Part shown: positions 1 through 64,000 of the stretch, piece by piece | How positions within the stretch are numbered: position 1 is the first letter of the stretch | How the letters are laid out: every line of letters starts with the position of its first letter | NCBI GenBank assembly: GCA_963823665.1 | Contig: CAWGMQ010000005.1 | Span: 480,001 to 544,000 of the forward strand | DNA from: an uncultured Planctomycetota bacterium | GTDB lineage: Bacteria; Planctomycetota; Planctomycetia; Isosphaerales; Isosphaeraceae | Direction: 5' to 3' | DNA length: 64,000 nt | The notes under the pieces: model-generated | Database searches by the model: none | Told to the model about the DNA's origin: nothing | What the model saw: only the letters and a program-made list of their open reading frames with translations | Position numbers and translations under genes: made by a program

Positions 1-2
1 GG

Positions 3-269
3 GGCGAGGTACGTCGTCGCGACATCCTGGCACTGAGCCAGACGAGCCCGAGCGAGGCCGCCAGTCTGCGTGAACAAACGGGATTGTTGACCGGGACATT
101 GGCGAGTCTTCCCCCGTCGGAAGCCGAGGTTCTCTGGCTGCATCACGCGGAGGGTCTTTCGTTCTCGACGATCAGCGAGCGGCTGGGTCTGAGCCGCAAG
201 CGGATTCGTGTGATCTGGGCCAGAGGGCTGCGATCGGTGAGGCGGTCGATGGGCGGACAGGCGACTTGA
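3..269 (+). CDS. ECF sigma-70 factor, C-terminal (region 4) part; 5'-truncated by window edge
   Basis: Frame open from base 3: ...[14 protein letters not shown]...[44 protein letters not shown], a sigma region-4 HTH; directly upstream of a kinase. Confidence 0.8.
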
Positions 270-330
270 GACCGAGTATCATGAAGTATGGCGTCGCCCA
301 CGAGACAAGGCTTCGAAGAGATCCACGGCC

Positions 331-3300
331 ATGATTGCCAAGACTGTTTGCCCTCGATGCGGGTCGGAACGGCTCGCGAACGCGCCCGAGGGACACTGTC
401 CGCGGTGTCTGCTGAGCCTGGGCTTTCTGGCTGAGATAGAGCGGGGGATGGGCCAAGGTTCCAGCGCGCGAATCTTCTCCCCGCGAAGGCACGCCGGAGA
501 AAGCGGTCAGAAGTCGAAGTCACAGGGATCGAGCTCGAGCGCGAGGTTATCGGGGATCCTTGCGACGCTCGAGGATTCCGTCGGGCCGGTGCCGCGGGTG
601 CTCTTGAGGGAGGGAGTCCGCGGCGAAGAGAGGCCGGTCCGGCCGCATTCGGACGAGATGCTTCATCTGGCCAGGGACGCTGGTCGTTATCACTTGATGG
701 GGGAGATAGCCCGGGGGGGAATGGGGGTGGTGCTGAAGGGTCGTGACGAAGATCTCGGGCGCGACCTGGCGGTGAAGGTGCTGCTGGAGAAGCATCGAGA
801 TAACCCCGAGCTGGTGCGCCGATTCGTCGAGGAAGCCCAGATCGGCGGTCAGCTTCAGCACCCGGGGATCGTCCCGGTCTATGAGCTAGGTCAGCTTCCG
901 GATGATCGGCTCTACATTGCGATGAAGCTGCTTCGGGGCCGCACTCTGGCGGCGCTTCTGGAAGCTCGCAAAGATCCGGCGGAAGACCGATCACGATTCC
1001 TGAGTATCTTCGAGCATGTGTGCCAGACAATGGCTTATGCCCATAGCTGCGGTGTGATTCATCGGGATTTGAAGCCGTCGAATGTGATGGCGGGAAGCTT
1101 CGGCGAAGTGCAGGTGATGGATTGGGGTTTGGCCAAAGTGCTCGAAGAAGGCGGCGTGGCGGATGATGCTCGGGCCGTCCGCAGCCCAACGGAGAAGCGA
1201 GCGATCCGCACGTTGCGGACCGGGTCGGAGGCTGGCGAATCACACGCTGGTTCCGTGCTCGGAACGCCCGCCTACATGGCGCCCGAGCAAGCTCGCGGGG
1301 CTCTGGGGACGGTGGACGAGCGTGCGGACGTATTCGGGCTGGGGTCGATTCTCTGCGAGATCTTGACGGGCCAGCCGGTGTATGCCGATGCGACCGGGAC
1401 CGATTTGCCGGAGATGGCCGAGCGCGGCGACGTTGCGGATGCGCTTTCGCGCCTGGACGCTTGCGGAGCCGACGAGGAGCTGGTGGCGCTGGCGCGGAGG
1501 TGTCTGGCGGCGGCTCCCAGGGATCGACCGCGCGACGCGGCGGCGATCGTCACAGCTTTGTCGGCATACCAAGCGGGCGTGCAGCAGCGGCTCAAGACTG
1601 CCGAGGTGGCGAAGGCGCGGGCCGAGGCGCGGGCAATCGAAGAGCGGAAGCGCCGTGTGCTCGCGATCGGGCTGGCGGTAGCGGTTCTGTTGATCGCGAC
1701 GCTCGTCGGAGGGGGCTGGTCGTGGCTGGCGCGCGATCGAGCGGCGCGCACGGACGAGACGAACCGGGTGGTCAACGAGGCATTGCATGCCGGTGCGCTC
1801 AAGCTGGGCCAGGCGCGGTCGGACCCGGGGAACCCGATGTTGTGGGTTGAGGCGTACGAGGCCGCGAGTCGAGCACGGGCGGTCTTGCCGGCTGGCGAGG
1901 GTTGCCCCGACCTTCATCATCGTGTCGGATCGCTGCTGGAAACCGTAACCCGGGAGCGCAACGATGCTGAGTTGCTGAGAAGAGACCGGCGGGTGGTTGA
2001 GCGTCTCGCAGAAATCCACAACGATCTTGGTGTGCATCTGGACGGAGAGAGAGCTGATGCCGAGTATGCCGCAGCCTTCCGCAACTACGGCGTCGATATT
2101 GACGCGCTCGATCCGGTCCAGGCAGGTCGCCTGCTTGCCGAAAGCCCCGTCGCCATTGAGCTAGCGAATGCTCTCGATCAGTGGACTTTTATCCGACGCT
2201 CGCCGGCTACGCGCGACCTGACGGGCGCGCAGAGGCTTTCTGCCGTTGCGCGCGAGGCTGATAGAGACCCATGGAGGACGCGGCTTCGTGAGACGCTTGA
2301 TCTGATGGTCACTGATCGGAGTCGCGCACTCGAGGAGCTATCGCGACTGGCCGCGACGGCTGACGCCGGCCAGCTACCTGACGCGAGCGTTACGCGGCTG
2401 GCGTTTGCGCTATCCTCCCTGGGAAGCCACGAGACTGCCATCTGCCTTCTGAGACGAAGCCAACGAGCGCATCCTGACGATTTCTGGCTCAACATGGACC
2501 TGGGCCGCGAACTTTCGATGACCGGCCAGCATGAGGAAGCAGGCCGATTTTTCCTGGCGGCTGTGGCGATCCGGCCAAGAAGCAGTTTCGCACACGGGAG
2601 CCTGGCGATGGCTCTCGAGAAGAGCGGCCGGTTCCAGGAAGCGGCTGACACTTTGCGCCAGGACATACTAAAGCGACCGGAAGAGCCACATCCTCGCGTG
2701 AAGCTTGGCACTCTCCTGGTGAGAATGGGTGACACTCGCTCCGCCGAGGAGCAGTTCCTCGCAGCGAAGCGCTTGAAGCCGGATGATTGGTTCGTCCGCA
2801 ATGAGATTGCCAGCGCATTCCTGAATCGCGGCCATTATGATCTCGCGCTCAGAGAGTTTCGCGAAGCTGCCGGTTGTGAGGCAATAAGAGGCTCCGCGCA
2901 CGAGGCGCTGGGCAGGATTCTGCTCGACATGGGCCGGCTCGACGAAGCTGTTGCGGCGCTTGGCACCGCGGTTGAAATCGATCCAGGATCCGCGCAACCA
3001 CACATCAGTTTGGGCCGGGCACTCATGGCCAAGGGCGATTTCGAGGCAGCCATTTCAGCCTTCCGAGGGAGCCAGCGGGGCTCCCCGGCACCGCTGCACC
3101 GCCGTTCCGCCGCCGAGATGATTCGCGAAGCAGAGCGGATGCTCGCGCTTGAGGCGCGCCTCCCCGCGCTCGTCCGGAGAGAAGAACATCCAGCGACGGG
3201 TTCTGAACGAATCCGGCTGGCGCGCCTCTGCCAGATGAAACACCTCTTTGCGACCTCGGCGCAGCTCTGGGACGAGCTTTTCAGTGCGGAGCCGAGACTT

Positions 3301-3645
3301 GCCATCGAGCCGAGCTCCGGAAATCGATACACGGCCGCGTGCGCAGCAGCACGTGCAGCATGCGGTGAAAGCAAGGAAAGCCCACCACCGGACGGCGCCG
3401 CGCGAGAGCAATTGCGCCGGAAAGCCCGCGAATGGCTTGAAGCCGAACTCGCCGCCGTCACCGAGTCGATGGAGAAAGGAACGCCTCGAGAGCGATCCTC
3501 AGGTCTATCTCGACTGGGTCGCTGGCTGGTCGCGAGCCAGCTCGACGGCGTGCGCGATCAAGCGAAGCTACTGGTACTCTCCGAGACCGAGCGTCGCGAC
3601 TGGAAGGCATTCTGGATCAAGGTGGATCGAGTAGTAAACAACTGA
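331..3645 (+). CDS. Membrane Ser/Thr protein kinase with N-terminal CPRC..CPRC motif and C-terminal TPR repeats
   Basis: [35 protein letters not shown] motifs; TM segment near aa 445-465; TPR-like repeats. Confidence 0.93.
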
Positions 3646-3653
3646 CTATAAAA

Positions 3654-5333
3654 TCAATTACGCGACCGTTGTCTCTCGGAAGACGTCGAGAGCCCGTATC
3701 GGTAACGGACGTAATCGATCAGGATTTTTTGATACATTGGGCCGCCCGGTAAAGCGCCATACATGCGACCTGTGGTCGTGCTCCAGCAGTGCATACCGAA
3801 GGCGCCGATTTCTGAACCAAGGCTCGCCTTGACGTCGGCAAGCTCGGACATGAACCAGGGCTCACTCGAGTGACCGCGGAAGCCGAGCCGCACGTGAGAT
3901 TCGTCGACGCACTGGATGAGCATCGACACCGGCTTGGCGGCCAGGATTGGCTCGGGAACCTCGCGCGGAAAACGGATCGCCAGCGAACCCCCCCGAAAGG
4001 GCCGGTGCTTCCTTTCCTTGGGCAAGTTTTCAACGCCCGGGGTCCACATCCCTAGATTCTTGCCATTCTTGTCCAGGACGACGAAATTCATCCAGTAATT
4101 CCACGGGATCGTATCGTCCGGCGCGATGAAGCTCGTTTCTATTTCCCAGGGCGGCGGATAGTGCGCGAGCGTGAGGCTCGAGCCGCCTGCGGGCCCAAAC
4201 CCAGTGCCCAGGCCCGGCCCGAGCAGCTTGAGCATCAAGTATCCCGGATGAGAATGTGTGTCCATCTGAGTGCATTGTTCCTGCACCTGCCATCGGCCGA
4301 GGTAGCCCATGATGTTGAATTCGTCAGAAAACGCCACGAATGGCCTGGGCTCCGCGCCGAAGAATACACAGTAGTCAACGTAATACTCGTATCTGGGGTC
4401 AGGAGGAAGTGGTTTGGGGGCCACCACGGGAGTCATTGTTTGACTGTAGTGATCCGGGTCTCCCGCGCCGAGCATGAGCGGGTGCGGCCCCTTGACCTGC
4501 GGGAGATTTCGGCACAGTATATCGGGTATCCATCGGTCGCCCGAGATGATGGGCCCGATCTCCCAGACGCCCGTGATCCTGCCGAAATCGGAACAATCAA
4601 TTTCCCGCATGTTCCAGCCGTGAGATGCGTCAAACTTGATGCCGACAGCCAGACGAGTCGGGCTCTTGAGCACGCAGCGGAAAAAGAGTTGTGGGCTGGC
4701 TGGCCCCGCGTACTTGGCGCCGTCGCCGATCCACACATAGGGGATTCGCCAGTCGCCCATGACCGTGTGCCCCAGGTCCCCGCGGCCCCAGACGAGATAT
4801 GTCTCGGGATGTGGCTCCGAAGAGAATTGCGGCAGTCCAACGCCGGCTTCGCCGGTGCATCCGAGGTGCACGACCAGAAGCTGGAACTCGTGAGTTCGTG
4901 GCGGTCGCTTGCCGCGGTCCCTGGGCCATTCCGCTTCGTCCGCAAACGTCAGCACGACGTTCATGCCGATGGCCGAGTTGACTTGCGTCTTCGCGCCTAC
5001 ACCCGCTGTGAGGTTGAAGCTTTGAACGAGCGATGTCTGGAATTCCCATGGCAGTGGATAGGCTCCGATCCGGATCGGATCCTTGAGAATTCCTTTCACG
5101 TCCCGCCCATGGCCGGCCTCGTAGATGGTTGCCAGCCCGGGATGCTCTTCCGTCGAGAACTCCTTGATGTTCTCCTTGGGAACGAAGACCCACGGCAAAG
5201 TGTCATGCCCCGGCCTGTTGAAATGCTGGTCGAGTGCGGAAATATCGTCCACCGCGCCCGCAAGAGGGGCTAGACCGGCGACCAGGGCGACGCTCAGGAG
5301 ACCCGGCCAAAACACTCGATTGTTGAAACTCAT
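3654..5333 (-). CDS. Secreted hypothetical protein with two tandem beta-rich (lectin/jelly-roll-like) halves
   Basis: Signal peptide (LLSVALVAGLAPLAGA); internally repeated motifs HPG..., PWE.(Q/E)TS, (V/I)DY; starts immediately after the secDF stop. Confidence 0.7.
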   Translation of the reverse strand: MSFNNRVFWPGLLSVALVAGLAPLAGAVDDISALDQHFNRPGHDTLPWVFVPKENIKEFSTEEHPGLATIYEAGHGRDVKGILKDPIRIGAYPLPWEFQTSLVQSFNLTAGVGAKTQVNSAIGMNVVLTFADEAEWPRDRGKRPPRTHEFQLLVVHLGCTGEAGVGLPQFSSEPHPETYLVWGRGDLGHTVMGDWRIPYVWIGDGAKYAGPASPQLFFRCVLKSPTRLAVGIKFDASHGWNMREIDCSDFGRITGVWEIGPIISGDRWIPDILCRNLPQVKGPHPLMLGAGDPDHYSQTMTPVVAPKPLPPDPRYEYYVDYCVFFGAEPRPFVAFSDEFNIMGYLGRWQVQEQCTQMDTHSHPGYLMLKLLGPGLGTGFGPAGGSSLTLAHYPPPWEIETSFIAPDDTIPWNYWMNFVVLDKNGKNLGMWTPGVENLPKERKHRPFRGGSLAIRFPREVPEPILAAKPVSMLIQCVDESHVRLGFRGHSSEPWFMSELADVKASLGSEIGAFGMHCWSTTTGRMYGALPGGPMYQKILIDYVRYRYGLSTSSERQRSRN

Positions 5334-8300
5334 TTATCGCGATGCCGTTGCTCTCGCCGCGGCCAGTTGTTTGCTGCTGCCTCCCCTGACCGCACTCGGC
5401 TTCGTCCGGACCCAGTCGATCAGGATCGGCGTGGCGATGTAGACCGTACTGTATGTTCCACTCAAAAAGCCGACGACAAGCGCGAAGGCAAACCCGTGCA
5501 GTCCCTCGCCGCCGAAAAAGAAGAGGATCACGACGACCAGCCACGCCGTGAACGAAGTCAGGATCGTTCGGCTCAACGTCTGGTTGAGGGCGTCATTGAC
5601 CATTTTGTCCGTCAAAACCGGTGTCTTGCCCTTGATCTCGCGGATGCGGTCAAAGATCACGATCGTGTCATTGACCGAGAATCCGATCAAAGTCAGAAAG
5701 GCAGCGACGATGGGCAGGTCGATCTTGAACTGATCGATCTGAAGGACGCTGCTCACGTAGGGTACTTGAGCGAGCCAGTAGCTGATCGCGATTGCACCCA
5801 ACGTGATGAGGACGTCGTGGACCACGGCCAGGACTGCCGCCAGACCGTACGTGAAGGAGTGGAACCGCCACCACAGGTAGGCGATGATGATCAACCAGCT
5901 CGCGATCGTGGCGATCAGCGCCAGAGTCCGCGTCTCACCCGCGACCGTGCCGTCGAATCGTGTGATCCGCTCGAACAGCAGATCGGGGTTTTTTGCCAGG
6001 TTGTCCTTGAGTGTCGCCAGCATGGTTTTGGCATTTTCGGGCTCGAGGTCGGTGCGCAAGAACAACTTGCTTCCCCCGCCAGTGGCCGCGCCCTCGATTC
6101 CTGAACGGTCGACATCGCTGACAATCTCAAATCGCGACGTTGGGTTCACGATGTTGGCGCTCTCGAGAACTCTGGCGAATGCGGCCGAGATCACCTTCGC
6201 GGGGCCTTCCGTGCTGTTGAACGCGGTTGTGTTGAATGTCAGTTCGTACTCGCGCCCGCCGGCAAAACGGCCGACCGGCGCCTGGGCGGTCTTCGCCGCA
6301 TCGGCTGACGGAGCAGCGCCGGCAACCGGCTTACCCTCGCTCGCAGTCATCTCCACTCGAGCGAGACTCGGGCCGAACGCGGTCAGGATCTCGTTTTTGA
6401 CGTGGTCGAGATCTTGGTCCGTCGTACGAATGTTGAACCGCGCCACCTTCTTGTCGTCGCCCATGCGCAGGCTCTCGACTGTCGGGTCGGGCAGCTTGCG
6501 GGCCTTGTCGCGCACGAACGCCGCTCGCTCCGACTCGGAGAGCTTCTTCACGTTCGGGTCGTCCTCATTGAGACGAATCGTCACGAGGGTGCCCCCCGTG
6601 AAATCGATGTTGAACATGCCCTGCCACCGGTAGGCCGTTGCGAGCAGTCCCAGCACGATCAAGATCAGCGAGCCGGCCATGCAGTAATAGCGCGGGCCGA
6701 CAAAGTCGATGTTGGTCTTGTCCAGGATCTTGAGCATCGTGATCTTTTTCAGCCAGCCTTTGGTGTACGAGACCTCGAAGATCACGCGCGACATGAACAC
6801 GGCCGTGAACAGGTTCCACGCCATGCCGATCATCATCGTCAGCGCGAATCCCTTGACCTGCTCGGTGCCGACAATGTAGAGCACAAGTGCCGCCAGGAAG
6901 TTGGTGACGTGCGAGTCGAAAATCGTGACCCAGGCTCTGTTGAATCCATTGCGAATCTGCTGGGCCAGGCTGGCTCCGCGTTCTTTCTCCTCCCGCATTC
7001 GCTCGAATACGAGCACGTTGGCGTCCACCGCCATACCAATCGTGAGCGCAAGTCCCGCCAGCCCCGGCAGCGAGAACGTGGCCTGGATGAACGCCATCGA
7101 TCCGATCAGCAGGATCATGTTGACGAGCAGCGCCAGTACGGCGACGAAGCCCGCGAATCGATAGTAGATCACCATGAAAATCGGCACGGTCAAGAGCGAG
7201 ATCCAGATCGCGAACACGCCCTTGGCGATCGTGTCCTCACCCAGCGTCGGGCCGACTTTCTCTTCCTGCACGGGATTCGGGTTGAGGCTTGCCGGCAAGC
7301 TGCCCGCTCGCAAAACCTGTACGAGGTGCTCGACTTCCTTGGCCTTGAATCCCTGAGGGCCTCCTTCGATGATGCCCGAGTCTCGAATCTCGTTCTTGAG
7401 GTGCGGCGCCGACATCACCAGGTTGTCGAGCAAGATCGCAAGCTGGTACTGGAAGTTCCCACCTTCCTCGGGGCGATGCTCGTGCGTGAGCTGGCCGAAA
7501 CGCGAAGCTCCCCGCGCGTCAAACTCAAACCGAACGGCCGGCTGAAGGCCTTCGTCCACATCCGGCCTGACCTGTTTCAGATACTTGCCGGTCACCTCCC
7601 GGCCCGGTCGGTCCAGCACGCAAAGAATCCAGAGTTCCGTCCGCCCGTCAGCAACCTTCTCCTCGCGAATGATGACGTCAGATGGCCTCGGATTAACCGC
7701 ATCGCCCGCATGAATCTGGCTGGGGTTGTACTCGATCCGGTACGAATCAATCGACTTCAAATGGTGCGATTTATCCTTATCGAAGCTCAACGTATTGGTC
7801 GTGTTCCGCTTGACCTTGACGGCTTCCGACTTCTCATTTCCATTCGCGTCCTTCCCGGTCAGCACGACGTCCGTTCCCGCGTACAGGTCTTTCTTCCACT
7901 CCTGCCGCAGATCCGTGATTGATTGAGCGTCGAATCGAGGGTTGGTCCCCGTCGATGTTTCGCCGATCCGCGCCCATTTGTATCTCTGAGGCGGCCTGGC
8001 CAGCCCCCCGGGCCCAAGCGCCTGGTCTTTCTTGGCGACGTCTCTCTTGTGATTGGCGAGGATGCGGAACTCGAGCGAGCCCACATCCGTCAGCATCTTC
8101 TTGACTTCCTCAACCTCCTCATTGCTCGCTTGCGGCAAGATGATCTCGATCCGGTTCCCCCCCACGTTGCGAATCGGGATCTCTTTCACACCTTCCGGAT
8201 CGGCTCGCTTCTTGAGGGCCGAAATCAACTCTTCCATGTTCACGCTTCGATTGGTGTTGTCGCTGACCACCTCGTAAACCAGGATCGTTCCTCCCGAGAG

Positions 8301-8408
8301 GTCGATTCCCAGCTTCAGCCTCTCCTTGGGCGGCCACATGAAGTACAGCCCAAGCAAGGTGGCGCCGACGATCACGGCAATCTTCCACATGAAACGCTTC
8401 ATCGTCAT
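5334..8408 (-). CDS. secDF: Fused protein translocase subunit SecDF
   Basis: LGIDLSGG, TIGMAVDANVLVFERMREE (SecD) and IDFTGGT, GFSVNDTIVIFDRIRE (SecF) motifs. Confidence 0.97.
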   Translation of the reverse strand: MTMKRFMWKIAVIVGATLLGLYFMWPPKERLKLGIDLSGGTILVYEVVSDNTNRSVNMEELISALKKRADPEGVKEIPIRNVGGNRIEIILPQASNEEVEEVKKMLTDVGSLEFRILANHKRDVAKKDQALGPGGLARPPQRYKWARIGETSTGTNPRFDAQSITDLRQEWKKDLYAGTDVVLTGKDANGNEKSEAVKVKRNTTNTLSFDKDKSHHLKSIDSYRIEYNPSQIHAGDAVNPRPSDVIIREEKVADGRTELWILCVLDRPGREVTGKYLKQVRPDVDEGLQPAVRFEFDARGASRFGQLTHEHRPEEGGNFQYQLAILLDNLVMSAPHLKNEIRDSGIIEGGPQGFKAKEVEHLVQVLRAGSLPASLNPNPVQEEKVGPTLGEDTIAKGVFAIWISLLTVPIFMVIYYRFAGFVAVLALLVNMILLIGSMAFIQATFSLPGLAGLALTIGMAVDANVLVFERMREEKERGASLAQQIRNGFNRAWVTIFDSHVTNFLAALVLYIVGTEQVKGFALTMMIGMAWNLFTAVFMSRVIFEVSYTKGWLKKITMLKILDKTNIDFVGPRYYCMAGSLILIVLGLLATAYRWQGMFNIDFTGGTLVTIRLNEDDPNVKKLSESERAAFVRDKARKLPDPTVESLRMGDDKKVARFNIRTTDQDLDHVKNEILTAFGPSLARVEMTASEGKPVAGAAPSADAAKTAQAPVGRFAGGREYELTFNTTAFNSTEGPAKVISAAFARVLESANIVNPTSRFEIVSDVDRSGIEGAATGGGSKLFLRTDLEPENAKTMLATLKDNLAKNPDLLFERITRFDGTVAGETRTLALIATIASWLIIIAYLWWRFHSFTYGLAAVLAVVHDVLITLGAIAISYWLAQVPYVSSVLQIDQFKIDLPIVAAFLTLIGFSVNDTIVIFDRIREIKGKTPVLTDKMVNDALNQTLSRTILTSFTAWLVVVILFFFGGEGLHGFAFALVVGFLSGTYSTVYIATPILIDWVRTKPSAVRGGSSKQLAAARATASR

Positions 8409-8545
8409 TTCTCCGAGCCGTCACGTCTTTCCGGGTGTTCCCGACGACCGCTTGGCAGCTTTGTTTCCTGAATATGTTGTCCGCCCGCCGCCGGCTCGCT
8501 TTTTGAGCTCCAGCTCACACCGCGATCGGTCGGGGCACCCTTGGT

Positions 8546-8935
8546 TCAATTTGATTCGGGCGGCTTCTCAGAGGACTTATCGGATGACTTATCGGAGGAC
8601 GAGTCCAGAACCCGGGCGATGCTCGCGCGGGTGAACGCAAGCTTCACACCTCGCTCGTCATCGACCCGCAGCACAACCTTGTCGTGCGTCGCATCAATCG
8701 AAATTACCGTCGCGTACATCCCACCTGTCGTCAAAACCTTGTCGTTCTTCTTGACCGTGTCCAGCATCGATTTGCGCTTTTGCTCGGTTTGCTGCTGCGG
8801 TCGGATAAACAAAAAGTAGAACAACAACGGAATCGGCGCCAGCATGACAAAAGTCGACCAGAAGCTTCCGCCGTTCGCATCCTGCGCGAAGACGACCGGA
8901 AGTTGTGTCCACAGCTCACTCATCGAAAAATCCAT
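8546..8935 (-). CDS. yajC: Preprotein translocase subunit YajC
   Basis: LFYFLFIRPQQ...DKVLTTGGMYATV; lies between tgt and secDF; start approximate (8935 or 8923). Confidence 0.92.
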   Translation of the reverse strand: MDFSMSELWTQLPVVFAQDANGGSFWSTFVMLAPIPLLFYFLFIRPQQQTEQKRKSMLDTVKKNDKVLTTGGMYATVISIDATHDKVVLRVDDERGVKLAFTRASIARVLDSSSDKSSDKSSEKPPESN

Positions 8936-9053
8936 CCAAACAATGTGAAACCACCAGCCCCTTTTCCCACGCCAGCACAAAGCTCCGCTGCCGTCACCCG
9001 CCGCACCAACCGCCTCCCGCCAAACTGTGGCCCCGCACTCAGCACTCTAACGC

Positions 9054-10175
9054 TTAGGGTCCCAATGCTTCAAGGACTTCTAGACGCAACTGGACAAACC
9101 GATCCGCCGCAATCGCTTCTCGAATCCGCGAAGTGAGCCGATGAAGGTAACTCAAGTTGTGAATCGTCGCCAGAATCGGGCCGAGCATCTCCTTCGCCAG
9201 AAACAAGTGGCGCAGGTACGACCGGCTGAAGCTCCGGCAAGCAAGGCACTCGCAGCTCTCGTCGATTGGACCCGAGTCGCCTCGATGTGAAGCGTTGCGT
9301 AACCGTACGTATCCTTTGTCGGAGAAACAAGTTGCGTTTCGTCCGTTCCGCGTCGGCATCACGCAGTCGAAGAGATCGACCCCCGTCGCCACGGCGTCGA
9401 GAATATCCTGCGGCCTCCCCACGCCCATCAGGTAGCGCGCTCGGTCGTCCGGCAGGAGGTGTGTCGTGATCTGAAGCGCCTCTCGAACGAGGCTCGGGCC
9501 TTCGCCCACGCTCACTCCGCCAATCGCATAGCCGTCGAAATCCTGGGCAACAATGGCTTCGGCACAACTCGCGCGGAGATCGGCGTGCGGTCCGCCCTGA
9601 ACAATGCCAAAAAGAGCCTGATCAGCTCGCCGATGAGCCGCCTTGCATCGCGCAGCCCAGTCGACCGTTCGATTCACAGCCTCCGAGATCTCCTCCTTCG
9701 TCGCAGGAAGACGGGGACATTGGTCCAGGCACATCGCCACGTCAGCACCTAGCTTTTCCTGGATCGCCACAGCCCGCTCCGGCGTGAGCTCGAGGAGTCG
9801 TCCATCGACGTGTGATCGAAACGTCACTCCCGCGTCGGTCACCCGGCTCCGGTCCGAAAGACTGAATACCTGAAACCCACCGGAATCCGTGAGAATCGGC
9901 CCGCTCCAGCCCATGAACGAGTGCAAGCCCCCCAGCGCCGCCACCTCGGCCTCACCTGGCCGAAGCGCGAGATGATAAGTGTTCGCCAGCAGCATCTCGG
10001 TCCCGGTGTCGCGGATCTGGTCGGGCGTCAAACCCTTGACCGTCGCCTGCGTACCCACCGGCATGAACGCCGGCGTCGCCACAGACCCGTGCGGCGTCTC
10101 CAGCACCCCGGAGCGCGCCGCCGAATGCGAGTCCTGCTTGAGCATCCGGAACCAGACCGGCCGGCGAGAGATCAA
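9054..10175 (-). CDS. tgt: tRNA-guanine transglycosylase (queuine tRNA-ribosyltransferase)
   Basis: TPAFMPVGT, NTYHL, LTDSGGFQ, FDCVMPTR, C-x-C-x2-C Zn site; TTG start overlaps the upstream TGA. Confidence 0.96.
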   Translation of the reverse strand: MISRRPVWFRMLKQDSHSAARSGVLETPHGSVATPAFMPVGTQATVKGLTPDQIRDTGTEMLLANTYHLALRPGEAEVAALGGLHSFMGWSGPILTDSGGFQVFSLSDRSRVTDAGVTFRSHVDGRLLELTPERAVAIQEKLGADVAMCLDQCPRLPATKEEISEAVNRTVDWAARCKAAHRRADQALFGIVQGGPHADLRASCAEAIVAQDFDGYAIGGVSVGEGPSLVREALQITTHLLPDDRARYLMGVGRPQDILDAVATGVDLFDCVMPTRNGRNATCFSDKGYVRLRNASHRGDSGPIDESCECLACRSFSRSYLRHLFLAKEMLGPILATIHNLSYLHRLTSRIREAIAADRFVQLRLEVLEALGP

Positions 10176-11506
10176 TCGTTTTTGAGTTTCAAGTTGAGGG
10201 CCTGCAGCTTGTCGCGCACCTCGTTCAAGGACGTCACGCCGAAGTTCTTGCACTCCAGTAGCTCGTCGCCGGTGTGCTTCAAGATGTCGCCCACGGTCTG
10301 AATGTTGAGTTTACTCATGCACTTACGCGCGCGCACCGACAAGTTTAGATCGCCGATGGGCTTGTTGAGGATCGCCTGGAGCTCCGGCGGCACCTCCTGG
10401 GGCTGCTCGATCCGGTGATCGTGCGGCCCGCGCTCGCTCCCCTCCAGCGACATCCCCAGCCGCAAGCCCTTCGCGTGCATCATGTCCTTGATCTCGGCGA
10501 GCGACGTCTCGCCGAAGTTCTTGCTGGAAAGCAAGGCCGCTTCGGTCGTGCGCGTCAGATCACCAAGTGTCCGAATATTCATCTTCCGCAGACAGTTCCG
10601 GCTGCGCACCGACAGCTCGAAATCGGTAACCGGGATCTCGTGAAGCTGCTTGAGCACCGTATACCCGCGCTCCGCTTCTTCGTCGTAGTACATCCCCTTG
10701 CTGGCCTGGCAGTCCTTGACGAATAACCGCGCGCGCGGATGATTGGGCTCGTGAGCCAGGACGTGCCGGTAGCACTGCTCCGCGTCCCGGAACCGCATCT
10801 CGTCTTCGTAGAGAATTCCCAGGTTCACCCACGCCGCCAGCGGCACCGGCGGCCGGTCCGTGCACCGTTTGTAATACTCGAGCGCCAGGTCGTCGTTACC
10901 ATAAAGATCGTTGATATAAGCAAGCTCAAAAAGTGCTCCGTTGTGGTCCTTGTCGAGCTGCAGCGTTCTCTCGAACTCCGCGGAAGCTTCAATCATCTGC
11001 CCCGACGCCGAAAGCAGACAGCCCTGCTGAAAGTGGAATTCCGCCGATGAATCGCCCTGCTTCGCCATCGCCGCGAGAATCTTCCGGGCTTCATCCTCCT
11101 TGCCCGCGTGCCGCAGCGCCCCGGCACGATGCAGCTCGGAATTCTTCGCGTCGTATCCATGTTTGGCCGACGCCGCAAACGACGCCGCGGCCGCCTCATA
11201 TTGCTGCTGATTCTCCTGGGCAAGCCCGCGGAAATAACAAGCCATCCCCAGGTCGCCGGCCTTCTTCAAATGATCTAGCCCAGACTGATACCGGCCCAGA
11301 AGCACCTCGCCCACACCCAGCCGGAGATGCGTCTCCGGTTTCATGTCCTTCTTCTCCCGTTCCCGGATGTTCTGCACCGCCTCGCGGAGCGTCCGGTATC
11401 GTGAAGGATCCCGGTTCAGAAGCTCGCGCAGATCCCCAACCGCCGCCACGTCGAACGGTGTTCGGTCCATGATCGCTCGAACGTCGGTGGTCATCATCTC
11501 AGCCAT
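10172..11506 (-). CDS. TPR protein with two tandem RNA polymerase alpha C-terminal domains
   Basis: TPR repeats, then LSVRSRNCL...KNFGETSLAEI and LSVRARKCM...KNFGVTSLNEV; no alpha-NTD; GAGGAGG RBS before ATG at 11506. Confidence 0.9.
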   Translation of the reverse strand: MAEMMTTDVRAIMDRTPFDVAAVGDLRELLNRDPSRYRTLREAVQNIREREKKDMKPETHLRLGVGEVLLGRYQSGLDHLKKAGDLGMACYFRGLAQENQQQYEAAAASFAASAKHGYDAKNSELHRAGALRHAGKEDEARKILAAMAKQGDSSAEFHFQQGCLLSASGQMIEASAEFERTLQLDKDHNGALFELAYINDLYGNDDLALEYYKRCTDRPPVPLAAWVNLGILYEDEMRFRDAEQCYRHVLAHEPNHPRARLFVKDCQASKGMYYDEEAERGYTVLKQLHEIPVTDFELSVRSRNCLRKMNIRTLGDLTRTTEAALLSSKNFGETSLAEIKDMMHAKGLRLGMSLEGSERGPHDHRIEQPQEVPPELQAILNKPIGDLNLSVRARKCMSKLNIQTVGDILKHTGDELLECKNFGVTSLNEVRDKLQALNLKLKND

Positions 11507-11739
11507 GCGTCCTCCTCGTCCACTCGCCTCAAGTCGAGCCCGCCTCGATCTTCCACAACAATAAAATCCCAGCCACCGATGACACCAATTCGGCCGAACG
11601 CAACGGCGCGGCAACCCCGGTCTGACCGAGGCGCACAATAATCAGCCTGAGGTGTATGCATGCTATGGGCAGTATAAGAGTGTTACGAAAGACGGAACGC
11701 TTGTCAACGGCCAGCGATTGATCTCGGTCGCCCAGCTCA

Positions 11740-13011
11740 TCAATCAGCGCTCGTTTTCCCCTCTCGCGCAGGCGGGATGATGCTCGGCAGCTCGAGCCGC
11801 CGCCCACCGGACCCTCGCAGCATTTGATGCTTCGCCTGCGTCGTCTGTGAGAGCCCATGGATCTTGATGAACCCAAGCGCGGCCGACGAGTCGTACTGGT
11901 CCCCTTCCTCGTACGTCGCCAGCTCGTGGCGATACAGGCTGTGCTCACTCTTGCGGCCGACTACCTGCGCATGACCCTTGTAAAGCTTGAGCCGGACCGT
12001 CCCCGAAACATACTGCTGGTTCGAAACGGTGAACGCCATCAAGTCCTGGTGAAGCTGGCTGAACCAGAGACCATTGTAGATCAAGTCCGCATAGGCCTGG
12101 CTCACCAGCGTCTTGAAGCGGAGCGACTCCTTCGAGAGCGTCAAGAACTCGAGCTCGCGATGGGCCTCATGCAAGAGCACCGCCGCCGGCGCCTCGTAGA
12201 TCTCGCGCGATTTGATCCCGACCAGCCGGTTCTCGATGTGGTCGATCCGCCCGATTCCATGCTTCCCCGCGAGCAAATTCAGCTCACCAATCAGTTCCAC
12301 ACCGTCAAGCTCGCGTCCCCCCAGGGCAACCGGCTTGCCCCTTTCAAAGCCGATCTCGACTTCCTCCGCCCCCTCCGGCGCCAGCGCCGGGTCGGTCGTC
12401 CATTGAAAAGTCTCCGGCGGCGGCTCGACCCATGGATCTTCAAGTATGCCCGCCTCGATCGACCGCCCCCACAGGTTCTGGTCCGTACTGAAAATCGATT
12501 TCTTGGTGGCTTCAACCACAATCCCATGCTTCGCGGCGTACTCGAGCTCCTGCGTCCGCGTCCACTTCCATTCGCGCACCGGGGCGATGATCTTCAGCTC
12601 CGGCGCCAGCGTCTGAAACGTGACATCGAATCGGACCTGGTCGTTCCCCTTGCCCGTGCACCCATGCGCCACCGCGCTGGCACCATGCTCCCTCGCTACG
12701 CGCACCATCAATTGCGCAATCAGCGGCCGGCCCAGCGCCGTCGCCAGCGGATACTTCCCTTCGTAAAGCGCGCCCGCCGCCAGCGACGGAAACACGAAGT
12801 AATCGATGAACAAGTTGCGAGCGTCTTCCGCGAAGGCTTCCACAGCCCCGGTCCGCAGCGCCTTCTGCCTGATCGCCTCGATGTCCTGCCCCTGCCCCAG
12901 GTCGCAGGTGTAGGCGATCACATCCATGTTGTACGTTTCGTTGATCCACTTCACGGCGACCGAAGTGTCCAGCCCGCCGCTGTATGCCAGAACGACTTTC
13001 TCTCTCGCCAC
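11740..13011 (-). CDS. argG: Argininosuccinate synthase
   Basis: LAYSGGLDTS, HGCTGKGNDQVRF, ENRLVGIKSREIYE. Confidence 0.98.
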   Translation of the reverse strand: MAREKVVLAYSGGLDTSVAVKWINETYNMDVIAYTCDLGQGQDIEAIRQKALRTGAVEAFAEDARNLFIDYFVFPSLAAGALYEGKYPLATALGRPLIAQLMVRVAREHGASAVAHGCTGKGNDQVRFDVTFQTLAPELKIIAPVREWKWTRTQELEYAAKHGIVVEATKKSIFSTDQNLWGRSIEAGILEDPWVEPPPETFQWTTDPALAPEGAEEVEIGFERGKPVALGGRELDGVELIGELNLLAGKHGIGRIDHIENRLVGIKSREIYEAPAAVLLHEAHRELEFLTLSKESLRFKTLVSQAYADLIYNGLWFSQLHQDLMAFTVSNQQYVSGTVRLKLYKGHAQVVGRKSEHSLYRHELATYEEGDQYDSSAALGFIKIHGLSQTTQAKHQMLRGSGGRRLELPSIIPPAREGKTSAD

Positions 13012-13079
13012 CGCACTCTCTCCTCAAGCAGATTTACAGTGATTGTGCATTTGTATGCGAACGTGTTGTTTCGGGAATC

Positions 13080-14911
13080 TCAAAGCGCGAACGCTTTCTT
13101 CAAGCACTCGAGGCCTTCGCGCCCCCGGCCGATGTCGGTGCCGACGTTGATCCGCACCTCGCTCGTATTGATCAGGTTGATGTTGATCCCCCGCTCGGCC
13201 AGCGCCGCAAACATGCGGTTGGCGACCCCCGTGTGCGTGCGCATCCCCACGCCCACAACCGAGAGCTTGGCCAGCACCGGTTCTACCGAAACCTCGGCAA
13301 TACCCGCCTTCCGAACAGCCTCCACCGCACGGTCGGCCGAGCCTTGCGGCACTGTGAAGGAAAGTAGCGAGTCTCCCTCCATCGCCACGTTCTGAACGAT
13401 CATATCGACGAACACACCCGCCTTGCCGATCGCGCGGAAGACCATCGCGGCATAGCCCGGTCGGTCCGGCACGTGAAACAGCGAGACGCGCGCTTGCGAT
13501 TCGTCGAGATCGACCCCGCCAATCACCAGGTCCTCCATCCCCAGCGGCCGCGGCCCGCCCGTTGCCCCCTCGCCGCCTGCCTTTCCACCACTAGCCGGCT
13601 CCGCCTCCGCGTCAACCAGCGGCACCAGCTTCATCGCGCGGGGCTTGTCGCCCGACGGTGACCCGGGAATAAACGTCGACGATGCACCGTTCAATTTCTC
13701 GAGTGCAAACGCCTGGTGCGCCACTCGCAAGGCCGCCGCCCCCGACGCCCGATCCACCAGCACGCTGATCTTGATCTCACTTGTCGTGATCATCTGAATA
13801 TTGATGCCGGCCGAGGCCAGCACCTCGAACAGCGTCGTCGCCACGCCGGTATGCGTGCGCATCCCCAGCCCGACCACCGAAACCTTGGCGACCTCCGCAT
13901 CGTGCGTCACCGACGCCGCCCCGATCTCCCGCGAGGCTGCCTCCGCCGCACGCAGCGTCTCCGGCAAGTCCCCCTTCGCAACCGTGAAACTCACTTCCGT
14001 CTTGCCGCCCCGCGAAACGTTCTGAACGATCATGTCCACCACGATCTTCGCCGCCGCGATCGTGCGGAAGATCGCATGGACCACCCCCGGCCGGTCGGGC
14101 ACGCCTCGTATCGTGATCCGCGCTTCATCCTTCGCAAGTGCCGCTCCCGTCACCGGCGCACCCAGCCGCTCGGCCTCCCGCTCGTCCACAATCCACGTCC
14201 CCGCCGCGTCCGAAAACGAGCCTCCGCACGTGGATCGGCACACCGTACTTCTTCGCAAATTCGATCGACCGCGAATGCATCACGCCCGCGCCCAGGCTCG
14301 CCAGCTCCAGCATCTCGTCATAGCTGATCCGGTCGATCTTCCGCGCTTCCGGAACGATCCGCGGGTCCGTCGTGTACACACCGTCGACATCGGTGTAGAT
14401 CTCGCATCCGGCCGCGCCCAGCACGGCCGCCAGCGCAACAGCCGTCGTGTCCGACCCGCCCCGGCCCAGCGTTGTGATGTTGTAGTGCTCGTCCACCCCT
14501 TGAAATCCCGCGACAATCACGATCTTCCCATCCCCGAGCGCCTGCACCATGCGCTCGGTCGAAATGTTCCTGATCCGCGCCTTGGTGTGGAAGCTGTCGG
14601 TGACCAGCCCGATCTGCGCACCCGGTGAAACTGATCGCCGGCACGCCCAGGCTGCCGATCGCCATCGCCATCAAGGCCACGCTCACCTGCTCGCCCGTCG
14701 CCAGTAGCATGTCCATCTCGCGGGCCGGCGGGCTCTCGGTGATCTCCTTGGCCAGCTCGATCAGCTCGTCTGTCGTGTGCCCCCGCGCCGAAACCACGAC
14801 CAGCACCTGGTCGCCGCGATTGTGAGCCTGTATCGCACGCCTCGCCGCCGCCAAGATCTTGCCCGAATCGGCCAGGCTCGTCCCACCAAATTTTTGAACC
14901 AGTAAAGACAC
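13080..14911 (-). CDS. lysC: Aspartate kinase with four ACT domains; split by two single-base frameshifts (~14623, ~14222), probably sequencing errors
   Basis: [39 protein letters not shown] in three frames; each join is restored by removing one G; two ACT pairs (PDRPG...[19 protein letters not shown]). Confidence 0.92.
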
Positions 14912-14977
14912 GTTGATGTCCTGGATGCGCGTGGACTGGGTTAAGCAATGTTGGACAACAATTCGTAGAGCACAAGC

Positions 14978-16213
14978 TCAGCTCACATTCCGCCCATCCC
15001 AGCCAAGGTCGAGAAATCGGCTCATGAGCTGATGACCTGACTCGAAGAACGGCCCGCCCCCCGAGAGCGCGGCGGCTTCGTCATAGGTGCTCCCGGAAGC
15101 GGGCAGCCCCGTGCCGGCCATCGCCCAGGCCACCGGCGCACGGTCGTGCGCCCGCGTCCTCAGCAATGTGGAATGGTCCGGCGAGATCAAGATGCGCCAC
15201 CGATCATACGCGGCCAGCGCACCTCGCAACGGGCCGACAACGTCCTGATCAATCCGTTCCAGCGCCTCAACCTTCGCCCCGTGCCGCCCCTCGTGGCTCG
15301 CCTCATCCGGCGCCTCCACGTGCACGCATACGATGTCGTGATCGACCAGCGCCTGGATCGCATACCGCCCCTTGGCCGCGTAATCCGTGTCGAGGTAGCC
15401 GGTCGCGCCGGGAACATCAACGCGAGTCCACCCAGCAAGCTGGCCCACCCCTCGCACCAGATCGACAGCCGAGATGATCGCCCCTTGTAACCGATGAAGC
15501 TCAAGGAATCGGGGAACACTCGGCGCCTTCCCCTGCCCCCACAGCCAGATCGCATTCGCCGGCGATTTTCCAGCTTTGATCCGTGCCTGATTCACCGGAT
15601 GGCTAGCAAGGATCGCCGACGCCGCGGCCATCAATTCCTTGAGTAACCCCGCCCCCGGCCCGCGCGGCAAGTGCGAAGAAGCCGGCGCACCAGGATGATC
15701 GTGCGGCGGATCGGTAACAGTCTCGTCCGTGAACGGCTCTTCCCCGGGCCGCCCGCGATAAAGCAACAAGTTGCGATAGCTCACACCCGCCCGGAACTCG
15801 ATGTTCGGCCTACCAAGGGCAGCCTGAATTGCCCCGATAAGGGCCGCCCCCTCCTCACTCGTGATATGTCCCGCCGTGAAATCCGTGAGCTTACCGTCAA
15901 GTATGGTCATCAGGTTGCATCGAATCGCCCAGTCGTCCGGCCTCAGGCTGATGCCCATCGCCGCCGCTTCCAGCGGAGCCCGCCCCGTGTAATACCGCTC
16001 CGGGTCATATCCCAGCAAACTGAGCGTCGCCACGTCACTCGCAGGCAAGAACCGATCCGGCACATTGCGTGATCGGCCCACAATCCCGCTCGCGGCAATC
16101 GCATCCATCTCCGGAATCCGCGCCGCTTCGAGCGCCGTACGGTCCCCGAGCGCCGCAAACGGCTCGTCCGCCGCGCCGTCAGGTATCACGATGACAAACT
16201 TGGTGCTGGCCAT
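14978..16213 (-). CDS. apgM: ApgM-family cofactor-independent phosphoglycerate mutase-like protein (family also proposed as a homoserine kinase)
   Basis: PDGAADEP, ASDVATLSLLGYDP, YTGRAPLEAA, HVEAPDEASHEG, PDHST. Confidence 0.85.
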   Translation of the reverse strand: MASTKFVIVIPDGAADEPFAALGDRTALEAARIPEMDAIAASGIVGRSRNVPDRFLPASDVATLSLLGYDPERYYTGRAPLEAAAMGISLRPDDWAIRCNLMTILDGKLTDFTAGHITSEEGAALIGAIQAALGRPNIEFRAGVSYRNLLLYRGRPGEEPFTDETVTDPPHDHPGAPASSHLPRGPGAGLLKELMAAASAILASHPVNQARIKAGKSPANAIWLWGQGKAPSVPRFLELHRLQGAIISAVDLVRGVGQLAGWTRVDVPGATGYLDTDYAAKGRYAIQALVDHDIVCVHVEAPDEASHEGRHGAKVEALERIDQDVVGPLRGALAAYDRWRILISPDHSTLLRTRAHDRAPVAWAMAGTGLPASGSTYDEAAALSGGGPFFESGHQLMSRFLDLGWDGRNVS

Positions 16214-16268
16214 GGATGAGGTTTCAAAGATGATTTACTTCTACTTACTGCTTACTTCGCCACGACGC

Positions 16269-16709
16269 TCAGGGAGTTTTCACTCCCGAAGCCTGAAGCA
16301 CCGCGTCGTCTTGCGACCTGTCCATGCTGGCAGGCGCATCAGGAATCGGCGGCCGCGTTAAATGGAAACGCGCCTCGGTCCACTCCGCCGCCTTCTCGAA
16401 TCGGTTGGCTTGCTTCTCGCACTTATCTTCCCACACCTTCACTCGCTCGAGCTCGCGTTTCGTTCGCTTGAGCCGGTGAAATTCCCCGGTCGCCGCATAG
16501 GCATTCGACTCGCTGTTCAGCGTCACTTCGTCCACCCTGGCCTTCTCGCCGGATTCCCTCCAGTTATACGCCATCTGGCGGTAATACGCATCAACGTCCT
16601 CGGCCATGGAGGCGCAGCCCGCCATTCCCAGGGCCGTTAGAAAGAGCGCAGGAAGGAACAGCCACGGCCTCGTGCCCGGACGAGGCGCCTCCGGAAGACT
16701 GGTTGACAT
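16269..16709 (-). CDS. Hypothetical lipoprotein
   Basis: Hydrophobic stretch ending in lipobox-like LGMAGC, followed by a coiled-coil-like body; GGGAGG RBS. Confidence 0.6.
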   Translation of the reverse strand: MSTSLPEAPRPGTRPWLFLPALFLTALGMAGCASMAEDVDAYYRQMAYNWRESGEKARVDEVTLNSESNAYAATGEFHRLKRTKRELERVKVWEDKCEKQANRFEKAAEWTEARFHLTRPPIPDAPASMDRSQDDAVLQASGVKTP

Positions 16710-16837
16710 CGCCACGACCTCCCTGTCGTTGGTTCTGTCTCGACCCGTGGATTTGCTCCACTTGTTGAAGCGCCGAATCCATCCGGCGCATATTCGCAGT
16801 CGTGGCATATTAAGATGGATGAGCAAACCTGACAATC

Positions 16838-18142
16838 TCAGTCTTCGACGCCCAGGCAGACGCTGGCTGCATGCACGGCATCAAGCCGGTCGATGTCGGA
16901 GAGCGCCGCGTACAGATCGGCTTGGACTGCAAGATGGGTCATGATCACCAGGGGTACAGGGCTTCCGTCGGGCTCGTCGTCTCCCGGGTCGTGCTGGATC
17001 AGGCTCGCAATGCTGATCCCCTGCTCTCCCAGTATCTTCGCCAGCCTGGCCAGCACACCCGGTCTGTCTGCGATGGTAAACCGGAGATAATAGCGAGACT
17101 TGACCTGACTGGCAGGTGTGAGGGAGATCGGGGAGAGCACTTCGCCGCCATTGAAAGTGTTTTCGGCGGGCGGCCTGGCCCGTCCGGTGACGACGTCGAT
17201 CAGGTCGCCGACGACCGCCGAAGCCGTCGGCATCGCACCGGCTCCCCGGCCGTAGAACAGCGTATCTCCCACGGCGTCCCCGACCACGCGAATCGCGTTA
17301 TAAGGTCCGCCAATCTCCGCCAGCGGCCGCCCGTGTTTAACGAGTGTTGGCGCCACCCGGAGTTCGAGCCCCGCGCTCGAGAGCTTGGCGAGTGCCAGCA
17401 GCTTGATGGCGTATCCCAGCTCACCCGCGTACTTGAGATCGGCGAGCGCGAGTGAGTCGATCCCCTGCCGCGGGATCTCGTCTGGCCGCACCTGCGTCTC
17501 GAAAGCAAGCTGAGCGAGGATCGCCAGCTTATGAGCGGTGTCGGTTCCATCGACGTCGAGCGTAGGGTCCGCCTCGGCGTAGCCCAGCTCTTGCGCCTTC
17601 CGCAGCGCATCCTCATAAGGAAGCCCCTCGCTCGTCATCCGGGTGAGCACATAATTGCACGTGCCGTTCACAATGGCGGCGATGCTCTGCACCTGGTTGG
17701 CCGCGAGTGCAAAGCCGAGCGCCTGCACGATCGGTATCCCGCCGCCGACGCTCCCCTCGAAAGCGACCGCCCGGTGTGATGCCCGGGCCTGGGCAAAGAT
17801 CCTCGGCCCATATTCCGCCAGGAGTGCTTTATTCGCCGTGACAACGTGCTTGCCCGCCTTGAGTGCCGAGAGAACGTACTCGATCGCCGGCTCGATCCCA
17901 CCCATGGTCTCGATAACGACCTCGACCTCGGGATCGTCGATTATTTGGCGAACGTCCGTGGTGAGCTTGACGCCCTCAAGCGATACACCGCGCGCCTTCC
18001 GCAGATCGCGCACCGCGGCCCACTTCCACCGCACGGCCCTGCCCGCGCGCCGCCTGATGCGGTCCGCATGTTCGGTCAACAGCCGAGCCACCCCGGTCCC
18101 CACCGTCCCCAGCCCGATCAACCCGATCGTGACCTCGTGCAT
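16838..18142 (-). CDS. hom: Homoserine dehydrogenase with C-terminal ACT domain
   Basis: GLGTVGTG, VVTANKA, FEGSVGGGIP, GYAEADPTLDVDG, GRGAG. Confidence 0.97.
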   Translation of the reverse strand: MHEVTIGLIGLGTVGTGVARLLTEHADRIRRRAGRAVRWKWAAVRDLRKARGVSLEGVKLTTDVRQIIDDPEVEVVIETMGGIEPAIEYVLSALKAGKHVVTANKALLAEYGPRIFAQARASHRAVAFEGSVGGGIPIVQALGFALAANQVQSIAAIVNGTCNYVLTRMTSEGLPYEDALRKAQELGYAEADPTLDVDGTDTAHKLAILAQLAFETQVRPDEIPRQGIDSLALADLKYAGELGYAIKLLALAKLSSAGLELRVAPTLVKHGRPLAEIGGPYNAIRVVGDAVGDTLFYGRGAGAMPTASAVVGDLIDVVTGRARPPAENTFNGGEVLSPISLTPASQVKSRYYLRFTIADRPGVLARLAKILGEQGISIASLIQHDPGDDEPDGSPVPLVIMTHLAVQADLYAALSDIDRLDAVHAASVCLGVED

Positions 18143-18342
18143 TATTTGATTTCACCCATTCCTGCCCGACCCTCCAGACATCGATGCCAGCGCCCGGAAA
18201 ATGATAGCAAACGAGAACCAAATGAGACTAATCCGATACTCCCGACTCTTCACTCCCGCCGTTCGCCTTTCCCTCCGCGAAAGTGCGAAGCCCCCGCCCT
18301 TTCACTCCCTAAGTCGGCACGGGCCTCGCACATACAAACGAT

Positions 18343-20776
18343 TCACGGCGACCGCGGCCCGTATTTCCGAAGAAACGCGACCGCGTTCGGCAACAGCCCC
18401 TGAACGCTGTCGAGTATCTCGCCTACCGAAACATCGGGTTGACTCGCGATCACCCCGCGCCGGCGCTCAAACTCCTGCTTCGCCATTTCACGTCGCCGCG
18501 CCCTTTCACGTCCCCGCCGCCGTCTCTCCCGCTTGGAAACCGGCTCCGGCGCCCGAGACGGCACAACACAACCCTCTTCGCCCAGAGACGCCGAAAGCTC
18601 ATCACCGCCGACGTCCTCCTGGCAGCCTGTCTCCCCCCCTCCGTGTCTCCCGGCCGCCAAAGGTTCGGTCTGCGCGTCGCCCGCTGCCTCGCCTGGTTCG
18701 TCGTCCACGATTTCGTTTTGTATATTCGTCGCGGGGTCTTTCTCTGTAAGGGTTAAGGAAACGAAATCGCCCAGCCCAACTTGTCCGGAATCCGTGGCCG
18801 CGTGCTCAATTTCCGCCTCCGTGTGGCCCTGGCCCCGCTGCGTGTGACCCTCAGTTCGGCGCGGGTCTCGGGCACCCGAAGGGTCGCCGCCGTCCCCCTC
18901 GGAAGTTTCAGTTCGGCGCGGGTCTCGGGCACCCGAAGGGTCGCCGCCGTCCCCCCGACCGAAGGTCTCCTTTCGCCCCCCGCCGTCCCCCTCGGAAGTT
19001 TCAGTTCGGCGCGGGTCTCGGGCACCCGAAGGGTCGACGCCGTCCCCCCTACCGCAGGTCTCCTCTTGCCCCCCACCGTCCCCGGGATCACTTCCCCCTG
19101 TCTCGCATGCACCCAAAACGTCCCCGCCAACCACGCGATCACCCGCACCTTCCACCACCCCGATGTCATTCGTCCCCAACCCGTCGATTTCGTTTTGTAT
19201 ATTCGTCTCAAGCTCTTGTCCCGTAAGGGTTAATGGAACGAAATCGCTCAGCCCAGCCTGTCCGAAATCCGTCGCCCCATCCTGGCTTTCCGCCCGGGTC
19301 AGGGCGTCCTGTTTCATCGCGCTGTCATCCGCCACCTCATCCACCCGATTGGTCGCCGACGCTTCCTGAACGCCACCATTCCCCGCCTCCGTCTCACACG
19401 CCCGACCGGCAATCGCTTCTGTATGTCCCTGGCTCTGCACGTGCGCAGCCTTCGCGCCCACATCACTCGGGCTGCCACCTGCGTAGCGCGCCACCACCGT
19501 CAGACGCACGCCAATACGGACTCTCACAAGGCTGCGGCCCGCGCTCCGCCTTCCAGCGAGCCAACCCCGCCTCGAGGTCGCCGTCATACCCCTGGGCATC
19601 GCGCACGGTCCCACGCTCGTCAAGCACAAACCGCTCATCGTGCATGATCCCGCGTCGTGCTAGCGCTTTCCTCCGTTCTCGGTCCCGGCGCACCTTCTCC
19701 CACCCGTCCTCGTCCCAGCGGTGCCATCTCTTGATCGTGTCGAGGTTCCGAATCACCAGCCGGTTGGAGCTCTCAAGATGACGCTCAATCTGCCCGACGT
19801 TCTTGACCTCCGCATCGCTCACAGTATTGGTTTCGACCATCTCGAGAATCTCGTCGCCTTCCGCGGCCTCGGCTTCGAGCCTCCACAGCCGCTCAATCGC
19901 CTGGTCGATGATCTCCAGCAGCACGGCCCGTCCAGCCGCTGCATTCGCCGGCGTGAGCGCGCGTAGCTCCGGGCGCGAGAGCTGGCCCTCATAAAACTTG
20001 ACCCGGTCATAGTGGATCTCGCACCGTAGCTCGCGGAAGGCGGACTTGAAGACCGGCCTCATGGCATGGCTCGCAAGGAACACCAAGGCGGCCTCTCGAT
20101 CAAAGAGCGCGTCGAGCGGCTGCTTGCCCAGTAAACGGGCGGCCGTGAGTTTTTGACAGGAGACCCATCCCTCTCCCGAATCAATCGGCTTCCTCACCTC
20201 GCCTAGGCGGTCCAGCAGCCAGCGTCGGCCGGCGCGCGTCGCTTCAAGCTGGATGACCAACCTGCGCGGCTTATCCGGGTCATCGGCTACCCCCGAATCG
20301 GAGGTCCGCGGCTGCTTGTGCTCATAGTCCCCCGATGGATAGAGCTGCGATGGTCCCCTGCGGTCAAAGAGCAAGCGGTCGCCCAGCCCCTCTGCCGCCA
20401 GTGTCTCCTCAGCCGCCTGCGCCCGCGATCGCCGCACGATATCGCCGGTCACGCGGTTAACTTCCAAGCGGTTAGCACGCTCGGCCCGCCAGCAAGCCAT
20501 CGCTGCCAGCTTGGCCAGATCTGCCTCGGCTTGATTTCGAACCTGATGACTCGTTGTGTACGCATCAATCTTCGCCTGAAGCTCCGCCGGATCCTCCCCC
20601 GGCAGAACCGGCGTCTTCGCCGTAAGTCCATGCTTGATTGCATTGAACCGCGAGCCATTTCCCGTACGAGCAACTGGACCGCCCGTTTCAACCGCCGCCG
20701 CAGCTTGCAAGTTCATAAGCTCACCATGACCATATCTTTGCGACAAAAGCCAGACAGTTTCCCCACAGTCCGTCAC
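18343..20776 (-). CDS. Planctomycete-type hypothetical protein (SRFNAIKHGL family) with repetitive C-terminus; frameshift near 19490
   Basis: SRFNAIKHGLTAKTPVLPGEDP N-terminal motif; continues in the 18343..19638 frame with QNEI and DPRRTE repeats. Confidence 0.65.
18708..19280. repeat. ~95-bp imperfect direct repeat pair (18708-18803, 19186-19280) flanking the short repeat array
   Basis: CGATTTCGTTTTGTATATTCGTC...GTAAGGGTTAA.G.AACGAAATCGC.CAGCCCA occurs twice. Confidence 0.85.
18851..19047. repeat. Three copies of a ~47-bp palindromic unit TCAGTTCGGCGCGGGTCTCGGGCACCCGAAGGGTCG(C/A)CGCCGTCCCC
   Basis: Copies at 18851, 18908 and 19001 (spacings 57 and 93, both in frame); internal CGGGT/ACCCG stem. 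Confidence 0.9.
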
Positions 20777-21005
20777 GCGAATGCCTTATATTTGCACCTC
20801 TGACGGGCAGATGACCGATCTCACGCGCTTGCACGACCACCCGTGCCGAGGACGCGGCATCCCCGATCAGCTACGTAGACTCCACAATATAGGTCATCAT
20901 TGCCGCATAGGCAAAAAATACTGCCATAAAAATTGCGGAGCTCCGCGAATCCCGTTCGATTGAGTCGATCGCATATGGCCCCGACGCGTCAGCGACGCCA
21001 TCGCC

Positions 21006-21026
21006 GTAGGGTGGGTGCAACCCAAC
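21006..21026 (+). repeat. GTAG-type REP-like hairpin
   Basis: GTAGGGTGGGTGCAACCCAAC: GTAG head plus TGGGT/ACCCA stem; single copy seen. Confidence 0.4.
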
Positions 21027-21074
21027 GCCTTCGCGACCTGGCAATCACCCGCCAACCCCCGGCAATTCGTCGTT

Positions 21075-21838
21075 TCAGCCCACAGTAGGCGCAGGCCCGG
21101 CAATCAGCGCGACGGGAAAGCTTCGCTTGAACTTGGGCCAACCGTTAGCGTCCCCCTGAACGACAATCGCCCAGGTCACCGACCGCTCCGGCGACCAGGT
21201 TTGCGTCACGGCGTCAGCGGGTATGGAGACCGTCCACTGTCGGCGATAGTGCGTGTTCACGTTGATCACCAGCGCGCCAGGCGGCGCGATCTCGACCACG
21301 CACACGGGCCGTGACTGCACGTACGGTTGAACGGTCGTTCCCTGGGCGTTGTACGGGTCGGGAGCCGTGCCCCAGGTAACGCTATGTTCCTCACCGACCA
21401 GATCGACTCGCCATGTCTTGCTGCGCAACGGTCCGGCCTGCGTGACGAAGACTTCGACAGCTTGTCCCGGCTGGAGCGGATTGGCTGAAATCTCCACGAT
21501 CGTGGGTGCGACAACCAGCGCAACGCGAGCTCTGCGACACACTTTAAAAGAATCCACAACCCAAACCCGCTGATGAACAAGGCAACCGCCCCCAGCAGTA
21601 GGCCAAACACGATCGATTCTCGGAATAGCGCCAAAGCCAAGAAACCAAGCCCAACGCCCCCGACCGAGATGATCGCGAAGCCGAGCAGCATGACGACGAG
21701 CCCCCGCCAAAAGCTGGGGCGAGCGTCAGAAAGCCGGAACGCCAGCGTATCGCCCGATCGCACCATTTCGATGTCCTGACTCCTGACCTGCAAGCTCGTC
21801 GAAAAAACGCCCGACTCTCCGGTTGGCGCTCTCCCCAC
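21075..21838 (-). CDS. Hypothetical membrane protein (2 TM + beta-rich C-terminus), frameshifted near 21520
   Basis: TM region in the 21266..21838 frame joins 'APTIVEISANPLQPGQ...KFKRSFPVALI' in the 21075..21710 frame. Confidence 0.55.
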
Positions 21839-22177
21839 CCGCAGGCACGATTATCGATCAACAACGCTAGCTCAGCCAAGGCCACCCGACCCCAGTGCCC
21901 TCCTCAGAAATGATCTACAAAACCCCAATTCCTTTTACGCGAATCCGAGTCGATCCCAAGATTTATTTGTCCCAGCGCCCGCACAACCCGACCTGGCAGT
22001 CACCCACCAACAGTCCCCAAGCCGAGCTTCGAGACCATTTCCCCGCTCCCCCATTGTCGCCCTTCGCTCCGAGGCTGTGATTTTTTCGGCATTGGGGTTG
22101 ATTTTGCATAGTGTTCATGTTCTAATACCATGCATTGATCCCTGCGCCTTGGACTCACGCCTAGCAGGACGAGCGTC

Positions 22178-23530
22178 ATGGCACTTCCCCTCTTTGGCCC
22201 CGAAGACTTGCCAGATCCGCCTTCTCCCGCCCAAGCTGCCCAGTCGACGCCAACTGGCAAGCCACGGCTGCGGCACCCCATACGCGACCAGGTCGAAATG
22301 CGCTGGGCGTCGCTCGATGAATTGCTCGAGGGCGACCATCCGGCCCGGGTCGTCTGGGCGGCGGTCTGCAAGCTCGATCTGAAGGCCTGGCTCAGCGAGA
22401 TCAAGGCCGTCGAGCGGCATGTCGGCCGAGACGCCACCGATCCCCGCTTGCTGGTCGCGTTGTGGACTTTCGCGACGTTGAAGGGAATCGGCAGTGCGCG
22501 TGAACTCGAACGGCTGTGCGAACAGAACCAAGGGAGTCTGCCGTACCAGTGGCTGTGCGGCGGTGTAACCGTCAACCACAGTATGTTGTCCCACTTCCGC
22601 GCCGGTGGGGGCGAGAAGTTGGACGAGCTGCTGACGCAGATCGTGGGCACCCTGCTCGATGCCGGGTTGGTGAAAATGGATCGGGTCGCTCAGGACGGGA
22701 TGCGAGTGCGTGCCAGCGCCGGCAAGAGTTCGTTTCGTCGCCGCGGTAGCCTGGAGGAAAGCCTGAAAGCGGCGCAGGAGCAGGTCGAGGCACTCAAGAA
22801 ACTGGCCGAGGAGGACACAGCAGAACTGACTCGACGGCAGCGTGCAGCGCGGGAGCGTGCCGCCGGCGAGCGACAGCAGCGGATCGAAGAAGCGATGCGT
22901 CAGTGCGAGGAGTTGCAACGGGAACGTGACGCATCCTACGCCCGTAAAGGGCGGGAAGCCCGTGCTTCGACTACCGATCCCGAGGCGCGGGTCATGAAGT
23001 TTGCCGACGGAGGATTCCGGCCGGGATATAACGTTCAATTCGCGACCGACACCGAGAGCGGTGTCATCGTGGGTGTGGAGGTGACCAACGCTGGGAACGA
23101 CGGCGAAGAACTTCCGCCCATGCTCGACCAGTTGGAGGAGCGTTACGAACGAATGCCGGATGAAGGCATTGGTTGACGGCGGCTTCGCGACCAAGGACTC
23201 GATCAATCAGGCCGATAAACGCGGCTGCATGGTGTACGCGCCAATTAGAGACGAGGAAAAGAAACGTGCGAAAGGAGAAGATCCCCACGCGCCCGGGAAG
23301 ACGACAGTCCTGCGGTTGCCGCTTGGCGGAGCCGGATGGGGACTGAAGCCGCGAAGCTGATCTACCGGCTGCGAGGCCAAACGGCGGAGTGGGTCAACGC
23401 CCAAGCCCGCAACCGGGGATTCTGGTTTATGCCCGTGCGGGGCCGACCGCGTTGTCGCAGCGTCGCATCGTTGTTTGCAATTGCTCATAACCTGGTTGTC
23501 GTAGAGAGACTGCGCACGGCGATGGGCTAA
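22178..23530 (+). mobile_element. IS1182-family transposase, frameshifted at ~23165 and ~23298
   Basis: SLDELLEGDHPAR, GIGSARELERLC...YQWLCG, AQDGMRVRASA, STTDPEARVMK...GYNVQ, LVDGGF, YRLRGQTAEWVN; element ends only weakly defined (~22072, ~23596). Confidence 0.88.
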
Positions 23531-23984
23531 CGGGTGGAATGAGCGGTACTCTGCAAAAAGGGGTCAAAATAGTAAAACCTGTTTGCGTCAACGGCCAGGC
23601 TATTCGAGCACTGGCCTGAATTGACCGCATTTACCGAGCGATTGGGTGGCAAATCGCGACCGACCGAGTCCTTCAGCCGGGATTCCGCAACGCGGCCAAA
23701 GAATGACGGCCTCTCCGCGAAGGTGCATCGCCCGCCTTTCAATCGCACCGCGCCGTCTCTAGACAGCGTGCCGATCACCACCCCAGCCAAGCGAATCCCT
23801 ATACGATAGACACGAACGTTTTCGCCGGATCCGTGGTGCGCATCCAGAATCGTCCAAGCGATCCAGTGCGGCTCGCTCGCGAGGCCGTCACCGCCGTTGA
23901 CCGGCGCGGGCAACCGTCCCGATTCCGACAAGGCTCGAAATCCTTCGACGACCGGATCGACGACCCAGGAGAATTCCGATCCCA

Positions 23985-24200
23985 TGCCAATCAGCTACTG
24001 CCTGATCCCCGACGCCTCGGGCACCCGCCTCCTGCTCAAGAGCGGCCCAGAGGGTTGGACGCTGTCGGCCGTCGAGCATGACTACGGCTGGTTCGCGCAT
24101 GAAGCGGTCGCGGTGGCCCGCCAGCTCGGCGATCGCCTTGGCATCCGGCTGGTGGCCCTGCGCGAAGTCGAGGAGGCGGGCCTGCACCTCTGCGAGCTAG
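23985..24200 (+). pseudogene. N-terminal fragment of an aminoglycoside-phosphotransferase-like gene
   Basis: MPISYCLIPDASGTRLLLKSGPEGWTL...; shares a 110-bp repeat with the APH remnant at 25.2 kb. Confidence 0.45.
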
Positions 24201-24363
24201 TGAATGTCGCGAACCGTAGCGATCGAGAATCGGACGACGGGCGTCACACCGGACCCTCGGCGCGACTGGTTTGCGCACTGGAAATCGCGAACGGCATAGT
24301 CCGGCTAAGTGTCGTCGTATAGAATCGGAATATGAGACCTTTGTCGGATCTGGAGCCAGCGCG

Positions 24364-24783
24364 CTGAACCGGGCAGAATTGCGCAGACTCACCGAAGATC
24401 GTGTGCTTGACGCGGAGGCGCTGCTGAAGGAAGGTCGGTGGTCCGGTGCTTATTACCTTGCGGGCTACGCGGTCGAATGCGGACTCAAGGCCTGCGTGCT
24501 CGCGTTTGTCGAACGGACCGGCATAATATTCCAGGACAAGAAGTTTCTCGACAAATGCTGGACGCATGATGTCGAGGTACTCGTCAGGGCCGCGGACCTT
24601 GAGGTGACCCGTGGCCTCGACGTGTCCGCAAACCCAAACTTGGGTGCCAACTGGCTAATCGTCAGAGAGTGGAGCGAGTTGGCCCGCTATCAGCAATTCG
24701 CTGAGCCGGAGGCACGCGAACTTTACGAGGCGGTCACAGAGGCCGCGAACGGGGTGCTACCATGGGTCAAAGTACATTGGTGA
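24364..24783 (+). CDS. HEPN domain protein
   Basis: DAEALL..GRWSGAYYLAGYAVECGLKA, WTHD, WSELARY; probable CTG start at 24364. Confidence 0.8.
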   Translation: MNRAELRRLTEDRVLDAEALLKEGRWSGAYYLAGYAVECGLKACVLAFVERTGIIFQDKKFLDKCWTHDVEVLVRAADLEVTRGLDVSANPNLGANWLIVREWSELARYQQFAEPEARELYEAVTEAANGVLPWVKVHW

Positions 24784-25166
24784 TCGATGACGGCGAGAAG
24801 GATGCTGGAGAGGAGCTGGTCCACCGAATCAGCGAAACCTGGCCCGTCAAATTAGCGTTTTGGCTCAAACCGGCTGACGGCGACCAATGGTTTCTCTACA
24901 TCGTTGCCGAGGGAATTGACGACTCGATTATCCATCAGGGATACAAGGAGGTCCTTCGGCGGGTCCAGGAGATGCGGACTCCTTACTTCGACCCCTTCCA
25001 GGTGAAATTAATCCGCGGCGACCATCCACTCGCGCTTGCCGTGGCGGAAGTACTCCAGCGCTACCCCGTAGATTCGGCCATTAATTACAATGGGCGCTAC
25101 CTCGGAGGCATGAGCATTGAAGGCGCCTATATCTACCGCTTGCCGCACGTATCGCCAGCGTCCTGA
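24762..25166 (+). CDS. Hypothetical partner of the HEPN protein (putative antitoxin)
   Basis: Overlaps the HEPN stop; 134 aa, PVKLAFWL..WFLYIV..IEGAYIYRL. Confidence 0.6.
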   Translation: MGQSTLVIDDGEKDAGEELVHRISETWPVKLAFWLKPADGDQWFLYIVAEGIDDSIIHQGYKEVLRRVQEMRTPYFDPFQVKLIRGDHPLALAVAEVLQRYPVDSAINYNGRYLGGMSIEGAYIYRLPHVSPAS

Positions 25167-25200
25167 TCGAACCTCGGGCTCACGGCAGATAGTTGATCCG

Positions 25201-25670
25201 CATGCCGACGGATGGCTCGCGCAGGAAGCGGTCGCGGTGGCCCGCCAGCTCGGCGATCGCCTTGGCATCAAGCTGGTGGCCCTGCGCGAAGTTGAGGAGG
25301 CGGGCCTGCATCGTCATATGATTGGAGCGACACGGTCGTTTCGCACCCGTTCTTCAGCGCCTGCCGATTCCTCGAATACGTCGAGAGCGGAGGCGGGAGT
25401 GCAAGTCGAAGGCGGGGACGCAGGCTGCCGACGCCGGTGCGGCATAGACGGCTCCGAGACGCCTATCTGGACGTCTGGGCGGAATATGCTTCACGCGATC
25501 GACTGCGCGCGGTCTTCCGCCAGGCTCAGCGGCTGAACCCCCTCTACCAGGCAATCCGTTGGCACCTCGAGCTGCCCTACTGCGAGCCCGGTTCGCCTTG
25601 GTGGCGGAACGTGCTGTCCTCGGTGACCGAGTCGCTCCAAGAACTGCTGAAGCAACAAGCCGGCGCGTGA
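25201..25670 (+). pseudogene. Internally deleted APH/choline-kinase-family gene
   Basis: N-terminal repeat jumps directly to YDWSDTVVSHPFF...RLRDAYLDVW; HGD catalytic loop absent. Confidence 0.6.
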
Positions 25671-25675
25671 CCGGA

Positions 25676-25900
25676 AGCCCATAGTAGGCGCTGCTCCGGC
25701 AACCAGCGCGACGGGAAAGCTGCGATGGAACCTCGGCCAACGGTTCACATCCCCCTGAACGACAATCGCCCGGGTCACCGACCGAGTCCGAGACTCGCCA
25801 GGTCTCGCTCCGCAACGGTCCGGCCGGCGCGATGATGATCTCGACGGCGTGTCGCGGGTTGGAGCTGTCTCGCCGAGATCTCGACGATCGTGGCGCCTGA
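25676..25900 (-). pseudogene. Degraded paralogous remnant of the 3' part of the 21075..21838 gene
   Basis: CAGCGCGACGGGAAAGCT...TCCCCCTGAACGACAATCGCCC.GGTCACCGACCG matches 21105-21186, with internal deletions. Confidence 0.75.
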
Positions 25901-25992
25901 TGCCGAAAAGCCGGAGAATGCGCGTTCCCGCGCGAGCTTGCCACACCACGAGCGCCGTCTAACTTGAGGAGGGTGCTGAATTCCTCTCAGCA

Positions 25993-26550
25993 ATGGAGTA
26001 TCCTCATCGATCAGTTCGGAAACCTCCGAACTCGACGGGGCTGCGGCTCGTGAAGCTGACGTCAGTGAGCCTACTCGAACGGCTGAAGGTCGCACGGCCG
26101 GATGCGTCCGACTGGAACCGGCTTCACGGGGTGTATCAGCCCCTCATTCAGAGTTGGGTCAGTCGTGTTCCGGGCCTGGGAGAGGAGTCCATCGACTTGG
26201 CCCAGGAGGTGCTCATCGTCGTTTTTCGCGAAGTTCCGCGCTTCGACCGGCGTCACGAAGGCTCATTCCGAGCCTGGCTTCGGCAAGTAACCATCAACAG
26301 AGTCCGTCACTACTGTAGGGAGCGCCGGCGCCGGCCCACCGTCGGGACCGACGCGGCAAACAAGTTTCTCGAGCAGCTTTCTGACCCGAGCAATGCCCTG
26401 CCCGCCGGCAACAGGTCTCCGAGCTCTCGGCCGACAGCTTCCTCGGCCGCGTCCGCGAAGCGCAGGACCCCGCCCCACGTTCAAGGGCCCCGCGCCGGAG
26501 TCGACCCGGCAGCCTCCGCCGGCCAGCCGTCAGCCACCGGGCCATCTAGC
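25993..26550 (+). pseudogene. Truncated ECF sigma factor joined to a kinase N-terminal remnant
   Basis: TSVSLLERLKVARPD...EGSFRAWLR (paralog of 30243 ECF) lacks region 4; another frame then reads EQCPARRQQVSELSADSFLGRVREAQ, like the 30940 kinase N-terminus. Confidence 0.75.
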
Positions 26551-26861
26551 CTCTTCGCCAAGCCCGCCGCTGACGACTGCTGGAAGCGAGGCACTCAGCG
26601 CAACCACCGCCGTCGAGCCAACCGTTCCTGGGGTGCGGTGGGAAAGCCTGATCGCGACGGGCGAGCCACATCGGCTGGAGACCCAAGAGCATCACACCTC
26701 ACCAGCGGATCCGATACCCTCCCGATGGGCGACGGACGAGACCGCTCCACCCATCCCGCCGCGAAGCCGCTTCGTCCAAGCTTTAGAAATCCTTCAAATC
26801 GGAATCGCCGAGCGGATCACATTTAACTCACGACTTTAAAAGCCTTTGCGTCCGGTTGGGC

Positions 26862-26910
26862 CGCCTGGTGTGCAAGCAGGAGGTTGCCGGTTCGATCCCG
26901 GTCGTCTCCA
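26862..26910 (+). tRNA. 3' fragment (or pseudogene) of tRNA-Ala(TGC); candidate att site
   Basis: TGCAAGCAGGAGGTTGCCGGTTCGATCCCGGTCGTCTCCA = anticodon TGC, variable loop, T-arm with TTCGATC and acceptor 3' strand; no matching 5' acceptor strand upstream. Confidence 0.8.
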
Positions 26911-26911
26911 T

Positions 26912-29307
26912 TCATCTCACAATCAACTGAACACGGCGGTCCGGGTCCTCGGCCTTCTCCGGCGGCGCCAGCAATTTGTCGAGCCGCCGCTGATGGGCGC
27001 TGACCAGGTACCGAGCGTCAGAATTGTTGGGATCGAGCGCAAGTGCGCGATGCGCCGACTCCAGGGCCAGCCTGAGGTTTTTCATGATTCCCGGTAGGTC
27101 ATCGGTCCGCCAGGCGTTCTTGTTCAAGTTGATATAAGCCTCACTGAGCGCCAGGTGCGAGCTGGGAATATCGGGGAACCGCTCGACGAGGAGCTTTCCC
27201 AGCGCGAGCATGCGTTCCACTGTTACCTGGGCGTCGTCGATCTTGCCCAGCTTTCGCTGTTCCGCGGCGACGAGAAGGAAATGGCGGTTCAGGCACAAAC
27301 CGGCCGCGCATTGGAATGAAGGCGCGGCGTTGGGCTTGCCCCGCGATCGCAGGGCCCTGAATGCGAGTTCGGCCCACGCCCGAGTGGGCAGGAGACCGGC
27401 TCGGGCGGTTGCCACGTGACGCAACGCGTCAGATGCGTCTGTGCGGTCGACCGGCGCCAGACCGAGGGGCTCGGGAGACGAAGACGCGCTGAAGTGATCA
27501 ACGTCCAGTTCGACGAACACGCGCCAGCTCACAACATCGGGACTATCGAGATTGCCGTCAGGCACTTTCTCGAACAACTGCCGGTTTAGTGCGATCAGTG
27601 ATCGCGCTTCTTCGCCTTGACTACGACTAACCAGGAGCGTTGCCAAACAGTAGCGCGTTCCCGCCAGGATGCCCATGGCTTCACCATCAGGCCAAACGCG
27701 CGCCAGTTCCTCGCTCGCGACGAGGGCTTGGCGCAAGAGAATCTCCTCATCGTTCAGATGCTGGTGCTCGCCCACCTCAGCGCGGCCGCGAAGTGCCCAG
27801 ATCTGGCTGATCCGCCCCGCGCGGTCGAGTGGGGCCAACCGGCTGAGTTTCTCCCAGTTGCCCACCGACTCGTCCAGAATAAATCGTGCGTCATCCCATC
27901 GCCCGGCTTGGACGAGACAGTAGCCCAAGCGTTTGTCGACGACGGCGAGTTGGCGAGCGATAACCGGAAGATCAGGCCGCCTCACGACGATTCCAAGGAG
28001 TCGGTTTCTCGTTTCTTCCAGAGCTCGAAGAAGCGTCGTTTGATCAAAGCCTTCCGCCAGCAACGGATTGGTCGCGCTCCATTCGACAGCTTGACTCAGC
28101 ACCTCGCACGTCGTCTGGAAGTCAGCCATCGCGTTCTTTCGCTCGGCCTCGGCGAGCCTCCAGAGCATGACGACAGCGACAAATCCCACAGAGAGCGTCA
28201 GCGCCAGACACCCGGCGAGGCCGGCAACGACTGGACGCCGGCGGATCCAGCGCCAGAGGTGTTCGGGCTTCGAGACGGCGCGGGCCGAGATTGGGTGCCC
28301 GTCAAGAAAACGGCAAAGGTCCGCGGCGAGGGCCTCAGCCGAAGAGTAGCGCCGGCCAGCGTCTTTCTCGAGGCACTTCAGACAGATGGTTTCGAGGTCA
28401 CGAGGAATCGACGGGTTGAGCCTTCGTGGTGGCATCGGTTCGTCTGAAAGAACGCGACGGATCGTTTCGGCGTCGCTATCCGAAAGGAAGGGTGGCCTGC
28501 CGGCGAGCAACTCGTAGAGGATCACGCCCAACGCGTAGATGTCAGCGGCCGGACCCAGTGCCAAACGCCGCCCGTCGAGCTGCTCGGGAGCCATGTACAG
28601 CAGGGTGCCCTGACCAGCCCCGTTCGAACCACTGGCGCTGGCGTCGTCCCGCGATCGAGCGATCCCAAAGTCGCTGAGCTTGAGGGCGCGCGGTCGAGGG
28701 GCGTCTCCGGCGGGGCGTCGATCAAGATATTGGCCGGCTTGAGGTCGAGGTGCCAGACCCCCGCGCGGTGAAGCTGCTCCAGGGCACCGGCGACAGGCAC
28801 GAGCAGTGTCGCCGCGACTCGAGGCGACGCCGGTCCGGTCAATCGCTCTTTCAGGCTGCCCCCGGCCAGATATTCCAGCACGATGTAGAGCCAGCCGTCG
28901 GCCTCGTCCACGTGGTAGAGCTGGACGATGTGGGGATGGCGCACCCGGGCGGCAGCCCGCGCCTCCTTGAGCCAGCGATCGCGGTCACGAGGAGCCGCGA
29001 AGGGGCCGCTCGACAAAAACTTCACCGCAACCTCGCGGTCCGGGTGGAGCTCCCGCGCCAGGAAAACCACCCCCATCCCGCCACGGCCCAGCTCGCGCTC
29101 GATTGTAAAGCCGGGGATTCGCGGCAGCTTATCCGGATCGACCGCGACGCGACCATCGCCCGGCGCTTCTCCGGCCGCGAGCCCGTCCAGGACGTCCTGA
29201 CAGAACCGGCAATGGTTGATGTGTGCATCGATGGCGAGGTCCGTCGAGCCTCCCGGCAGACCGGCGCCGATGCGACTAAGGACGTGGAAAGGAGGGCAGG
29301 ATGCCAT
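26912..29307 (-). CDS. Membrane Ser/Thr kinase with N-terminal HxxxCxxC motif and TPR-like C-terminus; frameshift ~28687
   Basis: HINHCRFC, LGRGGMGVV, HLDLKPAN, then LKLSDFGIAR..GTLLYMAPE in the next frame; TM segment. Confidence 0.88.
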
Positions 29308-29403
29308 CGTCGATGACCTCCGGGGTCGCCAGGCCCCACGCCAACCGCGCCGCTGCGGGCGGGAAAGGGGTGCCGCAATCACCGAAAAGGAATACGCCTC
29401 GTC

Positions 29404-30009
29404 TCAGCGGGTCTCGCTACGTCTCCGTTCGACGTCGATCATCCCACTCACGCGTTTGAAGGAGCGGTAGACGGTCGTGTATTCCCGGTTGAGCGACCTG
29501 GCCACGTCGGCAATCGGCTGGCCCTCGATTGCGACCAAGCAAAAGACCTCCCAGCTCGCCGGCGCGACACGCGCCCGCACGGCCCCTTGGACCGCCTCGG
29601 CCCGAGCGAGCATCACGGCGATCTCGGGATCGGAGGGCTCGTCCGCGTCGTGTTCGGGTAGGCTCACGTCGATCGCGACTTCGTCGGTCATTGGCCATTC
29701 GATCCAGGGGGAACGCGATTCCCGGCGCAGATCCCGGATGCGGCTATGGAAAAAAGTGAACAACCAGGAACGGAACCGGCGGCCGGGGTCGTATCGGAAC
29801 CTTCGGATCGCGGAGGCAAGCTTGAACCAGACCTGCTGGCAGCAGTCGTCCGCAGACGCACCAACGAGGCCGTATGTTCGGCAGACCGCGCGGAGGTGGG
29901 GCTCGTAGCGAATCACGAATCGTTGCCACGCCTCGGCATCCCCCCAGTCGCGGACCCGCTCCAGAAGTTGCGGATCCGTCGTGCGGTCGTGCATTGGTGC
30001 GTGGTCCAT
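29404..30009 (-). CDS. ECF sigma-70 factor
   Basis: TTDPQLLERVRDWGDAEAWQRF, FRYDPGRRFRSWL, region 4 HTH; upstream of a kinase. Confidence 0.88.
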   Translation of the reverse strand: MDHAPMHDRTTDPQLLERVRDWGDAEAWQRFVIRYEPHLRAVCRTYGLVGASADDCCQQVWFKLASAIRRFRYDPGRRFRSWLFTFFHSRIRDLRRESRSPWIEWPMTDEVAIDVSLPEHDADEPSDPEIAVMLARAEAVQGAVRARVAPASWEVFCLVAIEGQPIADVARSLNREYTTVYRSFKRVSGMIDVERRRSETR

Positions 30010-30242
30010 ACCCGCGGACTCCCAGCCCGACGCGGAGCTGACTTCGCCCCAAGGAAAACCCATCCGCCGTGTTCACCTCCACTCGTATGGCACCTCTGGG
30101 GGCCATGCGCGCGGAAGACGTGGCAACCTGATCGCATCGTACCCGGATCGAAATTCACGGGCAAGCGTGAGCCTTGGCGTGCGGCCTGTGAATTCTCTGT
30201 CCTGTTCGAGAATGTCGCGCTCCGTGATCAAACCTGAGGATC

Positions 30243-30842
30243 ATGCACGAACAACCACCCGTGAACCCGACTTCGGCCAGCCTGCTTGATCGACTCAGGG
30301 TCGCGCGGCCGGACGATCCTGAATGGGCCCGGCTGGCGGAGATTTATCAGCCGCTCATTCGCCGCTGGATCGGCCGTGCCCCTGGGCTCACGAACGACGC
30401 ATCCGACGTCACGCAGGAGGTTTTCCTGGTGATGGCTCGCGGGATCTCGACGTTCGAGCACAAGCGGGAAGGCTCATTTCGGGCGTGGGTCCGCGGGATC
30501 ACCGTCAATGTACTGCGGAATTACCGGAGGCGACAATTCCGGAAGCCCGCCATCGCGCTGGATCCGTGTGACGGTTTCCTTGACCGCCTTGCCGAGCCAG
30601 ATAGCGAGCTTGCCCGCGAGTGGGATCTCGACCACGACCGTCATATCTTTCAGAAGCTACAGGCGACCGTGCAGCCTGCGGTTGATCCGGCCACCTGGGA
30701 GGCGTTCCGCCGGTTCGCCATCGAAGGCCTGCCAGCAGCACAGGTCGCCGCGGAACTGGGCTTGACCGTCAACGCCGTGACCCTCGCCAAGTCACGCATC
30801 CTCAAACGGTTACGCGAAGAAGCGGGGGACCTTCTCAAGTGA
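30243..30842 (+). CDS. ECF sigma-70 factor
   Basis: TSASLLDRL, DASDVTQEVF, EGSFRAWVR, VAAELGLTVNAVTLAKSRILKRL. Confidence 0.92.
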   Translation: MHEQPPVNPTSASLLDRLRVARPDDPEWARLAEIYQPLIRRWIGRAPGLTNDASDVTQEVFLVMARGISTFEHKREGSFRAWVRGITVNVLRNYRRRQFRKPAIALDPCDGFLDRLAEPDSELAREWDLDHDRHIFQKLQATVQPAVDPATWEAFRRFAIEGLPAAQVAAELGLTVNAVTLAKSRILKRLREEAGDLLK

Positions 30843-30939
30843 ATTCTTTAAACCGAGACAGGTTGCGCAACTAGCGGACATTTCTTTCTTTAGTGAGTGA
30901 TCGCAAGTTCGGTAGCCGATTCGTCGCGGAAGGAGACTT

Positions 30940-33900
30940 GTGATGGGCAGCCACGCCTCGCTGCATCCAACAGAACAGACATTGAGCGATTTTAGCCTGG
31001 GCAAGCTCGACGACGGCCAGGTTGACGTGATCAACAACCATCTCCAAGAATGCTCCGACTGCCAGCGCCTGGTGGCCGAGATGTCGTCCGATAGTTTTCT
31101 CGGCCGGCTCCGTGGCGCGCAAGGTCAACCCAGCGCCACAGACAGTGGTAGTCGAGGGGCGATCATGAGCGAGGAGCCTGGGCACCAACCCAAGGCCGGC
31201 ACGCTCCCGCCGGACCTGGCCGATCACCCCGACTACGAGATCCTCCGCGAGCTCGGCCGCGGCGGCATGGGGGTCGTCTATCTCGCCCACAACCGCCTGA
31301 TGGGCCGCGACGAGGTCCTCAAGGTCGTCGGCAAGCACCTGATCGAACGGAAATCGGTCCTCGAGCGATTCAGCCGCGAGATCCGCTCTGCGGGGCGACT
31401 GATGCATCCCAATATCGTACACGCGTATTCCGCCTTTCGTTGCGGTGAGAGCGTCGTTTTCGCCATGGAATATGTCGACGGACTCGACCTCGCGAAACTC
31501 GTCAAGACCAAAGGGCCGATGTCGGTAGCGCACGCTTGTTACTTCGTTCATCAAGCCGCCCTCGGACTTCAGCACGCCCACGAGCAGGGAATGGTCCACC
31601 GCGACATCAAGCCAGGCAACCTGATGCTCACCCGCAAGGGAGACAAGGTGGTCGTCAAGGTACTGGATTTCGGTCTGGCCAAGGCGACCCGCGAAAGCCC
31701 ACTGGAAGGTGGTCTGACCCACGAGGGTCAAATGCTCGGCACGCCCGACTTCATCGCCCCGGAGCAGATCCGCGACGCTCAGTCCGCCGGCATCCAGGCC
31801 GATATCTACAGCCTCGGCTGCACGCTATATTACCTTTTGACGGGAGGTCCTCCGTTCGAAGCCACAAGTCTCTACGACTTGCTCCAGGCCCATTTTTCGA
31901 TGGACGCCCAGCCGCTGAACCTAGTGCGTCCGGAAGTCCCGGCCGAGCTCGCGGCGCTAGTCGCCAAGATGATGGCCAAAGACGCGGGACGCCGGTTTCA
32001 AACACCAGCCGAAGTCGCCGAGGCACTCAAACCGTTCTTCAAGAAGGCGGGCGCGACTGCGAAGCCCGAGGTTTCAACGCTCGAGCAGCCTGGCCCCAGA
32101 GCCGAGAGAATTCAGAACCTTTCCACGGTGACCGACCCGGCGATCAAGACGCCTCGACCGCCGAAGGGATCGCGGGATTCGCTCTCGTCGGTCTCGAAGA
32201 CGGAATTGCCGGTGCCTCGCTTGCTCACTCAGCCCGAGCAAGCAGCCGAACCTGGCGAACTCGTCCCCGCAGTCGGATCCGCCAGTCGTCCACGGTGGAA
32301 CTCGTGGCCGATGCTCGCAGCGGCCGGCGACTTTCGGCTGTGTCATGCTCGGGATCATCATCATTGTCATTGCGAATAAGGGTGTCCTGACGGTAGAAAC
32401 TGCCAACGGCAAATCGACCATAACCATTGAAGACATGAACCAGCAGTCCGCGGGCTCGCTCCCACCTTCGAGCGATGCCGCCAATTCCACAGCGACCAAG
32501 TCGGCGTCGCCGCCCGAGACTTCCCGACCCTCCGCCGAGCCGGTAGCGGATGTCCGGCGCCCCGATACGGCGCCTGCGGCAGAGAAAACGGCGCCCATGG
32601 ATGAGGCTAAGACGCCAACGATCGGTGCATCAGGCGCCGGTCTTACCTCGGGAACGCAGGTGCGCCCGCAGAAGCCGGCGGTTGAGACCAACTCGATCGG
32701 TATGAAGCTAGCGCCGATCCTGGCCGGCGAATTCGACATGGGTTCGTCCGATGACGACAAGGATGCCAGTCTAAACGAAAAGCCGCAGCACCGGGTGCGG
32801 ATCAGCCCATTCTACATGGGAGTGACCGAGGTCACGCAGGCCCAATACGAGGCGGTGATGGGTACAAATCCGAGCGGCTGCGCGTCGACGGGCTATCACA
32901 GGGAGGCGTGCGCCGGACGGTCGACGAGCGAGCATCCAGTCGAGACGGTTTCGTGGTGGGACGCGATCCGGTTCTGCAACGCCTTGAGCGCCAAGGAAGG
33001 TCTCACTCCCTATTACGAGACGAACGGGGAGAAGATGGAGATTCCGGACAGGAAGGGCCCCGGCTATCGGCTGCCGACCGAAGCGGAATGGGAATATGCC
33101 TGCCGGGCCCGGACGACGACGAGATACTTCTTCGGCAATGACCCATCATCCCTGGGTAAGTATGCATGGTTCGGCGAAGACGAGCGAGGGCCCACACACC
33201 CTGTCGGTGGGAAAGTTGCTAACGACTTCGGGCTGTGTGATATGTACGGTAACGTCGGGGAGTGGTGTTCCGATTGGTTCGATGCAGGTCACTATCTCAA
33301 TTCAACGCGGGTTGATCCGCTTGGTCCCCCCGCGTCAGAGTGGCGAGTGAGGCGCGGAGGCAGCCACGCCCACCCAGCCAAGGAGTGCCGGTCGGCGTGG
33401 CGTTCCCGGGAGGATTACAATTCCTGCCAGGGCTTTCGGGTGGTCCGAGGGCAGCCCACCCAGATCAAGAACCAAGCAGAGACCTCGCGGCGTGGCTCGT
33501 CGCCGCCCCAGGAATCGAAAACGTCGCTACAGGCGTCAATCGAGGCGAAGTCCGTCGCTTCAGCGGCGGAGAGGCCCAAGCCGAACTCACGGGAGCCTGA
33601 GGCGAATCTTGCTCAGACGCCACGCGGAGATTGGGCAAGTCCCACCTCGGGGATGGGCTTCGTGCGGATTAAGGGAGGCGAGTTCGACATGGGCTCGCCC
33701 GATGGCGATAAGGAAGCCTTCAACACCGAGAAGCCCCCACACCAGGTGCGGATCAGCCCGTTTTACCTGGGATTGACCGAGGTCACCCAGGCGCAATACC
33801 AGACGGTGACCGGGAAAAATCCGAGCCACTTCTCGGCAATGGGGGCCGGCAGAGACAAAGTCGTCGGCCAGGCGAGCACGCGGTATCCCGTAGAGAATAT

Positions 33901-36146
33901 CTCGTGGCTGGACGCTGTCCGATTCTGCAACGCCTTGAGCAAAAGAGATGGTTTCGCGCCCTATTACAGAGTCGACGGCGAGAAGGTCGAGATTCCGGAC
34001 CGGAAAGGCTCCGGCTACCGGCTGCCCACCGAGGCGGAATGGGAATATGCTTGCCGGGGAGGCAAGACGACCAGGTTCTCGTTCGGCAACGACGCCCCGG
34101 CCGTGGTCGAATACGGATGGCTCGGCGGGAACTCGGGTGGCAGCCCTCATCCCGTCGCCCAGAAGCGACCTAACGACCTCGGGTTGTATGATATGCATGG
34201 GAACGTCTGGGAGTGGTGCTCCGACGGTTGGGACGAGGATTATTACAAAAAGGCGCCCGAAGATGACCCGACTGGAGCCTCCGGCGCTCCGAACCGCGTG
34301 TTTCGTGGGGGCAGTTGGGACTCGGAGCCCCGCGAATGCAGATCAGCGAATCGTTATCGGTTCGCACCCGAGAACAAGAGTTACTTCCTGGGCTTCCGTG
34401 TGGCTCTCAACCTGCGCGACGAGAACCAAGGATCTGTCAGGAAAAGTGACGCCCGCACTACCGTTGCCGAAGGAATCGAAAACCTCACAGCCGTTAGGCG
34501 AGACGAGAGATGCCGGCGCGCTAACCCTGCCACCAGCTGTTAAGCCGCCGCCGGTGTCGACCAACACGATCGATATGAAGCTCGCCCTGATCCCCGCTGG
34601 CGAGTTCATGATGGGTTCGCCCGATGTCAACTCTCCTCCGGAGGAGCTGCCCGAGCACAAGGTGCGAATCAGCACGCCGTTTTTCCTTTGCGTCACCGAG
34701 GTGACACAGGCGCAATACGAGGCAGTGATCGGGAAAAACCCGAGCTTTTTCTCGCCGACGGGCGACGGAAAGGACGTCGTCGCCGGCCAGCCGACCGGTG
34801 AGTATCCGGTCGAGCAAGTCTCATGGCTTGATGCAATCGCATTCTCCAACGCGTTGAGCAGGAAAGAGGGTCTAGCTCCCTATTACCTCGTCAACGGCGA
34901 AGACGTGAGAATTCCGGACCGGAAAGGGCCCGGTTACCGGCTGCCGACCGAGGCGGAGTGGGAATATGCTTGCCGGGCGGGAAGGTCGGGGAAGTTCCCC
35001 CCTGGCGACCCGATGATTGAATATGGTTGGTTTCGAGCAAACTCAAACGGCAGCACTCACCCGGTCGGCAAAAAGCGTCCCAACGAGTTTGGGCTGTACG
35101 ATATGCACGCGAACGTCTTTGAGTGGTGCTACGACGGGTTCGCATTTGACTATTACCAGCGGTCGCCGGTGGACGACCCGCAGGGACCAGATCGAATGTC
35201 GACCAGAGTCGCACGAGGGAGCGGCTGGCGCAGCCCGCAGCGAAAGACGTGGTGGACACGATTCGAGGGGAGGGACCCCCACCAACGGCACTTCGTCTTG
35301 GGCTTCCGGGTGGCCCGGACTCAGTCCGCAATCCCCGTCAGTGACAGGGCTCCGGAGCCAAGCGCCGTAGCCGCAAAGTTACTCGGCGAAACGGCGAGTC
35401 AGCCGCCTGCAACTCCATACGTGAAGGGCTCTCCAGAAGAGAAGCTCAACACTCGCGGTCTTTCGCGAGCAGGCGCGTACTTCGTCCTCGCATCGGAAAC
35501 CGAAATCCTCGAAAAGTTCGAGAAAGTCAGACCGCTTATCGCCACTATGGCGCAGCCCTTCAACATGTTCGCGCAGGCCCTGCGCAACGCGATGCTGCTG
35601 GCCGATGCGGAGGCGACCTACATCGAGATGAAGGCCCGGGTCGACGAGGCCAACGCGGTGTTCTCAAAGATGCCGAATGGGGCGAGGGCCAATTCTCAGG
35701 AGAAGCTGGATTATCAGGCGGCCCAGGCGTTCCGAGACGAACTTACCCAGGAACGCGACAACGCCTCGCGCACGGTCGAGGCGATCCGGGCCCAGCAAAT
35801 CCCGGCCGGGCGCAAGGACGAGCTCGTGAAGGACTTCAAGGCAAAGTGGTCCGACTTTCTCAGGGCGACCGATGAGCTCACGCCGTTGATCGACATCGCG
35901 CTGGGCGAATATCGAAAACTACGGTCCGATCCCTCCGTGACGAATGCTCTGGCCGCGTTAAGCCGCTCGACAAAAGCGGCGGAACACCTCGGGCCCTCGA
36001 AGAATCTTCAGAAAGCTCTCGAAACGATCAAGGAAGCCAAGAGGGCTTACGCGCCCGAGACCGCCGCACCGAAGAAGAAAACGCGTCCCGCGAAAATGAC
36101 CCCGACTGCCCCACCGAAAAACAAGGGGCAGGCGACCAAGCATTGA
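30940..36146 (+). CDS. Membrane Ser/Thr kinase (HxxxCxxC N-terminus) fused to three FGE-sulfatase-fold domains and a coiled-coil tail; frameshifts ~32325 and ~34445
   Basis: HLQECSDC, HRDIKPGN, DFGLAK, GTPDFIAPE; TM at the frameshift; three copies of GEF.MGS..TEVTQAQY..GYRLPTEAEWEYACR..GFRV. Confidence 0.85.
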
Positions 36147-36227
36147 GAGAAGGTCCGAATTGCGGAGATTGCGCGTCAAAGCGATGTCGCCGGCATTCCA
36201 ACCTCAATCAAGAAGGAACCACAAAGC

Positions 36228-37190
36228 ATGTCACAAACTCCAAGACCGGCACCCCCCCGCCCGCCGGAAGAACATTCCGGCACCTTGATCGAGCCGGTTC
36301 CTCAGACGCCGGGGCGAAATTCCGTCGCGCATCAGCCAATCGAGCGCGCCGGCACCGTGCTCGAGACCGATGACGAGATACGACACGCGCTGCTCGCCAG
36401 TCACAAGGCTCGGCAGCCCGGCCCGGCCGTCTCGATCGAGCCCCTGGCACAGGCGCCTCCCGCCCCCGTTCAACCCCCCGCGCGGGCCGCCGGCGCCTTC
36501 CGCCCGACCATCCGCCCCCCCATCGCCCTGCTCACTATATTTGACGACGGCAAGACCGACGGCGAGGTCATCCGCATTCGCGACCATCGGTTCATTATCG
36601 GCCGCACGGAAGGAGACCTGACCATCCCGATGGACGGCCGGATCTCGGCACGCCACGTCGAGATCACCCATCAAGTGGTCGGCGGGATTCACCGCTGGGT
36701 TGTCACCGACCTGCAAAGCACTCACGGCCTTTACGTCCGCGTGAGCAAGACCCTGCTCGCCGACAAGGCAGAATTCCTGGTCGGCAACGGCCGTTACCGG
36801 TTTGATGCCGCCCACACCACTGCCGAGCAGACACTCGACGAGCTCCCGAAGGAAGGTCGGTTCAGCCAGACCGAAGGCTGGTCCGAGGGAACAAGCCCAT
36901 TCCGCCCCGCGGCTGTCACCGAGCTGCTCGGCCCCGATTCCGGCAACCGAATGCTACTCACCAAGAACGAATACTGGATCGGCTCGGACCCGGCTTGCCC
37001 CCTCTGCCGGCCCGATGACCCATTCTGCGAGCCGCGACACGTGCGGCTCTATCGGAAAGACAAGGGATCCTGGCACGCAGAGCACAACAAAACCATCAAC
37101 GGTCTCTGGCTGCGAATGCCCCAGATCACGGTCGAGTCAATGGCGCAGTTCCAAATTGGTGAGCAGCGGTTTCAGCTCAGGGTCAAGTGA
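36228..37190 (+). CDS. Tandem FHA-domain protein
   Basis: FIIGRTEG..ISARHVEI..DLQSTHG and a degenerate second FHA (WIGSD..EPRH..TING). Confidence 0.85.
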   Translation: MSQTPRPAPPRPPEEHSGTLIEPVPQTPGRNSVAHQPIERAGTVLETDDEIRHALLASHKARQPGPAVSIEPLAQAPPAPVQPPARAAGAFRPTIRPPIALLTIFDDGKTDGEVIRIRDHRFIIGRTEGDLTIPMDGRISARHVEITHQVVGGIHRWVVTDLQSTHGLYVRVSKTLLADKAEFLVGNGRYRFDAAHTTAEQTLDELPKEGRFSQTEGWSEGTSPFRPAAVTELLGPDSGNRMLLTKNEYWIGSDPACPLCRPDDPFCEPRHVRLYRKDKGSWHAEHNKTINGLWLRMPQITVESMAQFQIGEQRFQLRVK

Positions 37191-37197
37191 GGATGTC

Positions 37198-38220
37198 ATG
37201 TCACGAGAATCAATGACGCTTCGATGGAGCTCGCCCATGATGCGAACATTCTCGGTCGCGATGCTTGCCTTGGTCTTCTCGGCCGCGACCACGCGCGCAC
37301 AGTACCCTTTCATCGGTGCGGCCTCGACACCCGAGGGCGATTACCTGAGAGGTGTTGGAGTCGCAGCCGCTGGCCTCGGTCTTTACAACGAGCGAACGGC
37401 CGTTGCAGACCAGATCAACACCCAAACGTTCATGATGCTGAACGACTACATGCTGAATCTCGCCAAGAACGAGAGCCTGGAATACGCCGCGCAACGCAGT
37501 GCCGAGCGGGCAAAGAACGCCGAAAACTACAGAAAGATCGAGGATCGCATTCACAACAATCCTGAAGCGATCGACGTGCTCAATGCCAGCGCGCTCAACG
37601 CCAAGCTGTGGGAATTGCTCGACCCCAAGGTTTCCGATTCCGCTTCCCGCTTCGCCAACGTGCCGCTCGACCCAGACATCATCCGGTGCATCCCCTTCAG
37701 GCTTCCCAAGAAAGGAGACACATTCTCGATGAACCGGCTCTTGCTCAAAGGCGACAACTGGGTTGTGGCTTTTCGCGTTCCGAGTTTTGCCGCGCTCCGT
37801 CGCGCATATGAGCACGCGGTCGACAATGCTCTGGAGCTCGCACTCGACGGGAAATGGAAGGACAGCGCGATCGTAGATATTGAGAATGCTGTCAAGGACC
37901 TCGAGGACAAGGTGCGATCGTCGCCCCACTTGTCCGCGCCGGAACACCTGAGGGAGGCCAACGAAGCCCGCGAACAGCTCAAGCACCTTGGCCGGACGGC
38001 TCGGCTTTTCCAAACGGTCGAGATTCAGCGAGTGCTCGCAGAAATCGACAGCTACAACGGGACGACGGTCGACGATTTCCGGCGCTTCATGCTACGGCAC
38101 AATCTCACTTTTGCCAGCGCCGATTCGCCCGACGAGAGGACTATCTATCCAAAGCTTTACACGGCCCTCCTGGAACATCGCAACAAGCTCATTGTCGAGG
38201 TCAAGGATCCGGGGAAATGA
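37198..38220 (+). CDS. Secreted hypothetical alpha-helical protein
   Basis: Signal peptide ending ATTRA; ASTPEGDYLRGVG motif; tightly spaced in operon. Confidence 0.7.
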   Translation: MSRESMTLRWSSPMMRTFSVAMLALVFSAATTRAQYPFIGAASTPEGDYLRGVGVAAAGLGLYNERTAVADQINTQTFMMLNDYMLNLAKNESLEYAAQRSAERAKNAENYRKIEDRIHNNPEAIDVLNASALNAKLWELLDPKVSDSASRFANVPLDPDIIRCIPFRLPKKGDTFSMNRLLLKGDNWVVAFRVPSFAALRRAYEHAVDNALELALDGKWKDSAIVDIENAVKDLEDKVRSSPHLSAPEHLREANEAREQLKHLGRTARLFQTVEIQRVLAEIDSYNGTTVDDFRRFMLRHNLTFASADSPDERTIYPKLYTALLEHRNKLIVEVKDPGK

Positions 38221-38239
38221 CACGTCCGGGAGTTCAGCC

Positions 38240-39400
38240 GTGTTGATCCGACCCACTATTGTCGGTGTTTTGCTCAGCGCGTTCGTGGCCGGCTCGGCAT
38301 GGCTCGTCCACCGCCGGGGTCAGGCGTATCGCGAATCACTGGCAATGGCCAGGCGTCCGCGCACCGCCGCGGGCAACGCGGCGAGGCCCGATTCCGGGAT
38401 AGCCTCCTCGAAACCGGCGCACGCCGACCCGAAGCCAGAGGCTCCGCCAACTGCGGCGGCGAAGCCGGCACAAACGGCCGAGGCATCGTCGGCCCCGGCA
38501 CAACAGACGGACCAGACCGCATCGCACACATCGACCGCCGCTGCCGTCCCGGCTGCCGCTGTCCCAGCGGTCCCGGCGCGACAAGAGACGTCGTCCGGCC
38601 CGCCGCCATCGGTGCCCGCATCGCCGCCCCCCGCTGACAAGAACGTTGCCATGTCCGCGTCGCAATGGAAAAGCGACAAGTTCTGGAGTCAGGATGCGCT
38701 GGTCAAGCAGTGGCCCCTGGACGATCTGACGACCGAACACGAACAGCAGCTTGGCGCGGAGTTGAACAGCCTCATATTAAAGTTCAACCCGCTGGATTCA
38801 GGGTCCGGCCTGAGGCGCGTCAAGGAAGTGGCCGAGCCGCTGCTCGCCCGGCTGGCGCTCAAAGGCGCTCGATACCAGTTCTTTGTTCTCGATTCGGAAG
38901 TACCCAATGTGTTTTCACACCCCGGCCGGTACGTGTACTTCAGTCGTAAGCTGCTCGAGCTAATTCCGGAGGAAGAGCCGAACTTGCTGGAGTTCGCACT
39001 CCTGCACGAGATCGCTCATGTCGAGCTTCGGCATGCAATCAACTGTCTGAAAGACAAGCGCGTCCGACAGCTCGGTGACGGCACGCTCCAGAAGATGTAT
39101 TTCTTGATCATCCCATTCGGGTATCCCGACAATCTCGAGCTCGCCGCCGATGCCTGGGTGTACCGGCAAATGGCGCAGTTCGGCCGTTCCGAACACGACC
39201 GTCTGAAGTATCTCCGAATACTCGACCGTTACGCCAAGGACCACGGGTTTGAGCACGGTCGCGCCAAGCCCCAGGACCTCGCGAGCGATAAGCGTGCCGG
39301 GCCCGAAACGGCGAGCGGGTTCTCGCCCGTGGAGAATCACCTGCGCTCGCATCCCGCTGCTTACGACCGCATCAGGCACTTGAAGCAACTGACGAAATAG
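38240..39400 (+). CDS. Membrane-anchored M48-family zinc metalloprotease
   Basis: N-terminal TM, Pro/Ala linker, PNVFSHPG, HEIAH, ELAAD, LRSHP. Confidence 0.82.
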   Translation: MLIRPTIVGVLLSAFVAGSAWLVHRRGQAYRESLAMARRPRTAAGNAARPDSGIASSKPAHADPKPEAPPTAAAKPAQTAEASSAPAQQTDQTASHTSTAAAVPAAAVPAVPARQETSSGPPPSVPASPPPADKNVAMSASQWKSDKFWSQDALVKQWPLDDLTTEHEQQLGAELNSLILKFNPLDSGSGLRRVKEVAEPLLARLALKGARYQFFVLDSEVPNVFSHPGRYVYFSRKLLELIPEEEPNLLEFALLHEIAHVELRHAINCLKDKRVRQLGDGTLQKMYFLIIPFGYPDNLELAADAWVYRQMAQFGRSEHDRLKYLRILDRYAKDHGFEHGRAKPQDLASDKRAGPETASGFSPVENHLRSHPAAYDRIRHLKQLTK

Positions 39401-40775
39401 CACGCCTCGATGTCGCGAACAGGAACGCGGCCAGCGACGAGAGGCTGATCAGCATGGCCCCAAGAGCCAGCGAGTCGGCCTCCGGGCCCATCCGTTCACC
39501 CTGCGCCGTGAAAAACGGCTCGACCATGTCGCTCGGCGCAGATTGCGCCCCGTCCGGCAGCGACGGCTGCATGCGTGCGTCGGCCTCGAGCTCCAGCAAC
39601 GCCTCGAACGCCCATCGCGTGGGCATGAGCGCGGACGAGACTTGAAGGACCTGGTTCGCTCCGGCCAGTGGCCAAATCCACCCACCGGCCGCGACCATCA
39701 CCGCAAAGGCGAGCACAAGCGCGCCCGCAGCCCACGTCCGATTCGGGGCGGCTCGAAACGCGAACAGCCCGAGCGACAGGCCGACTGCCGACGCCAGGAC
39801 GAGTATTCCGAGCATAGCCAGCCAGGCTCCCTTCAATCCGCTTCCCGCATGGACGATCAACAGCAAGACGAAGCACTGCGCGACACACAACGCTGCGAGC
39901 ACGAGGAGATTCGCGCCGAGGGAAGCGGGATGCGTTGCGGTCGACGAGTCGCCTCTGGCCGTCAATCTTCCAGAAGCCGCCGGCCAAGCGGCGAGCGTGC
40001 CACCGAGCCAGATCGCCGCCAGGCTGAGCGCAAAAGCCACGTCCGCAATCGCTCCGCCGACGATGGTCCAGTTGTCACTGGTGATCGCCTCGGCGGGGCG
40101 ACGGCCCGAAGCGATGACGATCACCACGGCGATGATCGGAGACTGCGCCAGCAACGCCAAAAGCGAGAAGTCGATCGCGCGCCGTGACGTGCCAGCGTGC
40201 GTCACCACTTGCGTGGCGGCCGGCTCTGGGTCTACAACCGGCGGAGTAAAGGGGACTTCTCTAACAGGCGGAATCTGCGCGTTCAAGAGCCGCGCTGCCG
40301 GCACCGTGAGCGATCCGAACGAGACGATGTCCGTTTCCGCCAGCGGTATCGCGTTAGTGGCCTTCCGGTCCGGCGTGTTGACGAAGGTTCCATTGGAGGA
40401 ACCGAGGTCTTCGATCAAAACTTGAGACCCTGAGATGATAAGCCGGGCGTGGTGAGTCGAGATCCTCGGGTCGTCGAGGACGATGTCATTGTCAGCGCTC
40501 CGGCCAATGCGGACGACTCGCGCGCCGGGCGAGGCGGCAACCATCGTCCAGGGCATGGGCACGGTTGCTCCCAGTGTGATCACATCGTCAGCCGTGACGC
40601 GCGTTTCGGCCGTGATTCGCGTGCCGTTGACATAGGTTCCATTCGACGCGCCGAGGTCGCGGAGCAGATAACCGCCATCGCCCGTTTCCGTGAGCCGGCA
40701 GTGGCGGCCCGATACGGTTGCTCGCGCGACGACGACGTCGCATTCGGCGCCGCTCCCGATGATCCAGGTTCGCAT
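39372..40775 (-). CDS. Double FHA domain + ABC-2-type permease domain (no ATPase)
   Basis: IGSG..VSGRH..DLGASNGT; IGRSADND..ISTHH..DLGSSNGT; LLAQSPII, ~6 TM, MPTRWAFEAL. Confidence 0.8.
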   Translation of the reverse strand: MRTWIIGSGAECDVVVARATVSGRHCRLTETGDGGYLLRDLGASNGTYVNGTRITAETRVTADDVITLGATVPMPWTMVAASPGARVVRIGRSADNDIVLDDPRISTHHARLIISGSQVLIEDLGSSNGTFVNTPDRKATNAIPLAETDIVSFGSLTVPAARLLNAQIPPVREVPFTPPVVDPEPAATQVVTHAGTSRRAIDFSLLALLAQSPIIAVVIVIASGRRPAEAITSDNWTIVGGAIADVAFALSLAAIWLGGTLAAWPAASGRLTARGDSSTATHPASLGANLLVLAALCVAQCFVLLLIVHAGSGLKGAWLAMLGILVLASAVGLSLGLFAFRAAPNRTWAAGALVLAFAVMVAAGGWIWPLAGANQVLQVSSALMPTRWAFEALLELEADARMQPSLPDGAQSAPSDMVEPFFTAQGERMGPEADSLALGAMLISLSSLAAFLFATSRRAISSVASSA

Positions 40776-40973
40776 GAGTCGCCCCTTGAGCAGAGACTAC
40801 GCCCTCTTGACCCAGTGCGCGACAGCGTACCCCATTATCGAGAACTGCGCCCGACGCGCGTTCTTCCTCAGCGATTGGCCGCTCCAATCCCCCTGAAATC
40901 AGGCTTTCGTGAACAGCGACGGCGGCGAAGACCGCCAACCGCTGTCCGTTCGCCGCCGGCGCCGGTTTGGTAC

Positions 40974-41459
40974 TCACGACCCGGCGATCTGGGCGGTGAT
41001 GCCGTCGCTGTCGGGGAAATAGAGCCGGTCGCCCTCGCGCCGGGGTTTGAGACCGGCGGCCTTGAGCTTCTCTTCGGCCTTGTCGGCATTGTAATCGCGG
41101 ATGGTGTAGCAATAATGGTTCAGGCCCGGCTTCTCGCCACGGAAGAGCGTCAGGAAAAAGTCTTTATCGCCGCCGCCCAGGAAGCAGTTCTCTTCGCCGC
41201 TCTCTCTGAGGACCTTGAGCCCCAGGTGCTTGATGTACCAGTCACGCGCTTTCGGGACACTGGCAACGTCCAGGGCGATGTGATTCAGCCCGGTCGCCTG
41301 GAAGGTCGGCGCCGGTGTATCGCCCTGGCCGGCTTCCGCCGCACGCGCAGTCGCCGCCAATGCGGCTCCAAGCCCTATCAAGTGGGCTGCGAGCTGCCGG
41401 CGCGACATCAAGCCACGCTCGAAGTCCTCGATGAGTCTTTCGGCGATGTCGGATTTCAT
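40974..41459 (-). CDS. VOC/glyoxalase-family protein with Tat-like signal
   Basis: SRRQLAAHL..ARA; LNHIALDV, LNHYCY, LYFPDSDG. Confidence 0.85.
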   Translation of the reverse strand: MKSDIAERLIEDFERGLMSRRQLAAHLIGLGAALAATARAAEAGQGDTPAPTFQATGLNHIALDVASVPKARDWYIKHLGLKVLRESGEENCFLGGGDKDFFLTLFRGEKPGLNHYCYTIRDYNADKAEEKLKAAGLKPRREGDRLYFPDSDGITAQIAGS

Positions 41460-41717
41460 GATGAGCCTCGTCTGGTTGACGGTGCGAAAGCCGAGACACG
41501 ACGCAGCACTCCCATCATGCCACCTCCACAAGGGACGTGCCACATGCGAGGTCGTGCGGATTGGAACAGAAGATCGCGAAGGGAAGTGTCGTTTCAACTA
41601 ACAGGAACGCTTCTGGCTGCGATAACTTGACCCTGTGAGTGCTCGGTGCCGAACTCGTCGCATTTCCGGACGCCTTGTTGGTTACAATCAGGCCAATAGG
41701 ACGACCTGGATTCATGA

Positions 41718-42332
41718 GTGTCGGCAGCACCGCACGGTAAGATTACGCTTATGCTAGGTGACAGAAGGCTCCAGATTTTGGTGGTGGCCCATGTCGCTCT
41801 CGGGGTCGTTACCAGCGTCTTGGCACGCATCCAACTCCGAACGCCGTTCGGGCTGGGGCACATTCCCGTCGTGCCTTTCATCGCCTCGGCTCTCTGCCAA
41901 GCGCTCCTGCTCTCCCTGTGGGGGGCGGTTTCCGAGGCGAGACCGTGGATGCGGCTGGCTGGGCTGGTCGCTGGGGCGCCGAGTCTGGAAGCACCGGTCC
42001 CCTCCGACGGGAGACGGGGGGTCTTGGGCATCAGCACCATCACGATCATTGTGACCACGGCGTCCTTGCTCGTGGTGCGGTGGTTCGGGGTCAGATTTGC
42101 ACGACAGGACGCCCCCGGTCAGTCTGCAAGACAAGAGCCCGAAGGTCTGAGGTTCACGATTCGGGGCCTGATGACCTTTACGGCCGCCGTCGCCGTGATC
42201 TGCGCCGGGGCGAGGGCCTTGGAAGGAGCTCGGAGTCTTTTCCTGTTCATACTCGTCTGGGCGCTGTGTTTCGTTGGTGTCCTCGGCGTCAGACCTATTT
42301 TCAGGTTAATTCGTCCAGCAGCCATCCGCTGA
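41718..42332 (+). CDS. Hypothetical multi-pass membrane protein
   Basis: Several TM segments; LRFTIRGLM motif. Confidence 0.55.
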   Translation: MSAAPHGKITLMLGDRRLQILVVAHVALGVVTSVLARIQLRTPFGLGHIPVVPFIASALCQALLLSLWGAVSEARPWMRLAGLVAGAPSLEAPVPSDGRRGVLGISTITIIVTTASLLVVRWFGVRFARQDAPGQSARQEPEGLRFTIRGLMTFTAAVAVICAGARALEGARSLFLFILVWALCFVGVLGVRPIFRLIRPAAIR

Positions 42333-42535
42333 AAGAACAGGACATACATTGCATTCTCGACGCGCGGCCTCAGTTCAGGCAACTCCGGCCGATCACGCCA
42401 GGAGTTCCACCCACGACGATGGCCCGCGTCCGTGTCAACGACCCTGCCGTATATCGCGGTGGCATTTCCCCTCTGAACGCTCGAGGTTCGTTGACCTTCT
42501 CACGTTCGAGCCCATCTTTCTAGGCCGACCTTCAT

Positions 42536-42736
42536 TCATGGAATAGAAAAGTACCCCACCAGATCGACTCCAGTACCATCCATTTCCATCCGGAGCTTGT
42601 TGTCTGTCAGGAAATTCATCCCCAACACAGCGGCCAGCTCGAGATGCGGATGCTGTGATCGCTGGCTCGCAAACTTCGCCACTACAGGAAACGGGCGGCT
42701 TGCTTTTATGCCCGTCCGATTATCAACGAGCTGCAA
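42536..42736 (-). pseudogene. Possible C-terminal fragment of a retropepsin-like aspartyl protease
   Basis: AVLGMNFL motif; no DTG motif visible; downstream of DUF5678-like gene. Confidence 0.35.
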
Positions 42737-42786
42737 ACGATATCCGGCATGCCTCGAGGATGCCTCGCGAGCAAAACCCCCGCTTC

Positions 42787-43101
42787 TTAGCGGGGCATGT
42801 CCAAGAGTGGGTCGACAACGCCCACCAAGGGGAGCTCCTCCGCGGGACGCCCCGTATTTTGTGCCGCTTCAGCGAGGACCAGCGCTGCGTCATTGCCATG
42901 GGCAACAATCTTGCGCTCATAGGGCACGACGAATTCGCCGAGATACCGAACCGACACGTCAGGATCCTGGCGCGCCCAGCGGGCATCTTCCAATCGCTGG
43001 AACTCTTTGGGCTCAAGGGGAAGCATAGTAATTCGAGTGCGCAGCAGCGCTTGCTTCGTCATTTCTAGAGAACAGGCATCTACCGGAAGCTTAGGTTGCA
43101 T
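42787..43101 (-). CDS. Small DUF5678-like hypothetical protein
   Basis: RYLGEFVVPYERKIVAHG.D pattern; AAGGAGG RBS before ATG at 43101. Confidence 0.55.
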   Translation of the reverse strand: MQPKLPVDACSLEMTKQALLRTRITMLPLEPKEFQRLEDARWARQDPDVSVRYLGEFVVPYERKIVAHGNDAALVLAEAAQNTGRPAEELPLVGVVDPLLDMPR

Positions 43102-43737
43102 TGGCCCCTCCTTGGGCGAGTGGTGATTCCCTGCGGTTCCATTTACACCGTTGGTAGGCCAATTCTCGTTCGCAGGGCATTCAGAGACATTGTCGTCATT
43201 GGCCCGCGGCGTCCGCTCGCCCATCATCATGTAACCATCCTCCTTGAGAGGAGCGGATACGAAAAGATTTGCTCTCTTTCCATTGTCTGCACGCCCCGCG
43301 CCAAAACACAAGTGAAAGTGAAGATTTTGTGAAGGACAGGCGAATCAGCCGTTTAGTCTAGACACAGTGGTGAGCGCCTGCAACGAAAAAGATCAGAGCA
43401 GTACCCCGCAGGCCTGCTGACGCCCGCGCAAATGCGGCAGCCGTTTTCACCCCTCGTTTTCGGTCGATCGCCGAAAAACAAAGACAAGCATTGCAATGCT
43501 GACGCGCACGCGCGGATTGGGTGAACTCTGCCAACCACACCAGGAGACCCGAGCGTGGCGATTGCTCGTGCGCATTTCAGCCCTTGGCGCCTCCTGTTGC
43601 GGGCACGTCCCGCACCCTCGCCCGACGGCACCGACCGCTCCTCACCAACGCTTCCCTTCCACCCCGCGCCCCGTTTATCATGACCAATCACCCCCGCGTT
43701 CCGCCCGCTCCCGCGGCGGCCGGAGGCGCCCGGAGCC

Positions 43738-46701
43738 GTGCCGATGCCACGCCGCCCTGATGCACCCCGCGACCTGCTCCTCGGCCTGCTCGCGCTCGAC
43801 AACGGCATCGTCGCCCGCGACCAGCTTCTCACCGCCTTCGACACATGGACCGCGTCCGATCGCCCGATGGCCGAGATCCTCACCGAGCAAGGGGCCCTGA
43901 GCCCCACGCGCCGCGCCCAGCTCGAGACCCTCGCTGCCGAGCACCTCGCCACCCACAGCCATGACCCCGCCAAGAGCCCTGCGACGCTCGACCTGAACAG
44001 CACGACCCAGGCAGACCATTTGCCCGCTGAAGGGTCAGGCATCGACGCCACAATCGTCCACATCAGCGGCAACTCGGGAGCCGACGCCAACGACCGCGAC
44101 GCCACCTTCACACTCCGCACCACCGCGGCCGGCAGCGAGCGCTTTCGCGTCCTGAGACCGCACGCCCGCGGCGGGCTCGGGGCCGTCTTCGTAGCGCTCG
44201 ACAAGGAACTGAAGCGCGAGGTGGCACTGAAGCAGCTCCTGGACCGCCACGCCGATGACCCTGTCAGCCGCATGCGCTTCCTGGCCGAGGCCGAGATCAC
44301 CGGCGGGCTCGAACACCCGGGGATCGTGCCCGTCTACTCGCTCGGGTCAGACGGCGACGGCCGCCCCTACTACGCAATGCGCCTCATCCGCGGCGACAAC
44401 CTCCAGGAGGCAATCGATCAGTTCCACGCGGATACCACGCTCAAGCTGGACCCGGGCCGCCGTTCGCTCGAGCTGCGCAAACTACTGCGCCGCTTCCTCG
44501 ACGTCTGTAATGCCCTTGAATATGCCCACAGCCACGGCGTGCTCCACCGGGACATCAAACCCGGCAACATCATCGTCGGCCGGCACGGCGAGACCCTTGT
44601 CGTCGACTGGGGACTGGCCAAGCACATCGGCGAAGTCCAGCCGTCGCACGATCCAACCGAGCAGGCGCTCATGCCCGGTTCGGCATCCGGCAGCGCCGAG
44701 ACACTCCCCGGCACGGCGATGGGAACGCCGGCCTACATGAGCCCCGAGCAGGCCGCGGGTGACCTCGACCGGCTCGAGCCGCGCTCCGATGTGTACTCGC
44801 TCGGCGCCACGCTCTATAGCGTGATCACCGGCAAGCCCCCGTTCGACGGCGAGGTACGCGAGGTCCTCCGCAAGGTCAAGAGCGGCGAGTTCCTCCCGCC
44901 ACGGCAGATCGACCCGGCGATCGACCGCGCCCTCGAAGCCATCTGCTGCAAGGCGATGGCCGTGAAGGGCGAGGATCGCTATTCGTCGTGCACGGCGCTG
45001 GCCGACGACGTCGAGCGGTGGATGGCCAACGAGCCCGTCTCGGCCTACCGCGAGCCCTGGACGCGCGCCCTCAGCCGCTGGCTGACCCGGCACCGCACGG
45101 GCGTGACCGCGGTGGCGGCGGCCTTGCTGGCAGGCCTGCTCGGGCTGACGGCCTTGGCCGTCCAGCAGGCCCAGTCAAACGCGGCGCTCAAGCTTGCCAA
45201 TGGCGCGACCCTCGACGCGCTCGGCCAGGCGCGCCAGGCCGGCGATGCAGCCCGGGCCGCCCTGGTCCTGTCGGAACTGTCGCGCAAAGAGGCCGAGGCC
45301 GTGAGCGACTTCATGGTCGACGCGCTCAAGAAGCCCGACCCCTCGGTTGACGGCAAGGACGCCAAGGTGGCCGACGTGCTCGATCAGGCGGCAAGAGCGC
45401 TCGAGCAAGGGTTCGCCGGTTCGGCCCAGAGCCAGGGAGCACTGCTTGACGCTCTGGGCCGGTCGTACCTCGGATTGGGGCTGTACCAGAAGGCCGAAGA
45501 ATCCCACCGCAAAGCGCTCGAAACGCGTGAGAAAGCGCTCGGGCCAGCGCACGGCGAGACCCTCCGCAGTGCGACGCGTCACGCCGCGGCGGTGTGGTAC
45601 GCCGGCCGGCACGCCGAGGCGCTCTCGCTCCTGGAGCAGGCGCTGGCCCGGCAGCGCGAAGTGCTCGGGTTCGATGACGACGTCACGCTCGAAACCCGAG
45701 ACTGCCTCGGCTGGCGATACACCGCCATCGGCCGGGCCGACAAGGGGATTGCGATGCTTCGCGCAGTGGTTGACGCGCGCGAGTCAAAGCTCGGCCCGGA
45801 CCACCCCGATACGCTCACCAGCCGCAACAACCTCGCCGCGGTCTACTCCCTCGCCGGCCGGAACGACGACGCGATTCCCCTGCTCGAGGCGACGCTCCGT
45901 CAGAAGGAGCTAGCGCTCGGGCCCAACCACCCCGACACCCTCGCCAGCCGCAGCAATCTCGCCAGCGTCTACCACTCCGCCGGCCGGTACGCCCACGCGA
46001 TCCGCTTGCACGCCGAGACGCTCGGGCAGAAGGAGTCAAAGCTCGGCCCCGACCACCCCGACACGCTCATCAGCCGGATTCAGCTCGCGAGCGCGTATCA
46101 ATCGGCCGGCCAGTACGCCGACGCCATCGGCCTGCACCAGGCGACGCTCAAAGCGAGTGAGTCGAGACTCGGCCCCGGCCACCCCGACACGCTCACCAGC
46201 CGCGTGTCGCTCGCCGGTGCGTACGAGGCGCTAGGCCGCTGGCCCGAAGCCGAGGTCCTACGGCGCGAGAATCTGGCCCTCCGCCGTGCGCGCGAGAAGC
46301 CCGACAGCCCAGTGCTTGGCAGCGACCTTGTCGACCTCGGCCGCAACCTCTTGAAACAGGGGAAGGGCTCCGAGGCCGAGCCGCTCTTGCGCACCTGCCT
46401 GGCAATCCGGGAGAAGGCGATCCCCGACGACTGGCGGCGATTCTTGACGATGAGTCTGCTCGGCGGGGCGATCTTGGAAGAGGGTCGACACGCGGAAGCC
46501 GAGCCGCTCGTCGTCGCCGGCTACGAGGGGCTCAAGTTCCGCGAGGCGAAGATGCCCGCCGCAAGCAAGGTCTTGCTGCTTGAAGCGGCCGGGCAGGTGG
46601 TGAGGCTGTACAAAGAGTGGGGAAAGCCCGAGCAGGCCCAGTCGTGGGCCACGAAAGTCGGCCTGGCCGATCTGCCCGCCGACGTGTTTGCAAAACCGTG
46701 A
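43738..46701 (+). CDS. Membrane Ser/Thr kinase with 42-aa TPR repeats (LGPDHPDTL)
   Basis: HARGGLGAV, HRDIKPGN, DWGLAK, GTPAYMSPE; kinesin-light-chain-type TPRs. Confidence 0.95.
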   Translation: MPMPRRPDAPRDLLLGLLALDNGIVARDQLLTAFDTWTASDRPMAEILTEQGALSPTRRAQLETLAAEHLATHSHDPAKSPATLDLNSTTQADHLPAEGSGIDATIVHISGNSGADANDRDATFTLRTTAAGSERFRVLRPHARGGLGAVFVALDKELKREVALKQLLDRHADDPVSRMRFLAEAEITGGLEHPGIVPVYSLGSDGDGRPYYAMRLIRGDNLQEAIDQFHADTTLKLDPGRRSLELRKLLRRFLDVCNALEYAHSHGVLHRDIKPGNIIVGRHGETLVVDWGLAKHIGEVQPSHDPTEQALMPGSASGSAETLPGTAMGTPAYMSPEQAAGDLDRLEPRSDVYSLGATLYSVITGKPPFDGEVREVLRKVKSGEFLPPRQIDPAIDRALEAICCKAMAVKGEDRYSSCTALADDVERWMANEPVSAYREPWTRALSRWLTRHRTGVTAVAAALLAGLLGLTALAVQQAQSNAALKLANGATLDALGQARQAGDAARAALVLSELSRKEAEAVSDFMVDALKKPDPSVDGKDAKVADVLDQAARALEQGFAGSAQSQGALLDALGRSYLGLGLYQKAEESHRKALETREKALGPAHGETLRSATRHAAAVWYAGRHAEALSLLEQALARQREVLGFDDDVTLETRDCLGWRYTAIGRADKGIAMLRAVVDARESKLGPDHPDTLTSRNNLAAVYSLAGRNDDAIPLLEATLRQKELALGPNHPDTLASRSNLASVYHSAGRYAHAIRLHAETLGQKESKLGPDHPDTLISRIQLASAYQSAGQYADAIGLHQATLKASESRLGPGHPDTLTSRVSLAGAYEALGRWPEAEVLRRENLALRRAREKPDSPVLGSDLVDLGRNLLKQGKGSEAEPLLRTCLAIREKAIPDDWRRFLTMSLLGGAILEEGRHAEAEPLVVAGYEGLKFREAKMPAASKVLLLEAAGQVVRLYKEWGKPEQAQSWATKVGLADLPADVFAKP

Positions 46702-46810
46702 GCGGATCCAGCTCGGAATCGGTTTAACGAGGAAATGATCGAAGTCACCCCCCATCGCGCGCGACCGGGTGTCTTCGGATGCAAAGGCCGTGAGAGCGAC
46801 GAGGGTCATT
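46700..46810 (-). pseudogene. C-terminal remnant of a response-regulator receiver
   Basis: LVALTAFASEDTRSRAMGGDFDHFLVKP resembles the C-terminus of the 60712..61164 protein. Confidence 0.55.
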
Positions 46811-47081
46811 GTCTTGGGACGCGAAAAAGGTGCCAGGAACCTTTGTCCACACTCTGGACTTCCTGCTCGTTAATCGCATCTTGCGCCACACCCGCCCCCA
46901 AATTCCGCCGGTCTCCCCGCCAGGCATCAACCCAGCCCCGACCGTCGAGCTAATGTGGACCGTTCCCTTCTAAAGCCCTCAGGCTCGTTCACCATCTCAT
47001 TACCTCCAAGTCCAGGTTGCAACGCGCGTTCTTTTAGAGTCTCTTCGTCGTCGTCGTCTTCTATACATAGCGCAAAGTCTA

Positions 47082-47110
47082 TTGACTGATCATAGCCTTT
47101 AAGCTATACT
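47082..47110 (+). promoter_or_regulatory. Sigma70 promoter of the TA operon with overlapping inverted-repeat operator
   Basis: TTGACT-N17-TATACT; ATAGC-N6-GCTAT at 47092-47107; ATG starts 7 nt after the -10. Confidence 0.8.
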
Positions 47111-47116
47111 TGCGGC

Positions 47117-47489
47117 ATGTGGGAAGTAGCGACGACGGCCGAGTTCGACGACTGGTTCGCCGATCTGGGCGAAGACGCGCAGGTCGAACTCATCGCCAAG
47201 GTAGGGTTTGCTGAGGCTGTTGGGTCCGCAACTCGGGCGACCGCATGCGGACACGCTCAACGATTCAAAGCACTCCAACATGAAAGAACTTCGGGCGGAC
47301 ACGAGGGATCAGGTGTTGCGCGTCGCTTTCGCATTCGATCCCGATCGGTCGGCAATCTTGCTTCTGGGCGGCAACAAGTCCGGCGTCAGCCAGAAGCGCT
47401 TCTACAAGCAACTGATCGCCAGGGCGGACGCCCTATACGACGAGCACCTAAAGAAGATCGCCGCGCGAAAGAAAGGCAAGGGAAAGTAG
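47117..47489 (+). CDS. RelE/HigB-family toxin (frameshift ~47205)
   Basis: MWEVATTAEFDDWF + GPQLGRPHADTL..MKELR..LRVAFAFDP.R.AILLLGGNK. Confidence 0.88.
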
Positions 47490-47490
47490 C

Positions 47491-47829
47491 ATGGCTAAAT
47501 CATTCGACGAACTGGTCAAGCGCACGACTACGAAAAAGACGCGTGACCGTGCGGCTGCTCGCACGGGGGAGCTCCTGGACGAGTTGCTGCTCAGTGAAAT
47601 CCGTGAGCAGGCGGGCAAGAGCCAGCGGCAAGTCGCCGACGCGCTGGGCATCAAGCAACCGAGCCTGTCGAAGCTGGAGAAGCAATCCGACATGCAAATT
47701 TCGACCCTGCGCCGCATCGTGAACGCACTGGGCGGGGAGTTGGAAGTCTCCGCGAGGTTCCCCGTGGGAACCGTGAAGATCGAGCCGTTCAATCCCAGAT
47801 CTCCCGCAGCCGCTCGGCGTGCTCGTTGA
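47491..47829 (+). CDS. XRE-family HTH antitoxin
   Basis: SQRQVADALGIKQPSLSKLEKQSDMQISTLRRIVNALGG. Confidence 0.9.
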   Translation: MAKSFDELVKRTTTKKTRDRAAARTGELLDELLLSEIREQAGKSQRQVADALGIKQPSLSKLEKQSDMQISTLRRIVNALGGELEVSARFPVGTVKIEPFNPRSPAAARRAR

Positions 47830-48667
47830 AGCGGAACTTCTCCCGTTCCTTGCGGGGCTGCCGAACATCGCATACTCCCAGTCGAAGTACACTTTGAGGA
47901 ATTTGTTTAGATACCAGTTGAAGCCGACGTCGACCATCTGGGCTTCATTCGAGCAAATTGAGGCTGCCGAAGGATTCCTGGAATGAGAACTCGTATGAGA
48001 ATGGCCTGGTGAGGTGCCCGTAAAAGTAGACGCGGGTCCGAGGGCTCGTGATGCCGCTGCTGGCATAATCCTGATTCGGGTTTGCATAGATCCGCGCGTC
48101 GAGCTGCTGCATCGCACGGATGCCGAAGTTGAACTCGTCGTCGTCCGTACCCCACCGGAGCCCGTCGTTGGCGTAGTCGTAGTAGCCGCCCGCCAGCGAT
48201 AACTTGCCGAGTTGCCGATTTCCAATGACCTGGGCGCGCCCGGTCGTCGTCGGGTCGCCGCCGCCGGATGCCGACCCACCCCCGAGTGACGACGATATCG
48301 AGTACGATGTTCCGCCCCCGCCGACGAAGCCGCCGCCCTCGCCCACGTCGGGCCGCGGATCGATGGATGTAGGAGGGAACGGCTGACTCTGGTTCCGATT
48401 CGCAGACTTGAGCTCCTCGACCTCGTGTGAGAGCTCTGCGTTCTGCTTCGTCACCTCGTCGAGACGTTGCTCCATCCTCTGGAGGCGATCGAGCAGCTCT
48501 TGCTGGACATTCGAAGGAGAAACGGCTGTCGGTGGCAGGGCGTCAACCGGCGGAATGGGCGGCGATCCCCCCTGGCCCATGGCGCCACCGCACCAGCCAG
48601 CGAGCGTCCAGACCAGGGTCATCATCGAAAGCCAGCGAGACCTGCCGGAATCGATGATCCGAACCAT
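47830..48667 (-). pseudogene. Internally deleted OprO/OprP-like anion porin gene
   Basis: Signal peptide, coiled coil, RAMQQLDAR..RTRVYFYG..YEFSFQ, then jumps to the C-terminal strands VDVGFNWYLNKFLKVYFDWEYAMFG. Confidence 0.7.
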
Positions 48668-49023
48668 TGGGATTCCCACCTGTCCGACTTATCGCGGAGA
48701 GCCGCACCGATCGGGCCAGGTTCTGGATCGCAGGAGGACAAAGATCTGAATTATATCCCGGGTGGGAAACGGGCTGGGATGTGCGATCCTATTCGCCTGC
48801 GTGGATGTTACCATTTGCTCTGAAACGAGCGATTTGGCGCGGGACCGCGGCCGCGAATTGACACATCTTCGTTATCGTCGACCTTGCGCACTGCCTTCAG
48901 CAAAAAATGCCAGTCGTGACGATTTTTCCGGATGCCAGGGTCTCGCGGAACGTGCCTTCGGGGCGTTTGCGATTCCTCCCCTGCACTGAGCTGCCGGGCG
49001 ACCCCATTCGAGAACGTCGACCT

Positions 49024-50199
49024 TCAAGTCCCATCCTTGGACGCGATGAACACGTCGCGGCGGGGGAACCGCTCGAACTGCGAAGCCGGCCTACCGAAGT
49101 TGGTGGCGAGCACGTCGGGCGGATTGCCGGCGATCCATTCCGACAGATCGATCTCCTCGTAGACCCCGGAGTTGAACCCGATGAGGACGCGGCACTTCCC
49201 GTCGCCAACGTTTTCGATCGAGTGCCCGTACCCTTGCGGGGAGAAACCGACGTCACCCTTCTCGAACGTCTCCGTCCGGTAGCGCCCGCCCGACCCGAAC
49301 AGTGTCATGCTGACCTTACCCTCGAGGATGTACTGCCACTCGTCGGCGCTGGGGTGCCAGTGCAACTCCCTCAGCGCACCGGGCTCGAGTTCGAGGACCG
49401 CGCCTGCCATGGTCTTGGAGATGGGAAACTTGGTGGAATCGACCAGCCACAGCCGGCCTCCCTTGTTGTTGACGCGCGGGTCGTTGGCGAGGAGCTGCCA
49501 CTTGTGCGTCGATGGCGGCTGTTTCGGGCCCGCGAGCGGGTCAGCCGCCCGCTTGGGCGGCACCGTGCCCCGCGCGAAATACACCTCCTTCTTCGGGAAC
49601 CCATCGAAGGCCGATTCGGGGAGGCCGAAGTTCTTCGCCAACAGCGCGCTGGGAGCGTGGCCCATCCAGTCGGTGATGCTGAAAGTGCCGAACTCGGAGA
49701 AGTAGCCGTTGTCGAAGATCAGGACGAAGTGGCACGGCTCGTGGCCGAGGCACTCCAGCATGTGGCCGTGGCCGCGCGGGAAATACCACACGTCCCCCGG
49801 CTCGAAGTCATTCGTCTCCGTGTACCCCCCCGGGCCGAGGACGGTCGTCCGGACTCGTCCCTTGTCCACGAACGCCCACTCGGCTGCGGTGGCATGCCAG
49901 TGGAGCTCGCGCATGGCGCCCGGGGCCAGCGTCATCGAAACCCCGGCGATCCCCTTCGAGATCGGAAGCTGCTTGACCGTGGCCTCTCTGGCTTCGCTGC
50001 CGTCGCTGATCTTCCCTTTCGACTTCTCCAGCTCGAACTTGAATGTCGGCAGCTCTTCACCCGCGAGTAGCGGGTCCGGGACGTTGTTCATGAAGCTCGG
50101 ATCGCCGGCCTCGGCAGCCCTCGGGCTCGCCAGCGCCGCGGCAGCCGCGGCGCTGAGCCCCGCACCCGCCAGGAATTCACGCCTCTGCAACTTGGACAT
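49024..50199 (-). CDS. Oxalate decarboxylase-family Mn bicupin with Tat signal
   Basis: QRREFL Tat motif; two RELHWH..EW metal motifs; GDVWYFPRGHGH; lid segment FSEFGTF retains Glu. Confidence 0.9.
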   Translation of the reverse strand: MSKLQRREFLAGAGLSAAAAAALASPRAAEAGDPSFMNNVPDPLLAGEELPTFKFELEKSKGKISDGSEAREATVKQLPISKGIAGVSMTLAPGAMRELHWHATAAEWAFVDKGRVRTTVLGPGGYTETNDFEPGDVWYFPRGHGHMLECLGHEPCHFVLIFDNGYFSEFGTFSITDWMGHAPSALLAKNFGLPESAFDGFPKKEVYFARGTVPPKRAADPLAGPKQPPSTHKWQLLANDPRVNNKGGRLWLVDSTKFPISKTMAGAVLELEPGALRELHWHPSADEWQYILEGKVSMTLFGSGGRYRTETFEKGDVGFSPQGYGHSIENVGDGKCRVLIGFNSGVYEEIDLSEWIAGNPPDVLATNFGRPASQFERFPRRDVFIASKDGT

Positions 50200-50381
50200 G
50201 GGAAGTCTCCTTGGTTGATCCGTGTGTGGGATGGGCACGGAGAGACTGCGATCAAAAGCGCCCGCTAATCGAGGATGCGTCACCCGCATTCGGCCGCCTG
50301 GTCTGTCTCCAGACGCACGATGACTGGGGCCTCCGCTAGTTACCTGGACAAGGAGTATCACAAATAACGAGGGAGCGTCCT

Positions 50382-50397
50382 TGCAACACTTGTACCG
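50382..50397 (-). promoter_or_regulatory. Candidate sigma54 -24/-12 promoter for the bicupin gene
   Basis: Minus strand CGGTACAAGTGTTGCA (GG-N10-GC). Confidence 0.5.
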
Positions 50398-50468
50398 CGG
50401 AGGTCTTGCGGTGGCAAGGAGGGGAGTTACGCCGACCAGTTTCTCAGAGTTCGACGAAGCACGCGCAC

Positions 50469-50485
50469 TTGGCACGAGAAATGCC
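50469..50485 (+). promoter_or_regulatory. Candidate sigma54 -24/-12 promoter for the fdhD-FDH-cyd operon
   Basis: TTGGCACGAGAAATGCC (TGGCACG, GG-N10-GC) ~120 bp upstream of fdhD. Confidence 0.7.
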
Positions 50486-50605
50486 CTCTGCGCTCCCATC
50501 ACGATCCGCATCGTGATTGTCGAGCGGCCACTTGATCAGTCCGCACACCGACCATACGCTGATGAAGCACGTCGTCGTCGAGATCACAGCGTCGGGGGCG
50601 GAATC

Positions 50606-51466
50606 ATGATCAAGATCTGCCGCAGGACGGGCGTTGCGAGCGTCGAAGTGGGGCGAGTGACCGGATCGCTCTGCGTGCCCTCGTCCGACGAGCTCTCGGT
50701 GGAGGAACCGCTGGAGATCCGCCTGGCGGCTCAGCCCGCGGACGCCGCGCCGACCTCGGTCGCCGTGACGATGCGGACGCCAGGCGACGACGTGGACCTG
50801 GCGGCTGGCTTTCTCTTCACCGAGGGAATCATCGCCGGGGCCGCAGATATCGAGAGCATCAGGCGAGCCGGCGTGAACGCCGTGGAGGCGAAACTTCGGC
50901 CTGGCGTCGTCCTGGACGCGGCCAGACTCGACCGTCACTCGTTCGTCTCTTCGAGCTGTGGCGCGTGCGGCAAGCGGTCGATTGCCGCGGTTCGCGTGGC
51001 GAGCCGCCACCCGATCACCCCGGGATTGCCGCGCTTGTCGCCCGAGGTGATTCACGGCCTGCCGCGGGCGCTCCGAATTAGCCAGTCAGCGTTTGCACGG
51101 ACGGGCGGCATCCACGCCTCGGGCCTCTTCGATGCTGAGGGCCGTCTGCTCGTGCTCCGGGAGGACGTCGGCCGCCACAACGCCCTGGACAAGCTGATCG
51201 GCTCCGAGCTGCTCGCCGGGCGCATCCCGCTGACGGGCGGGATAGTCCTGGTCAGCGGCCGGGTGAGCTTCGAGCTGGTACAGAAGGCGGCGATCGCCGG
51301 CGTCCCGGTGCTCGGGGCCGTCGGGGCCCCGTCAAGTCTGGCGGTCGACCTGGCCCGCGAGTGCGGGATGACGCTGCTCGGCTTCGTCCGCGATGCGCGC
51401 TTCAACGTCTACTCCGATTCCGGCCGGATCGATCCGGCCTACAACCTGACCCATTCCGCGTCGTGA
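50606..51466 (+). CDS. fdhD: Formate dehydrogenase accessory sulfurtransferase
   Basis: EEPLEIR, MRTPG.D..LAAGFLFTEG, SSCGACG, TGGIH, REDVGRHNALDKLIG. Confidence 0.96.
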   Translation: MIKICRRTGVASVEVGRVTGSLCVPSSDELSVEEPLEIRLAAQPADAAPTSVAVTMRTPGDDVDLAAGFLFTEGIIAGAADIESIRRAGVNAVEAKLRPGVVLDAARLDRHSFVSSSCGACGKRSIAAVRVASRHPITPGLPRLSPEVIHGLPRALRISQSAFARTGGIHASGLFDAEGRLLVLREDVGRHNALDKLIGSELLAGRIPLTGGIVLVSGRVSFELVQKAAIAGVPVLGAVGAPSSLAVDLARECGMTLLGFVRDARFNVYSDSGRIDPAYNLTHSAS

Positions 51467-51473
51467 GGTAATC

Positions 51474-54400
51474 ATGTTCAAACTTCCTTTCGTGGCCCGC
51501 TCGCAACCGTCGCGACCCCAGAACCAGCCCCTCAGCCCCCGGACTGCGGAGAAGTCCTCGCGGCTGCGCGGCGCGACCGTCACGGACGGGCTCTGTCCCT
51601 ACTGTGCCGTTGGCTGCAGCCAGCTCCTCTACACCAAGGCCGGCCAGCTCATTGACATCGAAGGCGACCCGCGTAGCCCGATCAACGAAGGCACTCTCTG
51701 CCCAAAGGGCTCGAACGCGTTGCTCCTGGCCCTCAACCCGCATCGCATGAAATCCGTGCTCTATCGGGCTCCCTACTCCGACAAATGGGAGACCAAGACC
51801 CTCGACTGGGCGCTCGACCAGATCGCCCAGCGGGTCAAGGCGGCGAGAGATGCCGACTTCACGGTGCGCGATGAGGCAGGTCGCACGCTCAATTCGGTCA
51901 GGAACATGGGGTCGCTCGGCGGTGCAACGTTGAACGTCGAAGACAACTACCTGATCAAGAAGCTGTTCTGCGGCGGGCTGGGAGTGGTCTCGGTCGAGAA
52001 CCAGGCCCGAACTTGACACTCCGCCTCGGTGCCCGGTCTGGGCGCCTCGCTCGGCCGCGGTGCGGCCACCAATTATCAGCAGGATCTGCCGAACAGCGAT
52101 TGCATCCTGTTCATGGGCTCGAACATGGCAGAGGCCCACCCCGTCGGGTTCCGCTGGCCCATGAAGGCCAAGGAACACGGCGCCACGTTGATCCACGTCG
52201 ACCCGCACTTCTCGCGGACGTCGGCGCTCTGCGACCTGTACGTCCCGATCCGGGCCGGCTCCGACATCGCGTTCTTGGGCGGCATGATCAACTACGTCCT
52301 GACCCACGAGCGCTGGTTCAAGGAATACGTCCTCCATTACACCAACGCGGCGACGCTGATCCAGGAGGGCTTCCAGGACACCGAGGACCTGGGCGGTCTG
52401 TTCAGCGGTCTCGACCCGGAAACCGGCGTCTATGACCCGGTGGGCGGACACTGGGGCTACGAGGGCTCGCTTGGTGACCGCGGCAGGCGGGACGGCCGCG
52501 ACGAGGAGCCCGGTGCCGACCGGTCCGACTCCCCGGACATCTCGCCGGAGAACCGCAAGGGAATCCACGGCTACGCCATCGACGGCGGCGCCCAGCCGCA
52601 CGACGCATCGCGGTCGGAGCCGACATCCGAAGTCAACGGCCAGCCGCCACGCGACCCAACCCTGCAGCATCCCCGTTGCGTCTTCCAGATCCTGAAGCGC
52701 CATTTCTCCCGGTACACGCCGGAGATGGTCTCCCAGGTGTGCGGTTGCTCGCCGGAGCAGTTCACGCGCGTTGCCGAGCTTCTCTGCGCCAACTCGGGCC
52801 GCGAGCGGACGAGCGTCCTGGTCTACGCCCTGGGGTGGACGCAGCATGCCGCGGTGCGCAGATGATCCGAGCCGGGGGGATCTTGCAGCTCCTGCTCGGC
52901 AACATCGGCCGTCCGGGTGGCGGTATCCTGGCCATGCGAGGCCATTCCAGCATCCAGGGCTCGACGGACATCGGGACGTTGTATGACGTCCTGCCCGGCT
53001 ATCTGCCCCAGCCCGCGGCCAGCGGGGCCCATGACACGCTCGATTCCTACGTCGCGCGAAGCGGTATGGCCGCCGGCTACTGGTCCCACTTCCGCGATTA
53101 CATCGTCAGCCTGCTCAAGGCGTGGTACGGCGACGCCGCGCGACCCGAGAATGATTTCCGGTACAACTGGCTGCCCCGCATCGAGCGCGATCACTCGCAA
53201 TTGCCGACCTTCAACCGCATGGCCCAGGGCGAGCTGAAGGGCTACTTCCTCTTCGGCCAGAACCCCGGCGGCGGCGGACTGAATGCGGGACTTCACCGCG
53301 CCGGGCTGCGTAACCTGGACTGGCTCGTCGTGGCCGACTGGTTCGAGACCGAGAGCGCCACGTTCTGGAAGAACGACCCAGCCGCACCGCCGCCGTCCGA
53401 GATCAAGACCGAGGTCTTCGTCCTCCCGGCCGCGGCCAATCCGGAGACCGACGGCACGCTGACCAACACCCAGCGGCTGCTCCAGTGGCACACCAAGGCG
53501 ATCGACCCGCCCGGCGACTGCCGCTCCGATTCCTGGTTCGTATACAACCTCGGCAAGCGGCTCAAGCAGCTCTACGCCGGCTCGACCGATCCCAAGGATC
53601 AGCCCCTGCTGAACCTCACCTGGGACTACGACTACGAGGAACAACCGCGGCTCCCCGACGGCTCGATCAGTCGCATCGCGGGTGATGCCGACGCCGAAAA
53701 AATCCTGATGGAGATGAACGGCTACAAGCTCGACGAAATCGACCCACGCACCGGCCGGCCGCGCCTGCTGAAAGGCTTCTCGGAACTTCAGGGCGACGGC
53801 ACCACCGCATGCGGCATCTGGATCTACAGCGGCGTCTTCCCCGAGCCGGGTCGCAACCGGGCGCGGCAGCGCAAGCGATCCGACAACCCGCTCGAGCCGG
53901 ACTGGGGATTCGCCTGGCCCGATAACCGCCGCGTGCTCTTCAACCGCGCGTCGGCCGATCCCGAGGGCCGGCCCTGGTCCCAGCGGAAGAAGCTCGTTTG
54001 GTGGGATGCCGAGAAGAGTCTCTGGGTGGGCCTCGACCGGCCGGATTTCGAGCCGAGCAAGCCGCCCGACTATCGCCCGTCGGCCGGCGCGACCGGCATG
54101 GCGGCCATCGCCGGCGACAATCCGTTCATCATGAAGCCCGACGGCGTCGCCTGGCTCTTCGCCCCAACCGGCGTCAAGGACGGCCCCCTGCCGACGCACT
54201 ACGAGCCCATCGAGTCGCCGGTCAGCAACCTGCTCTATCCCAATCACATGTGTACGCCGGGAGTGCGCCTCTTCCCGGGACCTCGCAATCGTCTGGCACA
54301 TACGCCCGAGACCGAGTTCCCCGTCGTGGCCACCACCTACCGGCTCACCGAGCACTACCTGAGCGGGCCGATGAGCCGGTTCAATTCCTGGCTCAACGAA

Positions 54401-54823
54401 TTGCAGCCCGAGATGTTCATCGAGATGAGCCCGGAGCTGGCCGCCGAGCGCGGGATCATCCACGGCGGCTGGGTGACGGTCACCACGGCGCGGGGCCGCA
54501 TCGACGTGCGCACGATGGTGACCAGGAGGATGCGACCGCTCGTCGTGAGCGGACGAGTGGTCCATCAGGTCGGCCTCCCGTTCCATTGGGGGTTCGCCGG
54601 ACAGGTCGTCGGAGGCAATGCCAACGACCTGACCTCCCTGGTCTGCGAGCAGAACACGAGCATGCACGAGGGAAAGTCTTTTGCCTGCCAGGTCGAGCCT
54701 GGAAGGCGCAACGGGCACACTTTGAAACCGACCGTGTCATTCGTGACCTGGCCCAACCGCAAACCCATACCCGATACGCCCGCCTCGGCCCAGCCGGAAG
54801 GGATATTCACCCATGGGCATTAG
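51474..54823 (+). CDS. Selenocysteine-containing formate dehydrogenase alpha subunit (FdnG/FdoG-like, Mo/W-bis-PGD); Sec TGA at 52014; frameshift ~52852
   Basis: CPYCAVGC..C 4Fe-4S; ENQART-U-HSASV in frame; GSNMAEAHP, MRGHSSIQG, TTYRLTEH, LPFHWG. Confidence 0.92.
52014..52050 (+). promoter_or_regulatory. UGA-Sec codon with bacterial SECIS hairpin
   Basis: TGA + 11 nt, then GGTGCCC-GGTCT-GGGCGCC stem-loop; GGUCU loop resembles E. coli fdhF SECIS. Confidence 0.85.
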
Positions 54824-54834
54824 AGGAGCTCGAG

Positions 54835-55851
54835 CTGGCGGATCTGCCACAGACCGGCGACCCGCCCATCGGGCCGCTCGCTGCGATCATCAATCGCCTC
54901 ACCTGGCCGTTCCGCTACGGTCATGTTGAGCCCCAGCCGTCCACCGGCTTCTACACGGATACCACCGTCTGCATCGGCTGCAAGGCGTGCGAGGTCGCCT
55001 GCAAACAATGGAATCAGCTCGCCGCCGACGGGCTCGAGTGGACGGGCAACAGCTACGACAACACGGCTGAACTCTCGGCGACATCCTGGCGGCATGTCAA
55101 ATTCATCGAGCAGTTCGCCGCGAATCGACGGCCCTCAGGCCAACATGCAGCCGATCCGGCGGCAACGAGCCACGAACTGACACTTGACCATTTGCTGAAC
55201 GGGGGTGGGCCGAGTCGGTGTGGGGAGTTTCCCGCGGCAACGAGCCACGAACTGACCCTTGACCAGTTGCTGAATGGCGGCGGGGCCGGTCGGTGGTTGA
55301 TGATGAGCGACGTCTGCAAGCACTGCGTCGCCGCCCCTTGCCAGCACGCGTGCCCCACGGGCGCCATCATCTATAACGAGTTCGCGAACGTCTACATCCA
55401 GCGCGACATCTGCAATGGCTGCTCGTATTGCATCGCGGCCTGCCCGTTCGGGGTCATCACGCGCAGCGATTTCGATGGCCATTCGCACAAATGCACGCTC
55501 TGCTACGACCGCCAGAAGGACGGCCTCGTCCCGGCCTGTGCCAAGGCCTGCCCGACCGCGTCGATTCAGTTCGGCCCGATCGACGAGCTCCGCGAGCGGG
55601 CACGGAACCGGGTCCAGGAGCTTCACGCTCAGGGCGTCACGGGAGCATACCTTTACGGCGAACAGCCCACCGAGACCTATAGCGATCTCCATTCGTTCTA
55701 CCTGCTCGTCGATCGTCCGGCCGTCTACGGACTCCCGGATGCGCCCTTCAACCCGTGGCTCCACATGCTCGCAGATTACGGCAGGACCCTCGCCAGCGCG
55801 CTGGCCACGGTCGCCGTGATTCTCGCATTGCTATTGCTCCAGGAGGCATGA
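54835..55851 (+). CDS. Formate dehydrogenase Fe-S (beta) subunit with C-terminal TM helix
   Basis: CIGCKACEVACK, CKHC..APC..ACP, CNGCSYCIAACP, KCTLC..PACAKACP; start uncertain (CTG after GAGGAG, or ATG 54813 with an indel). Confidence 0.9.
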   Translation: MADLPQTGDPPIGPLAAIINRLTWPFRYGHVEPQPSTGFYTDTTVCIGCKACEVACKQWNQLAADGLEWTGNSYDNTAELSATSWRHVKFIEQFAANRRPSGQHAADPAATSHELTLDHLLNGGGPSRCGEFPAATSHELTLDQLLNGGGAGRWLMMSDVCKHCVAAPCQHACPTGAIIYNEFANVYIQRDICNGCSYCIAACPFGVITRSDFDGHSHKCTLCYDRQKDGLVPACAKACPTASIQFGPIDELRERARNRVQELHAQGVTGAYLYGEQPTETYSDLHSFYLLVDRPAVYGLPDAPFNPWLHMLADYGRTLASALATVAVILALLLLQEA

Positions 55852-55852
55852 C

Positions 55853-56774
55853 GTGGGGGAGAACGACAGGGCGCAGGCGATCGAGCCCGGCTATCTGTCC
55901 CAGGACGTGACCAAGGTCCCGGGCTGGCACGGGCTCGTCGCCTGGGACTTGCTCTTCAATAACCTGACGACCGGGCTTTTCCTGTTCGCCGCGGTCACCG
56001 AGCTGGCCGCGCCTGCGCTATTCGGCCCCGTGGCCAGAGTGGCGTATCCAGTCGCGCTGGTCTTCCTGCTCACCGACCTGGTGATGCTGGTGGCCGACCT
56101 GGGCGATCCACTCCGCTTTCATCACATGCTCCGGGTGTTCAAGCCCACCTCGCCCATGTCACTGGGCACATGGAGCCTCACCATCTATTCACTGCCGCTG
56201 ACCTTGATCGTGGCGGTCGAAGCGGCGCAAGTGCTCCACCTGCTGCCGAGCGAGTCGACGGCGCTGGAATGGGTTCGCAAGGCGGCGGTGGTCTTCGGTC
56301 TCCTGCCGGCCTTCGGCTCCGTGGCGTACAAGGGAGTGCTCTTCAGCACGTGCTCGCAGCCCGGCTGGAAGGATGCCCGCTGGCTGGGCGGTTTCATGGC
56401 TAATTCCGCACTCATGTTGGGTAGCGCCCAGTTGCTCGCCATCTCGGTGCTGACGGGAGACGCGCGGGCCGCCGCCGCTCTGAGCACCATCGTCGCGGTG
56501 CTCGCCGTACTCAGCCTGATCCCGACCGGTTTCGTCTTCCTGGAAATTCGCGAGACCCTCGCGCGAATTTACAGCGACCAGCAGATTTACCGTGCCCTTT
56601 CGCTCACCTTGGTCGCAGGTACGCTGGTGCCGGTGATCCTCCTGCTCGCCGGAGATGGCGCTCCTTGCGCTGGGCGCGGTGTTGCTCATTGTACTCGGTG
56701 CCTTCGCTGTTCGTTCGCTGTTTCTCAAGATACCGCACGCTTCTCACGAGAGTCGATCGAGGGACAAGGCCTGA
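55853..56774 (+). CDS. NrfD/PsrC-family membrane anchor (frameshift ~56650)
   Basis: DLGDPLRFHHML..KPTSPMSLGTW, YKGVLF..QPGW; last TM helix and TGA (56772) lie in the adjacent frame. Confidence 0.82.
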
Positions 56775-56881
56775 TTCCGGATGCGGAACCTCGAAATGGG
56801 GAACCTGCATTCTCTTCGTGGCCGCCACAACTAGAAGAGTTCGATGATGCAAAGCGGATGGATCGCTGGGGAGGGCACGTC

Positions 56882-58207
56882 ATGACCGATGCAGTGCTAT
56901 GGCATCGCATCCAGTTTGCCTTTACGATTACTTATCATTATCTGTTCCCCCAATTGACGATGGGGCTGGCCCTGCTCATCGTGGTATTCAAGTCGCTCGC
57001 CCTGTGGCTTCGCAACGAGTCGTACAACGAGGTTGCCCGCTTCTGGGCGCGGATCTTCGCCGTCAACTTCGCCATGGGCGTGGTGACCGGAATCCCGATG
57101 GAATTCCAGTTCGGCACCAACTGGGCGGCGTTCTCCCGTTTCTCTGGCGCAGTAGTCGGCCAGGCCCTGGCGATCGAGGGTCTCTTCGCGTTCTTCCTCG
57201 AGTCCGCGTTCCTGGGGCTGTTCCTCTTCGGCGAAAAGCGGCTCGGCTCGAGGGGGCATCTCGCGACAGCCGTCGCCTTGACCCTGGGCTCCTGGATGTC
57301 GGGCTACTTCATCATCGTCGCCAACGCCTTCATGCAGCACCCGGTCGGCTACCGGCTGGGAGAGGACGGAGTGCTCCATCTCGAGAGTTTCCGGGCCTAC
57401 ATCCTCAACCCCTGGGCGCTCTGGCAGTATGCCCACAACATGCTGGCCTCGGTCGTCACGGCGTCGTTCGTCGTGGCCGCCGTGGGAGCCTACTGGTCGC
57501 TCTTGGGCCAGCACACGCGCCACGCCGGGATCTGCCTGCGCGTGGGAGTGATCGCCGGGCTCGTCTCGAGCCAGCTCGTCGCCTTCCCGGCCGGTGACGG
57601 CGCCGGCAAGATGGTGGCAAAGCATCAGCCGGTCACGCTCGCGGCAATGGAGGGGCTGTTCGAAGGCGGACCGTACGCCGAGCTCGCCATCATCGGCCAG
57701 CCCGACGTCGCCGCCCGCAAGCTGGAGAACCCGATCGTCGTTCCCTGGATCCTCAGTTTCCTCTGCTACGGGTCGTTCGGAAGCACCGTCCACGGGTTGA
57801 ACGACTTCCCGCAGGACCAGTGGCCGCAGAACATCGAGTTGCTTTACTACAGTTATCACATCATGGCAGGGCTCGGGACGCTCTTCATCCTGACGATGGG
57901 AGTCGCAACGTTGCTCCTGTGGCGTGGGCGGTTGGCGACGACGCGCCCGATGCTCTGGGTGCTGATGCTGGCGTTTCCGTTCCCCTACATCGCGACGACC
58001 GCCGGCTGGTGGACCGCCGAGCTGGGCCGCCAGCCATGGGTGATCTACGGCCTCATGCGCACGGCCGACGCCCACTCGAAACTGGTCAATCCAGGCGACG
58101 TTGTCTTCACGGTGCTGGGCTTCGCCGGCCTTTACTTGCTCCTTGGCATGCTCTTCGTCATCCAGGTCCTCAAAGAGATCAACCGCGGTCCGGCCGCGTC
58201 GCATTAG
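56882..58207 (+). CDS. cydA: Cytochrome bd oxidase subunit I (short Q-loop)
   Basis: RIQFAFTITYHYLF, GIPMEFQFGTNW, ANAFMQHP, LAAMEG, YHIM, AELGRQPW; own RBS. Confidence 0.96.
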   Translation: MTDAVLWHRIQFAFTITYHYLFPQLTMGLALLIVVFKSLALWLRNESYNEVARFWARIFAVNFAMGVVTGIPMEFQFGTNWAAFSRFSGAVVGQALAIEGLFAFFLESAFLGLFLFGEKRLGSRGHLATAVALTLGSWMSGYFIIVANAFMQHPVGYRLGEDGVLHLESFRAYILNPWALWQYAHNMLASVVTASFVVAAVGAYWSLLGQHTRHAGICLRVGVIAGLVSSQLVAFPAGDGAGKMVAKHQPVTLAAMEGLFEGGPYAELAIIGQPDVAARKLENPIVVPWILSFLCYGSFGSTVHGLNDFPQDQWPQNIELLYYSYHIMAGLGTLFILTMGVATLLLWRGRLATTRPMLWVLMLAFPFPYIATTAGWWTAELGRQPWVIYGLMRTADAHSKLVNPGDVVFTVLGFAGLYLLLGMLFVIQVLKEINRGPAASH

Positions 58208-58217
58208 GACACCGACC

Positions 58218-59306
58218 ATGGAAGCAGCCTGGTTCGTGATCATCTCGGGTATGCTCGCGGCTTATGCGGTGCTCGACGGCTTCGACTTCGGCGTCGGCGC
58301 CATCCACCGAATCGTCGCCCGCACCGATCTTGAGCGGCGGACCGTGCTGGCGGCGATCGGCCCGATCTGGGACGGCAACGAGGTCTGGCTGATCGCGGCC
58401 GGCGGCGCGTTGTTCGTGGCCTTCCCGAATGTCTACGCAACCGCGTTCAGCGGCTTCTACATGGCCCTTTTCGTCGTACTCTGGCTGCTGATCCTGCGTG
58501 GCATGGCGATCGAGCTCCGCTCGCACCAGGACCATCCCCTCTGGCGGGAATTTTGGGATTCGGTCTTCATGTTCGCGTCGGGGCTGCTTGCCGTGGTGTT
58601 CGGCACGACCCTCGGCAACCTGATTCGCGGAGTTCCGCTCGGAAAAGACGGGCTGCGGGGTATGCCGCTATTTACGAACTTCCTGATCGGCGGCCAGCCG
58701 GGAATCCTCGACTGGTACACCGCGCTCGTTGGCCTGTTCACGCTCGTGGCTCTGGCAGTCCACGGCGCCTTCTACCTTGCATGGAGAACCACCGGGCCCG
58801 TGCGGGACCGCAGCCTGGCGTTCGCGCGCCAGGCGTGGAAGATCGCGCTCGTCCTGTGGGTGGCCGCCACGGCCGCGACCCTATGGGTGCGGCCCGAAGT
58901 CTTCTCGGGCCTCGCCTCACGTCCCTGGGCGTTCCCATTCGTCGGCATCGCAATCGCCGGGGCCTGGGGTGCTTTCCGGTTTCCGCGACTCGGCCAAGAC
59001 CTCGCGGCATTCCTCTCGTCGTCCGCGTTCCTGCTCGGCATGCTGGCCGCGACACTCGCGGGCCAATACCCGTACTGGCTGCGGTCGACCCTCGACCCGT
59101 CCTACAGTCTCACCGCCTTGAACTCGGCCTCCGACCACTACGGGCTGCGCGTAGCCCTGACCTGGTGGCCCGTCGGGATCGCGCTGGTCGCCGTCTATTT
59201 CACGTTCCTGTTTCGCTGGATACGGGGTAAGGTCAACGTGGAAGCTGAGCCGTCGCACGGGTCAGCCGTCGCCGGAGCGGTACATCCGACCGAAGAACGG
59301 ATCTGA
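58218..59306 (+). CDS. cydB: Cytochrome bd oxidase subunit II
   Basis: YAVLDGFDFGVG, IGPIWDGNEVWL. Confidence 0.96.
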   Translation: MEAAWFVIISGMLAAYAVLDGFDFGVGAIHRIVARTDLERRTVLAAIGPIWDGNEVWLIAAGGALFVAFPNVYATAFSGFYMALFVVLWLLILRGMAIELRSHQDHPLWREFWDSVFMFASGLLAVVFGTTLGNLIRGVPLGKDGLRGMPLFTNFLIGGQPGILDWYTALVGLFTLVALAVHGAFYLAWRTTGPVRDRSLAFARQAWKIALVLWVAATAATLWVRPEVFSGLASRPWAFPFVGIAIAGAWGAFRFPRLGQDLAAFLSSSAFLLGMLAATLAGQYPYWLRSTLDPSYSLTALNSASDHYGLRVALTWWPVGIALVAVYFTFLFRWIRGKVNVEAEPSHGSAVAGAVHPTEERI

Positions 59307-59341
59307 CCTCAATTTCATCGAAATAGCGGAGCACGCCCAAC

Positions 59342-60095
59342 GTGTTTGACGCGTTTGAGTTGCGACCTCGATCCGGACCAGATCCGAAACATCGACTGGA
59401 TGCCAGCAAGATCGTCGAAACGGCGAAGAACCTCGCCGATGACATTAACACTCGGCTGCCGGGGAGCAGCCTGGCCGGGCTCGCTGAGGAGCTGACCAGG
59501 GTCGCGGTCGCGACTCGTACGCGAGGACGGCACGCGCGCCGGCCAATCCTGGCCATCAGGGCGGTCTCCGCCCTGGCGATCGGCCTGGCCCTCGTGGGGC
59601 TCTGGTATCTCGCCTGGCATCTCCACGCGAGGTGGGACTTCGGCAGCACGATCGGCGAGCTCTTCGGGGCGATCACCGCCGGGTTCAACCTCCTGGTCCT
59701 CCTCGCCGGCGCCCTGTGGTTCTGCGTGACCCTCGAGGCCCGGTTCAAGCGCAAGGAGGCTCTGGGGTACATCCAGGAGCTGCGCGAGTTCGCTCACGTC
59801 ATCGACGTGACCCAGCTCTACTACACCCCGAACCTGTACCAATCTCGCCAGGGGACCGCGCCCGGCAAGACGGCCATCGACGAGACCTACCTGCTCTACT
59901 GCACGCAGATGCTCGGCGTGATCAGCAACCTCGCGCCCCTCTACTCGCGTGGGGCGACCGGCGACTCGATCCTGCGCGGCATCGGAAGTCCAAATGCTCG
60001 CGATGGCCATTGCCACCAAGCATCTGGCCAAGGCCGAGGCCGCACGCAGGATGAGCGAGGAACTCCCAGGGTCGGGCCCGGAACCGGGCGGATGA
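59342..60095 (+). CDS. Hypothetical 2-TM membrane protein (frameshift ~59978)
   Basis: LEARFKRKEAL..LREFAHVIDVTQL, YLLYCTQML; continues as EVQMLAMAIATKHLAKAE to TGA 60093. Confidence 0.6.
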
Positions 60096-60214
60096 CATTT
60101 CGCGAGGCCCCCTCGTGCAATTCGTCGGTCCCTGCTACCAAGACCCAGCAGGCAATTGACTCGAGCGCTGCTATACTGAAGTCATCGATCGATCATCGCC
60201 GAGGTGGACCAGCC

Positions 60215-60715
60215 TTGACTACCCTTACGATCACTCGCCGATTACCAACCCGCGCGGTGCGCCCTCGCGTGGTCATCCTCACTCTGCTGATCGCAGCCGG
60301 CGTCCTTGTGCCACTGATTGTGATGAGCTCTTTCGGAGGATCGCCCTCTTACGAGTACGAAATTCGCGGCACCGTCAAGAGTGCGTCGGACGGCACGCCT
60401 CTGAGCGGAGTGATCGTCGCGCTCAAATTAAATCCCCTGGGCCGTGCGACGAAGTCGGCCTGCGAAACGCTGCACCGCTTGGAGGTATCAAAGGCAGACG
60501 GTTCATTCCTGGTGCAAGCCCATATCAATGAGTACGAGTTCAGCCGCCTGCCCAGGTGGGTCCTGCACCTGACCAAGCCCGGCTACGAAGAGACGATCAT
60601 GGATATCAGCCAGCACGGAGCGCCCAAATCCGGTTCGTCCCCTTACTTGATCGCTGTCGCGGCCCACTTACGTCCCAGCGCATCCGACGCCGCGCCGCAG
60701 CCATCCGTCCGTTAG
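60215..60715 (+). CDS. Membrane-anchored beta-sandwich (carboxypeptidase-regulatory-like) protein
   Basis: TTG after GAGG; TM; IRGTVK..DGTPLSGV.V..S.ADGSF..TKPGY. Confidence 0.55.
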   Translation: MTTLTITRRLPTRAVRPRVVILTLLIAAGVLVPLIVMSSFGGSPSYEYEIRGTVKSASDGTPLSGVIVALKLNPLGRATKSACETLHRLEVSKADGSFLVQAHINEYEFSRLPRWVLHLTKPGYEETIMDISQHGAPKSGSSPYLIAVAAHLRPSASDAAPQPSVR

Positions 60716-61164
60716 CCACCGTCGTCGCGATTCGCCGGAGGCATACCGACCCGCCTGCCCTCGACCAGTACAGACAGCAATTCCGCGAATGAAACGGGCT
60801 TGACCAGGAAATGATCAAACCCGACCTCCTTTGCCCGCGAGCGTGACTCCGCGGAGCCATAGGCGCTAAACGCGACGAGGATCATGGACTCGAATTTGGC
60901 GTCCGCCCGCAAACGGCGAGCGACCTCGTAGCCGTCGATGTCGGGGAGCCCGATGTCAAGCAGCACGACGTTCGGCTCAAACTCCGACGAAATCTTGAGG
61001 GCCTCGAACCCATCGGCTGCGGTCGCGACCTCGAATCCGGCCGATCGAATCATCTTGGCACAGACCCGAGCGGTGTCCAGATAATCATCCACGACCAGCA
61101 CCCGCGCTCCCCAGCGCGGGCCATCAGCGCCTTCACCACTTTTTAGTTCACTCGGGCCACGCAT
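60712..61164 (-). CDS. Single-domain response regulator (receiver)
   Basis: VLVVDD, LLDIGLPDIDG, FDHFLVKP. Confidence 0.92.
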   Translation of the reverse strand: MRGPSELKSGEGADGPRWGARVLVVDDYLDTARVCAKMIRSAGFEVATAADGFEALKISSEFEPNVVLLDIGLPDIDGYEVARRLRADAKFESMILVAFSAYGSAESRSRAKEVGFDHFLVKPVSFAELLSVLVEGRRVGMPPANRDDGG

Positions 61165-61267
61165 GATTTGATAATCGCGACGGTATCACCGCGAAGGCTG
61201 ACGACGTAATCACTTATGGGAGAATACCCGCTCGAACGGTTGCCGCGAATTGTTCAAGACTATGGCA

Positions 61268-61284
61268 CGCAACTTGGGTGCCAA
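61268..61284 (-). promoter_or_regulatory. Candidate sigma54 promoter for the response regulator
   Basis: TTGGCACCCAAGTTGCG on minus strand. Confidence 0.6.
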
Positions 61285-61325
61285 CCTGCGCTCCCAACTT
61301 CAGCCCTTGGCACCTTGACCTTGAT

Positions 61326-61342
61326 TCGGCACGCAGAATGCG
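61326..61342 (+). promoter_or_regulatory. Candidate sigma54 promoter for the GH13 gene
   Basis: TCGGCACGCAGAATGCG (GG-N10-GC). Confidence 0.45.
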
Positions 61343-61417
61343 TGGCTTCCGAACTCATCATTCAGAAGCTTCCCTCCAGAACGACACCAATTGCCGGCAA
61401 CCCCTTGCGGAGGCGAG

Positions 61418-63253
61418 ATGTCCACTAAAGTGCAGGCGAGGCGAAAACCAACCGCACCAAAACGATCCAGCGAAATTCACGCCGGGATGGGTGCCGTTGT
61501 CCATGACGGTGGAACAGCCTTCCGGGTCTGGGCTCCGCACGCCGATAAGGTCTTCGTGACGGGATCTTTCAACAACTGGTCCGACGACCGCGATCCGATG
61601 ACCGCCGAGCCCGGTGGTTTCTGGTACGCAGACCTTGATCATGCTGGCATCGGCGCTGAATATCGTTACCTCATCCACAACGGCTCAAGTCAATTGTCCC
61701 GAATCGACCCTTACGCGCGCGAAGTCACCAACTCGATTGGAAACAGCGTCATTCACGACCCTTCGTTCCCGTGGGATGACGATCAGTTTGTCATGCCGCC
61801 CTGGAATGAACTGGTCATCTATGAGCTCCACATCGGAACGTTCAACGATGCCCCAGGAGGCGCTCCTGGTACCTTCGCCGACGCCGAAAACAAGCTCGGG
61901 CATTTGAGAGCAATCGGAGTGAACGCAATCGAGATCATGCCCGCCGCCGAATTTGCGGGGGATTTTTCGTGGGGCTACAATCCCGCCCACATCTTCGCCA
62001 TTGAGAGTTCCTACGGCGGCCCTCGGGCGTTCAAGCAGTTCGTGAAAAAAGCCCATCAAACCGGAATCGCGGTGATCCTGGATGTCGTGTACAACCACTT
62101 CGGACCCAGCGACCTTCATCTATGGCAGTTCGACGGCTGGAGTGAAAACGGCTTGGGCGGAATCTATTTCTATAATGACTGGCGGTGCGAAACACCCTGG
62201 GGAAAGAGCCGCCCGGACTACGGTCGCGGCGAAGTGCGTCAATTTATTCGTGATAATGCGATGATGTGGCTCGAGGACTATCATGTCGACGGCCTTCGGT
62301 ACGATATGACGCTCTACATGCGCCAGGTTCGCGGCGATGGTGGTTGCGAGCTTCCCGATGGCTGGGGATTGGCGCAATGGATCAATGGCGAGATCAACAG
62401 CCGGTTTCCCGGCCGGCTCACGATTGCTGAAGATTTGCAGAACAATGAGTGGCTCACCAAGGACGTCGGAGCCGGCGGTGCCGGCTTTGGATCTCAATGG
62501 GACGCAGGGTTCGTCCATCCCGTTCGGGCTGCCGTCGCCACCCCCGACGACGCGCAGCGCAGCATGCAGGCGGTGCGCGATGCCATCTGCCATCGCTACA
62601 ACATTGATTCGTTCGAGCGCGTCATTTACAGCGAGTCTCACGACGAGGTCGCCAATGGCAAGGCACGCGTCCCCTCGGAGGTTGACTCTGATTCTCCCGA
62701 GAACTGGTTCGCCAAGAAGCGATCCACGCTTGCGGCGGCACTCGTCTTCACATCCCCGGGAATCCCGATGCTATTCCAGGGCCAGGAGTTTCTCCAGTCC
62801 GGCTGGTTTCAAGACACCGTTCCGCTCGACTGGGATCTGACCGACGCCCATGAAGGGCTCGTCGGCCTCTACTGCGACCTCATCCGCCTCCGTCTGAACA
62901 AGACCGGCACAACCAGAGGCCTGTGTGGGCAGCACGTGAAAGTACACCATGTGAACGACCACGACAAAGTCCTCGCGTTCCATCGCTGGGATCAGGGCGG
63001 GCCGGGTGACGACGTGATCGTTGTGACGAATTTCTCATCACGAGAGTTCCACAACTATCGAATCGGCTTGCCCCAAGGCGGCGTCTGGAAGTTACGTCTC
63101 AACAGCGATTGGACGGGCTACAGCCCGGAATTTAAGAACCTTCATAGCTGCGACATGACCGCCAGCTCACCCGATTGCGACGGCGGTTCGTACCACGGCG
63201 AATTCTCGATCGCTCCCTACAGCTTTCTGATATTCTCTCAGGATAAATCCTGA
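61418..63253 (+). CDS. GH13 alpha-amylase-family enzyme with CBM48 (GlgB/TreZ-like)
   Basis: FRVWAP, YELHIGTF, WGYNP, DVVYNH, DGLRYD, IAED, SHDE. Confidence 0.92.
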   Translation: MSTKVQARRKPTAPKRSSEIHAGMGAVVHDGGTAFRVWAPHADKVFVTGSFNNWSDDRDPMTAEPGGFWYADLDHAGIGAEYRYLIHNGSSQLSRIDPYAREVTNSIGNSVIHDPSFPWDDDQFVMPPWNELVIYELHIGTFNDAPGGAPGTFADAENKLGHLRAIGVNAIEIMPAAEFAGDFSWGYNPAHIFAIESSYGGPRAFKQFVKKAHQTGIAVILDVVYNHFGPSDLHLWQFDGWSENGLGGIYFYNDWRCETPWGKSRPDYGRGEVRQFIRDNAMMWLEDYHVDGLRYDMTLYMRQVRGDGGCELPDGWGLAQWINGEINSRFPGRLTIAEDLQNNEWLTKDVGAGGAGFGSQWDAGFVHPVRAAVATPDDAQRSMQAVRDAICHRYNIDSFERVIYSESHDEVANGKARVPSEVDSDSPENWFAKKRSTLAAALVFTSPGIPMLFQGQEFLQSGWFQDTVPLDWDLTDAHEGLVGLYCDLIRLRLNKTGTTRGLCGQHVKVHHVNDHDKVLAFHRWDQGGPGDDVIVVTNFSSREFHNYRIGLPQGGVWKLRLNSDWTGYSPEFKNLHSCDMTASSPDCDGGSYHGEFSIAPYSFLIFSQDKS

Positions 63254-63298
63254 TCCGATCCACGATGGGCAGCAAGACAATGTCACCTCGGCGCACCC

Positions 63299-63565
63299 TC
63301 ATGACTTTTTGTGGGTGTCGTAGTCGTTGTAGTCGTCCATGTCGGGATCGTCCCAGCCGGCAGCCGCCGCCGATCGGGCCGTGAGCCGATAGAGCTCACG
63401 AGGATCAAACTCCTCCCCATCAGCGATCAGGACGTTGAGCTTCTCGTATTGCTCGGCCCGCATCAGGACGTACTGCACGTTCGTGGCCGCATCAACGAGG
63501 TGGAGGGGGCATCCGCCCTCCATTTCGATGGCCTGCCGTAGATCGTCGGGAAGGTTGGTCGTCAT
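63299..63565 (-). CDS. Small acidic hypothetical protein
   Basis: YVLMRAEQYE..GWDDPDMDDYNDYD; RBS-like GGA(A)G upstream. Confidence 0.6.
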   Translation of the reverse strand: MTTNLPDDLRQAIEMEGGCPLHLVDAATNVQYVLMRAEQYEKLNVLIADGEEFDPRELYRLTARSAAAAGWDDPDMDDYNDYDTHKKS

Positions 63566-63665
63566 GGCATCTTCCAAGGTTTCGGAAAGCTGAGCTCAGT
63601 CTACCAGAAACCAGTCACAGAGCCCAGCGGAGAACTGCTCGTAGGCCGCGCGCCGAGCGCTCCGC

Positions 63666-64000
63666 TCAACGGATGTCCCCGCCGATCGGATCCCCTGGTG
63701 GTGGATTGGTCGTCGGCGTTCTTCGGTCAGTCGCTGCGGGTCGTCGCAGGAAACGTTCGATCTCCTCACGGATCGCGGTCCGATGCGCGTCGGCGGAAAT
63801 CCCCTCTCCCCGCCATGGATAGATCGGGTTCGCCAGCCGTCTCAGGGCTTCCGACGCCACCGCGCGCACCTCGTGACCCGCCGTATCGCTTTCTCCCAGT
63901 TCCATCAAGCGCTGGACGACCAGTGTTTGCTCGGCGCGGGCGATCGCCCGCGCCCGGCCGTCGCGGTTCGGGGCTGTCCGCCAGGTCTCCTCCACGAGCT
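63666..64000 (-). CDS. C-terminus of a larger protein (possibly a zinc-dependent metalloprotease, DUF4953/EcxA type); truncated by window edge
   Basis: Ends in PPGDPIG; ORF runs to the window edge. Confidence 0.45.
   Translation of the reverse strand, partial: LVEETWRTAPNRDGRARAIARAEQTLVVQRLMELGESDTAGHEVRAVASEALRRLANPIYPWRGEGISADAHRTAIREEIERFLRRPAATDRRTPTTNPPPGDPIGGDIR

Follow-up and report, generated by a model that had tools for sequence, protein, structure and literature searches.

Candidate oxalate-to-oxygen respiratory chain encoded by oxdC and an adjacent formate dehydrogenase–cytochrome bd operon in an uncultured planctomycete

A predicted periplasmic oxalate decarboxylase (OxdC) and a conserved formate dehydrogenase (FDH)–cytochrome bd operon lie head-to-head in a 64,000-nucleotide stretch of a soil planctomycete genome (the window), and we consider it fairly probable (about 0.6) that together they form an optional chain from oxalate through formate to CO2 with O2, yielding proton motive force (pmf) and acid relief and no cell carbon. 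A broader proposal is more tentative, a little short of even odds: that planctomycetes of soil and peat, along with scattered bacteria of other groups, carry out an unrecognised CoA-independent oxalate respiration, in which OxdC feeds any FDH at hand and then cytochrome bd, FqoABC being here a membrane-inverted, cytoplasm-facing selenoenzyme. Every gene named in an earlier sequence-only reading of the region 47830..59306 was confirmed in place, and the features are as follows.

47853..48679, minus strand: porin remnant, Porin O/P-family (PF07396 in intact homologues); ~265 internal codons deleted plus a frameshift
49024..50199, minus strand: oxdC, bicupin oxalate decarboxylase, MncA-like; Tat-type signal; lid SEFGT
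50383..50397, minus strand: sigma-54-type -24/-12 box before oxdC, 8/10 consensus positions; also in L007
50422..50455, no strand: junction of the oxdC–porin block and the FDH block, marked by a change in DNA identity
50470..50484, plus strand: sigma-54-type -24/-12 box before fdhD, 9/10; same position in L115, L116, L121 and L128
50606..51466, plus strand: fdhD, FDH sulfurtransferase
51474..54823, plus strand: fdhA (FqoA; NF041513 type), Mo/W formate dehydrogenase alpha; Sec TGA 52014-52016; frameshift ~52852
52028..52046, plus strand: SECIS-like hairpin, predicted, downstream of the TGA
54813..55851, plus strand: fdhB (FqoB), FeS subunit with C-terminal membrane helix; frameshift ~54825
55853..56774, plus strand: nrfD-like anchor (FqoC), 8 helices, PsrC fold, predicted inverted topology; frameshift ~56666
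56882..58207, plus strand: cydA, cytochrome bd subunit I, short Q-loop; Thr at the Lys252 position
58218..59306, plus strand: cydB, cytochrome bd subunit
59342..60060, plus strand: orfX, ~240-aa membrane protein; end approximate; frameshifted near 60000

Linkage of oxdC to formate dehydrogenase genes

The unit fdhD-fdhABC-cydAB is conserved among close kin (14/20 loci). Intact oxdC was found near none of 20 related Fqo operons, one of which has a fragment, and was absent from 8/8 further upstream stretches; no FDH or cyd gene lies within 10 kb of any of the three nearest oxdC orthologues (88-91%). Because the nearest relatives carry FDH-cydAB without oxdC, the operon is not dedicated to oxalate.

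Viewed from oxdC, 20 of 139 distinct loci have an FDH-family gene no more than 9.3 kb away (including L081, with a Tat-type FdnG, and L058, below the FDH cut-off) and the other 119 have none, against a chance expectation of 0.3 from family gene density or 1.5 by a generous count. The partners are FdhF/YdeP (9), an FdhF type of ~980 aa (6) and the Fqo/FdnG type (5); these linked FDHs belong to three to four unrelated types, occur in shuffled order and are scattered over the oxdC tree (FastTree; L242 left out, too short), on which the 21 FDH-linked tips require 17 changes, 12 of them forced by well-supported branches. In our reading, oxdC has many times been placed beside some FDH, or the FDH has repeatedly been lost, and the oxdC–FDH–bd set is an optional add-on, not a fixed unit.

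Complete cydAB joins oxdC and FDH in seven other loci. Same-strand runs are oxdC-CCP-cydA-cydB-fdhD-fdhA-fdhB-nrfD (L071), YdeP-cydA-cydB-oxdC (L053) and YdeP-fdhD-cydA-cydB-oxdC (L149); L249 reads YdeP-cydA-cydB-oxdC-DUF1275. A reciprocal test starting from FDH found oxdC in 5/78 metagenome YdeP loci, L249 and L314 among them. Within a class sample of 200 genomes, FDH was present in 5/59 oxdC loci and FDH with cydAB in 2/59. The linkage that the sequence-only reading expected elsewhere was thus recovered for oxdC and FDH, sometimes with cydAB, but the exact arrangement of the window is absent from the nearest relatives, one short contig excepted. The oxdC clade is present in 77/121 family genomes and 53/201 class genomes; cultured carriers include Singulisphaera acidiphila DSM 18658 (L035), where 82 bp separate oxdC and a YdeP-type gene, Singulisphaera sp. 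PoT (L053) and Schlesneria sp. T3-172 (L070). Eight plasmid records were matched, all at <60% identity.

These distributions also bear on a different explanation, namely that fdhD-fdhABC-cydAB is a formate-detoxifying microaerobic operon served by other formate sources, with oxdC co-collected as a stress gene in a stress/low-O2 island under a shared sigma-54 regulator and with no dedicated coupling. Close kin that keep the operon without oxdC fit it, as do the other oxdC neighbours, whose counts among the 139 loci (CCP/MauG-type 15, porin 11 with the gene intact, Dps 6; efflux genes recur about as often) are comparable to that of FDH. Genes of one sigma-54 activator family adjoin oxdC in 11 loci and, in L116, fdhD, which likewise favours shared regulation; the source genome's copy is on a different contig with no module genes near. 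A catalase control gave no clear difference, oxdC and fdhD lying within 10 kb in 4/34 genomes (two of the four sharing a genus) and catalase and fdhD in 0/35 (p=0.054); it used coordinates only, with fdhD as FDH marker, and misses FDHs without adjacent fdhD, such as that of L053. Against the island stand the many FDHs that adjoin oxdC in the same orientation, 80-600 bp away (L035, L057, L058, L070), the order oxdC-Nramp-formate channel-YdeP in L314, in which oxdC and FDH flank a formate channel and a Mn transporter, the distant bicupin paralogue (38-42%), with FDH in 0/11 loci, and the recurrent neighbours scanned, among which glutamate decarboxylase, kdp and comparable acid genes did not occur. 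We judge a mere stress island less likely than the oxalate chain, though a serious contender.

Assembly, promoters and the porin remnant

The fdhD-FDHalpha(Sec)-beta-NrfD-cydA-cydB operon, described earlier as tightly packed, holds in genes, order and positions but is not gapless, 107 bp separating nrfD from cydA. Long-read assembly errors most likely account for the frameshifts of fdhA, fdhB and nrfD, because short-read contigs of relatives carry compensating indels exactly at these sites and the housekeeping gene lysC in the same window has two frameshifts as well; on the same grounds, fdhA and fdhB are unlikely to be true pseudogenes. The apparent NrfD-CydA fusion (single ORF 55853-58207) was put down to a frameshift and not accepted. 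Metagenome DNA similar to the window shared at most 0.15 of its words and comes from relatives, not from the source organism.

One 616-nt contig of a relative, recovered from soil in an independent run, carries the oxdC leader linked to the beginning of fdhD, and the head-to-head layout is for this reason probably not an assembly artefact. The spacer of this contig is 348 letters long versus 137 in the window, where the promoter spacer looks shortened. DNA identity is 90-92% to L006/L007 for the oxdC–porin block and 85-89% to L114-L131 for the FDH block. The decayed porin reported beside oxdC proved to be a remnant: roughly residues 238-505 of an intact homologue have no counterpart in it, an internal deletion that looks genuine and not a read error.

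Sigma-54 boxes matching at least 8/10 positions occur upstream of FDH operons in 12/21 segments, versus 3/21 on the reverse strand. For oxdC, boxes of at least 9/10 lie upstream in only 9/138 loci, compared with 3 on the reverse strand and 0 within the gene, and the idea that oxdC generally has a sigma-54 promoter was discarded. Scans for sigma-70 promoters and terminators detected none.

A decaying juxtaposition, in which a deletion left the two sigma-54 promoters ~60 bp apart, with enhancers gone, the porin deleted and the genes poorly expressed or broken, could account for the porin deletion, the shortened spacer, the three frameshifts and the second oxdC copy of the source genome, which also has an internal deletion. 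We regard it as distinctly improbable: the frameshifts coincide with indels corrected in relatives' contigs and affect lysC too; intact copies of oxdC, fdhD, cydA and cydB remain, together with the Sec machinery.

Predicted properties of the enzymes

The oxdC product scores 348 bits against TIGR03404 (cut-off 254.2). As the sequence-only reading held, it is a bicupin with both RELHWH Mn sites (His/His/Glu/His) and a Tat-type signal; read by eye from the sequence, the N-terminus has a twin-arginine motif, a hydrophobic stretch and an AxA site, and a simple RR pattern recurs in 123/139 homologues. Export to the periplasm is likely. Arg92, Arg270, Trp132 and the lid residue Glu162 are aligned (1J58, 2VQA); these and the two Mn sites are common to the Bacillus subtilis OxdC and to MncA (Sll1358, Synechocystis PCC 6803), the closest solved relative, which resembles the window bicupin in its Tat export, predicted for the latter, and is described as a Tat-exported oxalate decarboxylase in the available part of PMC11742986. 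The lid is SEFGT (in 135/139 loci) as against SENST in B. subtilis, and genomic linkage to a respiratory FDH and bd is not reported for either enzyme in the portions of the sources at hand. The kept Glu162 predicts decarboxylase chemistry. That the bicupin is mainly an oxalate oxidase releasing H2O2, or acts on another substrate, with the di-haem peroxidase, Dps and bd protecting against peroxide, is very improbable: CCP/MauG-type genes are the commonest single-family direct neighbours of oxdC, the Glu333 position is Ile and the lid differs from that of B. subtilis, but Glu162, whose replacement turns specificity to oxidase (PMC6850040, in the part available), is kept, MncA has Val in place of Glu333, loss of which is common or variable outside Terrabacteria (PMC10192776, accessible text), and the FDH linkage points to formate.

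The Sec-containing FDH with an NrfD anchor was borne out. An in-frame TGA is found in 18/18 fdhA homologues, with a downstream hairpin predicted in 15/18, and selA, selB and tRNA-Sec are present in the genome. Intact, ~90%-identical alpha homologues (L115, L116) score 1417 and 1411 against the NF041513 cut-off of 1400 with TGA read as U; the window fdhA was scored in pieces only. Since its alpha subunit has no Tat signal and its membrane anchor is NrfD and not cytochrome b gamma, the enzyme departs from the periplasmic FdnGHI type. The anchor has quinone-site Asp and Ser, a helix-8 Arg and an inverted charge bias, and a structure model of the L116 homologue best matched PsrC (2VPW_C, E 1.3e-4). 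No twin-arginine motif was found in 18 alpha or 8 beta N-termini; from these missing Tat signals and the inverted bias of NrfD, the active side probably faces the cytoplasm, and formate would therefore have to cross the inner membrane. FqoABC (Calisto and Pereira 2021, PMC8076601; NF041513 actinobacterial-type) shares the FdnG-like alpha, the FdnH-like beta with C-tail and the 8-helix NrfD with its quinone-site Asp and Ser and helix-8 Arg; the window enzyme differs in its planctomycete host, its one operon with cydAB, the inverted charge bias and the lack of a Tat signal. Only SoeC is listed as inverted (PMC8076601), and the R. equi enzyme has been argued to be Tat-exported (PMC13332983).

The assignment of cydA-cydB to a cytochrome bd quinol oxidase agrees with the haem ligands His19, His186 and Met393 and with Glu445 and Glu257, located by alignment to E. 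coli bd-I and bd-II. The Lys252 quinol-site position is Thr in 24/24 close CydA rows and Lys in 5/5 distant rows.

Proposed route and related systems

In the proposed chain, oxalate would reach the periplasm via a porin (the window copy being deleted); the Tat-exported Mn-OxdC, by analogy with the established chemistry of its family, would convert oxalate and H+ to formate and CO2; formate would pass the inner membrane, at low pH probably in the form of formic acid; Sec-FqoABC, with the predicted topology, would oxidise it at the cytoplasmic face and reduce quinone; and cytochrome bd would reoxidise the quinol, consuming cytoplasmic protons as established for bd, with perhaps ~2 charges moved per oxalate. 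Where oxdC is lacking, the FDH–bd operon may serve as a general formate sink. The source genome (92% complete) was examined through searches for individual families and by reading stretches of it. Neither oxc, frc nor oxlT was found in it above family cut-off, though divergent ThDP enzymes may remain, and this upholds the earlier distinction from the Frc/Oxc route. The complete oxalate–formate–O2 chain claimed earlier stands in part: the FDH linkage and the decarboxylase lid favour it, but the operon is not oxalate-dedicated and the genome searches found no formate carrier or channel (FNT).

Frc/Oxc/OxlT oxalotrophy (Oxalobacter, Burkholderia, Cupriavidus) also yields formate and CO2 from oxalate, with pmf possible; the window chain would have no CoA step and no antiport, and fhs (formate assimilation) was not found in the genome. 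The fungal route through oxalate decarboxylase and FDH, whose FDH is NAD-linked, is likewise CoA-independent from oxalate through formate to CO2, whereas the window chain would be bacterial, split by the inner membrane and built on a Mo/Sec quinone-linked FDH and bd. Co-location and co-expression of the fungal pair are reported in the available part of PMC13409138. An FDH-family Mo enzyme with fdhD and a bd-type oxidase also figures in the Pseudomonas putida formate response and E. coli YdeP acid resistance; in P. putida, formate induces FdhF/YdeP genes, fdhD and bd-type cioAB (PMC10308882, accessible sections). The window genes differ in forming one operon, to which some genomes add a formate source (oxdC). 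The oxdC and FDH genes of B. subtilis respond to different acid signals (PMC2788229, in the part at hand), which counts against a coupled oxalate–formate module. The literature searched (main texts, few subscription journals) held no description of a bacterial oxdC–FDH–bd cluster, and the oxalotrophy papers among it did not mention planctomycetes.

Soil oxalate turnover is usually scored by oxc and frc. If OxdC-derived formate is respired, abundant soil planctomycetes would be an uncounted oxalate sink, gaining maintenance energy and pH relief; an abundant phylum overlooked by oxc/frc marker surveys would join the oxalate-carbonate pathway, and the YdeP and Fqo families would gain a physiological substrate source. 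The locus further predicts that FqoABC faces the cytoplasm and that its CydA clade works with Thr replacing Lys252. The product of orfX matched no family in Pfam, NCBIfam or Atlas; the gene accompanies the module in other loci.

Gene content and assembly

A complete chain from oxalate through formate to O2, built from oxdC, formate dehydrogenase (FDH), NrfD and cytochrome bd, had been proposed in the sequence-only reading. All genes lay where that reading had placed them, and their identities were upheld by Pfam and NCBIfam: a TIGR03404 bicupin above cut-off, fdhD, an NrfD protein, CydA and CydB. The FDH alpha subunit matched NF041513 best, and the beta subunit was FdnH-like (Pfam and NCBIfam).

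18346-20776, repetitive ORFs with internal DNA repeats and no Pfam match; resembled by a copy in L327, which lies immediately before the window
47117-47829, probable toxin-antitoxin pair; a small frameshifted gene with no Pfam match, which we take to resemble a RelE/HigB-type toxin, precedes an HTH_3 antitoxin (Pfam)
47853-48679 (-), porin remnant
49024-50199 (-), oxdC (bicupin)
50606 onward (+), fdhD, followed by fdhA and fdhB
55853-56774 (+), nrfD (FqoC anchor)
56882-58207 (+), cydA
ending at 59306 (+), cydB
59342-60060 (+), orfX, membrane protein of ~240 amino acids

The genome comprises 16.5 Mb in 12 contigs (92% complete), the window lying on a 1.97-Mb contig. Frameshifts in fdhA, fdhB and nrfD are most likely long-read errors, because relatives' contigs from four soil runs have bases added at 52852/52855 and 56666/56669 and lack one base at 54825, and lysC, elsewhere in the window, carries two frameshifts too. 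The porin is without approximately residues 238-505 of its L007 homologue, a loss that does not look like homopolymer error. A tandem duplication of ~25 codons is present in fdhB at 55160-55290 (ATSHELTLD..LNGGG twice).

Bicupin and formate dehydrogenase

The best solved match of the bicupin was MncA (2VQA, E 3e-93), followed by Bacillus subtilis OxdC; all Mn ligands, Arg92, Trp132, Arg270 and lid Glu162 aligned, whereas the Glu333 position is Ile in the window and Val in MncA. MncA is described in passages of PMC11742986 as a Tat-exported oxalate decarboxylase; passages of PMC6850040 give an OxdC optimum near pH 4 and conversion to an oxidase by lid replacement including Glu162. Among 139 homologous loci, the lid reads SEFGT in 135 and a simple twin-arginine pattern occurs in 123; the clade is found in 77/121 family and 53/201 class genomes. 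Two further bicupins occur in the genome, one intact at 41% identity (C4:1350747-1351784, L002), the other with ~125 residues deleted (C8:139545-140334, L003/L004).

The fdhA TGA is retained in 18/18 alpha genes, with a hairpin 3' of it in 15; selA, selB and tRNA-Sec are all present in the genome, and two intact homologues with TGA read as Sec pass the NF041513 cut-off. The Sec-FDH is bracketed by selA, ~10 kb before the window (C5:470408), and selB, ~25 kb after it (C5:568623). Its three-subunit layout corresponds to FqoABC, an uncharacterised enzyme reported by Calisto and Pereira (part of PMC8076601). The modelled anchor of L116, an FDH relative (pLDDT 82.5), had PsrC as best structural match; all 20 rows keep the Asp and Ser of the quinone site and the Arg of helix 8. 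No twin-arginine motif was present at FDH N-termini (alpha, n=18; beta, n=8). In 12/12 FqoC homologues, 13-18 Lys+Arg lie on the side of the termini and quinone-side loop vs 3-6 opposite; the E. coli NrfD control gave 5 vs 12 when its own helix calls were used and 6 vs 8 when they were transferred. Read by the positive-inside rule, this bias in 12 related sequences, set against one control, predicts an inverted FqoC anchor (window, 55853-56774; L114-L133) with the enzyme facing the cytoplasm, and suggests a class of cytoplasm-facing formate:quinone oxidoreductases. SoeC is the only anchor named as inverted in the relevant part of PMC8076601; for a Rhodococcus equi homologue, Tat export is argued for in a passage of PMC13332983, although SignalP gave no signal.

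Linkage of oxdC with FDH and cydAB

The proposed linkage recurs, although it is not conserved in close kin. Across 139 distinct oxdC loci (the nearest 80 in GTDB together with stretches from the class and family, after removal of 12 duplicates), an FDH-family gene lies within 9.3 kb in 20, against ~0.3 expected from family density or 1.5 on a generous count; P values for this excess are overstated, kin not being independent. Other neighbours are fdhD (12), di-haem peroxidase (15), porin (11), cyd genes (7) and Dps (6). FDH partners are FdhF/YdeP (TIGR01701), ~980-aa FdhF (TIGR01591), Fqo and one FdnG. Complete oxdC, FDH and cydAB sets within ~10 kb number seven (L013, L041, L053, L071, L149, L248, L249); cydB is only partial in L008, and besides the window only L071 combines the Fqo type with complete cydAB. 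On a FastTree phylogeny of oxdC (139 rows), explaining the 21 linked tips takes 17 changes, of which 12 are forced, and gain cannot be told from loss.

Metagenome YdeP loci, selected on FDH, contained a distant oxdC (36-47%) in 5/78. In the family, a YdeP subclade of at least 66% identity has oxdC within 5 kb in 4/12 genomes and within 22 kb in two more (query genome excluded). In L314:6185-11212, oxdC, Nramp, a formate/nitrite channel and YdeP share a strand and a LysR gene is divergent; the set reads as a compact operon predicted to turn oxalate into CO2 and to include Mn supply and formate transport. Metagenome contig L249 (9974-17120) has YdeP-cydA-cydB-oxdC-DUF1275 on one strand, its oxdC showing no twin-arginine signal at the called start.

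In the class sample of 59 oxdC loci, FDH occurs in 5 (two from one genus), cydAB in 4 and both in 2; judged by gene neighbourhoods, the oxdC-FDH link is real and a minority state. A general stress-island effect, instead of functional coupling, is less probable but a serious rival. The stress-gene control, catalase, is borderline, fdhD lying within 10 kb of oxdC in 4/34 genomes holding both and of catalase in 0/35 (Fisher p=0.054; two catalase-fdhD cases at 18-30 kb). The distant bicupin paralogue has no FDH beside it in 11 loci. Functional coupling of oxdC with FDH-bd, predicted from sequence, is favoured at a probability of about 0.6.

Of 20 stretches taken around Fqo relatives, 14 have cydAB after nrfD and none has an intact oxdC, which speaks against conservation of the proposed arrangement there; L119 holds fragments of oxdC and peroxidase 3' of cydB. 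Eight further upstream stretches were without oxdC, neither FDH nor cyd genes lay within 10 kb of the three closest oxdC orthologues, and other family genomes had no oxdC within 20 kb of an Fqo-type FDH (coordinates compared by eye; many contigs short). Two DNA-identity blocks, each contributing a sigma-54-type box, join at 50422-50455. The head-to-head oxdC/fdhD layout probably exists in a relative, with the window spacer shortened, because a single 616-nt contig (run X4, depth 4.7) aligns to both the oxdC leader and the beginning of fdhD, which it separates by 348 letters vs 137 in the window. Sigma-54 activators of one two-component family (62-70% identity), accompanied by a DUF4118-PAS hybrid kinase, stand beside oxdC in 11 loci and beside fdhD in L116 (L036, L037, L062, L116 and others).

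Proposed route and precedents

The OxdC-FDH-bd route would yield energy and detoxification, not carbon, because oxc, frc and oxlT (none above own cut-off), a formate channel and fhs were not found in the 92%-complete genome. Per oxalate dianion the balance would be C2O4(2-) + 2 H+ + 1/2 O2 -> 2 CO2 + H2O, with bd moving perhaps ~2 charges; periplasmic OxdC at low pH would release formic acid, whose removal a cytoplasmic FDH would fit. Passages of PMC10308882 report formate induction of FdhF/YdeP genes, fdhD and bd-type cioAB in Pseudomonas putida, and of PMC2788229 acid induction of both oxdC and FDHs, by different signals, in B. subtilis. OxdC-to-FDH coupling is on record for fungi (PMC13409138, section 15), and the bacterial OxdC route is given in a passage of PMC10192776 as one step ending at formate; the term Planctomycet- is absent from both papers. 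The literature searched yielded no account of a bacterial oxdC-FDH-bd cluster. The genes are real and the parts known, the wiring undescribed and optional.

Throughout a CydA clade, Thr takes the position of Lys252, a residue counted among quinol-site features in part of bioRxiv 10.1101/2021.01.16.426971; all 24 close rows show it, among them a second CydA of this genome that is not linked to the module. In many loci (L050:8764-9921, L071:9300-10382) the gene directly adjoining oxdC encodes a di-haem protein of the CCP/MauG family, scoring under the cut-offs for MauG and MbnH, which may remove H2O2 of the oxidase side reaction. SorA-like sulfite-oxidase-family Mo enzymes, below cut-off, adjoin oxdC in a few (L008:8911-10005, L047:7673-8782, L202). 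A gene of no family, orfX, lies 3' of cydB, oxdC or YdeP genes (window, L043, L053, L146, L147, L151) and is a candidate carrier or accessory subunit.
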